Assembly (NCBI RefSeq): GCF_018350175.1
Contig: NC_058383.1
Location: forward strand, 19,406,001-19,470,000
DNA from: Felis catus
Lineage: Eukaryota
DNA: 64,000 nt
Direction: 5' to 3'
The notes beneath the pieces are model-generated. The model was not told where the DNA came from, ran no database searches, and saw only the letters and a program-made list of their open reading frames with translations. Below are positions 1 through 64,000 of this stretch, piece by piece (within the stretch, counting starts at the first letter, position 1; each line of letters opens with the position of its first letter). A program made the translations under genes and the position numbers.

Positions 1-888
1 CAATTACANNNNNNNNNNNNNNNNNNNNNNNNNNNNNNNNNNNNNNNNNNNNNNNNNNNNNNNNNNNNNNNNNNNNNNNNNNNNNNNNNNNNNNNNNNNN
101 NNNNNNNNNNNNNNNNNNNNNNNNNNNNNNNNNNNNNNNNNNNNNNNNNNNNNNNNNAAGTATTGTTAAAATGTCCATACCACTCAAAGCAATCTACAGA
201 CTTAATGCAAAACCCATCAAAATACCAACAGCATTCTTCACAGAACTAGAACAAATCATCTGAAAATTTGTAGGGAACCATAAAAGACCCTAAATAGCCA
301 AAGCAGTCTTGAAAAAAAAACAAAACTGGAGGTATCACATTCCCAGATTTCAAGATATACTACAAAGCAGTAGTAATTAAAACAATATGGTACTGGCACA
401 AAAACAGACACATAGATCGATGGATCAGAATAGAAAACCTAGAAATAAACCCACAATGTTATGGTCAATTAAACTTTGACAAAGTGGGCAAGAATATCTA
501 ATGGAAAAAAGACAATCTCTTCAACAAATGGTGTTGGGGAAACATAACAGCAACACGCAAAAGAATGGAACTGGACCTCTTTCTTACACCACACACAAAA
601 ATAAACTCAAAATGGATGTGAGACCTGAAACCATAAAAATCCTAGAAGAGAGTACAGGCAGCAATGTCTTTCTGTTATATGTCTATAACCACTTCTTTCT
701 AAATATGTCTCCTGAGGCAAGAGAAACAAAAGCAAAAATAAACTATTGGGACTTCGTCAAAACAAAAACCTTCTGCATAGCAGAGGAGACCATCAACAAA
801 ACTTAAAACACAATGTATTGAATTGGAAAAGATATATCTGCAAATGACATATCCAATAAAGGGGCAGTATCCAAAAATGTAAAGAACT

Positions 889-1127
889 NNNNNNNNNNNN
901 NNNNNNNNNNNNNNNNNNNNNNNNNNNNNNNNNNNNNNNNNNNNNNNNNNNNNNNNNNNNNNNNNNNNNNNNNNNNNNNNNNNNNNNNNNNNNNNNNNNN
1001 NNNNNNNNNNNNNNNNNNNNNNNNNNNNNNNNNNNNNNNNNNNNNNNNNNNNNNNNNNNNNNNNNNNNNNNNNNNNNNNNNNNNNNNNNNNNNNNNNNNN
1101 NNNNNNNNNNNNNNNNNNNNNNNNNNN
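889..1127. other. Assembly gap (others at 9-157, 23118-23247, 54756-54887)
   Basis: N runs. Confidence 0.99.
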
Positions 1128-1455
1128 TGGCAGAATGGCTGATATCAAAAACACAAGAAACCACAAATATTGTTGAGGATGTGGAGAAATGGGAAGTCTG
1201 CTGCACTGCTGGTGGGCATGCAAACTGGTACGGCCACTGTGGAAGACAGTATGGAGTTTCCTCAAAAGAGTAAAAATTGAATTACCATATGATCCAGTAA
1301 TCCCACTATTGGGTATTTACCCAAAGAATATGAAAACGCTAATTTACTAATTTGAAAAGATATAGGCACCTCTATGTTTATTGCAGCATTATTTACAATG
1401 GCCAAATTATGGAAGCAGCCCAAGTATCCACTGATAGATGAATGGATACACAAGA

Positions 1456-1457
1456 GT

Positions 1458-1496
<39 letters not shown>
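1456..1496. repeat. (GT)n microsatellite
   Basis: Direct read. Confidence 0.95.
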
Positions 1497-1497
<1 letters not shown>

Positions 1498-1547
1498 ACG
1501 TCTACACAATGGAATATTACTCATCCATAAAAAAAGAATGAAATCTT

Positions 1548-1770
1548 GGGGCGCCTGGGTGGCTCGGTCGGTTAAGCGACCGGCTTCGGCTCAGGTCATG
1601 ATCTCGCAGTCTGTGGGTTCGAGCCCCACGTCCAGCTCTGTGCTGACAGCTCGGAGCCTGGAGCTGGCTTCGGATTCTGTGTCTCCCTCTCTCTCTGACC
1701 CTCCCCCATTCATGTTCTGTCTCTCTGTCTCAAAAATAAATAAACATTAAAAAAAAAAAAAAAAAAAAAA
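1548..1770 (+). mobile_element. CanSINE (tRNA-derived) inserted in L1
   Basis: ggggcgcctgggtggctc head, (CT)n, poly(A); TSD aagaatgaaatctt. Confidence 0.95.
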
Positions 1771-2147
1771 GAATGAAATCTTCCCATTTGCAACAATACG
1801 GGTGGATTCAGAGGATATAATGCTAAGTGAAATCAGTCAGGTAGAGAAAGTCCAATACCATGTGATTTTACTCATATGTGGAATTAAAACAAAACAAAAC
1901 AAATGAACAAAGAAAAAAGAGACAAACCAGAAAACGGACTCTTAACTATAGAGAACAAACTGATGGTCACCAGAGGGGAGATGGGTGAAATAGGTGAAGG
2001 GTACACGTATGCACCTGAAACTAATATAACGCTGCATGTTAACTACACTGGAATTAAAACAGAACAGACAACAAGACACATCGATGAGCTAAACCTGGCC
2101 CCCGCAGTCAGGGATCCAGGACCTCCCCGCTGGCCATACCTACTTCT

Positions 2148-2370
2148 TTAAAAAAAATTTTAATGTTTATTTATTTTTGAGACAGAGAGACAGACAGACA
2201 GAGTGTGAGCGAGAGAGGGGCAGAGAGAGATGGAAACACAGAATCCGAAGCAGCCTCCAGGTTCTGAACTGTCAGCACAGAGCCCAACATGGGGCTCGAA
2301 CCCACGAACCGCAAGACCGTGACCTGAGCCGAAGTGGGACACTTAACCTGCTGAGCCACCCAGGTGCCCC
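2148..2370 (-). mobile_element. CanSINE
   Basis: Reverse-strand SINE; TSD tggccatacctacttct / tggccacacctatttct. Confidence 0.93.
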
Positions 2371-3038
2371 TGGCCACACCTATTTCTATTCATCACTGTA
2401 TTTCTACCCTTATCTTGAATTCCAGCATAATTTTTTCAAGTCATAACTAGTAAATCCTCTCTTACATGCCCCTATTTTCTCTGGGTTGCTTTTTTTTTTT
2501 CTTTTCCAGTTTGAAACATACTTTGAACGTGACCAAAGAGTGAGAAAAACAAAATGTGAAGGGTTCATATTCGTTTTCTTAATATAATTATGTATTGATA
2601 CAGTAACACAAAGTTAATTTTCTATCTAAAATTCATCTCTTTCATCAAACACCTAAATAAAATAATTGTCTATGAAAATATTTCTAAAATACATTAAGAC
2701 TTTCCTGTCTTCTTTAAAAGAGTGTGTTGAACATCGCTTGGCCTTTTCTTGATACTAATGGTCAAAATTCTGGATAGAAATTGATCCATAATAGAGAAGA
2801 TGCTGTCAGGAGCTATTACGGTTTTGTATCTTTCATTTGTTATTTTAAGTAACATCCTCTGGCACCAGAAGTATAGGATATGGTTTTGAAGACAAGGGCA
2901 GAGCCTCTCTCATCTTTTTCTGGCTTTTGTGAACCTCCTGGATTTTTGTTGTTGTTTTATTTTGTTTTTTACTTTATAGTTATCCTAATTTTGTATGATG
3001 GAGATGAGATTCTAACTTTGAATTTTAAAGCTCCTTTT

Positions 3039-3262
3039 GGGGGGGGGGGGGCGCCTGGGTGGCTCAGTCCGTTAAGCAACCGGCTCTTGGTTTCAGCTCG
3101 GGTCATATTTTCATGGTTCATGAGTTCAAGCCCCACACTGGGCTCCACGCTAACACCACAGAGCCTGCTTGAGATTCTCTCTCTCCTTCTCTGCTGCTCG
3201 TATGCTCTGGGTCTCTCTCTCTCTCAAAATAAAATAAATAAACTTAAAGACTTTTAAACTTT
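3039..3262 (+). mobile_element. CanSINE
   Basis: SINE head, (CT)n, A-rich tail. Confidence 0.9.
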
Positions 3263-4309
3263 TTTTTATAGTCCCCAGTTCCAACTCACAAAGTGCAAAT
3301 TATTTCCAAAACTTTCCTTCTGTACGAGGTAAACTGAAATCTTCAGTCCTTCCGATTCACAATCACTGGGAATTCTTTTGTTAAAAACTATGCTATCTCC
3401 TATATACAACTTCTGTATCTTAAAAATTAGCTCTAAAATATGCATTTCAAATACTCTACACGGTTCTTACAGAATCAAAAATTGAGATCCACAGCTGTCT
3501 TTTCCCTAAAACTGGGGTTCTCAAACATGGCAAAATGTTTGCAAAATGTGGGCTACTTCAAACAAACAAACAAACATGCCTGAGCCCAAGCCCAGGATCA
3601 AAATCTGAACCTCTGGAAGATAGAACCTGTGCATTTGTGTTTATTTTATTTAGTTGTTAGCTTTTTACTTTTCATGTTGTGCTTATTGTAGATTTCTTAT
3701 GCTGTTTGTAAGAAATAACAGAGAGAGAGAGATCCTATGTACCCTTCAGTCAGTTTCCCCCACGGTAGCATCTTGCATAATTAAAGCACAAAAGCACAAT
3801 CAGGAAATTGACATCAATATAATCCTACAGAGTTTTTAAAACTAGGTCTCCTTAAAAGGAAACTTTTCTCTTTTTTTCTTTGCTGATGCTTAGCTCTACT
3901 GAAGCGGCATATCCCCCTCCTTAATGTGCTAGCTTTAAAAAAAAAAACAACAACTTTTTATTTTGAAAAAAAGGTAAAACCCACAGAAAATATATCTGAA
4001 TACTATAATGGGAAGGGTATAATGAATACCCACATACCCTCCACCTACATTCATTGGTTCTTCACCAATTCTGGGCAGACCTGAGAACTGGAGCCTTCTC
4101 TTACATAAACAGAACAGACAGAATCATCGAATTCAGGAAATTTAACATCCATACAATATTATCTAATATAATGTAGTTCATTTTCAAATTCGTTAATTTC
4201 CCAAAACCACCCTTAAATTTAGGGCAATTAGCACCCCCAACAGCCCCCTGCCACCCCACCCCCCCCAACAAGGATCTCATGTGGCGTAACTGTGGTATGC
4301 TGTTAGCCT

Positions 4310-4507
4310 CTTTTTTGTTCTTTTTAACGTTTATTTATTTCTGAGACAGAGAGAGACACAGCATGAGTGGGGGAGGGGCAGAGAGAGAGGGAGACACAGA
4401 ATCCGAAGCAGGCTCTAGGCCCGATGCAGGGCTCGAACTCACAAACCGTGAGATCGTGACCTGAGCCGAAGTCGGCCACTCAGCCGACTGAGCCCCCCAG
4501 GCACCCC
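4310..4507 (-). mobile_element. CanSINE with internal deletion
   Basis: TSD tgctgttagcctctttt / tgctggtagcctctttt. Confidence 0.9.
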
Positions 4508-5277
4508 TGCTGGTAGCCTCTTTTATCTGGAATAACCTTTCTCACTTATGCCATTGGTAGTTTTGAAGCCTCCACGTGAGCTGTTTTGTAGACAGTCCCT
4601 CAATTTGGCTTTGTTTGGTTGATTCCTCATTGGGTTTCATTTTTGAAAAGCATTGTTCATCAACGTTCCCAGCTATGGGTTCACTGAGGAGATAGACATT
4701 CGGCAAAGGAGAGGTCTTCTCGATCATAAGCACAACTGACAGATGGCCACCTCTCAGCACCTTGCTTCCAGGCTGAACATCAATGATATTTACAACAGAC
4801 TGTGCCCCTACAGAGAGCTGGGCACTTTGGGGAGCAAAAGCAGGCCAGCGCAATTCCCAGCCTAGGATTGTTAATTGCAAGGAATAAGGAGTCATGGGGT
4901 TGAGGTTTCCAGTCTGGGTTTCTCTGAGGGCTGGGTGAACAACATCCTTTCTCCCGTCCTCAGTTTCTCCAAACTACAAAATGAGGACGAAAGTACCTAG
5001 CAGTTAACTCACAGGGTTAATGCAGTGATGGATGTTCCACACTCAGCACGGTGCTTAGCACTTAGTAAATGTTCATTTAATGGGAGCTTCTACCCACATG
5101 AAAAACTAGATCATTAAGTCAAATCTCACATGTATTGTTTTAAACCTAACGGGGGGGCTAGAGGTTTTCTGTTAAAGCCAAATCCTGTTGTGATTTTCCT
5201 ATCCTACAGCCCAGCTGCTTGGCTGTGGCAAAGACCCCTGGCCCTTCATGGGGTTATGAGGCTGAACTCCATCTTAC

Positions 5278-5406
5278 CATTACATCCTGAATAGTTAAGA
5301 GGATCCTTTCTTTGTCTGCATTGCTGGCAGGGTCTGGTAATCCATGTGCATTCAGAAGGGAGAAATTAAAGTCACAGGGCGTGGTGCCGGTAGGAGACTT
5401 GGTACC
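5278..5406 (-). CDS. KATNIP: Candidate alternative in-frame cassette exon of KATNIP, 129 nt (43 aa)
   Basis: ccattctctctgcttgcccctag|GGTACC...GTAATG|gtaaga. Phase 0/0, no stop: GTKSPTGTTPCDFNFSLLNAHGLPDPASNADKERILLTIQDVM. Confidence 0.7.
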
Positions 5407-6448
5407 CTAGGGGCAAGCAGAGAGAATGGGCGTGGTAAAAGCAATTTATGTCCCTGAAGATGCGCTGGGTCCCTCGTTCTCTCTGTTGGTCTCCATGCCT
5501 CCCGTCTGCCTCCTCACCGTCCATCATTCTCGGCTCTCTCCCCCAAAGCTGAGCTGGTCAAACTCATCCCTGCCCTACCCACACTGCTGTAGACACACAG
5601 TTAGTAAAGAGACCAGGATCCAAACTCAGGGCACCAACAACCTAGACACTGGGCTCAGTGAGTACCGAGATACGGCCTCCACATCTTGCTGAATAAAGAA
5701 AGTGGGATATCAAATAGTGTGGATGGTATATAATCCCATGTATGTGGAAACAGCTATAAAAAGTAAAGGAAAAAATGGTTCTCACTTGAAAGTTATTTAA
5801 ATGGTAATCCAAAACAGAAGTACCCAAGCAATGGGATGGGCTTAAAGACAATCTTTCATTTTTTAAGCCTCGCCGTTGAAATTAATGAATGGCAAACTGG
5901 AGGGATTTGCTACAGGGCCCTCCCTGCTGGGAACCGGGTGGGATTCCCACTGGGGATGCCTGGCCAGTGATGGCACCCTCTAATCTCCACGATTCCCATA
6001 GGTGAGCCGTCATGGGCCTCGGCAGAGTCCACATGTGGTGGACCTACTGGGGGCACACAGGCTGTGAACAGGTCTTCAGTTGTTTGTATGTGTCAGCAAG
6101 TAACAATGACTTTAAAACATTGAATTGTAATCGTGGGCAAATATCCAGTTCATCCCACACCAGGGTCCACACAATGGAGGCATTCCAGAAGATGATAGGG
6201 CGGTCAAGTCTTCCCATCACCCATCGTGCTCGCAGGAAAAATCAAAAAACTAAACTCAGGAATTACCATCACTCACTGGGGATGGGCCAGGACTGGAACA
6301 TTCCAGATAAACCATCTCCTGTTGGATGTAATCAATACATTACGTATGTAATGAATGTAAGAAACTTTTATTCTGGATGGATACACCCATCTATGACCTC
6401 TGGGGCAGTGGGATTATGAAAAGACTTTTATTTTCTTTGTATGGGTTG

Positions 6449-6660
6449 AATTTTATTTTTTTAACTTTTATTTTTTATTTTAGACAGGGCGGGGGGGGGT
6501 GGGGGCAAGAGGGGTAGAGGGAGAGAAAGAGAGAATCCCAAGCAGGCTCCAGGCTCAGTGCGGAGCCCAAAGCAGGGCTCGATCCCACAACGCTGGGATC
6601 ACGATCTGAGCCGAAATCAAAGAGTCAGCCGCTCAACCGACTCAGCCACCCAGACGCCCC
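6449..6660 (-). mobile_element. CanSINE
   Basis: Ends gccacccagacgcccc; T-rich tail at left. Confidence 0.9.
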
Positions 6661-6734
6661 GATACATTGTTTATTGTCTGTTTTTATCTTCGGTGTGTGG
6701 AACGGTACCTGGGATCTGTCGCGGGGACCAGGCA

Positions 6735-6975
6735 CCTGCAGTGCACGCACCTGTCTAAGGGGACAGCCGCTCCTCAGCTCCGACCGCTGCTGTCACGTAA
6801 GGATGTGGCTCCCAAACGTTCGGATTTTTCAAGAGAAGCCCCAAATTCCCATTTTGACATGGACTCTCCTGATTCTTAAATGTCAGCTAGTAATTCTTTC
6901 GAAAACACCGTGCAAGTCAATGCGCTGAGGCCAACGGAGCATGTCTGCGGCATGCGGGTCTGCGAACCCGGAGCC
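6735..6975 (+). mobile_element. hAT-Charlie fossil (MER102-like)
   Basis: tctaaggggacagccgctcctcagctcc...gatttttcaagagaagcc resembles the recalled consensus. Confidence 0.6.
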
Positions 6976-8122
6976 CGCAAGAAATTGAAGATCACCAAGG
7001 GTATGATTGAAGGCAAACAGGCTGGTATGTTTCAACAGTGAAGGTCGGATGAAAAGTACACATGCGGACGCGGATTTCCTTTTGCTCGCCTCGGAGCTGC
7101 GCTTGCAAACAGTGTGAGGTGGCTGAATATATTTAGCCACACGCTTTTCTTCTTTTTTTTTTTTTCCTCTCTAGTTCAGACTGCATCTCTTAAGGCTTCT
7201 GCCTCGGCCGAAAACACGTGTTACCATTTCACTCTTTCGCTTCCCAGGAAAATAACTCCGAGGGGAAATTGACTGTGAAGCCTTACGGAGTGCCCCCTCA
7301 AGATGGGGAGAAAAAGGAAAGAAGGAAATACACTCAAGCGCTCACAGTGGAGACAAGGCAGGGCGGGCAGGGCAGGGCCATGCTGCTGCTTCAGAGGGTG
7401 TGTGCACCCAGGAATGCTAATGGAGCTTACAGCTCGTGAGGGGCGGGCTGCCTTGTGCTGCAGGCAGCCTGGGGGCTTGCAAAGGAAGGAATATATGTTC
7501 ACTTAACAGGGGGTACCAGAGGAGAAGAGGGAACTACCCCACTTTTTGCGCCGAAGGCATGCACACATTCCGTGTGGGGCGGGAGCGTGGCCGGGACTGG
7601 ACCGGGCTGAACTTGGCTACAGACCAGCCTCCCAAGCTAAGAGAAACTGATGGCTGTTGGCAGACGCACGTGCTCAGACCCTGAGCCGGGGGCCGTTCTG
7701 TTGTTCCAAAAGCAAGTGTGTACGTGTGTGAGCATGTGTGCTGTGTTTGTGGTATGGGAGGTGGGTGTTAAAGGCAGTAAAGCCCACGCTAGAGTGTTGC
7801 CTACTGTAAAATCCCTTTAACAGGGACTGGGTAGGAAACAAGGGCACTGGGTTAAGTCCATAAAAACAGCGCCACCCCCCCCCCCACCGGCCCCCTCCAG
7901 GAAGACAGAATTTCCAATTTACTTTTAGACTTCTGCAGCTGGGATGTGAACCAAAGCAACCCTTTGCTCTTTACCGGTCCTTCTTTTATGAGCAAAGAAG
8001 GAAATACAAACAGGCAAACACAACACAAGAATGTTTCCTGGACAATATTCCCACTTTTATGAGTGCTTTGCAGTTCTTAAAGGCAGGGTTTGTTACGGGA
8101 GCGGCGTTCAAAAGCAAGATTT

Positions 8123-8351
8123 GGGGGGGCACCTGGGCAGCTCAGTCACTTAAGCTTCCGACTTCGGCTCAGGTCGTGATCTCGCGGTTCGTGAGTTCGA
8201 GCCCTGCGTCTGGCTCTGTGCTGACAGCTCGGAGCCAGGAGCCTGCTTCGGATTCTGTGTCTCCCTGTCTCTCTGCCCCTCTCCTGCTTATGCTCTCTCT
8301 CTCTCACACACACAAATAAATAAACATTAAAAACAATGTTTTTTTTTTTTA
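8123..8351 (+). mobile_element. CanSINE
   Basis: TSD aaaagcaagattt. Confidence 0.93.
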
Positions 8352-8869
8352 AAAAGCAAGATTTTGTTCTTTTAGGGAGGCTATTGAATCTGCAGCCTGC
8401 ACTCACAGTGGAACAAAGGTCCGGTGGATGGGACGGGGGATGGCCCGGGGGCCTCTGTCCTGTGGTGTCCCGATAATTTTGTTTCTATATAGACATGGCG
8501 ATGATCTATGCACTCATTCTATATATAAAAGCGATGCCCTCAGAATAAAATCCAGCTATCTGGACTCGCCCCTCACAGCCCCCTCCACTCCCCTGCCCGG
8601 GGCTCATCGTGCCCTGCCTGATCTGCCCCACACTCCCACCTTGCTCATGCTGTGCCTGAGCCTCATGTCGTCTGTGCTTGCTGTTCCCTCTGCCTGCAAT
8701 GCTTTTCCCACCAGGTTTCAGCTGAACTGTCACACCTGAAGGCAGCCTTCCCGCCCTCTCTGCCGTGTCTGAAGCTGCCCTCTCTCCCACACTGTTCCAC
8801 CTTCCTCTGTTTTCTTCACAGAACATGACCATATCTGCAATTATTGCTTTATTTATCTCTTGCTCTATT

Positions 8870-9762
8870 CTTTTTTTTTTTCAATTTTATTTTTTATTTC
8901 TTAAAATTTATATCTAAGTTAGCGAGCATAGAGTGCGACAATGATTTCAGGAGTAGACTCCTTAGTGCCCCTTCCCGATTTAGTCCATCCCCCCTCCCGC
9001 AACCCCTCCAGTAACCCTCTATTTGTTCTCCATATTGAAGAGTCTCTTCTGTTCTGTCCGCCTCCCTGTTTTTATATTACTTTTGTTTCCCTTCCCTTAT
9101 GTTCATCTGTTTTGTCTCTTCAAGTCCTCATATGAGTGAAGTCATAGGATTTTTGTCTTCCTCTAATTTCACTTAGCATAATACCCTCCAGTTCCATTCA
9201 CGTAGTTGCAAATGGCAAGATTTCATTCTTTTTTTTTTTTTTAAATTTTTTTTTTTTTTTTTTTTTTTCAACGTTTATTTATTTTTGGAACAGAGAGAGA
9301 CAGAGCATGAACGGGGGAGGGGCAGAGAGAGAGGCAGACACAGAATGGGAAACAGGCTCCAGGCTCTGAGCCATCAGCCCAGAGCCTGACGCGGGGCTCG
9401 AACTCACGGACCGTGAGATCGTGACCTGGCTGAAGTCGGACGCTTAACCGACTGCGCCACCCAGGCGCCCCAAGATTTCATTCTTTTTGATTGCTGAGTA
9501 ATACTCCATTGTATATATACACCACATCTTCTTTATCCATTCATCCACCGATGGACATTTGGGCTCTTTCCATACTTTGGCTACTGTCTATCGTGCTGCT
9601 ATAAACATGGGGGTGCTTGTGTCCCTTGGAAACAGCACACCTGTATCCCGTGGAGAAATGCCTCGTAGTGCCATGGCTGGGTCGTAGGGTAGTTCTAGTT
9701 TTAGTTTTTCAAGGAACCTCCATACTGTTCTCCAGAGTGGCTGTGCCAGCTTGCGTTCCCAT
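8870..9762 (-). mobile_element. 5'-truncated felid L1 3' end containing a SINE
   Basis: T-rich tail, atgatttcaggagtaga 3' UTR motif, reverse ORF2 C-terminal sequence. Confidence 0.9.
9228..9471 (-). mobile_element. Young felid CanSINE (SINEC_Fc type)
   Basis: Diagnostic gagccatcagcccagagc and gactgcgccacccagg; long poly(T); TSD aagatttcattcttt. Confidence 0.95.
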
Positions 9763-10543
9763 CTTGGTCTCTTCTTTATTGTCTACCCCTCCCCCCACCC
9801 CGGAATATAAGTTGCTTAAGAATAGGGCCCCCGTGCCTTTTGTTTGTTTCTGTGTCTCTAGTGCCAGGGACAGAGGCTGATGCTCCGAAGTGGGTGCCCA
9901 ACCAACGCTTGCTGAATAGAAGCCCAGCACGCACTGTCGGAGGTCCCTGGATTTCACAGGTGACACGGCGGTTTGAGGAGGGGACCGAAACGCCCCATTG
10001 CCTGCCTCATCAGCGGCTGCGCGGCTGTGGACTCTTGAGCTACAGTTCTGTGGGGCTTCTGGGCATTTCCGTGTGTGGCTTCTGCTGCCCCAGGGGGTGG
10101 GGTGATACTCAAAAGCTTTAACAGCAGGTGCATACATACAGTTGTGGCCAGGCTGAGTATCAGCTCTGCCCGCCTCCCCTCCCCTCCTTGCCCCACACTC
10201 CGCCCCAGCCTCTCGGACCCCGGCAAGTGTCACTTCCTCTAGGAAGCCTTCCCGGATACCCTCTCTCCTGGGCCCACCACGCCTTGCCCCACCCCTCAGC
10301 AAGCTCTTGCGGTGGAGGGACTGTAGGCTGTTGCCTCTTTGGGGTCGGACGCCAGCCCTTCTGACACCTGGACACCGTGTGCCTGGCAGAACATCCAGCA
10401 TGTGGCCTGGCCTGGGTGCTCGTCATGGCGTGGGAAAGGGAGGACAAGAGTGAAGGAACTTAGGGACAGAAGGAGGGAAGGAATAAAAAGCTGTCACAAA
10501 GTGCCCCCAGAGCCGCTACAGCACAAGCTGAGGCCAGTCCTAC

Positions 10544-10675
10544 CTGTGGACGGTCCCCGGAAGCGTCCTTGGCCTTGACGGTCACATCCCCACCCGGCTC
10601 AAAATCTTCAGAAGGGTCCAGAGGCGGCTCGATGTGCAGCCGCGGGCCAGCTTCCGTCCTGATCTGCACAGATTT
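10544..10675 (-). CDS. KATNIP: KATNIP coding exon (exon 6 equivalent), 132 nt
   Basis: ctttttctgtatag|AAATCTGTG...CCACAG|gtagga. Encodes KSVQIRTEAGPRLHIEPPLDPSEDFEPGGDVTVKAKDASGDRPQ; overlaps ORF 10460..10669. Confidence 0.96.
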
Positions 10676-10815
10676 CTATACAGAAAAAGTCAGATTGCTT
10701 CAGACGTGATGGGAGGAGCATCTGGATTCCTCCGAGGGGTGAGCACGTTAGCGGCTGATGGCGAGGCGGTAGGTCTGCATGGGCCACGCCACCCCTGCTC
10801 AGAAGCCCTGACTGG

Positions 10816-11028
10816 AGGGCCACCTGGGTGGCCCGGTCGGTTAAGAATCGGACTTCGGCTCAGGTCATGATCTCGCGGTTCGTGAGTTCGAGCCCCGCGT
10901 CGGGATCTATCCGGTCAGCACAGAGCCCCCCTCAGATCCTCTCTTCCCCCCTCTCTCTGCCCCTCCCCTGCTTATGCACGCGTGCACTCTCTCTCTCAAA
11001 AGTAAAAAAAAAAAAATTAAAAAAAAAA
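10816..11028 (+). mobile_element. CanSINE
   Basis: SINE body with poly(A); about 140 bp from the exon 6 acceptor. Confidence 0.9.
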
Positions 11029-11262
11029 GTCTTTACTGGTTCCTACTGCACAAAGGGTGTTCAGTACAATTTTTCACCAACTTTGTAGCTTGAACTACCT
11101 TCTCAGTAGAATTTCAGTGGCTGTTACACTCCCCCCCAAATTGGCTTTGTGATCAAATAAGTTTAGGAGACCCTGGGTTTTCCTCGGGACTTCTCAGGGC
11201 TGGGGCCAGGGTGGCACAAGGGAGGCACCCAGGGGACAACATCTAAGAAGGGGCTCCCTCTT

Positions 11263-11479
11263 AACAAAAATAATATAAAAACAGGGAGGGGGACAAAACA
11301 GAAGAGACCCATGAATATGGAGAACAAACTGAGGGTTGCTGGAGGGGTTTTGGGGGGGGGATGGGCTGAACGGGTAAGGGGCACTAAGGAATCTACTCCT
11401 GAAATCATTGTTTCACTGCATGCTAACTAATTTGGATGTAAATTTTAAAAAATAAAAAATAAAATTAAAAAAAAAAGAA
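11263..11479 (+). mobile_element. Severely 5'-truncated felid L1 (3' UTR only)
   Basis: tctactcctgaaatcattg motif and A tail; TSD aagaaggggctccctctt / aagaaggggttccctctt. Confidence 0.9.
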
Positions 11480-11649
11480 GAAGAAGGGGTTCCCTCTTGG
11501 GTGCCCTGCATGTGCACGAATCCAAGAGTGAGGGCCTCCTTAAACTTCCCTCTCCGGGCCTCACTCGAGTGAGGCCTGGCTACTAAAAGGAGGGACAGGT
11601 CGGCCAAGCCATGCGTACTGGGTTCGTTACCCCGCTGCGGGACAGAGAT

Positions 11650-11869
11650 TTGTTTTATTTTTTCTTAAGTTTATTTATTTTTTTTGAGAGAGATAGAGAG
11701 TGAGCAGGGGAGGGGCAGAGAGAGAGAGGGAGAAAGAGAGAATCCCAAGCAGGCTACCCACTGTCAGCACAGAGCTCGGTGTGGGGTCTGAACTCATGAG
11801 CTGTGAGAGCATGACCTGGGCCGAAACCAAGAGTCTGACGCTTAACCGACTGAGCCACCCAGGCGCCTG
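11650..11869 (-). mobile_element. CanSINE
   Basis: Ends gagccacccaggcgcc. Confidence 0.9.
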
Positions 11870-12279
11870 GGGACAGTGATTCATGCCTTTCCCCTCATGC
11901 CCTGGGTGAGAAGCCTCCACCCCTGTGAGACTCGGCTTCCCCACCAGCCTAGTGAACTTGATGATGAAGAAAATGATGCCGGAGCCTTACTGCCCTGCGG
12001 GGCTCTCACTGGGTAGGACCGAACACCTTTCTCACCCACGGTCACGCCGCCCCACCCCGCCCACCCCCGTGAGCGCGTTCACATTATGCGTCACGACACT
12101 GAATGCACACTGAGCGCCCCTCCAAGTCCTTCGCGTGCCTTTGCTCGTTCGGTCCTCACAGCAACCCCAGGGGGAAACCGAGGCACAAGGCCACAAGCCC
12201 CTTGCCCAAGGTCGCACAGTGAGGAAGCCACAGAGCCTCGATCTGAACCCCAGCAGCACAGCTCCAGAGGCCTTGCTCC

Positions 12280-12468
12280 AAACCAGGGACGGGTCCGTGT
12301 TTCCTGTACAGACTAAGGATTTTAGGTCCTGCCAATCATATGGTCTCTGTCACCAGAGTTCAGCTGTCCCAGTGTAGCTGGAAAGACTGTGTCCCCAAAA
12401 GACTTTATTTATAAGAACAGGCTGTGGCCAGATTTGGCCCGAGAGCTGTAGTTTGCTGAGGGACCCCA
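12280..12468. mobile_element. MER58-like hAT-Charlie fossil
   Basis: ctttatttataagaacaggctgtggccagatttggccc...tagtttgctga. Confidence 0.65.
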
Positions 12469-13082
12469 GTACTAACCACCACACTATAATGCCCCCCAAA
12501 AGGCACATGAAGGATAAACGTGCCCGGCCTGGGCTACAGGATGGAGGGAAATGAAGGAACTTCCTGAGAACACCTAACACTCAGAAAAGTAGGCAGGGGC
12601 TTGGCTATAGATCATGTGAGAAAGAGATCTTGGAAAGAAAGTTTAAAAAAGAAGAGAGAGAGAAAGAGGCTGAAAAAGGCAGCTAGGGGGCCCCTGTTGG
12701 GGAACAGGGAGGACGCAGAGGTGCCGAAGGAAGGTGCTTTGGGACACTTTTCCTTCCATAGGCGATCCTGTCACTTAGCGATGCCCCCCAGGCTGCGACA
12801 CCAAGTGTGAGCTCGCTGCCTCCCAGGCTGCGTCAGCTTGCTCTCAGAGCATTTCTTAGCGTCAGCAGACCTATGGAGGGTAAGCAGGATCCAGGCCAGG
12901 AGACACCTGGGAGCTTTCCTGCCTGGGGCCAGGATGAACCCGAAAGGGGTTTGAAGTTCATCTCCAAGATGGATTTTCTACCACAGACGCTGGGGAGGCT
13001 GGGCTCCTCCCCACTCCTCAGGATACACTCAATAACACCCAAATGCTGAAATGGAGACGGAGAGTGAGAGAGGCAGAGACAG

Positions 13083-13096
13083 TGGGGGGGGGGGGG

Positions 13097-13139
<43 letters not shown>

Positions 13140-13220
13140 GGAAGGCAGGAAGGAAGGAGCCGGTGGGGAAGGGAGAAGAGGAGGGAGGAGGGAGGAGGGG
13201 AAGGGGCTGGGAGGGAGGAG
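13083..13220. repeat. Poly(G), (GA)n and purine-rich tract
   Basis: Direct read. Confidence 0.9.
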
Positions 13221-13309
13221 CACTAGGCATGGGGCACACAGCCTGGCCCCTCTACAGGCTTCTGTTCCTTTATCCAGAAAGGGAGGACTCAGATGAGGAC
13301 CTTACTCGT

Positions 13310-13455
13310 GGAAGGTCCAGGCACCAGCAGTATTGGCTTCTCCTGGGGATTTGTGAGAAATGCAGAATTTCAAGCCCCATCCCAGAGCTGCGAATCGGAA
13401 TGTGCATTTTCACAAGAGTCCAGGTGGCTCACACGCACACTCCAGTCTGAGCAGC
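13310..13455. mobile_element. MER5A-like DNA transposon fossil
   Basis: agaaatgcagaatttcaagccccatcccaga...tgcattttcacaag. Confidence 0.65.
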
Positions 13456-13519
13456 GTGAGGTCTGTGAAGTCTTGCGGCGGGTCCTTCCGCCTGTGCTGC
13501 ACGCGCCCCCCTGTCTTCT

Positions 13520-13870
13520 GGCAAAGGCACCCTGATTTTCTTTTGGGAGATCCTCCCCCTCCCCACCCCCAGTCCAAGTGTTCATGTGGAACTGAGTCCA
13601 TGGGGGGCTGGAGCATAGGACAGGCCCGGGCGATCTGAGCATTAGATCCTGCTGGCCCAGAGCGACCAGGTGACAGAATGCACGGTGGAGGCTGACAGTG
13701 GTCACCTTGGTGCCACACAGAGCAGCATAGGGAAAAGCAGAGTTGAGAGATGGAGAACGGGCTGTGCGACACTGTCTGAGCACCTGGATCCAGCCATACC
13801 TGAACTGGGATTTCCCGCTGCCAAGTAAGAGAGCTGGCATTAATGCAGTTTTGCTGCTCTGATCTGAAGT
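13520..13870. mobile_element. Old MaLR (MLT1-type) LTR fragment
   Basis: gagcacctggatccagccatacctgaa motif; similar remnants near 27730-27890, 30980-31360 and 37485-38060. Confidence 0.55.
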
Positions 13871-16710
13871 ATAAATATGAGAAACAGCTCCAGCATTCAA
13901 GGAGGAGAGCCCCGGTATGCCTCTGTCCTCTGCAGCCTTCCCATCCTCCCTTTTCCCAGAAGCGCCCCCTCCCTTCCCAGGAGCTTGTCACAACTGCTCG
14001 CCTGGCCGAGAGGTCGGGAGATGGGTTTGCAGTAGGCATTAAGGCACTTAACCAGCAAGCCCTTACTGAACACGGACTGCATACAAGGTTCTGGAAGCAT
14101 GTCGAGATAGTAAAAAAAAAAAAAAAAAAAAAAAAAGTAACAACCCGTGCCCTGGTCTCAAGGAGTTCACACAGAACATGCAACAGAAGAACGTGTTTCT
14201 GAAGCAACGCGTAACAAAACCAATGTGGTCCCGGAAGAGTTTTAAATGCCGAGTGGGTGCCGGAGGGGAATAAATAGTCTCCCATCTGGCCTGCTCTCCC
14301 ACCGCAGCCCCGGGGCTGTACCTCCGCCACCACTGGAGGAGAAGGGGAGCTGCCTCACCCACATCAAGACGCCCACCTCCCAATAAGCGCACGAGGCTGG
14401 AGGGTTCCAACCCAGCCCCCGGGCAGCGCCCGCTCCCCGTCGCCCACCTTCACGTGCTGGTGAGCATGATGCCCGAGCGCCTGGCTGGCTCCCCATCTGG
14501 CACGTTGCGTTACCTGGAGTGGGTGTTTGTAAGTGGCTGCTTTCTCCTGCCTCCTGGCAGCGCCCAGACCCGGGTGGACCCTGGTCCACGCGTAGGGACG
14601 AGATTTTAAAGCCCTGACACCCGAACACCCATGTTCCAGTTTGCCCGCCCAAGGGCAGATCTTGCCCTCAGCCACACGCAACCCAAGGCCATGCTCAGAG
14701 TTATCTGTGTGTATCTGCCGCCCCCTTAGCAAAGCATTCTAAGAGATGCGCGTGCAAGCAGCTGTCAATGCGAAAGATAGACAGATGGAGGCTAGGGGTT
14801 GCCCTGTATGGTTGTTCAGGTTGTGTGACATGCAAACGGCTCCCTCTAGAGGTAGGAGAGCTCCGAAGATACTGACGGGCAGGTTTGGGGTGGGGAGGAA
14901 ATATACCCTATTTGATATGTTCTTCCCGGATTTTCCTGATCTCTTACAAATAATGGCGCTCGACACTCTGACAGTGTGTGTCGCGCAAGGTCGCCGTAAA
15001 AGCCGATGCTTTATGGGCTGTTTCATTTATTGTCCTCTCTGCAGGCGTTTTCAAAACTCAGACACAGGAAAACAAAGGAAAGGGCTTCGCGTTTTGACTC
15101 GTGAGCTTTCCTGGAGGTGTCTGCAGCTGCCTAGCCCACAACAGGAACCCGGTTACGACAGTGGAGTGAGAGCAAAGCCTTTGCTTTCAAGTGCAATGAA
15201 CTTGCTTTCCGGGCCTTGAAGGAAAGCCCACCCCCACCGTAAATTGCTGAAAGGCCGATCCCTTCACTACCAATTTAATGCTAAGAGCCCATGACGTTCA
15301 TCAAATCTGACAGCATTTTGGTAAACGACAGCTCTGTTGATTAGGCCGCTGTCCACCCAAGTATTACAAGGCTGAGGAAGCCATAAATCTTAATCCGCTG
15401 ATAGCAGGAGAAATATCTGAGGCTGAGACGTGGTGGGGGATAAAGACTGGTGCCAACAGGAGCCCATTGATCACCTCCAGGCCGGTCCACGGGGCAGGTG
15501 GCAGCTCAGTCCCGGGACGGGTTTTACAGGTGCAGCCGGTCAGGCTCCAGGCCAGCGTTTGGATGAGCCGGTGACCTTCCGGCGCAGGGATCCTTGAGCC
15601 CGTGCGCCTGGGGGAGCCCCTTCCAGTGGGGGCATCTCGACCCCGAAGTGCTTCCTAGTTGCGGGGGGCAAGCCCCTAAGAAGGGAGGTTATTCTACAGG
15701 AAGACACGAAGGCCTGGTCACCGGGAAGGGGCCGTGTGACCCAAAGGAATTTCAGGCAACACTCAGAACAAGTGGCCGGATGCAGGCTGGAGAGTGCAGA
15801 GGGCCACAGGGAGGAGGCAGAGTGCTGGCCAGGGGGAGACCGTGGCCGCCGTGTCCCCTGCTGACCCGGCTGTGGTCTGAGATGACACACCGAGTGCCTG
15901 TGTGCCCCCCACCATCCCTCCTGCTGGGCACAGCCATACGGGAGAAACCCCAGGACTGGGACAGGCTGTAGTGCCTCTCCTGACGGGGTGGCTTTTGAGG
16001 ACTGGCCACCACTGGCCACCGGGGGATTCTGCTTCCCTCACCGCCGCCCACCTCTGGCTGCCTCCAAGGATGGTGAGGCCCACCCAAAGGGGTGAGGGAA
16101 AGACTGCCTTCCTCTCTATCCTTCGCACCCGAAAATCCGTCCCCGTGTACTTCCTACCATGGAGAAACTTTCTACTTAACCCCACTTCTTGGGGCCAAAG
16201 GAAACCCAACCAGTGCCTCTTCCTGGTGCAGTCGGTACACTGGGGCTACTTACTGTCCTGGACAAGAAGCTAGGGGACCCAGGCCCCGCTCAGGGAACAG
16301 CTCTGGGGCGGGCAGGCTTTGTGTCATCCGACCCGGCCCACCTCCGCTCACACCCTCTCAAGGCGGGAGTGGGCATCTGGTCCAGGCTGACCAACTGAGG
16401 CACTGTCCTGGACAATTTCAACAAAGACTGGCAGGGAGATGACACGAAGGGGTGGGTCGAGGAAGCTGAGGTGACCAGGGGACTCTGGGAGCTAGGGAAG
16501 GTGCGAGGTGGAGGCTGGGGGATGAAGAGCCGAAAGCTGGAGAGACAAAGGCCTGCTTCAAAGCCTCCTGCCTGGTCCTCCTACAGCCACCTGGCCCCAC
16601 GGGCATCCTTCGGCATGGGGCAGAGGGGATCTTTCCAAAATGTGAGCCCAAACATGCAACTCTCCTACTGAAAACCTCCAGAGGATTCCCCACATTTAAA
16701 ATGGAATCCA

Positions 16711-16940
16711 GGGGCGTGGGGGGGGGGGCGGTGCCTGGGTGGCTCAGTCGGTTCAGCATCCGACTTTGGCTCAGGTCACGATCTCACAGCTCGTGAGTTC
16801 GAGAACCCGCATCGGGCTCTGCGCTGACAGCTCGGAGCCTGGAGCCTCCTTTGGATTCTGTGTCTCCCTCCCTCTGCCTCTCCCCTGCTCACGCTCTGTC
16901 TCTGTCTCTCTCTCAAAATAAATAAACATTTAAAAAAAAT
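16711..16940 (+). mobile_element. CanSINE
   Basis: G-expanded head, (CT)n, aaaataaataaacatt tail. Confidence 0.92.
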
Positions 16941-18313
16941 TTCTTCCAAATTTATTTCTAGAGCTACTCTCCCCCCGCAACGACCCTGTCCGTCTCCCCC
17001 CACCCCCCCGCCCCAGCTCCTGCGTAGCACTTGTTTCTTTGCTTGCTTGCTCCTGGTCCTCTGCCTGCCCGCCCACACACCCCGGAACCGTGAGCTCCAG
17101 GAGAGCAGGGCCAGGCCTGCCTCGGTCACGGCTCAGACCCCAGCGCCTGTCCGTGTCCACAGTGGAGCAGGTGCTCGGTAGAGGTCACCGAACGAACAAC
17201 GGACTGAATAAAGGAAGGAACACCCTGGAGTGAAGCCCTGAGGTCTCCAGGCAGAGCCGCCCTCGGCACCTGACCCCCACGGACAACAGTGACGTTCATG
17301 ACCGTCTACCGCCTGCTTCCTCTGTGCCGGGCGCTGCTGGCCACGTTGCACAGACACTGGCTCACCCGGTCCTCATGAACTACCCTACCAGGCAGGTGCC
17401 ATTCTTAACCCCAGTTGCAGATGAGGAAACAGGCACAGAGAGGTTGAGCAGCTTATCCAGGGCCACACAGCTAGGAGGAGGTGGAGCCCGGGCTTTGACG
17501 TACGGCCGCGGGGCTCCTGAGTCGGTACGCTTAAACGCCTCCTTGGATTTGTCCGTCCCCTGCCGCCTGGTGCTCCTACCCGAAGCTGAAGGACCCCCTG
17601 TGACACACACTCCGCCCGCACTCCGGGCGGCCTGGGAGGTTTGCACGCAAAGCTCAGAGACCTCACATGGCCAGCTCCGGGCACACAGCTAGGAAGTAGG
17701 TTGACCCCAAAGCCCATTCCCGTCTCTCCAGGGGACACAGGTTCAGACGCCCCAGGGAGCCAGGCTGGAAATGGAAAGGCAGGAAGCACCCCCCCACCCC
17801 CACCCCGTGTGAGAGCAGCAGTGGCCGCAGCACAAGGCCACCACACCTGCCACTGGGCCTCAGCTCTGGGGCGCTAAGGGGAGTGGTGAGGACTGCGGCA
17901 AACAGAAGCACTTTGCCCAGCCTTACGGTGGGGGGGGGGGGGGGTAGGGGGCAACCGCTACTCTTCTCTGCTAAAGGCTGCCTCGCGGAGAGGGGAGGCC
18001 GGCGTGAGGGCCAGATCTTTCCATTTTCCCAGGGAAGTAGGAATCTAGCTTTTTAAAAATATAGAAGAACTTTCTGAATTTAAATGTTAGCAAGTGACTA
18101 AGTCTTTTTTAAACTGTGTGAGTCCAAAAAACACCCTCCGGGGGACAAGTTCAGCCCACAGGCCTCAAGCTGCACGCTCCCAAGTCCAGCAGGCCATATG
18201 CCTGGAACAGTCACCACGTCTGTCTTGCAGGCTGGGCGGTCCCCAGGCCTTTATAGCCGACGGCGGGGGGGGGGGGGGGGGGGGGGGGGGACTCCTGGGG
18301 CAGGACCAGAGCC

Positions 18314-18640
18314 TTATCTGATTTTTTTTTTGTTTCGAACCCCGGAGCCCCACACAGTGCCCGGCCCGTGGTAATACATCTTTTTAAATGAAAGGCTGAT
18401 TTGTCTCGAGACATGGCTTCTACCCCTCTCACGACTTCCGCACGTTCTCCGGTTTGTCCATCTTGGAGGAGTGGTCCCCAAGGCACGGTAGTGGTGGGGG
18501 TGGGCTGACCCCCAGGACGCATTCCACTTCCCTCCTAGGGTGGCTTTACGTTCAGGAGAGGCCGGAAAGTCAGCCCGTGTTTCCCAGATACCCTTTCCGT
18601 GGGGGTTCTGGATGCGAGCTGGGTGCAGCCGATCCGATGA
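18314..18640 (-). CDS. KATNIP: Possible alternative terminal exon of KATNIP after exon 5 (108 aa + stop)
   Basis: About 55 nt of AG-free pyrimidine-rich sequence ending gaag|TCATCGGAT; open in phase 0 to TAA at 18314-18316. Confidence 0.3.
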   Translation of the reverse strand, partial: SSDRLHPARIQNPHGKGIWETRADFPASPERKATLGGKWNASWGSAHPHHYRALGTTPPRWTNRRTCGSRERGRSHVSRQISLSFKKMYYHGPGTVWGSGVRNKKKIR

Positions 18641-20512
18641 CTTCACACAAGGCAGGGGACGCGGAAATGAGGTGGAAACAAGGGGACACAGGCCGGCTGA
18701 TGCTGTGCTAACCACGGTGCCGAGGTGAGGGGTTTTGCAAGTGTCCCAGCCTGGCCGGACAGGCTACGGGCATCGTTGCTCTAGCAGGCGCGGCATCATT
18801 CGAGGCCATCGGTTGTGGTGGGAGCCACCTGGTTCCCGGATGACAGCTCAGGTGACCCAGCCCTGATGCGGATCCCCCACCTTCCCCACTGGGCCCTAGG
18901 GAGCGGTTCTCCTGGAAGGCTGTGTGAGAAGGCCCCACTCGGACCCCTTCCTCTTGTACACAGAGACCTTGTGAGCACCGGACTCCCTGTCTTCCATCCA
19001 TCTCTGATTAAAACGGCCTGAATGGTCTCTACTGTTAGGCAGTGACTGACCCCTGACTGATACGGTACAGAAGGACAATTACAGCCTTCACGGCATCGGG
19101 AAGCTAGGAAATTAGCCATGATTAGGCCCCGTGAAGTGTGGGACCACAGGGAGAGGCTGGGGAGGGATGCTAATTAATCTTAGGCCAAGTCTTTTAAATT
19201 GCACAGGCTCTGGGGCCGGCCATAAAGTCACAGTCTAAGATGCAAATATGGCTCCTGATAATAGAAGGCACTCAGAACAACCAGAAGGAGGGTCTGAAGT
19301 GGGAAGTGGAGACAGGCCTCCTTAATGAGAAATTAACATTCATTGCTGGGGACAAAAGGAGGCCTCCAGGCTGCGTGCCCTGGAGGCCTTGCTCAGCAAG
19401 CCCCGGCAGGAACACCCAGCCACATTTAATCACAGACCCACAAAGGCAGGGGAGACCAGTGGGTTTGGGGGTCACGGGTCCAGTGTTCAAACGTCAGCCT
19501 ACCCTCCTCCCTTAGCGGCTGCGTGACCCTGAGCAGGTCACCTCACTTCTCTGGGCCTCAGTTTCACCAATGGCATGATGAGGACAGTTACAGACCTACA
19601 GGGTTATCGCACAGATGGGCCAGCAAAGCTTATGGAAGTATTTACTATAGACCCACACATACAGCCCTGTGCAGAAGGTTCTAAGGGCAGTACACAGGAT
19701 TGAAAAGGATTACATACCATTGCTTAAGCCACACCTCAGACCAGGTGAGTCAGAATCCCTGGGGGGGGGGGGGGGGGGCTCCCCAGGTGGTGTGAACGTG
19801 CAGTGGGGGTTGAGAAGCACTGATCCCAGGCAAGCGGCCAGATAAGGACCACATGGGCAAGAACACCACGCTTGGAGCAAAGGTCTGGGCTGGAGTCTTG
19901 ATTCTGGTTGACCTTAGAAGAAAGCTCACTTAGCTTTTCTGACCATTCAAGTCTGCGGCTCCCTTAGAAGAGGAAGAACATTGGAACTTTACCCTGCAGG
20001 TCCGCCGCGAGGACAAAGGAGAGGAGTCACGCGGGAGCACGGCTCGTACCTGGTTGGCACTCAAGAACGCCAGCTGCTGGCGTCAGCACCATCAACAAGC
20101 AGCCCTAAGTGGCATCTCAGGTCTGTGGGGCAGGGGCTTTGCCTTGTTACCCACTGCATCCCTGGCATCAAAGACTATGCCCGGCACATAGTAGGTGCTC
20201 AATAAAAGACAGCTGTATGAACGAGTCATCACGAAGGGGGCTGAGAGTGTGCACGTGATCCTCCTGCGTAGGGCTGGGGTGACCCCATCCGGAAGGGAGG
20301 ATCACGCCACAGAGAGAGGGCTGGGAGGTCCCCAGTCTCCTCCATTCCCCAGGGGCCAGGACTGCATGCAAAGAGGCCACCTGCAGGGTGCCCGGCCAGC
20401 CCCACCGCTGCCCGCGGGGATTCTGAAAGGTTCTGTCACAATAACCCTGCTCCTTCTTCTAAAACATGAGCTCGGGCCATGTGTCTTGACTCTCCCCCCA
20501 GGGTTTCCTGAC

Positions 20513-20610
20513 CTGGTGCCATCCTCGGCGCTGAACTTTGGAAGGGGCTGTCCGCGAGTTGCGTCTTAAAGCTTCTTCCGCTTCTCGAAACAGGGTTCTT
20601 CGCCCGTAAT
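20513..20610 (-). CDS. KATNIP: KATNIP coding exon (exon 5 equivalent), 98 nt
   Basis: tctggtgcag|ATTACGGG...TGGCACCAG|gtcagg. Encodes (D)YGRRTLFREAEEALRRNSRTAPSKVQRRGWHQ; ends in phase 0. Confidence 0.96.
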
Positions 20611-22188
20611 CTGCACCAGACATGAGGGAAGGGGATTTGGTGAGGCGCCCGTGACAAGCTCACACCCAAGGCAGATTCATGACTTACATCTAAAACGCAC
20701 ATCAGGTGCCCAAAGTCCCGTCTGTGGAGCGGGCCACTGTAGTCCCATTGGTAGCCGCAGGGCGTTAGGAAACAAGCCAAATGCTCAGCGAAAAGGGCCA
20801 GGGTAGTAAGGCACAGCTGAATCAGGCAGGTCTGTATACAAAAGGAAAAATCTCCGACATACGGAAGCAGGGCACACACAGTGGGCACAATCGGCCAGCG
20901 TTTGTGTCAAAGAGGAGGGGGAGATATATTTGTTGAATGAGTAAAGATACTACTGCTGTGGCCCAAGAAAGACAACGTTACCTGCACCTCCCTGAAACCC
21001 GGACCAGGAGAGGCCTGCACCTGCCAACTAGCAGCAGGCTGGCCAGAATCCTCGTCCTTGAAACCGTGAAACCTAGAAGAATCATTCCATTCCCCTTGTT
21101 GCCCTGGGGGCCAGGAAGCTCATTCTAAACTCTGAGCTGAACTGCAGTGGCTCTCCTAGGGGAAGGTTTGGGGACATGACCTTCGCCTTTTATCTCCTCG
21201 TTTTGACTTTCACTGTCTATTTTACTGCTGTTTTGGCTTTTGCCGTCTATTAATGGCTTGGGAAATCTACCGTACCTGTAAGGCAATGAATTACAACAAC
21301 ACAGATCAAGATTATTGTGTGATGGACATTTTACATTTCTTATGTCAGTCAGTCTTCCTGGCAAGCCCGCAAGGTGGACGTGATTGTTCCCATTTTATAG
21401 AAGAGGAAACTGAGGGTCAGAGAGGACCCAACTGCCAGAGGTTTCAAAGCCAGAGAGTGGCAGAACAGAGTTCAAAGCCAGCCCTGCCTCATTCCAAATG
21501 CTCCTCCTGTCACTCAGTAGCACACCGGCTTCTCAGATAAAGCCGCCCGACGTGGAGGGCACGCTGGCGCCCCGGGGATGGGCACCCCTGTTAGTCCCAT
21601 TTGAAAGATGAGGAAACAAAGGCACGTGGCCAAATTGGGACCCGACCCCGTGTGCTCTGCCATTTCATTCATTTTACCGCCAGGTCATTTTCATTGGTGC
21701 CTGTTTTGGGCCAGCCCCTCGGTGGGGAGCGCGTATTGCCCCCCTCAGCTTTCAGGACAGGACACATGAAATCTGTTGAAAGTACGTGGAGCATGGATTA
21801 ACTAAATTCAGAAATGAACAGTGGGAATCAAATATCACACAGGGGTTAGGTACTGAGGTTAAGACAGATCCAGTGAAAATCGGGTATCATTTCAATTATC
21901 CTAGACATTTCCTTCAATTACTGGCATTATGAAACATAAAAGCCAGGAATTTACCGCCCTGGCCACCTTCGCCCTGGGGTAATGGAGGCCAAGATGACCC
22001 TTTAAAAGGAATAAAAAAAGGGTTTCTCTCTCTTTCTCACTCTCCTGCTCTCTTTCTGGCCAAGAGGGCATAGTTAGTGTGTATATAGGTTAACCAGTTA
22101 TTTGCTGGGAAGTTCACGCTCATCGGATGTGGGTCCGCGGTGCCGAACGAGCTAGCGCGTTGCAGGGGCCGGACGGGCCAGTGCTCAC

Positions 22189-22358
22189 CGTGCGTCCCTT
22201 CGGTGTGTGAGGCGCTTCTGGTGAAGTCGGAGTGGACAGCTTTCCGGGGTGAGGTCTTCAGCTCAGAGTTGGCCCCGTTGACGTAGACGGAGAAGCCTTG
22301 TTCCAAATGCTCCAGTCTCAGCTGCATGGGGTCCTTGGATCTCAAGTGCTTTAGTATC
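22189..22358 (-). CDS. KATNIP: KATNIP coding exon (exon 4 equivalent), 170 nt
   Basis: ttctcttccag|GATACTAAAG...ACGCACG|gtgagc. Encodes ILKHLRSKDPMQLRLEHLEQGFSVYVNGANSELKTSPRKAVHSDFTRSASHTEGTH; overlaps ORF 22037..22345. Confidence 0.97.
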
Positions 22359-23499
22359 CTGGAAGAGAAACGATCATTCGTTCCTTGTTCTAGGCGCCTG
22401 GGCCGCCCACCCCCGACGCAGGAGGGAGAGAACTACCGCTCTGATGGGCAAAGCATCTCGAATCGGGAGGCCGGGTGGCGGGTGCCCAGCTGTTCATCGA
22501 CAAACAGCCTGGAAGAGGCCCATTACGCACACGGAGAAGCAGCAAGGGGGAGACTGTTTCGGGCCCGGCAGGGGTGTTTCTGCTTTCGTTCTGAGGCTCA
22601 AGCGCAGGTTAGCGGCGACGAAGGCACACGTCGCCCTCGCCCCGCGGTGGCTGAGACAGAAAGCAGGCGTGTGTGCGCATTGCCTCCACACAGCCTGGGT
22701 TTCCTGGGAGACCCCAACCTCATGCATCTCCACGTTGTGTGGATAGTGGCACCTTCTCCAGCGTGCAACAAAACATGCTGGGTCTCAGGTCGTCAGCCTT
22801 TGCGAGAGATTTCCTAGAATATCTACGAAGCAGGAAACATCCCGCGTCAGACCGGGCAGACTGACTCCTTTTGCTTCGGGAAACAAATGCGTTCTCAGAC
22901 GCTCACCCCTGGTATCCCCAGTGTCATCATCTTATATTCCGATGCAGTGAAAGAACATATCAATGTAGGCTTTAATTCAAGATTAGTGATAGGATTATCA
23001 CACCCTCTGGCTGAAAGGGTCTCGGCGTGAACATGGCTGGCCTCTAGTTCAAGTTTTCTTGAAAGCCTTGGGTCTTTCCCAACTATACTGTAGTGCCATA
23101 AAGAGTGTGCGGCAACCNNNNNNNNNNNNNNNNNNNNNNNNNNNNNNNNNNNNNNNNNNNNNNNNNNNNNNNNNNNNNNNNNNNNNNNNNNNNNNNNNNN
23201 NNNNNNNNNNNNNNNNNNNNNNNNNNNNNNNNNNNNNNNNNNNNNNNCCTGGAGCCGCTCCCGGCTCCAAACCCCAGGGCCTCCACAAACGTCTCTGCGC
23301 ACTCCCGCGTCAACCGGATTTATTTCTGCACAGGAAGCGACGCGATCAAACCACATGACAACAAGTGTGCATCCCCTTTGTGATTAAATAAGTTCCTACC
23401 AAACGAGCGAAATGTAAATGTTTTTAAAATATAGAAATAGCAATCACCTGGAGGGTGCGTACTAGGTGCCAAACTCTGTTCTAAATGCAGTGCGGATAC

Positions 23500-24163
23500 G
23501 GGATCTGATGGTCGTCATTGGCGGTAGTTTCGCTCTGTAAAGTCACCGCAAACACTGAGTTGGTGACTAAAGAAACTTTGTCTCTAGGGCAAAACACGGG
23601 ATTTGGTTCCCGCGAGCCTCCGTCACAGCATTGTCATCGACCGATCAGTACATAACCTTGCTGTACGTGAGTTTCGGTTTAAAGGCACCTTATTTAACGC
23701 GTAGTTGATGCGCTGACATCGAACTCACGGCCGACAGCAGTGTTCTAACTCAGGCCTGACGGAAGCAAGCTCGTCCAACGCGTGTTATTTTCTCCTTAAG
23801 AGACATCATAGCCTTCTCGCGCTTGGGCACACGACACGGCACTTTAGCAACAGGCCCGGGGGCCAGTGTAAAACAGCAAAATCACCAACAAAAAACATGA
23901 AAATGTGGAAAACGGGGCACTGAGTATACTGCGAAAAAGACGCTTTGTTTGGGGGGGAAAGGGTTGGAACAAGAAGGTAGAGCGGTCCCGCGTTCTACCG
24001 AAGTTGGGAATGTGTGTGTCACAATGAAAATGTTTCACCCCTCTGCACGTGCCTTTCAATGACCACAAAAGCTCTGTAAATACTGACTTTGGGGTTACGA
24101 ATAAATTTCAGGGAGTGGGCGAATTTGGATTCGGGGAACACGTGAATCATAAGCATTGACTGT
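23500..24163 (+). mobile_element. Near full-length MER82 (TcMar-Tigger) nested in a MIR
   Basis: Colinear with the recalled MER82 consensus (taaagtcaccgcaaacactga...aaaatcaccaacaaaaaa...ttggggttacgaataaattt...gactgta); MIR halves on both sides. Confidence 0.8.
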
Positions 24164-24492
24164 ATTAAGGCATTAATCTTCCCCCAACAACCCTATGGGG
24201 CAATTACTTTTATTGTCCCCAGGTAACAAATAAGAGAAGGGAGGCACAGAGAAGTTGAGTCCTTTGCCCAAGGCCACACAGCTGGTACGGTGGCAGGGCT
24301 AGGACGAAAACGTAAGCAATCGGACTCAAGTCTCTACCACAGCAAAGACAACCTCTGAAGCTAGCCAGATGCCGAAACGGGCAAACTCAGACATTGCTGG
24401 TAACTCACAGAACCTTCTCAGAAAGCAATATGAAAATAGAGAAAATGCCATATGCTTGGTCTTTCCCCAGTAAGCCCATTTCGGCAAGACAT

Positions 24493-24679
24493 TCTTTTTT
24501 TTTTTTTTGAGAGAGAGAGTGCGCATATGTGCGTGAGCAGAGTAGGGGCAGAGAGAGATGGAGGGACAGAGGATTTAAAGCACGCTCTGAGCCCGAGGTG
24601 GGGCTCAAACCCACAAACTGTGAGATCGTGACCTGAGCTGAAGTCGGACGCTTAACTGACGGAGCCACCCACGCGCCCC
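24493..24679 (-). mobile_element. CanSINE
   Basis: Reverse-strand SINE. Confidence 0.9.
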
Positions 24680-26896
24680 AAATCATTCTTGACCAGGAAC
24701 AATGGTCGGTGCTTGGTCATAACAAAACCCAAATGTCCAAAACCGGGGAAGCAGAACCTGAGATCTCACGCAGCTGACGTCATTGCGTAGAGTGTGTCCA
24801 AACACGAGGAATTGCTTCTGATCGGTGGAGGGCGAAAAAGGCAGAATCAAAACGGTATGTGTGTGGTCAAGTGCAAAGTTGGAAAGAAGTGTGTCTGTGG
24901 ACCCAGAGTGGGAGGTGATAAATGTGAGAATGCAATTAGCTGTTGAGGTAGGGTGGTGGCATTATGGGCGATTTCTTCGTTTGCTTTTTAAATGTTTCTC
25001 TAGCTGTTGACACATCCATCTTTTCAACAATCGTGGCAGGAACATTTATTACCGACTTCTTATCTCCTGCCAGGCTTGGAAGCCTGGGAGATGATTGTCG
25101 GGCGGGCAACAGCATAAAACAGAAGGAAAACACAAGTAACTAAGAGACGCTTTCCAAACACAGCAATAGTTGGAGTCTCTGGAGCAAACAGTCGGAGGTT
25201 TCAGCGGGCGCCCGGCAGCCCCCAGGGAGAGAGCGCGGGGAGCCTGAGCCCGGGGAGGCCCAGAGAGTGGAAAGTCTGAGCACCCGGCCACAGACTGCCG
25301 GCCTCGACCTCCCTCCGGAGACCGCCCTGTCTCCTGATGCTATCCTGGTGGCTATGGTGGCATCCGTCACCCAGGATCTGGGACTGGCACTCGTGTGCGC
25401 GCTTCTGTATTTAAGCGGGACGATTTATGAAAATGTGGATTTACGAAACTGATAAATGGGGAGATAATTATCGAGAGTGTGAAAGGGATCGCTAAAGGAA
25501 CTCCCTACTGCAGCTGAGCCTTCGGCGATACTCAGGCGGCACCAAAGAAAAGTGGTGGTTTTGTTGTTTTTTTTTTTTTTTTTAATTGATAGCCTGCTTT
25601 ACATAAAAAGCTGCCCTCGGTGTAGACGACTGAGGATAATCAGATTCAGCCCCCGCCCTGTCGAAGACGGAGCCCCTGCCACCTGTGCCCCATCACGCTC
25701 TATTCTCCTGTGGCTCACTGCCTCACCCTACAGGATTCTGTCTGTGTGTCTGTTTATTCTCCCTTCTGACCGACAGACTCTGACCCCCGGGCACGGGGTC
25801 CACGCGGAGTGGAATTCTCTCCATACTTATTTCTGGAACCGGCGGCTTCAAGGCGCCCAAGGTCTGGCAGGGCAGAGAAAACATGGATGTGTATGTATCC
25901 TAACAGCCGCCGTGGACCCAGCGCCCATCACAGGAACCCTTCCTGTCTTAGCCAGTAGCGACCTGTGGGGCCACCCTGAGGAAGCAGGGCACCCTGAGCT
26001 AGCACCGGGTGTCATGAGGGAGTGTGGCAGGGGACATGAGGGGGTGGTCAGGGCACATGCAGGGGGCCAGCTGGCCAGAGGGTTCAGCCAGGCTCCAGGG
26101 GCAGTCACCTGGGTGTGACTGTGCCGGGGTTAATGGCTGAACCACCTTGGTCTCAGAGAGCTGTGGCCGCTGTGTGACCAGGCTGACCACAGCGGCCCTT
26201 GGATCTCAGTCACCCCAGGGGGCACTCGAGGATTACCCAGATGTCAGCTCAGGGAGAAGGTGTGTTTAACATTCAAATGACACCTGGGTGCCTAATCCTT
26301 CACCGGTCCTGGGATTAAGGTCCTACCATTGGCCTGTTTTATAGATGAATTTGCCCAAGGTCACAGAGCCCAGGAAGCAGCCAGGATTTAAATTCTGGTC
26401 CCGAGTCCATCTCCCAGCCACTGTTTCTTGTCTCCTCGCCAGGCTAGCATACCACGGGGGCTCTGAGCTAGCAGAGCGGTGGCTCCCACCTGGGGGCTTC
26501 CTGGAGGTGGTGGCATTTGAGTCTAGCCTTGAAGGATGGAGAGGCGAAGGGCAGTGGTGCAGACCGCCTGCTGTTCCTCCCAGAGCCTGGGTGCTCGCAG
26601 GCTCGGGTGTTCGCCCTTTAGGCTGTCAGCATCCCCCATCCGCGTGGGGGGAAGTGGCAGACTGTGGGGGACAATGCTTCGCCCGGGGGAGGCTCTGCCG
26701 GTTCCTCGGCTTGTGTGACCTTGGGCAAGTCCCGCCACCCCCGGGGCCTGTTCCCCTTCTACAAAATGAGCCCCAGAATGCCTCCACCTCTTAGGAATGT
26801 CATGAGGATGGAGTGGGGTATCCGGCTGAGGCTCCAGCTCAGGGACTGGTCCATGCCAAGCCCTGTCGGATGCCAGCTCTCCCCTTCCTTCTCTCT

Positions 26897-27131
26897 CTTT
26901 TTTAATTTTTTTTTTTAATGTTTATTCATTTTTGAGAGACAGACAGTGAGAGACAGAGCGTGAGCAGGAGAGGGGCAGAGAGAAAGGGAGACACAGAACA
27001 GAACCCGAAGCAGGCTCCAGGCTCTAAGATGTCAGCACAGAGCCCCGACGTGGGGCTCGAACTCGCAAACAGCGAGATGCTGACCTGGGCCGAAGGCAGA
27101 CACTTAACCGACTGAACCCCCCAGGCGCCCC
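26897..27131 (-). mobile_element. CanSINE
   Basis: Reverse-strand SINE ending caggcgcccc. Confidence 0.92.
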
Positions 27132-29347
27132 TCCCCAGCACTCCAGCCCTTGCTCTGTTGTGAGTCTGTCAGGCATGATGACACCTTTCATGACGCTGAG
27201 TGACCAGAATCACTAAGTGTCCTCCGGGACGGGTTGTGCAGGGGTGACCCAGGGCAGTCACATCTTCCCTCCCCCTCCCCCGGTCCTCTTGGAGCACATG
27301 GCCATTTTCTGCTTCCTCTGGTGCAGTTATAAACAGGTGGCCTTGTGCTCCCCTGCCACCCACCAGGGAGTTCCTCAAGAGCAAGGGCTGTGGGGTGAAC
27401 ACCTGTTCGTTTTTCCTCGCCAGCTACGCTCCCCCACCTTCCAAACCCAGCCCCTCAGATCCCCTCTGGCAACTGCCCCGTTCCTTCTCTTACTCCGTGT
27501 GGTGTGGGTGATGCTCGCTCACTCCACCACCCAGCTTAAGGAGGTAGCCGAGGAGTGGCCAGTGAGACCGTGGCACCTCACAGGCACAGGGGACGCCTGG
27601 CTCGGGGCTGGGGCCGGAGCCCTCCGCTGCACTTCGGCCGGAACTATCAGGAAGGAAGTGCTCTCTCCTCGAGGCAGGATGTCAGCGTGGGGCCTCCAGT
27701 GGCTGCCTTGGTAAAGAAAGTACAGACCTGAGATGCCTCCAACATGAGCTGAGTGCCTGGATACAGCTATGCCTGAAGCCAAAGTATTATCCTGGGCTTC
27801 TTTAATTTCATGAGCCAGTAAGTTTCCTTATTGTTTAAGGTCCATTTACCTTGGGTTTCTGTCCCTCGGACCTCAGGAGCATTAACTATAAAGCGCGTGC
27901 CCTCCTCAGCACAGGGTTCTCCTTCACACTGGTGGCAGTGCTAGGCACCGTGGAGGTACTCGGCGAAATCCTCCCGGCTGTGTTCTGGGCCGGCCTCTCC
28001 TAGGGACTTGCTCCAACGATCGCACAGCCCTTTCTCAGGTCACAGGCAACCGCATAAGCAGGCTGGGTTTGCATCTCCCTCTATGCACAGGATAAAGCCC
28101 AGACACTGGTTCTCCACCGGGTCACAGAACCAGACTCCCAAGTAAACTGCGGTTTATTTCTGCAAAACCCCTCGCGGTGAAACTGGCAACCCCGGCAGGT
28201 TTCTCTCCTGCTGAGTACAGAACGCGAATCCGAAAGTACAGCCCGGCCCCACCACTTCCGGGGGGTGTTGCCTCAGGCTTTCTTTTCTGTAAAATGGGTG
28301 CGATGGCTGCACCCACACCTCATCGGGGAGGGTGAGGATAAAATGCAACGATGGGGGCGAGGTTCCTGGCGTGCAGGTGGCAGCCCAGAAAAGGCGCCTC
28401 GAGAGCAACGCCCGGTGATAGCTCAGGGGGACGCCCCCTCCTCGTGCCTCCCTCTGGACGTGTTTCCAGCTCCACTTTCTGAGTCCCTGTCGTCAAGCCA
28501 GCTCCCTGTCGGTGACCACACGTTCCCCCAGTTTTACGGCAACTCCACGTGGACACGTTTCTTCATTGCCTTTGTGCCGCGACCTTGTCTCTGGATACTC
28601 TCCTCCATGCTGTCGGCTCGTACCCCTTTGGTCGCAATCTGCCGGTTAATGAGAAGCAACGTGCTCCTGAGAAACCACGACCCTGTCCCCCAGGGCGAGT
28701 CACGCGTGTGTGACCCAACGATCACCCAAATGTTCAGTGGCACCATCCGGTCTGCCAGCAGTGGAATACAAACATCCTGCTCCATGGCATTAATGATGAC
28801 AAAAACCCACGTTGGGTTTTAACGAGCGCAAGCCTCCCGCTATGGTAGTTTGCGGTCGCCCCTGGGCTGGGCAGACGAGCAGAGAGCAGCCGGGCACAGG
28901 GGACGCTGCCTGGCATTTCTGGCTGTGCCTCGGGCCTTGATCCGTTCAAGGGTTTGTCACTAAGGGTCGTACTGCCTCACTGGGGGGCAGCTGGCGACTT
29001 GGGTGGGTGCTGTTAGAGATACTGGGGAAGTATCTGTTAGATACTGTTAGAGATACTCGGTGGAAGTTAGTAAAGGGGCCGGCGGGCAGGAACGCTGAGC
29101 TATAGAACACGAAGGACTAAACCTGTGCATATAATATGCCACCAGGGCCCTGCCTGACGAGCACCGGGAGCCCCACCAGCCAGATGAGGGCGGGATGCAC
29201 ATGCAGGGTGACAACCCCCAGGCTCTCCTGCCTGCAAGACCCCAAGTTCATTCCCAGAACACAAACGCCCAGATCAGGGCCCCCTCCTCCTCACTCCTGC
29301 GATCTGTTTTAGGGGCCCGTAGCATTCTTGCCGCTGTTTTGTGGGGG

Positions 29348-29544
29348 TTTTTTTGTTTTGTTTTTGAGAAAGAGAGAGAGAGAGTACAAACAGAGCAGGG
29401 GCAGAGGGAAAGAGAAAATCTTAAGCAGGCTTCACGCTCAGTGCAGAGCCCGACACGGGGCTCGATCCCATGAGCCTGGGATCACAAGCTGAGCCAGAAA
29501 CAAGAGCCAGAAACGCTCAACCGACCGTGCTACCCAGACGCCCC
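29348..29544 (-). mobile_element. CanSINE (older type)
   Basis: ggggctcgatcccatgagcctgggatca motif. Confidence 0.85.
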
Positions 29545-30398
29545 TGTTTTGTGTTTTAATCTGAGTGCATTACCAACATTTTAAAACTCAGGAGATTTCA
29601 CAACACAGAGCCAGACTTCCAGCTTCTCCGTCAACCTCGGAGGATACGGACCCCTGGACCTGTGTGCCCACACACATCAGGTGGCCTGAGCGGAGCAGCA
29701 TGGGAGTGAGGATTCCAGGTGCCCACGGTCTCCACTGAGCTGGTTTTGCTCACTGCCATCCCGCCCTCCCAGCATCTGAATTTGCGAACCCGGCCTAACG
29801 CGAGGCCCGGGGCCTGATGAACTTGCACAGGCCCTGCGAGGGCGCTGAAGACGGGACACCTCCTTCCAACCGGACCAGACCGCTCTGCCCTCAGTCACTA
29901 AACACTGCCTCCACCGCTGTGGGGTTTTTTTTCAGGAGCTAGCCCTCCAGAGTCAAAATCAGTACGAACTTAACTTTCAACGACGTATCGACCAACTTCA
30001 AACACAGACGGAAGGTGACTCCACCTTTATCTCACGAGGCAGGATTACAGGCTCAGGTTTCAAGGGGCCCGGCAAAGCCTGTAGGATCACAGACTGGGCT
30101 CTTCAGGTGACTGAGGCCCAGGCCCTGCCGGGTTCCGGCTTCTCGCGACAAAGCCACCTCCTCCCAGAACAGGAGCGGGGAGGCGAGAGGTGGTAGTTAC
30201 CGGGAGAGCAGTTGGCTACAGCTCAAAGATGCAATTACATCGGCGGATGGAGAACTGGGGGCTGGGACTACAGCTAAAATCCCAAGCCCCTGAGTGGAGG
30301 GTGACTACATAGCATTCCTACGTGCAACAGAGCCCAAGTGCTGTTAAGCAATCTAAATAGGGTTTTTATGGGGCTGCCGTTGAGCAGCTTTATCTTAC

Positions 30399-30475
30399 CG
30401 GTTCCTCTGCTGAAGCAATATTAAATACTCATCATGCTTCTCATCAAAGTCTGGTACCATGTCCTTAGTATAACC
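30399..30475 (-). CDS. KATNIP: KATNIP coding exon (exon 3 equivalent), 77 nt
   Basis: ttcctttcag|GGTTATACT...AGGAACCG|gtaaga. Encodes GYTKDMVPDFDEKHDEYLILLQQRN(R). Confidence 0.96.
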
Positions 30476-31587
30476 CTGAAAGGAAGAAACAGAGCAGTGT
30501 GATATCGGAATGCAGGGAATTGTTTACTGAGGCAGGAGAGGCCGAGAGGCCGAGGCGAGCTTGACGAGGGCCCAGCTCTCTGGGCGCGTCGCTCTGGCGA
30601 CCCAGAGCCCCAGAGATCGCCTGATGGCCCGGTGGGCCTTCCGCGTCCACAGCTAACAGTCTACAGAAAGCAGGAGGCTGAGTCCCCAGCCTCAACACTG
30701 TCCTTCCCTCCCATGCCCTCTAAAATCGGACTAGGTTTGAGCTTTACCGTTTTCTCCACACTCATTATTTATTTATCTGAATGATCATAATCAGATGTAC
30801 CCCAGATCCGTTGTTTCAGGAGGGAGCTCACTGTTCCCTTGCCACGGCAAGAGAAACGCACGCTTATTAAAAAAAAAAAAAAAAAACCCAGTCGCTACAA
30901 AAACATAGGACCCAGACAGTGAAGGCTCCTTGAGGAGCAGACACTTGTGGTTTTGTGCCCCCTTTTCAGGCAACAGAACTCTGGGTTTCCTTCAGAGAAC
31001 CCTTCGGCCCCTTTTTTCAGTTCACTGGCTTCCGGAGATGCCCTTGGAAGTTCCTTTGGTCTGCGGCTGAGCCAGGGCCCATGTCGGGTGCTCGAAAGTC
31101 AGCTCTGGGACGTTGCGGATACTCTTCGGGGAAAAGCTGTTTTCTTTCCACGGGGGTGCCAGGCTGCTGAGACACGGGCCTGGAACTGTCTGAGAACGAG
31201 GTCAATGGGGGAGACAGCAGGCGTGAGAGATGGAAAGGAAGATCCCTAATGTCATAACCTGAGACCCCGGGTCCACTCATGTATGAACAAGTATCTGGAC
31301 AATTCAGCTATTGCTTGAGAAGTTTCTGCTGAGTTTCTGTCATGTGCAGCCAAAAGAATTATGTCATATATACCACAATCTGACCATTAGAGATAACCCC
31401 TATTACAATTTTTTACAGCTTTATGGAAGGATAATTCAGGTAAAATAAACTACACATATTTAAAGTGACATATGTATATGCCAGTAAAACCCCCATTATA
31501 ATTTGATACATATACCCTTAGATGTTTTTCTTTAGAATATACGTATATATACATATTTATAAAATACACATGCAAACACAGACATTC

Positions 31588-31811
31588 TTTTTTTTTTAAT
31601 TTTTTTTAAGTTTATTTATTTTTGACAGAGACAGAGCGAGCATGAGCTGGGGAGGTGCAGAGAGAGAGAGAGGGAAACACAGAATCGGAAGCAGGCTCCA
31701 GGCTCCGAGCTGTCAGCACAGAGCCCGACGTGGGGCTCGAACTCACAGACCACGAGATCCTGACCCGGGCCAAAGTCGGATGCCCAACCGACTGAGCCAC
31801 CCAGGCGCCCC
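31588..31811 (-). mobile_element. CanSINE
   Basis: TSD acagacattcttt. Confidence 0.93.
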
Positions 31812-32452
31812 TACAGACATTCTTTCAAACAAAAATAGGATCATCCTGTAAACAACGCTTTGCCATTTTCTACGTTTCTTAAATAACTTTTTTTGCCAAG
31901 GGATGGATTAGAGAGGCAGTATCAGCTTGGTTCTAGTCACAAGTTACATGGATTAAGTTTTAAATGGCAAGTAAGACATTTGTAATAGAAATGCAATTTG
32001 TGTGAAAATCCTAACTACGACCATGGGGAGAAGAGAAAATCCCCATCATTCTCTTCTTCTCAAAAGCTGGCTTCAACACCATTATTCTACCACAACCCTA
32101 TCCACAGGTGACCCATCACCTCCTTAACCAAATATAATAGCTCTTCCCACATTCATCCTTTCTAGCTGCTCTGGGCCAGGGGGGACTGCTGACCATCCCC
32201 CTCCCATCGTCCCCAGGTTCTCCTTCAGCTTCTGCAGCTGTGAATGAGCCTCCCTCCCCTCCGATGCCTTGTCTGACTTCCTTCCCCCTTGGCCCCAGTT
32301 GGGGAGGGTCACTGTTTCTGTCCGTGTCACCCTTCTGTGTCTCCCTCCTCCATTTTCTCTTTCCAGAGGAAAGAGGACATTTTCAGGGAACCCAAGGTCA
32401 CTCCTGGTCCAGGGCTGACAGTCCGATCCCCCTTTCTTGTCCTTTTTCCTTT

Positions 32453-32661
32453 CTTTAAAAAAAAAAAAAAGTTTATTTATTTTTGAGACACACAGAGAGA
32501 GCGAGCGAGAGAGAGAGAGAGTGTGAGCACAAGCAGGGGAGGGGCAGTTAGAGAGAGAGGGGGACAAAAAATCAGAAGCCGGCTCTGCACTGACAGCAGA
32601 GAGCCCGACACGGGGCTCAAACTCACGAACGGTGAGATCGTGACCTGAGCTGAAGTCGGAC
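32453..32661 (-). mobile_element. CanSINE lacking its 5' end
   Basis: Stops at gaagtcggac. Confidence 0.88.
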
Positions 32662-33847
32662 CTCTTCTCTGTCACCCCCACCACACCCCCCTCTCTCAAG
32701 GCCCACCCGGGGACAGGATGAAGTCCTCCTCACCTCCCATCTTCTTTCCTGTTCTGATGTCCCTGAAGCCTCTTGAGTTTTACCGGGGTTTTCCTACTTG
32801 CTCATCTGGCCAAACAATCAGGAAGTGGGGACTAATAAGGAATTTGAATAAACAAACTAGCAATAGCTGACCCCATTCTCTTATTTCCCTGGCTTCCTGA
32901 GATGCCCAGACAGGGTACTTTGTCCTCTCTGGGACCCAGCCCTGCCTGGTCCTGAAAGGGAGGAACACTCGTACACCCTCAGCCCTCAGAGAGCGGGTTG
33001 CAGGACAACGGGTCTGGGGAGGATCTCTCCCCCCCTTCCAGAATAACACGGGTCTGAGGCAGACAGTTCATGAGCATTTCCATACACATGATTCTCCTTT
33101 GATCTTCGAAGGAGCCCTGGAAGTGGTTATTATTACCCCATTTAAGATACAAAGAAACCCATCTCATGCATCTTCCCGAAACACGCATCCTACTCCGTGG
33201 CAATTTACATAACCATTTTGAAATATCAAAATGACCACTGATGTACTATGGTGTGGAATGAACAGTCAATGACATTTTAAGATGAAATACGAGATGACAA
33301 AGAGATCTCAGCGTGGGATGGGCTGCCCGGGGCCTTCACCTCAAACCCCCCGGGAATGCATTTATTCGCCTCTGCCAGGAGAGACAGGTCCTCACAAAGA
33401 CTTGACCGGCCCAGACACGTGTCCAGCCAAACTTCTCACCGGCCCCATGTTTCTCAAATGCTAACTGATGTGCCTATCAGTCACCTGGGGACTGCGGAGA
33501 AACTCTGACTCGAAGGTTCTGACTCGGTAGGACTGGGGAGGGCCCAAGGCTGCATTTCTAACCAGCCCCCAGGCAATGCTCTGGGGCCCATGTGGAGAAG
33601 CAAGGCCCAAGCCCAGCCCACCTCTAATCGGAAGGTCTCTGAACTTGAGCCGGGAAGAACAGGAGATTGGAGACCAGGCCTGGCGCTGGGTCCCCGCACT
33701 GACATCAGTTTACTCCCCTGTTAAAATGGAAGTAATAACAATACCCGTGTGGTTGCCTTTTTGTTTCTTGCATAGGGTTAAACGTGGGGGGGAAACAGTA
33801 GCAGTGGAAAGGGCTCAGTCCAGTTCCAGCATTTAGAATGTTCTCAG

Positions 33848-34016
33848 GGAGGGGCTCCTGGGTGGCTCAGTCCGTTAAGCAGCCGACTTTGGCTCAGGAC
33901 GTGAGGTCGCGGGTCGTGAGTCCGAGCCCCACATTGGGCTCTCTGCTGTCGTCAGCACAGAGCTGATTTCGGATCCTCGTCCCCCTCTCTCTCTCTGCCC
34001 ATCCCTGGCTTGCGCG

Positions 34017-34054
<38 letters not shown>

Positions 34055-34262
34055 AATAAACACTGGGGCACCTGGGTGGCTCAGTCGGTTGAGAAGCCAA
34101 CTCCTGATGTCGGCTCAGGTCATGATCTCACAGTTCGTGGGATCAAGCCCCCCACCCCCGTCCCTGCGGAGCCTGTCTCGCATTCTCTCCCCTCTCTCTG
34201 CCCCTCCCCCACTTGCGCTCTGTCTCTCAAAATAAATAACCTTTGAAAAATCAAACAAAAAA
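33848..34262 (+). mobile_element. Two tandem CanSINEs
   Basis: Heads at about 33848 and 34065. Confidence 0.9.
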
Positions 34263-36071
34263 GAGAACTTTCTCTGTGACTATTAGTTACGTTTACATTC
34301 GTAGAGCTCCATTATCTAAGTAGCGCTATCTCAGGCTACTCCCCATCCAGGCTTATTCCTACCCTGCCGCCTTTTTCATTCTACTCCCTTATGCAGAAAT
34401 CCACCCCTGTCCTCTCCGGAGCCCAGCTGAGTTCCCAAAGTCTCCCCGAAGCCTTCCCTTGCCACCCTCGCCCCCGCTCCCTGCAGCTCGTTCTGAAACC
34501 CTGCAATTAGCGTTAAATTACATACAATACAGTGAGAAACAGTACATAATTAAGTGCTAAGTTGTTAGCATTTAACTATGTCTGTTGCTCACTAATTATC
34601 TGGGGATTTGGAGACGTTGGGGGGTGAGCCCTGAACTCTGCTACCTACCTTTGGGGAGCCTCAGTTGCCGCGTCTGTAAAAGGGGGATAATACTGTCTAC
34701 CTCCCAGGGCTGCTCTGAGGATCAACTTGGAGACAAGCAGGAGTGTTTCAGGATCCTTCTTATTGATTCCACAGCCGGACGATCAAGTCTGGGGCACAGT
34801 CGCAGCCTCCCAGCATGCAGCTCTAGGACGATCGCCGCTAAGGCTGACCGAGCGCCACCACGGCTCACCCTCACTGCAGCCCTGGTCAGACACCAGATGC
34901 TGACTCCCCCCCCCCCACCCCGCGCCGCGCACTTCGCTTTGCCGAGGCTTTATTAGTCCGGCTCTAAAATGGAGGCATTTGCATCCAAGGCGCCTCGCGG
35001 AGGTGTGAGGACCTTGTAAAGTGCCAAGTTTATCATCGCTGTCTTTCAGCAAACATTTATAAGCGCTCACTGCGTGGCTGTTACATATGCAATGAGGGTT
35101 TGACAAAAGCTTGGACCCACTGTGTGTGCTCGCCTATCAGCTGCACCCGACGGCCAGTCAGGGACCCTCACTGTGTGGTCCTACTGTGCACCGCGTCCGG
35201 GGAACACGCACTAGCCGGGGGCCCCTAACAGCGGGGATATGCAGGGGGTTCTAGGAACATGTATTCAGTTGAGTGCACAAGGGTATTCTTCTGGGAAGAA
35301 AGTCCATAATTTTCATCAGATTACCAAAGGCATCTGAGCCCCCAAAAGGGAGACAAACGATCGTAACAAAATGTATAAAATGGGATGCCAAAGTTTTGAA
35401 GGAGGGACCTGAGAAGGCTCCCAAGGGCATGGCCAGGCCCCAGTCTCCACAGAGAAACAGTAGGAAGCCCCAAACCTGACCACTTCTCTCCACCTCCCGG
35501 CCACCACCCTGGTTCAGCTCGCCCTCCCTGGCCTCCCGCTCCTGCCCTCACCCCTGCAGTCTGCTCTCCCTGCCACAGCCAAGGGGTGCTGCTGAAAGCT
35601 GAGTCCAATCATGCCACTCCTCTACTCCAGACTCTGCATGGGTCTCCGAGGCCACCAGGCCTCTGCTCACGTGTCTGACCCACCTCCTACTGCTCTACCG
35701 CTCCTCCCCATTCCAGTACCCTTGACGCTCAGCACGCTCCCTCCTCAGGGCCTTCGACTCATCAGTGCCCTGGCCCCCTCCCCAGGCATGGGGTACTCTT
35801 CTCCCAGGTAAGTACCCAGGCTGCTCACGCCCTTCAAGGCTTGCCTCACATCTTACCTCCTCCTGTCTCCCTGGCCACCCTGTTTATAATTGTGAGCTGT
35901 GCTTCACACCCCCACTCCCAAGCCCCACTAACACACTATTTTATCTTGTTTATTACACCTTTTAGGTATTGATTCCATGAAGGCGAACTGGGTCTGTTTC
36001 GATCGCTTGTGTATTCCAAGCCACCAGGACAGTGCTTGGCACACACTTCGCCCTCACTAAGTACTGGTTGA

Positions 36072-36497
36072 GGGGCGCCTGGGTGGCTCAGTCGGTTAAG
36101 CATCCAACTTTGGCTCGGGTCATGATCTCGCGGTCTGTAAGTTCGAGCCCTGCATCGGTCTCTGTGCCGACAGCTTGGAGCCGGGAGCCTGCTTTGGGTT
36201 CTGTGTCTCCCTCTCTCTCTGACCCTCCCCCGCTCGTGCTCTGTCTCTGTCTCTCTCAAAAATAAATAAACATTATGGGGCGCCTGGGTGGCTCAGTCGG
36301 TTGGGTGTCCAACTTCGGCTTAGGCCGTGATCTCCCGGTCCGTGAGTTCGAGCCCCGCGTCGGGCTCTGTGCCAACAGCTCGGAGCCTGGAGCCTGCTTC
36401 GGATTCTGCGTTTCCCTCTCTCTCTGACCCTCCCCTGCTCATGCTCTGTCTCTGCCTCTCTCTCAAAATAAAAAAAACATTAAATAAATAAATAAAT
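36072..36497 (+). mobile_element. Two tandem CanSINEs inside an L2 3' end
   Basis: Heads at about 36072 and 36277; outer TSD aagtactggttga / aaatactggttga. Confidence 0.92.
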
Positions 36498-38075
36498 ACT
36501 GGTTGAATGAGTGAATAAATAAGGAGACACATGAGCTGGGATTTTAAAGTTGAAACATTTCCTGGGTCACAAGGAAAGGGAAAGGCATTCCAAGCAACAG
36601 CAGCGGCACTGGGCAAAGGTCTAAAAAACCTTGACGTGTTTGCGGACTGGCTAGAAGTTGGATCTGACGAGAGGTAGGTGCCCAGGATGTGCGAGTTAAC
36701 TACGGCTCAGGGTCTGAGGAGTTTGGACGTGACACGGAAGCAAAGTGTCACTGCCACTACTATGAGCCTCATCGTCTTTATCCCTGATGCTGGCCCTGGA
36801 GACAGTGCAGAATCTTATCGGTGGCCATACTATTAATTCTCTTTGGGGGGAAAAAATGGAATTGGAAAGAAATGCCAAGAATCAGTTATGTTTAAAGGTG
36901 CTCGACCGCGTCTGTATTTCAGGGATCACAGATTCCTCTGCGGCCGGGATATTGGAATTCTTTCTGAACAGGGGTGATTTAGCAAGCGCCAGTACCCGCT
37001 GCATTAACAAGCGGCTGAGAGTGGTGGAGTTGGTTTCCAGGGCTCCCGAATGTTGGGGACCTAGCCTTGCTGGTGTCAGGTCCCAGCAGAGAACAATCAC
37101 TTTGGGGGGTTTCATAATGAGGCTGTGAAAACACTGTGTCTGGGGGCACGGCAGGGGTCCTAGAGCATTTTCACACACCTGAGTTCCTCCACCTCCCCCA
37201 CCCTGCCTCCTTCCCCCCCCCACCCCCCCCCCCGCCAGGCTCCTGTCGCACCCCAGGGACAATTTAGGAGGCAAGCCCATGCTCCAGGTTACGGGGGCCT
37301 CGCTCTGCGGGCAGCCTTAGCTGCCATTTATTATGCTCTCTGCGGGTGCTTATTGTGGCTGTCTGCAATAATGCTATGGTCAATAATGCTACGCCCATTT
37401 TACAGAGGAGGAAACTGAGGCTCTGAATGCTGGGGCAAATTGCCTAACGGCCACAAAGCGTCTAAGTGGGGCTAATACACATCTGTTGTTTGTGTCAGCT
37501 CAGCATCTATTCATTTCCTTCTGGTTACAACACCTCGATCTTCCTCTGGGAAACCACCTCTCTTCCTCTGGGAAACCACCTCTCCTCCACTCCCCATCCA
37601 CGCGGTGTGGGTGGAAACAGCACCCCCTTGGTGGACATGTGACCTAGGCCGGGCCAATCAGGGTATTCCATCTCCCTGGCCATGTGATCGGCTCAGGGCT
37701 AGGCGTGCGTCCCAAGCCAGGCCGACAGACTCAACTAAGGGATTGGCTGAATCGGCTGGAAAAGTCCCTGGGCCTCTTGCCCTGGAATTATTAGCTGATA
37801 GGAGCACAGAGCTACCAGGGAAGGAGTCATTGTTGTCAACTGATTAGGTTCACCCTTGTGAACATCCTTATATGTTCCATGGAGAGATCTGTCCAAGGGT
37901 GACAGCAACACAGGCAGCCGAATTGAGGACAGAAAGAGACCACATAGAAACTAGATCCTCTTAACCGTGTTTAATCCCCCGTATCCAGCCATGCCTGAAG
38001 CCAGCCCTACATTGGACTTTTTAGTCACATTTCTTTCTTAACTGGAGCCAGTCTGAAGTGGAGGGGTGGGGAGGC

Positions 38076-38123
38076 GAGAGAGAGAGAGAGAGAGAGAGCT
38101 AGAGAGAGAGAGAGAGAGAGAGA
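38076..38123. repeat. Interrupted (GA)n microsatellite
   Basis: Direct read. Confidence 0.9.
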
Positions 38124-39269
38124 AAGATTTACCCCTGAGGGAATTCTGGGTGGCACAATGGTAGAGCCAATACTCAGGGCTGTCTAAATCCCAGGTCTCA
38201 CCGAGGGCTCAGAGAAGTGTTTAGTTAGAGGATTCAAATGATACCTTAAGGAATGTGCCCGATGATGACCCACAGTAAGAGATGATCTAAATGTATCTCA
38301 GAGTACGAAACTCCTATTCTCCCTTCAAAACCCAGCCCAGTACCAACTCCTCCGTTCTCCTAGTGATTCTGTTCTTTACGTCCCCATGTTGTATAGTCGT
38401 GAGCCCTTAATGCATATCACTTGAATGGAAGAGTATAGGTCTGAGCTTCCTTTGTACTGTTCTTGCTAACATAACAGGTGACCTCCTATCCTCAAAACAG
38501 GAACCCAAAATGCTCTGCATTCAGGAGACTCCAAAAGAAGCCTAAAGCAACGGCTGATACTGCCCCCTAGGGGTGGAACGAAATACGGCAAGGCACCGCA
38601 ACAAAGATTTGAGTTTCTCATGCCCTGGGGAGACGGGGTAACAAAATCACAAGCTACACACACACCAGATGGATAATCAAAGGAAGAGTTTGGGTTATTT
38701 CTCAAACACCTTGGGCTTACATTTATCACGTCACTAACCTGCTATGTACCATTCCTGATTGGTACCAATCATACGGTACCAATACGCACCCGGAGATTTT
38801 ATCCCTGGTTCCAGGGTTTGTAGAACGTTAGGGCAGATCCAGAATCCAGGATTTCCTCCGGGACTCCAGGACACAATAAGTTGTATCTTTGTAAAAATGC
38901 TTTCCTTACATGCCTATCTAAATAAATATCCCCGTACGTATCTGCTAGAAAATCATGAACATGTCTTTTTAATTCTCCCAGAAGTGTTCTCGTAAGACTG
39001 CAACGTGTATGATAAACTGTCTTTCAGGCCGGCAAATACAGGTTTTCTCTTTTTAATCTGGAGTGAGTTTACTTTAAAGAGGAAACTTTATATTAATGCC
39101 ATAAACGGAAAATCAGTATCACTTGCCATAAATAGAAGGCAGACACAAATACGGACCTATTAAAATAGCACATGGTTTACGAGCCACCTACAGAGCCGTG
39201 GAAGCATACAAGCCACACGCTGGGAATCTCCCCACAACCCTGCAAGGTGGACGGCACTGACCTCATTTT

Positions 39270-39680
39270 ACAAATTCATTTGCTCGCTCAATATTTATCG
39301 AACGCCTATTCTGGAGACACACAGTGAGCACATCAAAGTCTCTGCTGTTACATTCTAATGAGAGGAGACAAGCAATAAAAAAAAAAGAAAGAAAGAAAGA
39401 AAGAAAGAAATAGGTAGTGTGTCGGATGGTGCTAAGCTAAGTGCTGTGGAGAGTGAAAGGCAGAGAAGGGCAGGCGAATGGGGGAGGGGGCCAGGGGGGA
39501 AGGTGCTATTTTAGCCAGGGGGTCAGAGAGGGCCTCTGGCAAGGCAACCTTCAAGAGAAGGCCAAAGGGAGTGAAAGAGAAAGTGTGGGGATCTGGACAA
39601 AGGGGTTTTCCAGGTGGCAGGAACAGCAAGTGCAAAGGCCCTGAGGCGGGAGCGTGATGGCATGTTCGAGGGCACCTAGG
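39270..39680 (-). mobile_element. L2 fragment with (GAAA)n
   Basis: caagtgcaaaggccctgaggcgggagcgtg motif typical of L2. Confidence 0.65.
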
Positions 39681-41003
39681 TTTGAAGGGAGCCAGGATGG
39701 GCTGAGGCTGCTCCCACCCTCCTTCCTGAGGAGAGCTCTGGAGGGGGCTGAGGCTGGCTGTACCCCTGGACGCATCAAGGGAAGAAAAGAGGCCTGCCTG
39801 CTTTCGCCCTCCTGGGCTTGTGCTAAACTGACTCGGGCAGCTGTTAGCCGTGAGAGCCTCCCAGTCAGGAAGGACGGGCCCCTTGGCCTGCTGGGAGGAG
39901 ACAGGCAGCCTAGCCGGGATCTTCTCTTCTCCAATCTCTGCTGCCACCACTCGATTTGCTTCGGAGAACTTTTCCTTCTAAGGGAACGAACCTCCCACAG
40001 GGTCCATCCATCCCCGGGTTGGGTTGCGAGAAAGGACGCTCACCGCTCAGGCAGAAGCAGCCCCCAACCCCGTGAAGAGGGGGGAGCACTCAGGGGCCCC
40101 TTCCTATTTATTCAACAAATATTCCTTGAGCTTCTCCTATGGGTTGAACACTGCGCGCCAGAGACAGACGGAGACGAATGGGGTCTGGCTTCACCACCCT
40201 CCCTGACCTCATTCCCACCTCCCTTGCCCCCCACCTCTGCCTAATAGTCCTTCTGGCAGTTTCTCAGAAGCCAAGCTGCTGCTAGTTTTCCTCCTTGCTT
40301 GTGGGCATGTGTGGCCCTTCCGGGGGCCTCTCCTGACTGCCCAGGCCTTCCCGGCTGCCTCAAAGTGGCAGTTTTTCTCCCCTCCCGGGAGGGTAGAGCC
40401 CGTGCCCACACTCACCGTTGTACCTCTCAGCCCCGGACCAGTGCCTGGCACCCACGAGGAGCTCACAGAGTGTTGTGGGAAGGAAGGAACAGAAGGAAAG
40501 GGAAGCAGGAAGACAAGATCCCTGTCCAAGAACTTAGCGGGGCGGCCACTGAAAGACAACTGCTTGGATGCCGTGGGGTGAGTGCCACAAAGGGGAGGCA
40601 CAGATGCCAGGGGCCGGTGGGTAGAGTGAGGAATGCCTGGCATCACTCGGGGCTGGGCAGTCTCTACAGAGGAGAGGATACAGCACTGAATGGGAGGTGG
40701 GTGGGGGAGGGCAGGGGAGGGCCGGGAAGGGCATCCAGGCAGGAAACAGGGAGCTTATCTTGGGGTTGGGATGGAGAACGCTCAGAGCACCTTGGTTTGA
40801 TCCCAGGGGGTCTGACATTCCAGGTCTGCTTTAGGCTGGTGAAGGGCAAAGCCCACAGTGCCCGTGACAGGTGCTGGCAGGGGGTGGGGAGGGGGGGGGA
40901 AGTGGGCAGGGAAACCTCATGCTCAAGCCTGGGGCAGCACAGTGGGCTGGGAGGCCCAAATTCCATGTCCCCTCACATGCTACAGTTAAAAGTTTTGGAA
41001 TAT

Positions 41004-41215
41004 AGGGGCACTTGGGTGGTTCAGTCGGTGAAGCGTCCGACTTCGGCTCAGGTCACGATCTCACGGTCCGTGAGTTCGAGCCCCGCGTCGGGCTCTGTGC
41101 TGACAGCTTGGAGCCTGGAGCCTGCCTCCGATTCTGTGTCTCCCTCTCTCTCTGCCCCTCCCTGACACATCCCTCCCCGCCTCAAAAAATAAACATTAAA
41201 CATTTTTTTTTTTAA
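41004..41215 (+). mobile_element. CanSINE
   Basis: TSD aagttttggaatata / aagttctggaatata. Confidence 0.93.
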
Positions 41216-42299
41216 GTTCTGGAATATAAAGGAAGCAGTTCGTGTTAGCTCCCTCCCCCCATCCCCTCCCCGACCACGCGGGAGCGTGATCAGTTTCTTC
41301 CTTCTCTCTCTCCCCATGTCCCCCCTCCTTCCGTTCCTCAGGTTTGCATCTTTCAGGCTTACTGAGCATCTCCCAGCCCCTGCCAGGACAAGTCCCCTTG
41401 CCTTACAGACCTGACAGTGTAGTGAGGGGGGCCGATCCTCAACAAATGAGCCCACCACCAAATGTACGCTGTCTACCATTTCGGTCACCTTGAGCTTTAC
41501 AGGGGACACGGGACTACGGCAGGGAGGTCAGCTGAGGCCTCAAGGGGGAGGCAACACAGAACCCAAATATGAGGGACAAACAAGTTAATTTGGGGGGGGG
41601 AGATGGGAGTGTGCTCCAAGCAAAGTGGACACACACGTGATGGCCATGTGACAAGGAGGCACAAAGAGCAGGAGGGACAAGGAAGCTCTGAGGGGCTGGA
41701 CCCAGGGGAAGGGGAGCAGAGGATGACACAGGGCCGAGGGGCCGGACCACCAAAGCCACGGGGCCCACAGCAAGGAGTTTTGCCCTCGACCCCGGACCAC
41801 TGGGGAGCCACATCGGGTTACTGGGGCAGAGGGGGCGACATCGGAATGAGAGGTTGGAGGTGGCCGAGAGCAGGTGCCGGGAGCAGGTAGGAGGCTGAGG
41901 CGGGGGTTCAGACAAGAGGTGTCAGCAACATGGAGGACGTAAGGGGAAGGTGTTTTCAAGGGGAAAGGTACGGGACTTGGCGATGGGCTGGAAAAAGGAT
42001 GGCGGGGAGGGGAAGGTATGGAACGCTCTGCAGTTTCCGGCCTGTGTGATGGGAAGGGCGGCGCCGTCATCCTTGGGGGGGTGAAAGCTGGCGGGGAGAA
42101 GGGCTGACTTTGGCTTGGGGCAGCTGTGTGGAGACGCTGAGGCACCCAAGAAGAGCCATTCATGGGCTGGCAGCTGGGTATAAGGGTTTGGGGCTCAAGG
42201 CTTCATGGCACAGCGAAGATGCCCCTTCGTCCCTGCTCCCCACCCCACCCCCATCCTGGGAAGGGTTACGCCCTCCGTCAGCGGTGTCCCTGACGCCTC

Positions 42300-42670
42300 C
42301 TCACGGACTGCTCTCTGTCGCGGCCCTTATCCAAGCCGCTGTGGACGCAGCCCAGATGACTCATTCACACCCAGGTACGGGGACCGGTGATGGCTAGCAG
42401 CTCATGGCGGGTCCCTTCCCAGGAAAAAAGCCAGATTATGCTGGGCTGATGCCAAGGGTCCACAGACCCAGGCTCCTCGCTTGAACTGGGGACTCTCTGA
42501 AGCACCACCCATCCCCAGAGCTCCCTGTGGGATTACCTAGGCCTGTATCACCATTCGACCCCTCCCTCTGCTCAGCCCCACGTCCCTCATTGCCCACAGG
42601 TGCTGTTCCAGAAAACTCTCCCCAGCCAGCCTCTTCCCTCCCAGAGTCCGCTCTCCGGGGGACCAAGACA
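42300..42670 (+). mobile_element. LTR16-like (ERVL) solo LTR remnant
   Basis: ccagagctccctgtgggat...cacaggtgctgttccagaaaactctccc...cagagtccgctctccgggggaccaagaca. Confidence 0.55.
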
Positions 42671-43051
42671 GCGCATCTCTCCTCCTGGGGCTGAGGGTTG
42701 TTACATCAGAGGACGTGGATAAATGCATTTTGGATGATATGGACAATCATAACTCAGCCAGGACTCCTGCCCACAAGGTCCCGAATGAAAGACAGAACCG
42801 AGTCCCCAAAAGCATGATGGATTCCTCGCACCACAGGACCCAATTTTTAATTCTCAAGTATGGTGGCCACGGGGGTGTGCGACATAGGCCCCTCAGTCCT
42901 GGGTCTTCGTTCCGCGGCTGAGCGGCCAAGAGGGATGGTCGGGACTCGGCTGTGGAGCCGGATGCCTGGGTAGGAATCCCATCCTGCTTGTGTGAGTGGG
43001 AAATGGTATTCGTGGCTGAGTTTCCTCGGCCGTCAAACTGGGATGATGGGC

Positions 43052-43507
43052 TGGTGGCATAGTTCATGCCAGCCAAAAAGTGGAAGCAAGCCGGCTTGTC
43101 CTTCAAGGGATGAACGGAGAGACAGCAGGTGCGGGATAGCCCTACCACCTCACGTGCTCAGGTCCCCGAAAGGATCCGAGGTACTGAAACGTACCCCAGC
43201 ATGGACGGACCCCGAAAACATTATGCTTCGTGAAAGGAGCCACACGTGTATATGAAATGTCCAGAAGAGGCCAACCCATAGAGACCGAAAGTAGGTCAAC
43301 AGTCGCCAGGGCCTGGGGGAAGCAGGCAGAGGGAGTCACCGCTAACAGGTACAGGGTTTCTATCTGGGGTGACAGACGTGCTTTGGAATTCGGTAGTGGT
43401 GAGGCCCTCACGGCACTATGAATAGGCTCACCACCACCGAAGTATACACTTCAAAATGGTAAATTCTGTGGCATGGGAATTCGATCTCGATAAAAAAAAA
43501 AAAAAAC
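43052..43507 (+). mobile_element. Old L1M (L1MB-like) 3' end
   Basis: gccaaaaagtggaagcaa...gaaaacattatgct...tatatgaaatgtccagaa...tatacacttcaaaatggtaaatt plus poly(A). Confidence 0.8.
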
Positions 43508-45039
43508 ACCAGAAATGGGCACGGCGATTAAAAGCAGCCACCTTACGAACATAAACTGTTCAGGATTCGGCCTGGCTTATGACACGTGCTCGATACACGT
43601 TAGCAGTTGAGACGACGTTCATGAGACGTCTTCAGAAGTTTCTAGCTCTGACGGCACAACATCTGAACTCACGGTGGACCCCAGCCCCAGCTCCCCGAGC
43701 TAACCCCGAAGGCGTCCTATACCCCAGTCAACACCCACCTGAAATCCACGCAAAGGAAAGATGACGTAACTCTTTTAAGGACGCAACTTTCCCTTTCCCG
43801 CGTGGGCTGTGGCGGAGCTAAACTCTTTCTGGGGAGAGCAGCTGGGTGTAGGATCTGGTCTGCCTCCGGAGAGGGGCTGCTATCGCACCCTCAGAACAGG
43901 CGCCGGGCTGGTGACAATCACAAACCCTTGGACGCGTTGTCGCGGGGCGCGGTGGGGGGGGGGCGGGGGGGGGGAGGGCAGGCAAGGAACGCTGGCAGGC
44001 CGGTGGCGGAGTAAGAGGCCCGCTGATAGAGGAGTTGGTCTGCTCTAATAAAAATAGCGTTTTTATAATGTCTCGGCCGGTGTGTTTGTCAAAAGGGGAT
44101 GGCTTCAAGCTGGTGAGGAAGTCTAGGAATAGAAACTGGCTGGCAGGGAAGACGCCAGGCTTGCAGGCTGCAGGAAAGAGGGGAATTCATCTGTGCAGGA
44201 GGAAAGGAAGGGGCGGGGAGTGTCTGTTGCAGCCCCTAAAGGAACCCGTGTCCCCATCCCCAAGGCGGGTTCTAAGAGTGGAAGAGCAGCCCACAGATTC
44301 CACGGTCTCTCGGCTTCCCCCCCGCTCCCGACAACCCACGGCCCGCCACACAGATTAAAACCCGCGGAGGCTGGCAAGTCAGATGGTGGCCTATGGGGGG
44401 GCAGTATGACCGAAACAAGACCGGACAGAATCCCACATGGCCTCCATCTACTCAGACCCGGCCATGTCACTCCTAGGAAGCCTCCGGAAAGACACAGGTG
44501 TCCGAGGAGGAATGTACAAAACGCTAAAGCCCTCCCACTGGAAAACTGGCTGAATAACCCACAGTCTGGCCATAGCATACTGTAACAACCACAACAAAAA
44601 AAGACCTAGGTTTATTTGTAACACCAAGAATGGAACTCTCCCAGACACAGTTCAGGAAGGATGGGCAGGTTACGAGATACAAAAGCACATCGCTGAAGAA
44701 CCCATTCATGATGGCACCATTTCGTTAAAATACATACACTCCCAAAATACGACATGTAGTTTTTACAGATATCCTCGGGTATACAGAGGCACAAAGAAAG
44801 GTCTGGAAGGATGCACGCATGCCAAGCTCCTGACAGCAGTGACAGTCGAGGGGGAGGCCGGGAGTAGGGAGGGGTGGGAATTGGCAAAAGGGATTTGAGC
44901 CTTATCTAGAAGGCTGAAAATAATTTTCTTAAGGAACTTGTTTTCAAGCATTATTTCTGTAACTAATGACCTCCACCCACCCTACTTCCCTTCTCAAAAA
45001 AGAAAAAAAAAGCAAAAACAAATCAATGGTTCCATATTC

Positions 45040-46110
45040 CAGACGGAGGAAGCTTGACATGTCTTTCCCCTTGAATTCCAGATTCTCATATCCAGCTGCC
45101 TGCTCGAGGTCTTAACAGGTTTTAAGCTGAATTCCTGGTCTTCCCCCTAAAAGCTGCTGCCACTCCTTCCCATTTCAGGAATTAACCAATCTTTTTTTTT
45201 TTTAATATTTATTTTTGACAGAGAGAGAGAAAGAGAGAGAGAGAGTAGAGAGAGACAGGGCAGGAGCGGGGGAGGGGCAGAGAGAGAGGGAGACACAGAA
45301 TCCAAAGCAGGCTCCGGGCTCCGAGCCGTCAGCACAGAGTCCGACGTGGGGCTCGAACCCACGAGCTGTGACATCATGACCTGAGCTGAAGTCGGACGCT
45401 CCACCGACGGAGCCACCCAGGCGCCCCAGGAATTAACCAATCTTTTCCTTTCGGTTGCTCAAAACAGAAACTTAAAAGCCCTTCTTGATTCCTCTCTTTC
45501 TCTCCCACCCATAGCCGATCCAGCAACAAATCCACGTGGCTCTCCCTTCAGAGGGCTCAGGATCTAGCCCCTTCACCGCTGCCCCCAATCCCAGCCACCA
45601 TCACCACCACGTCCTGCTGAGGTCAAGTCCGTTTGGTTCTGGCCCTCTTCTGCTCAAAATGCTCCTCATTCAGACAAAAGCCCAGGTCCTTATAAAAGGC
45701 CACAAAGCCCTACACAACCTGGGCTTTACCCCTCTGTCCGTGCCTCCCACCTCCCTGCCCCTCATCCCCCCTAACTCAGCCACGCAGCCTCCTCCCTCGG
45801 GAATTTTGTCCCAGCTCTCGTCCCCTCACTGCCTTTAGGATCTGCCCCCTTCTCAGAGAGGCCTTCCTGAGGACCCCCGCCCAGCACTCCCCGCCCTCTT
45901 TCCCTGCTTTCTTTTTTTCTCTGACACCCTTCCTATTTGACTTACTCATTTGCTTAGTGTCTGCCTCCAGCCACCAGGGCTTAAGCTCCACGGGGGTGTG
46001 GACTTGTGTCTGCTGCTTCACCGCAGAATCGACCGGACCCAGGACAGTGCCTGGGACACAGCAGGTACTTGACAAATATTTGCTAAGGCGATGTAGGAAT
46101 GAGCAAACAA
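45040..46110 (+). mobile_element. L2 3' region interrupted by a CanSINE
   Basis: catatccagctgcctgctcga...ccaggacagtgcctgggacacagcaggtacttgacaaatatttg. Confidence 0.7.
45192..45427 (-). mobile_element. CanSINE
   Basis: TSD aggaattaaccaatctttt. Confidence 0.95.
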
Positions 46111-46399
46111 AGGTTTCTCCATTGGCCCCAGTCACCCCCTTGGCTCCCAGTACATATTCCTGGCTTCGAGCACAATTAACTACTGGCTGGTCCCTCAGAC
46201 TCCTGCATACGCTCGCGCGTTTGCACCAGTTCTCACCTGCCTGTTACCCCAACCCTCCTCTCCATTCATTATTCCAGGTTCAATGTCATTTCCTCCTTGA
46301 AACCCTGGCCAACCCACTTCCCCCATGCTATCCCATTGGCCCAGTTACAGGCTTTCTCCTCTGGACTCCTGTAGTTTCTCGTTGCTCCAGAGTTCATCA

Positions 46400-46620
46400 A
46401 CTGCTACCATTTATAGAATCAATGACTCTGTGCTGGCCACATGCAGTTTACAAGTATTATCTCGTTGAATCATTTTAACAGCCGATAAAGTAGGTTTTGG
46501 TATAATCTCCATTTTACAGCTATGGAAACTGAGGCACAGAGAGTCACCAGCCCAAAAGTGACCCACCTGGAATCTGAACCTAGCTCTACTGGACTCCAAA
46601 GTCTGTGTTTATACTCTTCA
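46400..46620 (-). mobile_element. MIR (one of many; others near 4900-5090, 12100-12270, 17300-17540, 19450-19650, 21360-21500, 48060-48270, 52150-52300, 55160-55380)
   Basis: ccattttacag...gaaactgaggcacagaga core. Confidence 0.75.
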
Positions 46621-47654
46621 GCATGAGGTCCCCACCATGGCTGCTGAGTGAGTCACTGAAAAAATAGGCAAACGAACCAATCAAGGGTCTCGGAGCCCTG
46701 GGCTGGGGCTGGACCACGGTGATGGCACAAGGTGGCTCTTGACACTGGCCGGCCCTTACCGACACCATCATAGAAGCTGTCCCGGGACAATGTGGCCCAG
46801 GGCAAGGAGCACGTTATATTGACATGAGCATGTGCATCAGACATGCTCATCCAGTCCTGGTCCCTCTACTTACTAGCCTTGTGACTTTGAATCTCTCTTT
46901 CATTTGTAAAACGCGCAGGGGGACTCTGGATGTTACCCTGCCCTGTGATCACAGGTGACAGCACTGAGACTCCCACGGGCCCTGTCCAGACGGTACAACC
47001 CCACCGCTAACTGCAGGCGTCTGGACCGGGAGCGGGTGCCTGACCCAAGTAGGGCCGATAATCCTGGAGAATTGGGACTGACAGGTTCAGGGAAGGTCTG
47101 ACAGCTCTCTTGAAGGCAGGAAAGTGAACTTGGGTGTTGCTTTGTGGGACCGCTTTCTGCCAGGCGATCTGAGTACGAGAGAAAGCTGCTTTGTACCAAA
47201 TGACAAGAATCACAGATGCCCACAGACATAAAGATAAGAGCCATCGAGAGAGGGTTTTCTGGGACCCTAGAAGGTCGCAGGCACTGGTTCACCATTCTCG
47301 ACACCCAGGCACATCCCCGCCCTTGGCTTCTGTGAGTTCAGCGCCCACGCTGGAGAGTCTCGTAATGAAGTGACACAGTGCTCTGCTAAAGCTAGATTGA
47401 GTTTTGTTGTTGTCGTTGTTGTTGTTTTTTAACTGAGTCCTAAGTAATACAAATACTCACCTGGCAGACTTGTTATAAGAAATGAAAGTAATATATGAAA
47501 AGCACTTACCTCAGTGCCTGGCTCGTGGCACATAAGACCCCATACGTGGTTGCTAATATGATTATTAAAATCAAGCCACAAGGACATACGATTACAGGAA
47601 CTGGACAAATGAATCAACTTGCACAGTCCTCTAAATTACTCTTCCCCTGAAGGG

Positions 47655-47995
47655 TGGCATGCCATGGCGTTCTGTCCTTGGTCCTATCCCAAGCTGTAAT
47701 TTTATCAATGGCTGGGTCTGGCTGTTGAAGGCTGTTTATTAAGTCTGCAGATGACATTCAGCTGGGAGGCACACGGAATCAACTGGATGACGGAATCTGG
47801 GTTCAGCTCAATTTCTACAGCCTAGAGATGGATCGAGAACAGCTTGATAGAATGCATCATGGCCAAGGTAAAGGTCCTACACAAGGAGAGGCACTGGGGG
47901 AGAAGCCTGGCTTGAGAAAAGTTCACGAGACAAAGACAGACTTTTAGGTAATGTGCTCAGTATGAGCTAACAGTGTGGTGTGACTGCCAAAAACA
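47655..47995 (+). mobile_element. L3/CR1 LINE reverse-transcriptase fossil
   Basis: Degenerate GSVLGP...IKSADDIQLG (cf. KFADDTKLG)...SMS*QCGVTAK (cf. NMSQQC..AAK). Confidence 0.7.
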
Positions 47996-48739
47996 ACCCC
48001 CCGCCCCCACAGCACACACAATGAGCGTGTTAGAAATTTCGTCAGAATAAGAGGAAGGGAACCAGCATGTTTTAGCACCTACTGTGTGCCAGGCCCCGCG
48101 TGAAACTCCTGATGTACTATTTCCGTGGGTAGTCTCACCAACCTAAGAGGTGGGTATTATGATCATTACTCCTGTTCGACAGGCGGGGAAGCTGAGGTTT
48201 AGAGAAGCGAATGGACTTGAACAATGGAGTAGAGGGCAGGGTTGGCATCTGAACCCAGTTCTTACCAGGAAGTGCACTCCATCCCTACATTCTACATGGA
48301 TCAGCCCATAGTTGGAACCAACTGTTTGGTTCCAACACAGTGTATTTTTAGAGAAAGATGAACCTGCTCAGATGAGGGTGGCCAGGAAGGTGAAACCTGT
48401 AACAAGAGGTCACCTTGGGATCGAATCGAGTTGGCAAGACCAAGAGCAAGCACACATGTCAGCCTCTCCTGCCCAAGCCCACAGAAATGACACCACGTGA
48501 AATCCGTAAGAGCCTGGGAAGATAAGGAGGGGTGCCCCTGGCAGATGAAAAAGGTCAAGATACCCCTGAGAAATGGATGGCAGACGGAACTGGATTAGTG
48601 CAGAAGACACACGGGCCACATCAGAAGAACTGTTGCAAGAGGGGAAGGCAATCTTGGGCTCCTTCAAACCAAGAGGCAACACATTCTCCAGGGAGAGAAG
48701 AGGGCCCGAGGTCAACGTTCAAAGACACGGACTACGCAC

Positions 48740-48926
48740 TTTTTTATTTTTCTCTATTTTAGACAGCAAGCAGAGGAGAGGGGCAGAGGGAGAAAGAGAG
48801 AGAATCTTACTCAGGCTCCGCGCTCAGTGCAGAGCCCAACAGGGGCTTGATCTCATGACCCTGGGATCGTGATCCGCGCCGAAATCAAGAGTCAGACGCT
48901 CAACTGGCTGAGCCACCCAGGAGCCC
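48740..48926 (-). mobile_element. CanSINE (older type)
   Basis: ggggcttgatctcatgaccctgggatc. Confidence 0.87.
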
Positions 48927-49684
48927 TGGAGTGCAAATTCTTGTGGGGTCACTAAGAGGTGGCTCTTTGCTCCGCTTAGCTTGGGGGATCCGTGACGGTG
49001 AGTCTCTGGAACAGAAAAGCAGGGCATATCCAGCAGGAAAAGGAAGATCCCGGGCCCACAAGACAACAAACTATTGGCACCGCCCTTCTTGCAGCAAGCC
49101 CCGCCCCTCTGACGCAATCACTGGCTGCCTAGAAAGAAATGCATCCACAGAGAAGAAAACGAGTCGCAGAACACAGAAGAGCACACATTCACAAATCACC
49201 GGACATTCCAGGAAAACTCACGCCATCAGAGAGGGGGGCCAACTCAACTAACAGGAGGGCCAACAACCAAAGAAATAGAGACGACGATGCAGAGACATTT
49301 AAGGTGCATTTCATATTCTCAGAGGGATAACGGGGGACATTGTCTCCATCAGATAAGTACAACCTCATACGGAGAAGAATTAATTAGGAATCACGAGTGA
49401 AAGATGTAATCACCAAAATAGAAAGATCAAAAGGCAGTGAACAGCAGACGAGATACAGATACGGAGAACACTCCTGAGCTGGAAGATCGGGGAGAGGCAT
49501 TTACCCAAAACACAGGAGTAAGGACGAAGAATACCGACAAAAATTAAAAGGTTGCGAATAGCCACTATTGGCAAGGTTGGAGGCATTCTCCAATATTTTT
49601 GGTAGGAGTGTAAATTAGGTTTTTCTTATGAGGCTATTTCTAGATTTCCTGCCACTTGAGCCAAAGAAATCCCTGTTGTTAAGG

Positions 49685-49908
49685 CAAGGGTCAGCCAATT
49701 CCAACCTATAGGCCAAATCTGGCCTGCCACCTATCTTTGTCAATAAAGTTTTATTGGAACACAGTCACACCCATTTGTTTACGTACTGAATATGGCTGTC
49801 TCCATGCTAGAATGACAGAGCTGAGTAGTTGTGACAGAGACAGTGTGGCCCTCGAAGCCTAAAATATATATTACCTGGCCTTTTACAGAAAAAGCTTGCT
49901 GACCCCTG
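49685..49908. mobile_element. Full-length MER58A-like hAT MITE
   Basis: Terminal inverted repeats caagggtcagc...gctgacccctg; aataaagttttattggaacacag core. Confidence 0.85.
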
Positions 49909-50151
49909 ATTTAGGCAATAGTTAGGTTTTCTGTTACATGCAGCTGCATACACTCCCAACTGCAACAATGAGTCGAATTGTACAAACAGAATGAAGTCCA
50001 AAAAGTCCAAAAAGATGAACATTCCACTGATAACTGGTTATTTCTAGGGACAAGAGTGAGATTGGGGTAAATTTCAAGGGGAATTTTCGTTCAGTGACTG
50101 AACTTGGAATTTTTACAAAGACACTCAAATTACTTGGCAATTTAATTTTTC

Positions 50152-50653
50152 TTTATTGAAAAAAATTTTTTTAATGTTTGTATTTATTTTTGAGACAGAG
50201 AGACAGCATGAGCAGGGGAGGGGAAGACAGAGAGGGAGACACAGAATCCGAAACAGGCTCCAGGCTCTGAGCTGTCAGCACAGAGCCTAACGCGGGGCTC
50301 GAATTCACAGACTGAGTGAGATCATGACCTGAGCCAAAGTCGGACGCCCAACCGACTGAGCCACCCAGGTGCCCCGCAATTTAATTTTTCTAATAAAAGA
50401 ACAATTGAGGGGTGCCTGGATGGCTCAGTTGGTTATCCGACTCTTTTTTTTTTTTTTTTTTAAGCTTCCAACTCTTGATTTCAGCTCAGGTCATGATCTT
50501 GCAGTTTGTGAGTTTGAGCCCCGAGTTAGGCTCTGTGTCGACAGTACGGAGCCTGCTTGGGATTCTCTGCCTCTCCCTCTCTCTCTGCACCTCCCCCCCC
50601 TCATGTTCTCTCTCTCTCTCTCTCTCAAAACAAATAAACTTAAAAAAAAAAAC
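50152..50653. mobile_element. Head-to-head CanSINE pair (minus 50152-50375, plus 50408-50653)
   Basis: TSDs gcaatttaatttttct and aaa(g)aacaattga. Confidence 0.92.
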
Positions 50654-50912
50654 AATTGAATTATACTGCACTTAAAAAGAGATGAATCTCACAAATCTGC
50701 TTAAAACTAAGACGACATAAAATAAGTATTTACTCTGTGATTCCATTTTTACGAAGTTAAATACAGGCAAAATTTATCTATGAGTCAAGACAGTGGATGT
50801 GGATAATACCCTTGGAGAGGTTCATGAACAGGGAGTTGGCATGAAGCTGCTAGGAATGTTCTATCTTTTGATGGAAATCCTTAAAACTATGTACTTAAGA
50901 TTTTGTACTTTG

Positions 50913-51480
50913 TCACTGCTAGGAATTTACCCAAGGGATACAGGAGTGCTGACGCATAGGGGCACTTGTACCCCAATGTTTATAGCAGCACTCTCAACAA
51001 TAGCCAAATGATGGAAAGAGCCTAAATGTCCATCAACTGATGAATGGATAAAGAAATTGTGGTTTATATACACAATGGAGTACTACATGGCAATGAGAAA
51101 GAATGAAATATGGCCCTTTGTAGCAACGTGGATGGAACTGGAGAATGTTATGCTAAGTGAAATAAGTCATACGGAGAAAGACAGATACCATGTTTTCACT
51201 CTTCTGTGGGTCCTGAGAAACTTAACAGAAGACCATGGGGGAGGGGAAGGGGGAAAAAATTATAGAGTGAAGGAGGCAAACCATAAGAGACTCTTAAAAA
51301 CTGAGGATGAACTGAGGGTTGATGGGGAGTGGGAGGGAGGGGAAAGTGGGTGATGGGCATCGAGGAGGGCACCTGCTGGGAGGAGCACTGGCTGTTGTAT
51401 GGAAACCAATTTGACAATAAATTTCATATTAAAAAAATAAATTAAAAAAATAAAATTAAGAAAATGCTAAAAAAAAAAAG
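50913..51480 (+). mobile_element. 5'-truncated felid L1 (ORF2 C-terminus plus 3' UTR) inserted in an older L1M end
   Basis: LLGIYPRD...CTPMFIAALSTIAK*WKEPKCPSTDEWIKK...TWMELENVMLSEIS; A-rich tail. Confidence 0.93.
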
Positions 51481-51697
51481 AGGGGTATGCACTTTGTTGT
51501 ATGTAAGTTATATCTCAATAAATAAAAAGCCAAAAAGAAGAATGGAAGGTAGGCATTTCTAATTGTCCCATAGCATGACGCTAATTCCGAAATATACGTA
51601 GGTGCACACAAAAAAGCCAGAAGGAAACATGAAAACAAGTAATAGTGATTATCTAGATGGTAGGATGACGACAGATGGGTGTACCTTTCCATATTTT

Positions 51698-51921
51698 CCT
51701 TTTTTCTTTTTTTTTAAGCTTATTTACTATTTACTTTGAGAGAGAGAGAGCAAGAATGCGGGACGGGAAGGGGGAGAGAGAGAGGGAGAGAGAATTCCAA
51801 GCAGGCTCCTCACTGTGAGCATGGAACCCGATGCAGGGCCAAAATCCATGAACCGCGAGACCATGACCTGAGCCAAAACCAAGAGTCAGGTGCTTAACTG
51901 ACTGAGCCACCCAGACACCCC
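51698..51921 (-). mobile_element. CanSINE
   Basis: Reverse-strand SINE. Confidence 0.88.
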
Positions 51922-53043
51922 ACCTTTCTGTATTTTCTAACTTCTCTGCAATCAACGTTCCTTAGTTCTGGAATCAGACAGAGATGAAGAACATCTAATG
52001 CAGGCCCTACCAAGGGGGTAGGACCACACGGGCCCCGCCTCCCTCACTTCCCTCACTTCCCTTGCACAGGAGGACAGGACCTCCCCCACCCCCAGCCGGA
52101 CCCGCACACCTAAACGTGCTGCTATGGTTCCAAGGATGCCCTACTCCCTAATTCTCTTTTAACAACCCCACGAGGTGGTAGCCCAACTTTCAGTTCCATT
52201 CTGCAGGTGAGAAAACTGAGGCACGGAAAAACGTAACGGGAGCATATAATTGCCAAAGGCCACACAGCTAGAACCGGGAGGCAAGCCCCAGCAGTCTGAG
52301 CTGGACCTCTGCCCCCTGAGGGGTCCCCGACCACCCCCTCTGCCATTCATGAGCCAACCACCGTCCAGGGGGTCAACAAAGCACGAGCAGCCCGGAGAAT
52401 ATTTTTTGAAAGAGTGTAGGTTTCTGTGTCAAAAAAAAGAAAAAGGAAAGAAATGGAGAACTTCAATGAACTTCCTTATATTTATTTCAGTTTTGTTTTG
52501 AATCATCCAGTGGGAGCAGGGAGGGGCACACACTCCCTTCTCTGGCCTCTGATTGGAAGCCAGCTGTCGTTAACTGCACTTGGGGGCGCAGGGAGTGAGT
52601 ATCAATGTCAGCTTGGTCGGTGAGGAAACTGAGGTTTTCATGACCTGGCAGTTACCGCCCCTGCTTTCCTGTTCACCTGCCCAGTCCCGTGGTCCCAGGA
52701 GGACGGACGGGGGTCCTCGAGGGTCACTCTGAGCCGGCAGTAGGGGCCGTGGGGAGAATCGGGAAAGCAGCCTATATATGAGAGCCGCTTGGTGACCCGA
52801 GTGGGGCTGGGCTTCGTGCGTTCATCTCTCTCAACCTCACTGAGTCCTCAGACGAGGGAGGAGGGAGTGAAGATGCCCATTTTACAGGTAAAGAAACCGA
52901 CCCTTGCTCTCGGGTCCTCACTTCCAAGATGACCAAGAAAAGAAAGAACAATGGCCATGCCCAAAAGGGCCACAGCCACGTGCAGCCTATTTGCTGTGCC
53001 AAATGTGCCCCATCGGTGTCTAGCACAAGGCCACCAAGAAGCC

Positions 53044-53250
53044 CGGGGGGCTCCGTCCGTTAAGGGTCCAACTCTTGACTTCAGCTCAGGTCACGATCTC
53101 ATGGTTTGTGAGTTCAAGCCCCGCGTTGGGCTCTGCGCTGACAGAGTGGAGCCTGCTTGGGGTTGTCTCTTTCCCTCTCTCCCTGCTCATGCATGTGCTC
53201 TCTCACTCTCTCTCAAAATAAATAAACTTCAAAAAAAAAAGAAGAAGAAG
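53044..53250 (+). mobile_element. CanSINE
   Basis: SINE body with A/(GAA) tail. Confidence 0.88.
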
Positions 53251-54185
53251 AAGTCTGGGATTTGAAACATGGCAGAGGCCACACTTGTCAGGGACATTTC
53301 CAAAGTGAGTGTCTTGGGTGCCTGTGTGCTTCCCAGGCTGCACGTGAAACCCCATTCATGCCTGAGCTGCGCCGTTTCTGGCAAGACGGTCCGGAACCGG
53401 TCTGGCACGGCCCAGGAGGACCGAACACCCCCACCCCAACTTAGACCTGCGGGTGCTGCCCCGTGACCTTCACCAAAGCCCAGCTAAGGAGCTAGGTCCT
53501 AGAGGACTAAAGAAAAACTGCCCTCTAGGAAAAAATAAAGTGGACTTAATGCCTTTCAAAAAAAAAGAAAGAAAGGAAAATTGAGCCTTGGGACGGTCGC
53601 AGGATGCCTGAGGTCCCCCAGGGTGACACACATACTCTCCGCTTTCCACGGTGCTCAGGACGTGGAGTGTCCGTTCAGCCCTGGACTCGCGGTGTTAAAA
53701 CTGGGGCGGGTTTGCCTGTGAACCCAGGTGCCCTCGCTTGCAAGATGAGGATCACGTTGCATTCCTCGCAGGGTATCCTGAGGGTTTAACAACTGCAGTG
53801 TTTCGTCAGCCTCACCGCCTACACGACAAGGTGGCCGTGCGCTGGACAGCTATTGTCTTCTGCCTGCTCGCTATCTACCCTTCCCCCCCCCTTCGTCTGG
53901 TCACGGGATCCCGGGGTTCCTTTGGGAAACACCCCTTCCCTACCACGTGCCTAACATGGGGTCAACTCCCACCCCGGCCCTGTCACCGGGGTGACGCAAA
54001 ACCCTGGGCTGGCTCTGGGTCTCAGTCCGCTCTCCTTTGCCGTAGCGGCTGAGAGAATTGTAATAATGACAGGAAGGGAAGGAGAGGACGAGGCACCTGT
54101 CACTTATTCAGGGCTTCCTACATGCCAGGCGCTGCTCAGAACACCCCTCATGACCTGATGATGTAGGTGCCACTATTATGTCCAT

Positions 54186-54405
54186 TCTTTTTTTAAGTTT
54201 ATTTATTTTTTGAGAGAGAGTGTGTGTGTGTGTGTGCACGCACGCATGAGTGGGGGATGGACAGAGAGAGAGGGAGAGAGAGAATCCCAGGCAGGCTCCA
54301 CACTGTCACAGCCCGATGTGGGGCTCGAACTCACGAACCACAAGATCGTGACCTGAGGCAAAGTCAAGAGCCGGACGCTTAACCCACTGAGCCCCCCAGG
54401 TGCCC
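54186..54405 (-). mobile_element. CanSINE inside a MIR
   Basis: Reverse-strand SINE flanked by ttat...ccattct. Confidence 0.9.
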
Positions 54406-55719
54406 TTATTATCCCCATTCTCCACAAGAAGAGACTGAGGCCCTCGGTCCACAGACTGAGGGATAATTCTCGCAGGCCCAGTTCCCCCAGGAGACAAACC
54501 TTTCAAGAGGAATTTGCGGGAAGCTCCTTCTCTTAGACAGTAGCATTCTCTTTTCTAACCATATTCGGTATTCTACAAAGTGAATTTGGGGGTGGGGAGG
54601 TAAAGGGAGATAGTTTCAAGGCAATTTCATGCCTAAGATCTGGAAATATAGAAAACTTTGATGATGCTCTGTTGAAGGGCACACTGTTTATCCAAAACAG
54701 GCTCGGGAAGGGGAAGCTGTCAACATTATCTCTTTCTGGTCACAAATTGCAGCCCNNNNNNNNNNNNNNNNNNNNNNNNNNNNNNNNNNNNNNNNNNNNN
54801 NNNNNNNNNNNNNNNNNNNNNNNNNNNNNNNNNNNNNNNNNNNNNNNNNNNNNNNNNNNNNNNNNNNNNNNNNNNNNNNNNNNNNNNTTGGCCTTGCCAT
54901 TAAACTTGGGTTACGGGCACTGTGTCTGCAGCCACGTTTCCCGCAGCTCCCAGCCTGACTGTGGGGGTCTCAGAGTAGGCTGGCGATTCGGGTGCGAGGG
55001 ATTACGTGAGGTTCCAACGCACCGAAGGGATGAGGAGCACTGGTCCAATCGGGGCCTGCTTGATTGTGACAAGACCTCTCATCCATCTGTGACTCTGATG
55101 GGATGAGCTTTCTAAACGGGCTACCTTGCCCCTGCCAGTCCTAAATTATAGCCCACAAGGTTTATTGAGCTCCTAGTATGTGCCAGGCACCACGCTAAGC
55201 ACTTTACAGGTATTAAATCACTGAATTCTTACCACAACCCTCTGATGGCGGGCTCTATACTATCCCTACTCTTTAGAAGAGGAAGTCAAGTCACAGGCAG
55301 GATGGGCAACTTGCCTGAATGAAGGGGCTCGCCTAGGAATCCAGGCAATTTGTTTCCAGGGTTCCCAGGCTCCACTACTTTGCTAAGTGGCTTCTAACCC
55401 TGCCATGTGACTTATTTGCCCTGGAGAAATCAGAAGTTGTCAGTGTCTTGAGGGACCCCCACCCTCCAAGCTCTCAGAGCTGCAGAGGCCAAGACCTCAA
55501 GAAGCAGAAAGGCTGATAATGGTAGCCTCACAACTGGGAATGTACTTGGCAGTTGAATGGAAAACGGATTGGGTCCTTCTCTGCCTAGAAATGTGAACTA
55601 AAGGGTTTCGTTCTGGGAGAAGTGTGGATTTGGAATGTCAGCTGTCATATCAGACAGGCTCTTGTAATCAAGCGCTATTAGCTTCCATTGTCTTTTTTTT
55701 CCCCTTCTCTCTCTCTCTT

Positions 55720-55971
55720 CCTTTTTTTTTTTTTTTTTTTTTTTTTGGTTATTTAAAAAATTTTTTAGTATGTATTTATTGTGAGAGAGATAGTGTGCAC
55801 GCACACGGCCATGCATGAGCAGGGGAGGAACAGAGAGAGAAGGAGAGAGAAAGAATCCCACGCTCTTAGTATAGAGCCAGACATAGGGCTCGATCTCTGT
55901 GACCGTGAGATCATGAGCTGAGCCAAGATCAAGAGTGGGACGCTCAACCGACTGAGCCACCCAGGCGCCCC
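55720..55971 (-). mobile_element. CanSINE
   Basis: Reverse-strand SINE with long T tract. Confidence 0.88.
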
Positions 55972-56550
55972 TATTTTTTAAATTTTTAAACAAAGGGGCT
56001 GAGATCTGTACAGATGGAAGGGCCAGCTCCCCATTCTCCAGAAGGCTGAAGTGGCAAGAGTGCTGAGCTCTGAAACGAGGGAGGGGAAGGGTCTGTTGAC
56101 TGCCTGCTAGCGGGGGGGCCTGAAACTTACAGTACAAGTTACCAGCCCCACTGGCCTCCTGCAATCAGCCAAGCGAGGTGCTCAGAGCCAAGGGCCCGGG
56201 AGAGATGGCTTTTAAAAACTGACGTGCTAGACGTGCCTCCAAATCCTTCTTAGGTCAGCTGCCCTGCTCCTACCCCACCCCCCCCAAGCATGGCCTGGAG
56301 AACATACCGGGGCAGCCACTGAACGGCCCCCGGTGTGCCTACCTCAGCCAAGGGCAGTCACACTTGAACCTGGCCAGCATTCTACAAGGTGGCCTAGAAG
56401 AAAAGCTCTGTTCCTCTTCTGTTGTTGGGAGACAAATTGGGAATGTCAGTTTTTAAAAAGCACGTACCCTTTGAGCCATTAATTCCACTCTTGAGAATTT
56501 AAACTTTGGCTATTCCTACACGCGTGCACAAAGATGTCTGCTCTAGAGTA

Positions 56551-57321
56551 TTCTTTTTTTTTTAAGTTTATTTATTTATTTTGAGAGAGAGAGAAAGAGA
56601 CAGCATGAGTTGGGGAGGGGCAGAGAGAGAGACAGAGAGAATCCCAAGCATGCTCGGCACTGTCAGCACAGAGCCCAACTCAGGACTCGAACCCACAAAC
56701 TGTGAGACTATGACCTGAGCCGAAATCGAGAGTCGGACACCCAACTGACTGAGCCACCCAGGCGCCCCTAGGATATTCTTTAAAGTAGTCTCAAGATGGG
56801 GGCGCCTGGGTGGCTCCGTCGGTTGAGCGACCGACTTCGGCTCAGGTCATGATCTCGCCGTCCTCGAGTTCATGCCCCACGTCGGGTTCTGTGCTGACGG
56901 CTCAGAAGTTGGAGCCTGCTTCTGATTCTGTGTCTCCATCTCTCTCTGCCCCTCCCACACTCATGCTCTGTCTATCAAAAATAAATAAACATTAAAAAAA
57001 AACCAGTACTCTCGCAGTAGCAAAAGGCTCCTAATAGCCTAGAGGGTCGTCAACCAGGATCTAGTGATATGTTTACAGACAAGTCCACAATTCTTTACAT
57101 GTGTTTATTTATATTATTTATTTATAGGTTTTTTTTAATGTTTTATTTATTTTTGAGACCATGTGAGAAGGGGAAGGGCAGAGAGGGAGGGGGACAGAGG
57201 ATCCGAAGCAGGCTTTGTGTGGACAGCAGTGAGAGTGATGTGGGGCTCAAACTCACAAACCGTGAGATCATGTCCTGAGCCAAAGTTGGACACACAACCG
57301 ACTGAGCCACCCAGGCGCCCC
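56551..57321. mobile_element. Cluster of three CanSINEs (minus 56551-56768, plus 56798-57003, minus ~57105-57321) within old L1M sequence
   Basis: Three SINE bodies read directly. Confidence 0.9.
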
Positions 57322-59269
57322 TATATGCATTGGTTTAGTATCAAAACCTGATCTGAACTGATATGAAACTCACAGTGTTTTTCCCGCCTAGGATGAATAT
57401 TCATATTTCCCTGCAGATATATTCGTGTGTTTGATTATAGGGTGTTGTCCCAGACCATACTGGGATGGTATTACTTTCTAAATTCTAAAACGATGAAACA
57501 TATTTGGCCCCACAGGTGTCAAATGAAGAACTGCGTTTCTGAGCATTCATGATGGAGCACTGTACAGCCATTAAAAAAGAAGGAATGAGGTCTGTGCACA
57601 TGGCCTGCTATGGAACGCTCTCTAAGACGTGCCATTAAGTGAAAAAAATAATGCCAGGAAAAAAAAAAGCAGCATGTGTCGCTGTGCTATCAGGAGGACA
57701 GAGGACAGATATGCTCTGCATAGTTGTATAGCTACAGAATACTTCTGGAAGGACACGTAAGACATTTCTTACTGCGGTTGCCTCTTGAGAGGGCATCTGG
57801 GGGACTGATGGCAGGAGCACTTATCCCTTAAACAGCCTTTGGTATTGACCATCAGGTCAGTCAGTCTCTCTTTCTGCCTCTGAACTGGGAGAAGGAACAG
57901 CTGGTAGGGAAGAGAATCAGGACAATGACAGGTGCACAGACAAGAGGGAGCAGCGGCATGTCCCTGGTGGTACACAGAGAGGCCTGTCCAGCTTTCCCCA
58001 TCCCTGGAGGCAGCCTGAATCCTGGACTCCCTCCTTCCCTGTGTTCCCTTGAGATCCGGTTCCTCCTCTGCTTGGCAAAGATGGAAGGAGTCTCTAGTCC
58101 TTGCACCGAAAGGCTCTGCTCAGCAGCAGGAAGGGCCGTGTGTGCGTGCGCGTGCGCGTGCACTTGTACGTGCATACAAAGGGGAAGCTTAACGTTTTCT
58201 AGGTGGTTGAGTTAAATGACTTTTGCAGTCCTTCACAAAGTGAGCTTAGCAGACGGGTGTGCTGGGAAGAGCATTTTTCAGAATCTCCAATCGGCTGCAA
58301 AGGAAGGCAGTCCGTCGTCACGGGAGCCTCTCAGACTGGCTCAGGGCGGGGGGCGCATGAGCTAGCCTGCCTGGGGCCCACCCGCCTGGGGGCGCACAGC
58401 CAGGAGACTGGAAGGCTGGAATCAGTCCAAAGTCCAGCTGGAGCAAGGGAGACCCCTTCAGCAAGAAGCACAATCGTGCACTCTGTCCAAGGGCATGGAT
58501 ACCTCTCCGTTAACTGCCAGACATGCTAAGAAATGGTTAAAATAATGTAACGCCTAACGTTTATGGACCGCTTAGGATGGGTCCTGGCACCGCGCAAGGT
58601 ATTTAACACGTTACTGCCTAGTAGACACAATCTCGGGAGGACAGGGGTCAAGAGAATCGTCCAAGGTCCTATGGCTGGGATTTGAGGCAGAGGCACATGT
58701 GGCTACTAATTCGGTCTCCTGGAGTCCCTGTGTCTCTATGCAGCAGGACAAGTCTCCAGTGCCACGTCGGTGAGCCCCACGGTGCCGTGGCCACCAGTAT
58801 GGACGCTGGAGGGGCGGCGAATCAAGATCTGTTCCCTCCTCGGAGGTTTTCTTTTTTACTTTTTTAAACACTGTGTGATAAATTTACTTCCTAATGATTT
58901 TTGAGTAAACTACAATGACCACAATTTCAAAGTCATTAATAATTCATGACCGAGGACCATAAACACTATATAATCTCCACAGGCAACAAACCACGAATAC
59001 TTGTTAGCGACAAGGCTGAGAATATCTTTGCCAGCTAAATGGAAGTACGTACCCGCTTCGAGCTACGCCTCCCATACGCGTTTCAGAAATGACCGCAGCC
59101 CTTCCAAAGCCTGGGTTCCAGCCTTCTTTCCCTCCTCCAGCACCTCACCCCCTGGGGTTTTATCTGTGCCTGTGGCACGGCTCGAGGACTGAGGTGTCCT
59201 GGGGCCAGGCAGCCAAGCAGAGCTCGGGGAAGGATCTGAGCTGACAGCCAGGGGTTACTTACTACGATC

Positions 59270-59450
59270 AACCGCTGGCTTTCACCTGTGGCTGCACACC
59301 GGAACCCCTTGGGGGGTGGTCACAAAATTCCGAAGCCTGGGTCCCACCCCTGGAGATTCCTATTTAACTGGTTTGAAAAGAGGCCTGAACTTCGGGGTAT
59401 TTAAAAAGCTCCTGGGGAGTCTAACGTGCAGCAATGTTGGTGAACACTGC
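59270..59450. mobile_element. MER5A-like fossil
   Basis: gcctgggtcccacccctggagattcctatttaactggtttg...tttaaaaagctcc. Confidence 0.65.
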
Positions 59451-59676
59451 CATGGTGTGGTTGCCACTCTCTCTTGGCCACCGAGCAGGTGTGCGTGGAG
59501 GCAGGCATGGCAGAATGGAGCGCCCCACCGAAAGGAGCTCTCCTCCACACCAGCCATTGCCCGGTGTTGCCTTAAGACCTTTGTGGTCGTTCTCCATTTT
59601 AGCAAAGAAGCCAGAAGTGCGCATTGTTCTGTGAAAATTGTAAATGCGGATGCCTAATTTTTAAAAAAGGTGTAAT

Positions 59677-59846
59677 GGGGGAGGGTGTCTGGGTGGTTCA
59701 GTCAGTTAAGCGCCCGACTTCGGCTCAGGTCACGATCTCACAGTCTGTGAGTTCGAGCCCCGCGTCGGGCTCTGTGCTGACAGCTCGGAGCCTGGAGCCT
59801 GCTTCGGATCCTGTGTCTCCCTCTCTCTCTGCCCCTCCCCGACTCA

Positions 59847-59882
<36 letters not shown>

Positions 59883-59922
59883 ATAATAAACATTAAAGAT
59901 TTTATAAAAAATAAATTAAAAA
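59677..59922 (+). mobile_element. CanSINE inside a MER102-like remnant
   Basis: SINE body with (CT)n. Confidence 0.9.
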
Positions 59923-60655
59923 TTGTAATGGAGTCCGGGCCAAATAAAACACATCTTTGGGCTGAATTTGGCTGGCAAGTTCATTGCAAACAGCCTCCCC
60001 TCCTCCCCTCACCATGCTGGCCCATGACGGCGCGGAGAAGTTCCCAATCCCAACCGGGAGAGGAAACGGCACGTTCACCTGCCACGGTGTCACCTGACCA
60101 CCGGAGGAACACGAAGAACCTCCCTGTCTGCTTGTTCCCACGAGCTTGTCTTTTCCTTGCCGTTCATGGTGACAGAGTCTGATCTATACCCGGCATCCTG
60201 TGTAAGGCACAGAGTGTCAGGAAGAGCAGATTTCACAGGTGGTGTGGGAGGGATGCGGAAAGGGGAGGAAGGTGGAAAAAAGCACGTTATATCAAGATGA
60301 GCATCTGCCAGCTTTTGCCATTAGTTTCCTTCTCCTATTTTTCTAACCAAACAAAAGCCCTGTGAGGAGAACCAGCACCCTCCTTTTCAGAAAGGCCTGA
60401 ACCCATTTTAAATCTCTCAGATATTGTGATAAATATCTCCACTCTCTTGGTTTGTTTGGGTTTTTCTGTTTGTTTGTTTCTCGTGCCAAGCTCTTCGCCA
60501 GGCGGAGTGATCTGAAATGCTCTGGGGCAACTGGCAGGATGGGAGTAGCCAAGAAAGCGGCAATCAGGAAGCCCTGTTGCCAAGAAGAAAGACTGAGGAG
60601 GAAAAGGGTATCTCAACTAGCTACCCGCTGCCCTGCTTTGTTGATTCCCAGCAAG

Positions 60656-60890
60656 TTTCTTTTTTTTTTTTTTTTAATTTTTTTTTTCAACGTTTATTTA
60701 TTTTTGGGCCAGAGAGAGACAGAGCATGAACGGGGGAGGGGCAGAGAGAGAGGGAGACACAGAAGCGGAAACAGGCTCCAGGCCCCGAGCCATCAGCCCA
60801 GAGCCCGACGCGGGGCTCGAACTCCCGGACCGCGAGATCGTGACCTGGCTGAAGTCGGAGGCCTAACCGACTGCGCCGCCCAGGCGCCCC
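60656..60890 (-). mobile_element. Young felid CanSINE (SINEC_Fc type)
   Basis: Same diagnostic motifs as 9228-9471; TSD cccagcaagtttctt / cccagcaaatttctt. Confidence 0.95.
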
Positions 60891-61879
60891 ACCCAGCAAA
60901 TTTCTTAATGCAGATAAATGGGATGCTGTTACTCTGTGATCAAAAGCCTCAGTTAGGTCGAAACAATTCATGCCTGCCTTGGGAGCGGGGAGCGGGGGGC
61001 GGGGGGGGGTGCTGGTCACCCCACCCCCAGGTCACGTCACCAAGGGGGGGCACCAGGAGCCTGCGGGCCTGTGCTCACTCCTGTTCCGGGCTCCTCTGCA
61101 CCCCCTAGTCTCTGGAAAGACTTTGCGGGAGACGTGCACATCTGTTCCTGCTTCCAAAAAAATGTTCTTACCAGAAAGGAGTGATGGAATCCACCCCGGC
61201 TCAGATTCTAGAACGTCCACTGGGGCTGACACTTAAATCTTTTTAGTAGCACCAAAGTCCCTAAGTTATCTCTCAGCCCTCATCCCAGGTAGGCTGCTTG
61301 AATGAGAAGAAAACCCACGGTGGCTGTTCTGGCTACAGTTGAGAAAGGAGACAAGAGGGGGTGGGATGACAGCCATCGCAAAGGCCCTTTGCAGTCCAAC
61401 CCCAACCTGCCTCCTCAGAGCTGGTTTGGGAGGCCAACACAGAGGACACAGACATGGAAAGAGAAAGACCAAGTGTTGTGGCCATTTCTGAGCCCCTGGA
61501 CCCAGCTCAGCCTGGGAAATTCCTTTTCATTGTTGGAATTATGTCACTTTACAGGCAAGAGTGTTAACACATAAGTGTTGATGAATTTCAGGATTGGTTG
61601 ATACTTATGACGAGCCACACGCCTGCATACCCATGTACCCCTACACTCGTCTGTGGCTAAAGACTCCAATTCAAACTCCCATGAGCTTGAAGATGTCATC
61701 AAAGGGCCCTGCAGTGACCTATGGGTCCTTGCTATCACTGTGTACTCCCAGGCTCAGCTACTCTTGCAACTTTCCCTATTCGTGTCTCTCTGACTTTGAC
61801 TTTGACCATGCTGCACACCCCGAGACCAGGGCTGTGTCTCTCTCATCCCTGGTGCCGGGCACAGAGCAAGTGGGCTCGG

Positions 61880-62323
61880 TGTGGCAGGTTTCAAGAAGGG
61901 CCACAGCATCCGTAGATTTCTCACCCAGAGGTGAGACCTATTTCCCCACCCCGCGAATCTGGGCTGGCCTTGTGACCTGTTTTAAGGAAACAAAGTAGCA
62001 GTAGTGACACCAGCTCACTTCCAGCAGCTTCCACTCTTCATGTGCGTGGCCCTGTGAACCTCCACATGAATAAAGCTGGCTGCCTGGCTGGCGGACGAGA
62101 AAGCATTCAAAGAGAGCCGAAGCACACTACTGATGCCCAGCCATCCCCAAGGCGACACGGCGGCTCACTGCAAAAGCCTGAGTGAGTCCAGCGGAAGTCG
62201 GCAGACCTGCCCAGCTCCAATGGCCGACCCACAGAATCACCAACTGAATGCACAGTTCTCGTTCCACATCCCTGAAACGTGGGTTTGGGATTGCTCAGTT
62301 ACACAGACAAAGCTAACTGACAC
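61880..62323. mobile_element. MaLR MLT1-type solo LTR
   Basis: gaatctgggctggccttgtgacctgtttt...gacccacagaatca...gctaactgacaca. Confidence 0.75.
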
Positions 62324-62525
62324 ACTTCCTAAGAAATTGTCGCTACAATGTAGGGACACGTTGGTTGAGAGCTCTAATTGCCAGCTAGCACTTGGTCCCG
62401 GATTCGAGCTGGAGACTCAGAGGGAAACAAGAAGGAAATCCAGGAAGACTGATTCACCAGCATGCTCCCTCAGGTGCCTTCAAGCAGAGTCGCCTCCCAC
62501 CCACCCTCACCAGTGACACATTTAC

Positions 62526-62581
62526 CTCTTTTTTCTCCCGCGAGCAGGACCGGCTTCTGTCAGCCTTCCGCGGAATCTGAC
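62526..62581 (-). CDS. KATNIP: KATNIP coding exon (human exon 2 equivalent), 56 nt
   Basis: Minus strand ctgccacag|GTCAGATTCCGCGG...AAAAAAGAG|gtaaa. Encodes (G)QIPRKADRSRSCSREKKE, matching recalled human MDGQTLRKAERSWSCSREKKE. Confidence 0.93.
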
Positions 62582-64000
62582 CTGTGGCAGTTCAAAAGCA
62601 GAACCAGAGATTAAGGCTCTTTTAAAACAGCTAGTTTATCACCGTGAAAGCTTTTTATTTGCAAACTGAATAGACGGGACCAATCATAATCAAATGATTT
62701 TAAGAAAATGTAGCCTATTATTATAGTGGGAAAATGGCATGCTCTTGAAATAGACCAACGGCAAGGAAATGGTAATTCACACGCTCACGTTATTTGACTG
62801 TAATGAACAAAGCCTCAGCTCTTTAATCTGGAACATTATCTGCACTCTGCAAGGGCCGACTGTAGATTTCCCAGTCGAATTACATTTTTATTAAATTGTT
62901 TGGAATTATATAAAATGCCTTCCACAAAAATGCCTTCCACTGTGCGCATACACATAACCTTTGATGAGTGCACACCAATGTGCTTCACCAAACCCCCAAA
63001 CTCAACACCTAGGTGATGGTGCAGATGTGAATTAGCAGTAATCACCCGCATCTCCCATATAACAGGTAATTTCAGAGAGAATGTTGCTTTTCTTAGAAAA
63101 TTGGAAGACTCACATTTGAGAGTGCGCATAAATTCAACAGCTCAACATCATTATGTTTAAATATGCTGTTCCGAATGCAGTTTTCACAACTTTTATGGAA
63201 GTGTCCATTGCAAAAGGATTCCTTGATGGAAAATTAATGGATGGCCTTGGTTTTAAAACACAAAGTGGGAACCTCTGTGCTTTGGCAACGTGTCTTCCAA
63301 ACTATCCGGCCTCACTCTTGGGTGGCGATTTATGAGGAAATCACAACCACGTGTCCCGTGAGCCAAGAGCACGCCAAAGCAGGAGGAAGAAGGCTTAGTG
63401 ATGACTCATCAAGAGGCAAGAAGTGGGGACCGAGTCTCAGAGGAAAGATGTTTGTCTCTGGTTGTGGTCGCTTCTGGTAGGTCTACACAGGTGTGGGGGA
63501 CCTCATAGCTGGTGATAAAGCACAAGTCAAGGGATGATGCTCTTTCCAAGAAAGTGAAAATAAGGGGAAAAGCAAAGGTCCACAGATGACCCTCTGACCA
63601 TGGCCAAATTTTGGCACCAATATTATAAAAGGATCTAGAAAAGAGGCCGCTGGAGAGTGCATAGACACTCTGGATTTGGATTACACAGCATCGTGGTATG
63701 ATAGACGTCTTCTGGGTTGTCTGCTCAGCTCACAGGGACACCCTAAACTGCTTCCTTCTCTCCCACTCTCCTCCCTGTCCTCAGCGGGGAGCTCCCTGGC
63801 AGCCATGACATGGCACAGGACCCCAACCCCAGTATGGCGCGCTGGGGATGGGCCCCTGACCCAACCACAGTCGATCAGAATGCCAGCCCCAGGAATTTGA
63901 CGTTGGTTTGGAAAGACAGAGAAGACAGAGGGCCAGAGCAGGGCTATTTCCACCTGTGAACTTTGATGCGGTCGGCACCCTCCTGCCTTGGGGGACAGAC

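What the first reader, a model, noticed from the sequence alone, without database searches (positions are those of the whole stretch)
5278..5406. Hidden 129-nt in-frame cassette exon in KATNIP intron 6
Seen: strong acceptor (ccattctctctgcttgcccctag), near-consensus donor (ATG|gtaaga), exactly 43 codons, phase 0 like the end of exon 6, no stop, and no recognisable repeat. It is absent from the ORF track. Known from recall: the canonical human protein runs directly DRPQ-ELRRSLELS and lacks this peptide. Inference: inclusion gives ...KERILLTIQDVM-ELRRSLEL, a plausible continuous amphipathic helix, so this may be a regulated or ancestral isoform of a ciliopathy protein. It may already exist in predicted gene models.
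Basis: partly seen in the sequence, partly recalled or inferred. Interest (0 to 1): 0.7.

Follow-up and report, generated by a model that had tools for sequence, protein, structure and literature searches.

The report
Ancient KATNIP exon human reference skips
This is a real 129-base coding exon of the cilia gene KATNIP that is already in the cat's predicted gene model and in most mammals examined; it encodes the first half of a very old protein motif, so the human reference protein, which skips it, is likely the shortened form.

Summary
Window 5406-5278 (minus strand) is an AG/GT-bounded, phase-0, 43-codon exon. The identical peptide lies between exons 6 and 7 in the predicted cat protein XP_006942284.2, which maps exon by exon onto this genome. 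Homologous exons occur in placentals, marsupials, monotremes, turtles and alligator. Skipped and included models coexist in apes, horses, elephant and dog.

The useful addition: the exon's last 11 residues (94% conserved in mammals) and the start of exon 7 form one motif, also found in named lamprey, fish, frog, mollusc and choanoflagellate homologs. Inclusion is therefore likely ancestral, and the human reference protein keeps half the motif. Two unnamed short-contig proteins identical to the human reference in their flanks carry the exon. None of the listed whale, New World monkey, guinea-pig, beaver or porcupine models has it.

AlphaFold predicts a disordered first 32 residues, then a short strand and a capped helix, not one continuous amphipathic helix. 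No junction reads were obtained, so inclusion level and tissue regulation are unmeasured. Interest is low to moderate.

The parts
5278..5406 (-). 129-nt phase 0/0 coding exon of KATNIP (between human-numbered exons 6 and 7; residues 241-283 of predicted cat isoform X1)
5311..5406 (-). first 32 codons: variable linker, predicted disordered
   Evidence: mean identity 0.66 in 30 mammals, 0.08 in 42 distant homologs; most residues pLDDT < 50
5278..5310 (-). last 11 codons (ERILLTIQDVM): first half of the ancient motif completed by ELRKSLE of exon 7
   Evidence: mean identity 0.94 in 30 mammals; motif in 23 of 42 distant homologs; strand, Thr, helix start in the model
5407..5440 (-). acceptor: pyrimidine tract, TAG, and a branch-point-like site about 30 nt upstream
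   Evidence: nearest upstream AG ends at -47
5272..5277 (-). U2-type donor GTAAGA
10544..10675 (-). exon 6 (132 nt, phase 0/0), usual upstream partner; encodes a predicted beta-hairpin and the conserved acidic Y-S-E-D-F-E type motif; itself skipped in some models
20513..20610 (-). exon 5, ends in phase 0; joined directly to the 129-nt exon in some primate, elephant, bat and platypus models

Best explanation
This is an ordinary, old coding exon of KATNIP, already in the cat's predicted protein, whose last 11 residues and the start of exon 7 form one conserved motif that is predicted to fold as a short strand and a capped helix; inclusion is likely the ancestral form and skipping a tolerated, likely later shortening. 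Shown: the splice signals, the frame, the identity with the cat model, the homologous exon from placentals to turtles, and the motif in distant homologs. Inferred: U2-type splicing joins exon 6 (or 5) to this exon and then to exon 7. The protein gains a roughly 32-residue flexible linker, then RILL, a Thr that likely caps the helix (a T-x-x-D capping box, recalled), and the first turns of a helix that continues through ELRKSLE. The motif likely acts as a short binding or self-packing element in the largely disordered N-terminal part, well ahead of the DUF4457 repeats. Because exons 5, 6 and this one all end in phase 0, skipping keeps the frame and leaves a shorter, uncapped helix. That form is the human reference and appears sufficient in lineages whose models never include the exon.
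For: Exact 43-residue match in cat XP_006942284.2, recorded on a contig of the same length as the window's contig, 41,437,797; its residues 63-1725 map onto the window and loci L003-L013. 29 of 37 candidates matched the bare peptide; 27 carry source names (KATNIP/KIAA0556 or hypothetical protein) from mammals across Afrotheria, Laurasiatheria and Euarchontoglires, and 2 are unnamed. Included in 5 of 5 marsupial, 8 of 8 monotreme and 8 of 8 turtle proteins held and in alligator P0315. Conservation in 30 mammals: whole exon 0.73, against 0.79 for exon 6 and 0.63 for exon 7; last 11 residues 0.94. Motif pattern in 23 of 42 distant homologs and in none of 200 shuffles of that set; named carriers are lamprey, a killifish, a poison frog, a mussel, a limpet and the choanoflagellate Salpingoeca. 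Both forms within one group: other apes 11 included / 11 skipped of 23, Equus 8 / 7 of 15, elephant 12 / 3 of 15, canids 10 / 1 of 14. Unnamed Logan proteins P0020, P0210 and P0029 join exon 6, this exon and exon 7 on contigs of 2,788, 1,465 and 1,130 bases; the same exons span about 28 kb in this genome, so they come from spliced transcripts. AlphaFold: strand 216-217, helix 219-240, pLDDT 88 over 221-230.
Against: No reads were laid on the exon, so splicing in cat rests on a predicted (XP_) model and on other species. The protein sets were partly retrieved with queries that contain the exon, which inflates inclusion counts. The motif pattern was written, and the 42 distant proteins were hand-picked from the 132 hits, partly for showing it; 19 of 42 do not match (some are fragments, some degenerate, e.g. 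P0304, P0306). A fish-like unnamed protein, P0354, also lacks the first half, so skipping may be old rather than a mammalian novelty. The model has pTM 0.20 and pLDDT 69 over 211-220. No function is known for this region: no Pfam family and no solved relative.
Confidence: 0.85

Rival explanations
1. A regulated, tissue-specific switch: the exon is included in particular ciliated cells (for example sperm, airway, photoreceptors) to add a binding site, and skipped elsewhere.
For: Both forms are modelled in apes, horses, elephant and dog. The motif half is under strong constraint even in species that also skip it. Human-identical transcripts with the exon exist although the reference skips it.
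Against: No tissue data were obtained. All felid (17 of 17), monotreme (8 of 8) and marsupial (5 of 5) proteins held include it, which fits a near-constitutive exon. Neighbouring exon 6 is also skipped in many models, which points to general leaky skipping of phase-0 exons in a disordered region.
Confidence: 0.3
2. An exon in decay: once constitutive, now under relaxed need in several lineages, with remaining inclusion in humans a leftover.
For: No inclusion in any listed model of whales (0 of 23; 22 skip, 1 not assessable), New World monkeys (0 of 17; 15 skip, 2 not assessable) or guinea pig, beaver and porcupine (0 of 20). These include the X1 models of seven species. Their relatives (hippopotamus, apes, Old World monkeys, squirrels) include it. 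0 of 4 named human proteins held include it.
Against: Absence from gene models is not genomic loss; only 15 of 111 and 15 of 51 members of the main whale and New World monkey clusters were listed. The human-type peptide is intact and in frame, with the 11-residue motif unchanged.
Confidence: 0.3
3. A pseudo-exon or annotation artefact copied between genomes by homology-based gene prediction.
For: Every named record seen to carry it is a predicted or automatically annotated model; the one curated protein held (human NP_056017.4) lacks it.
Against: Frame kept through indels (48 codons in dogs, 41 in fruit bats); conservation to turtles; motif in invertebrates; spliced short contigs P0020, P0210, P0029; no equally good pseudo-exon in 27.7 kb of flanking intron.
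Confidence: 0.02

Closest known systems
Predicted cat KATNIP isoform X1, XP_006942284.2, residues 241-283
   Same: Identical 43 residues, same neighbours, maps exon by exon onto this genome.
   Different: Nothing; this is the same exon. It is a computational model, not a curated transcript.
Human KATNIP/KIAA0556 reference NP_056017.4 (O60303, 1,618 aa; Joubert syndrome 26)
   Same: Same gene, same flanking exons, four DUF4457 stretches.
   Different: Skips the exon, so it keeps only the ELRRSLE half of the motif. The binding sites reported in the passages read (KATNBL1 with the C-terminal half, PMC4699358; axoneme binding by the worm C-terminal region, PMC12663925) lie away from this exon.
Frame-preserving (phase 0/0) alternative exons in disordered protein regions that carry short conserved motifs (general class, recalled)
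   Same: Length divisible by three, symmetric phase, disordered body with a short conserved motif, both forms modelled in several mammals.
   Different: The motif straddles the exon's 3' junction and appears far older than vertebrates; tissue regulation was not shown here.

Membership tests
KATNIP coding exon | AG and GT splice sites, in frame with both neighbours, no stop | tested here: met
KATNIP coding exon | Conserved peptide at the same position in orthologs | tested here: met
KATNIP coding exon | Spliced into mRNA in this species | tested here: inconclusive
   No reads laid. Indirect only: cat model X1 and spliced contigs of other species.
Cassette (alternatively skipped) exon | Included and skipped forms in one species | tested here: met
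   By gene models in orangutan, macaques, horse, elephant and dingo; human reference skips while P0020 and P0210 include. Not seen for cats: 17 of 17 include.
Cassette (alternatively skipped) exon | Tissue- or stage-regulated inclusion | not tested
   No inclusion levels were measured.
Unannotated (hidden or cryptic) exon | Absent from existing gene models | tested here: not met
   Present in XP_006942284.2 and many other models.
Repeat-derived (exonised) young exon | Similarity to a repeat and narrow distribution | tested here: not met
   One match in the genome, none locally; homologous exon in turtles and alligator. No repeat library was searched.

The most novel reading that the evidence does not exclude
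The KATNIP form used as the human clinical and laboratory reference is a derived deletion that cuts in half a motif conserved from choanoflagellates to cats. The complete form is still made in humans in particular ciliated cells, where it binds a partner the short form cannot. The exon was lost independently in whales, New World monkeys and several rodents. Variants in it would be filed as deep intronic in Joubert syndrome testing.
Probability: 0.25. Interest if true: 0.55.

Novelty: already known. Interest (0 to 1): 0.25.

Why it matters
As a discovery of an exon it matters little, because it is annotated. What may matter is the reference choice. One clinical report names its variant on NM_015202 (PMC12111208, passage read), the transcript of the exon-skipping protein NP_056017 (pairing recalled), and cell studies likely use the same form. 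If the included form is the ancestral one and is abundant in some human ciliated tissue, studies of the N-terminal half have used a protein with half a conserved motif, and variants in this exon would be read as intronic. The apparent repeated absence in whales, New World monkeys and some rodents gives a simple comparative test of what the motif is for.

Tried and rejected
Read evidence: the run search listed 24 runs; its 20 holders share 0.61-1.00 of the words of a 501-base stretch that is three-quarters intron, so they hold unspliced sequence and say nothing on splicing. No reads were laid, so inclusion level stays open. Complex prediction of the exon 6 hairpin (P0002 residues 118-170) with the motif (205-245): no verdict, score 0.00 in two runs, alignment not used, controls not folded; it counts neither for nor against. 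Foldseek against PDB: no match at E <= 0.001, best E 4.9. phmmer against PDB: 0 matches. Pfam: no family in the first 446 residues. Rejected: repeat origin, chance pseudo-exon, minor-spliceosome involvement at this exon (both flanking introns have U2-type ends), and a continuous helix through KERILL. Literature: searches (KATNIP, KIAA0556, isoform, exon; 30 of 37 listed; KATNIP + alternative splicing; 7; KATNIP + CILK1; 11 of 14; KIAA0556 + cassette exon; 0; none of the 20 listed mentions KIAA0556; mouse symbol + splicing; 9) showed no title or abstract start about this exon. The library lacks most subscription papers, and no supplements were read; splicing tables there may list it. Earlier scan notes held nothing on it. 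Mouse was not among the named proteins held; its 1,610-residue length (PMC4699358) fits skipping but was not checked.

Full report
Observation. On the minus strand, window 5406-5278 follows a pyrimidine tract ending in TAG and is followed by GTAAGA. It gives 43 residues without a stop; the other frames hold 3 and 2 stops, and the open frame is only 50 codons stop to stop, so an ORF track would miss it. A branch-point-like site lies at about -30 and the nearest upstream AG at -47. The stretch has one match in the 2.4-Gb genome. In the two flanking introns (5,137 and 22,531 nt) no other AG..GT, 3n, stop-free stretch of 60-240 nt reached the same crude splice scores.

What it is. The bare peptide matched 29 of 37 candidates; 27 are named mammalian proteins (KATNIP/KIAA0556 or hypothetical) and 2 are unnamed. 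The cluster listing gave Felis catus isoform X1, XP_006942284.2 (P0048), recorded on a contig of 41,437,797 bases, the length of the window's contig. It holds the exact peptide at residues 241-283, and its residues 63-1725 map exon by exon onto the window and loci L003-L013. Exon 6 is 10675-10544 and exon 7 starts at L003:2246, outside the window; both junctions are phase 0. The exon is therefore already annotated in this species.

Distribution. Of 299 proteins held, 154 include the exon, 119 were scored as skipping and 26 lack an alignable exon 7. Three of the 119 simply start at a Met directly before exon 7, likely the exon's own last codon. This sample is biased, because the searches used exon-containing queries. 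By group (included / skipped / not assessable): Felidae 17/0/0, Canidae 10/1/3, Equus 8/7/0, elephant 12/3/0, apes other than human 11/11/1, named human 0/4/0, squirrels 3/0/0, marsupials 5/0/0, monotremes 8/0/0, whales 0/22/1, New World monkeys 0/15/2, guinea pig, beaver and porcupine 0/20/0. These groups are my selection; bats, ruminants, Old World monkeys and others were not tallied. The whale, monkey and rodent sets include X1 models of seven species, but only part of the large clusters was listed (15 of 111, 15 of 51), and absence from a model is not genomic loss. The frame survives indels: 48 codons in dogs, 41 in fruit bats. Outside mammals, alligator P0315 and 8 of 8 turtle proteins carry a full-length equivalent ending in ERILLSIDDVK.

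Transcript evidence is indirect. Unnamed Logan proteins P0020 (2,788-base contig), P0210 (1,465) and P0029 (1,130) join exon 6, this exon and exon 7, which lie about 28 kb apart here, so the contigs come from spliced RNA. P0020 and P0210 equal the human reference over residues 1-154 and 198-410 and differ from bonobo, chimpanzee, gorilla, orangutan and macaque at several of those positions. Human-type mRNA with the exon therefore exists, although none of the 4 named human proteins held shows it (15 of 311 members of the main cluster were listed). No reads were laid on the cat exon, so inclusion level and tissue pattern are not measured.

Anatomy of the peptide. In 30 mammals the exon is as conserved as its neighbours (0.73, against 0.79 for exon 6 and 0.63 for exon 7), but unevenly: 0.66 over the first 32 residues, 0.94 over the last 11, and 0.96 over the first 10 of exon 7. 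A local profile of the junction found the same pattern in distant homologs from the 50%-representative search: three hydrophobic residues, S/T/N/D/K, a hydrophobic residue, x, D/E/Q, V/I/L, x, x, L-R-x-S-L. It matches 23 of 42 distant proteins and none of 200 shuffles of the set. The pattern was written after seeing the hits and the 42 were hand-picked, so the fraction is descriptive. Named carriers are lamprey, a killifish, a poison frog, a freshwater mussel, a limpet and the choanoflagellate Salpingoeca urceolata. The splice junction cuts this motif in two. Against a purely mammalian origin of skipping, an unnamed fish-like protein (P0354) also lacks the first half, and P0304 and P0306 show a degenerate one.

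Predicted structure. AlphaFold2 on lynx P0002 (one residue different within the exon; 73-sequence alignment) gave pTM 0.20, a mostly disordered N-terminal region, a hairpin in exon 6 (139-142, 148-151), pLDDT under 50 for most of the exon's first 31 residues, a two-residue strand at L216-L217 and a helix from I219 to 240 (pLDDT 69, 88 and 69 over 211-220, 221-230 and 231-240). T218 before the helix, with D three residues on, fits a capping box (recalled). The helix does cross the junction, but it does not include KERILL, and hydrophobic moments are modest. What the strand pairs with is not given by the output.

How it likely works. Shown: signals, frame, annotation, conservation, split motif. 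Inferred: ordinary U2 splicing includes the exon and completes a strand-cap-helix element, probably a short interaction or self-packing site in the disordered N-terminal part, far ahead of the DUF4457 repeats. Skipping is in frame and leaves a shorter helix, which appears tolerated. Inclusion is likely ancestral. Whether skipping is regulated or merely tolerated is open.

Literature. I saw search listings, and keyword passages (not whole texts, no supplements) of PMC4699358, PMC12663925, PMC11311665, PMC12111208 and bioRxiv 10.64898/2026.05.01.722314. None of these passages mentions this exon or motif. They describe the DUF4457 repeats as the only recognised features, KATNBL1 binding to the C-terminal half, and axoneme binding by the C-terminal region of the worm protein.

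Verdict. Real and already annotated; interest 0.25. The residual value is that the human reference protein lacks half of an ancient motif, and that several mammalian lineages may have dropped the exon independently.

Noticed in passing
L012 about 4603 and about 3268 (minus strand), outside the window: Two successive introns near the 3' end of KATNIP begin GTATCCTT, the U12-type 5' consensus (recalled). Minor-intron papers mentioning the gene appeared in search listings (PMC6800510, PMC7507305, PMC9992838; listings only). Unrelated to this exon.
   Followed up: no
window 10544-10675 and 20513-20610: Exon 6 is also skipped in frame: exon 5 joins the 129-nt exon in gorilla, baboon, galago, elephant, fruit bat and platypus models, and joins exon 7 directly in human X11 and X12. 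Exon 6 holds a hairpin and an acidic motif conserved in most distant homologs.
   Followed up: partly
window 5278-5280: The exon's last codon is ATG. Chimpanzee, oryx and sheep models (P0042, P0187, P0280) start with a Met directly before exon 7, and bat, elephant and deer models (P0087, P0106, P0287) start at a Met inside the exon, which could reflect short isoforms or truncated models.
   Followed up: no
proteins P0189-P0191, P0194, P0212-P0225, P0265-P0269 (whales); P0195-P0253 in part (New World monkeys); P0176, P0192, P0204, P0254-P0278 in part (rodents): No listed model in these three lineages includes the exon, whereas hippopotamus, apes, Old World monkeys and squirrels do: possible repeated loss, not checked in genomic DNA.
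   Followed up: partly
window 1560-1750, 2170-2370, 3050-3240, 4310-4510, 8146-8330, 10800-11050: Several tRNA-derived carnivore SINE copies (label recalled) and LINE-like sequence in the flanking introns; none overlaps the exon.
   Followed up: no
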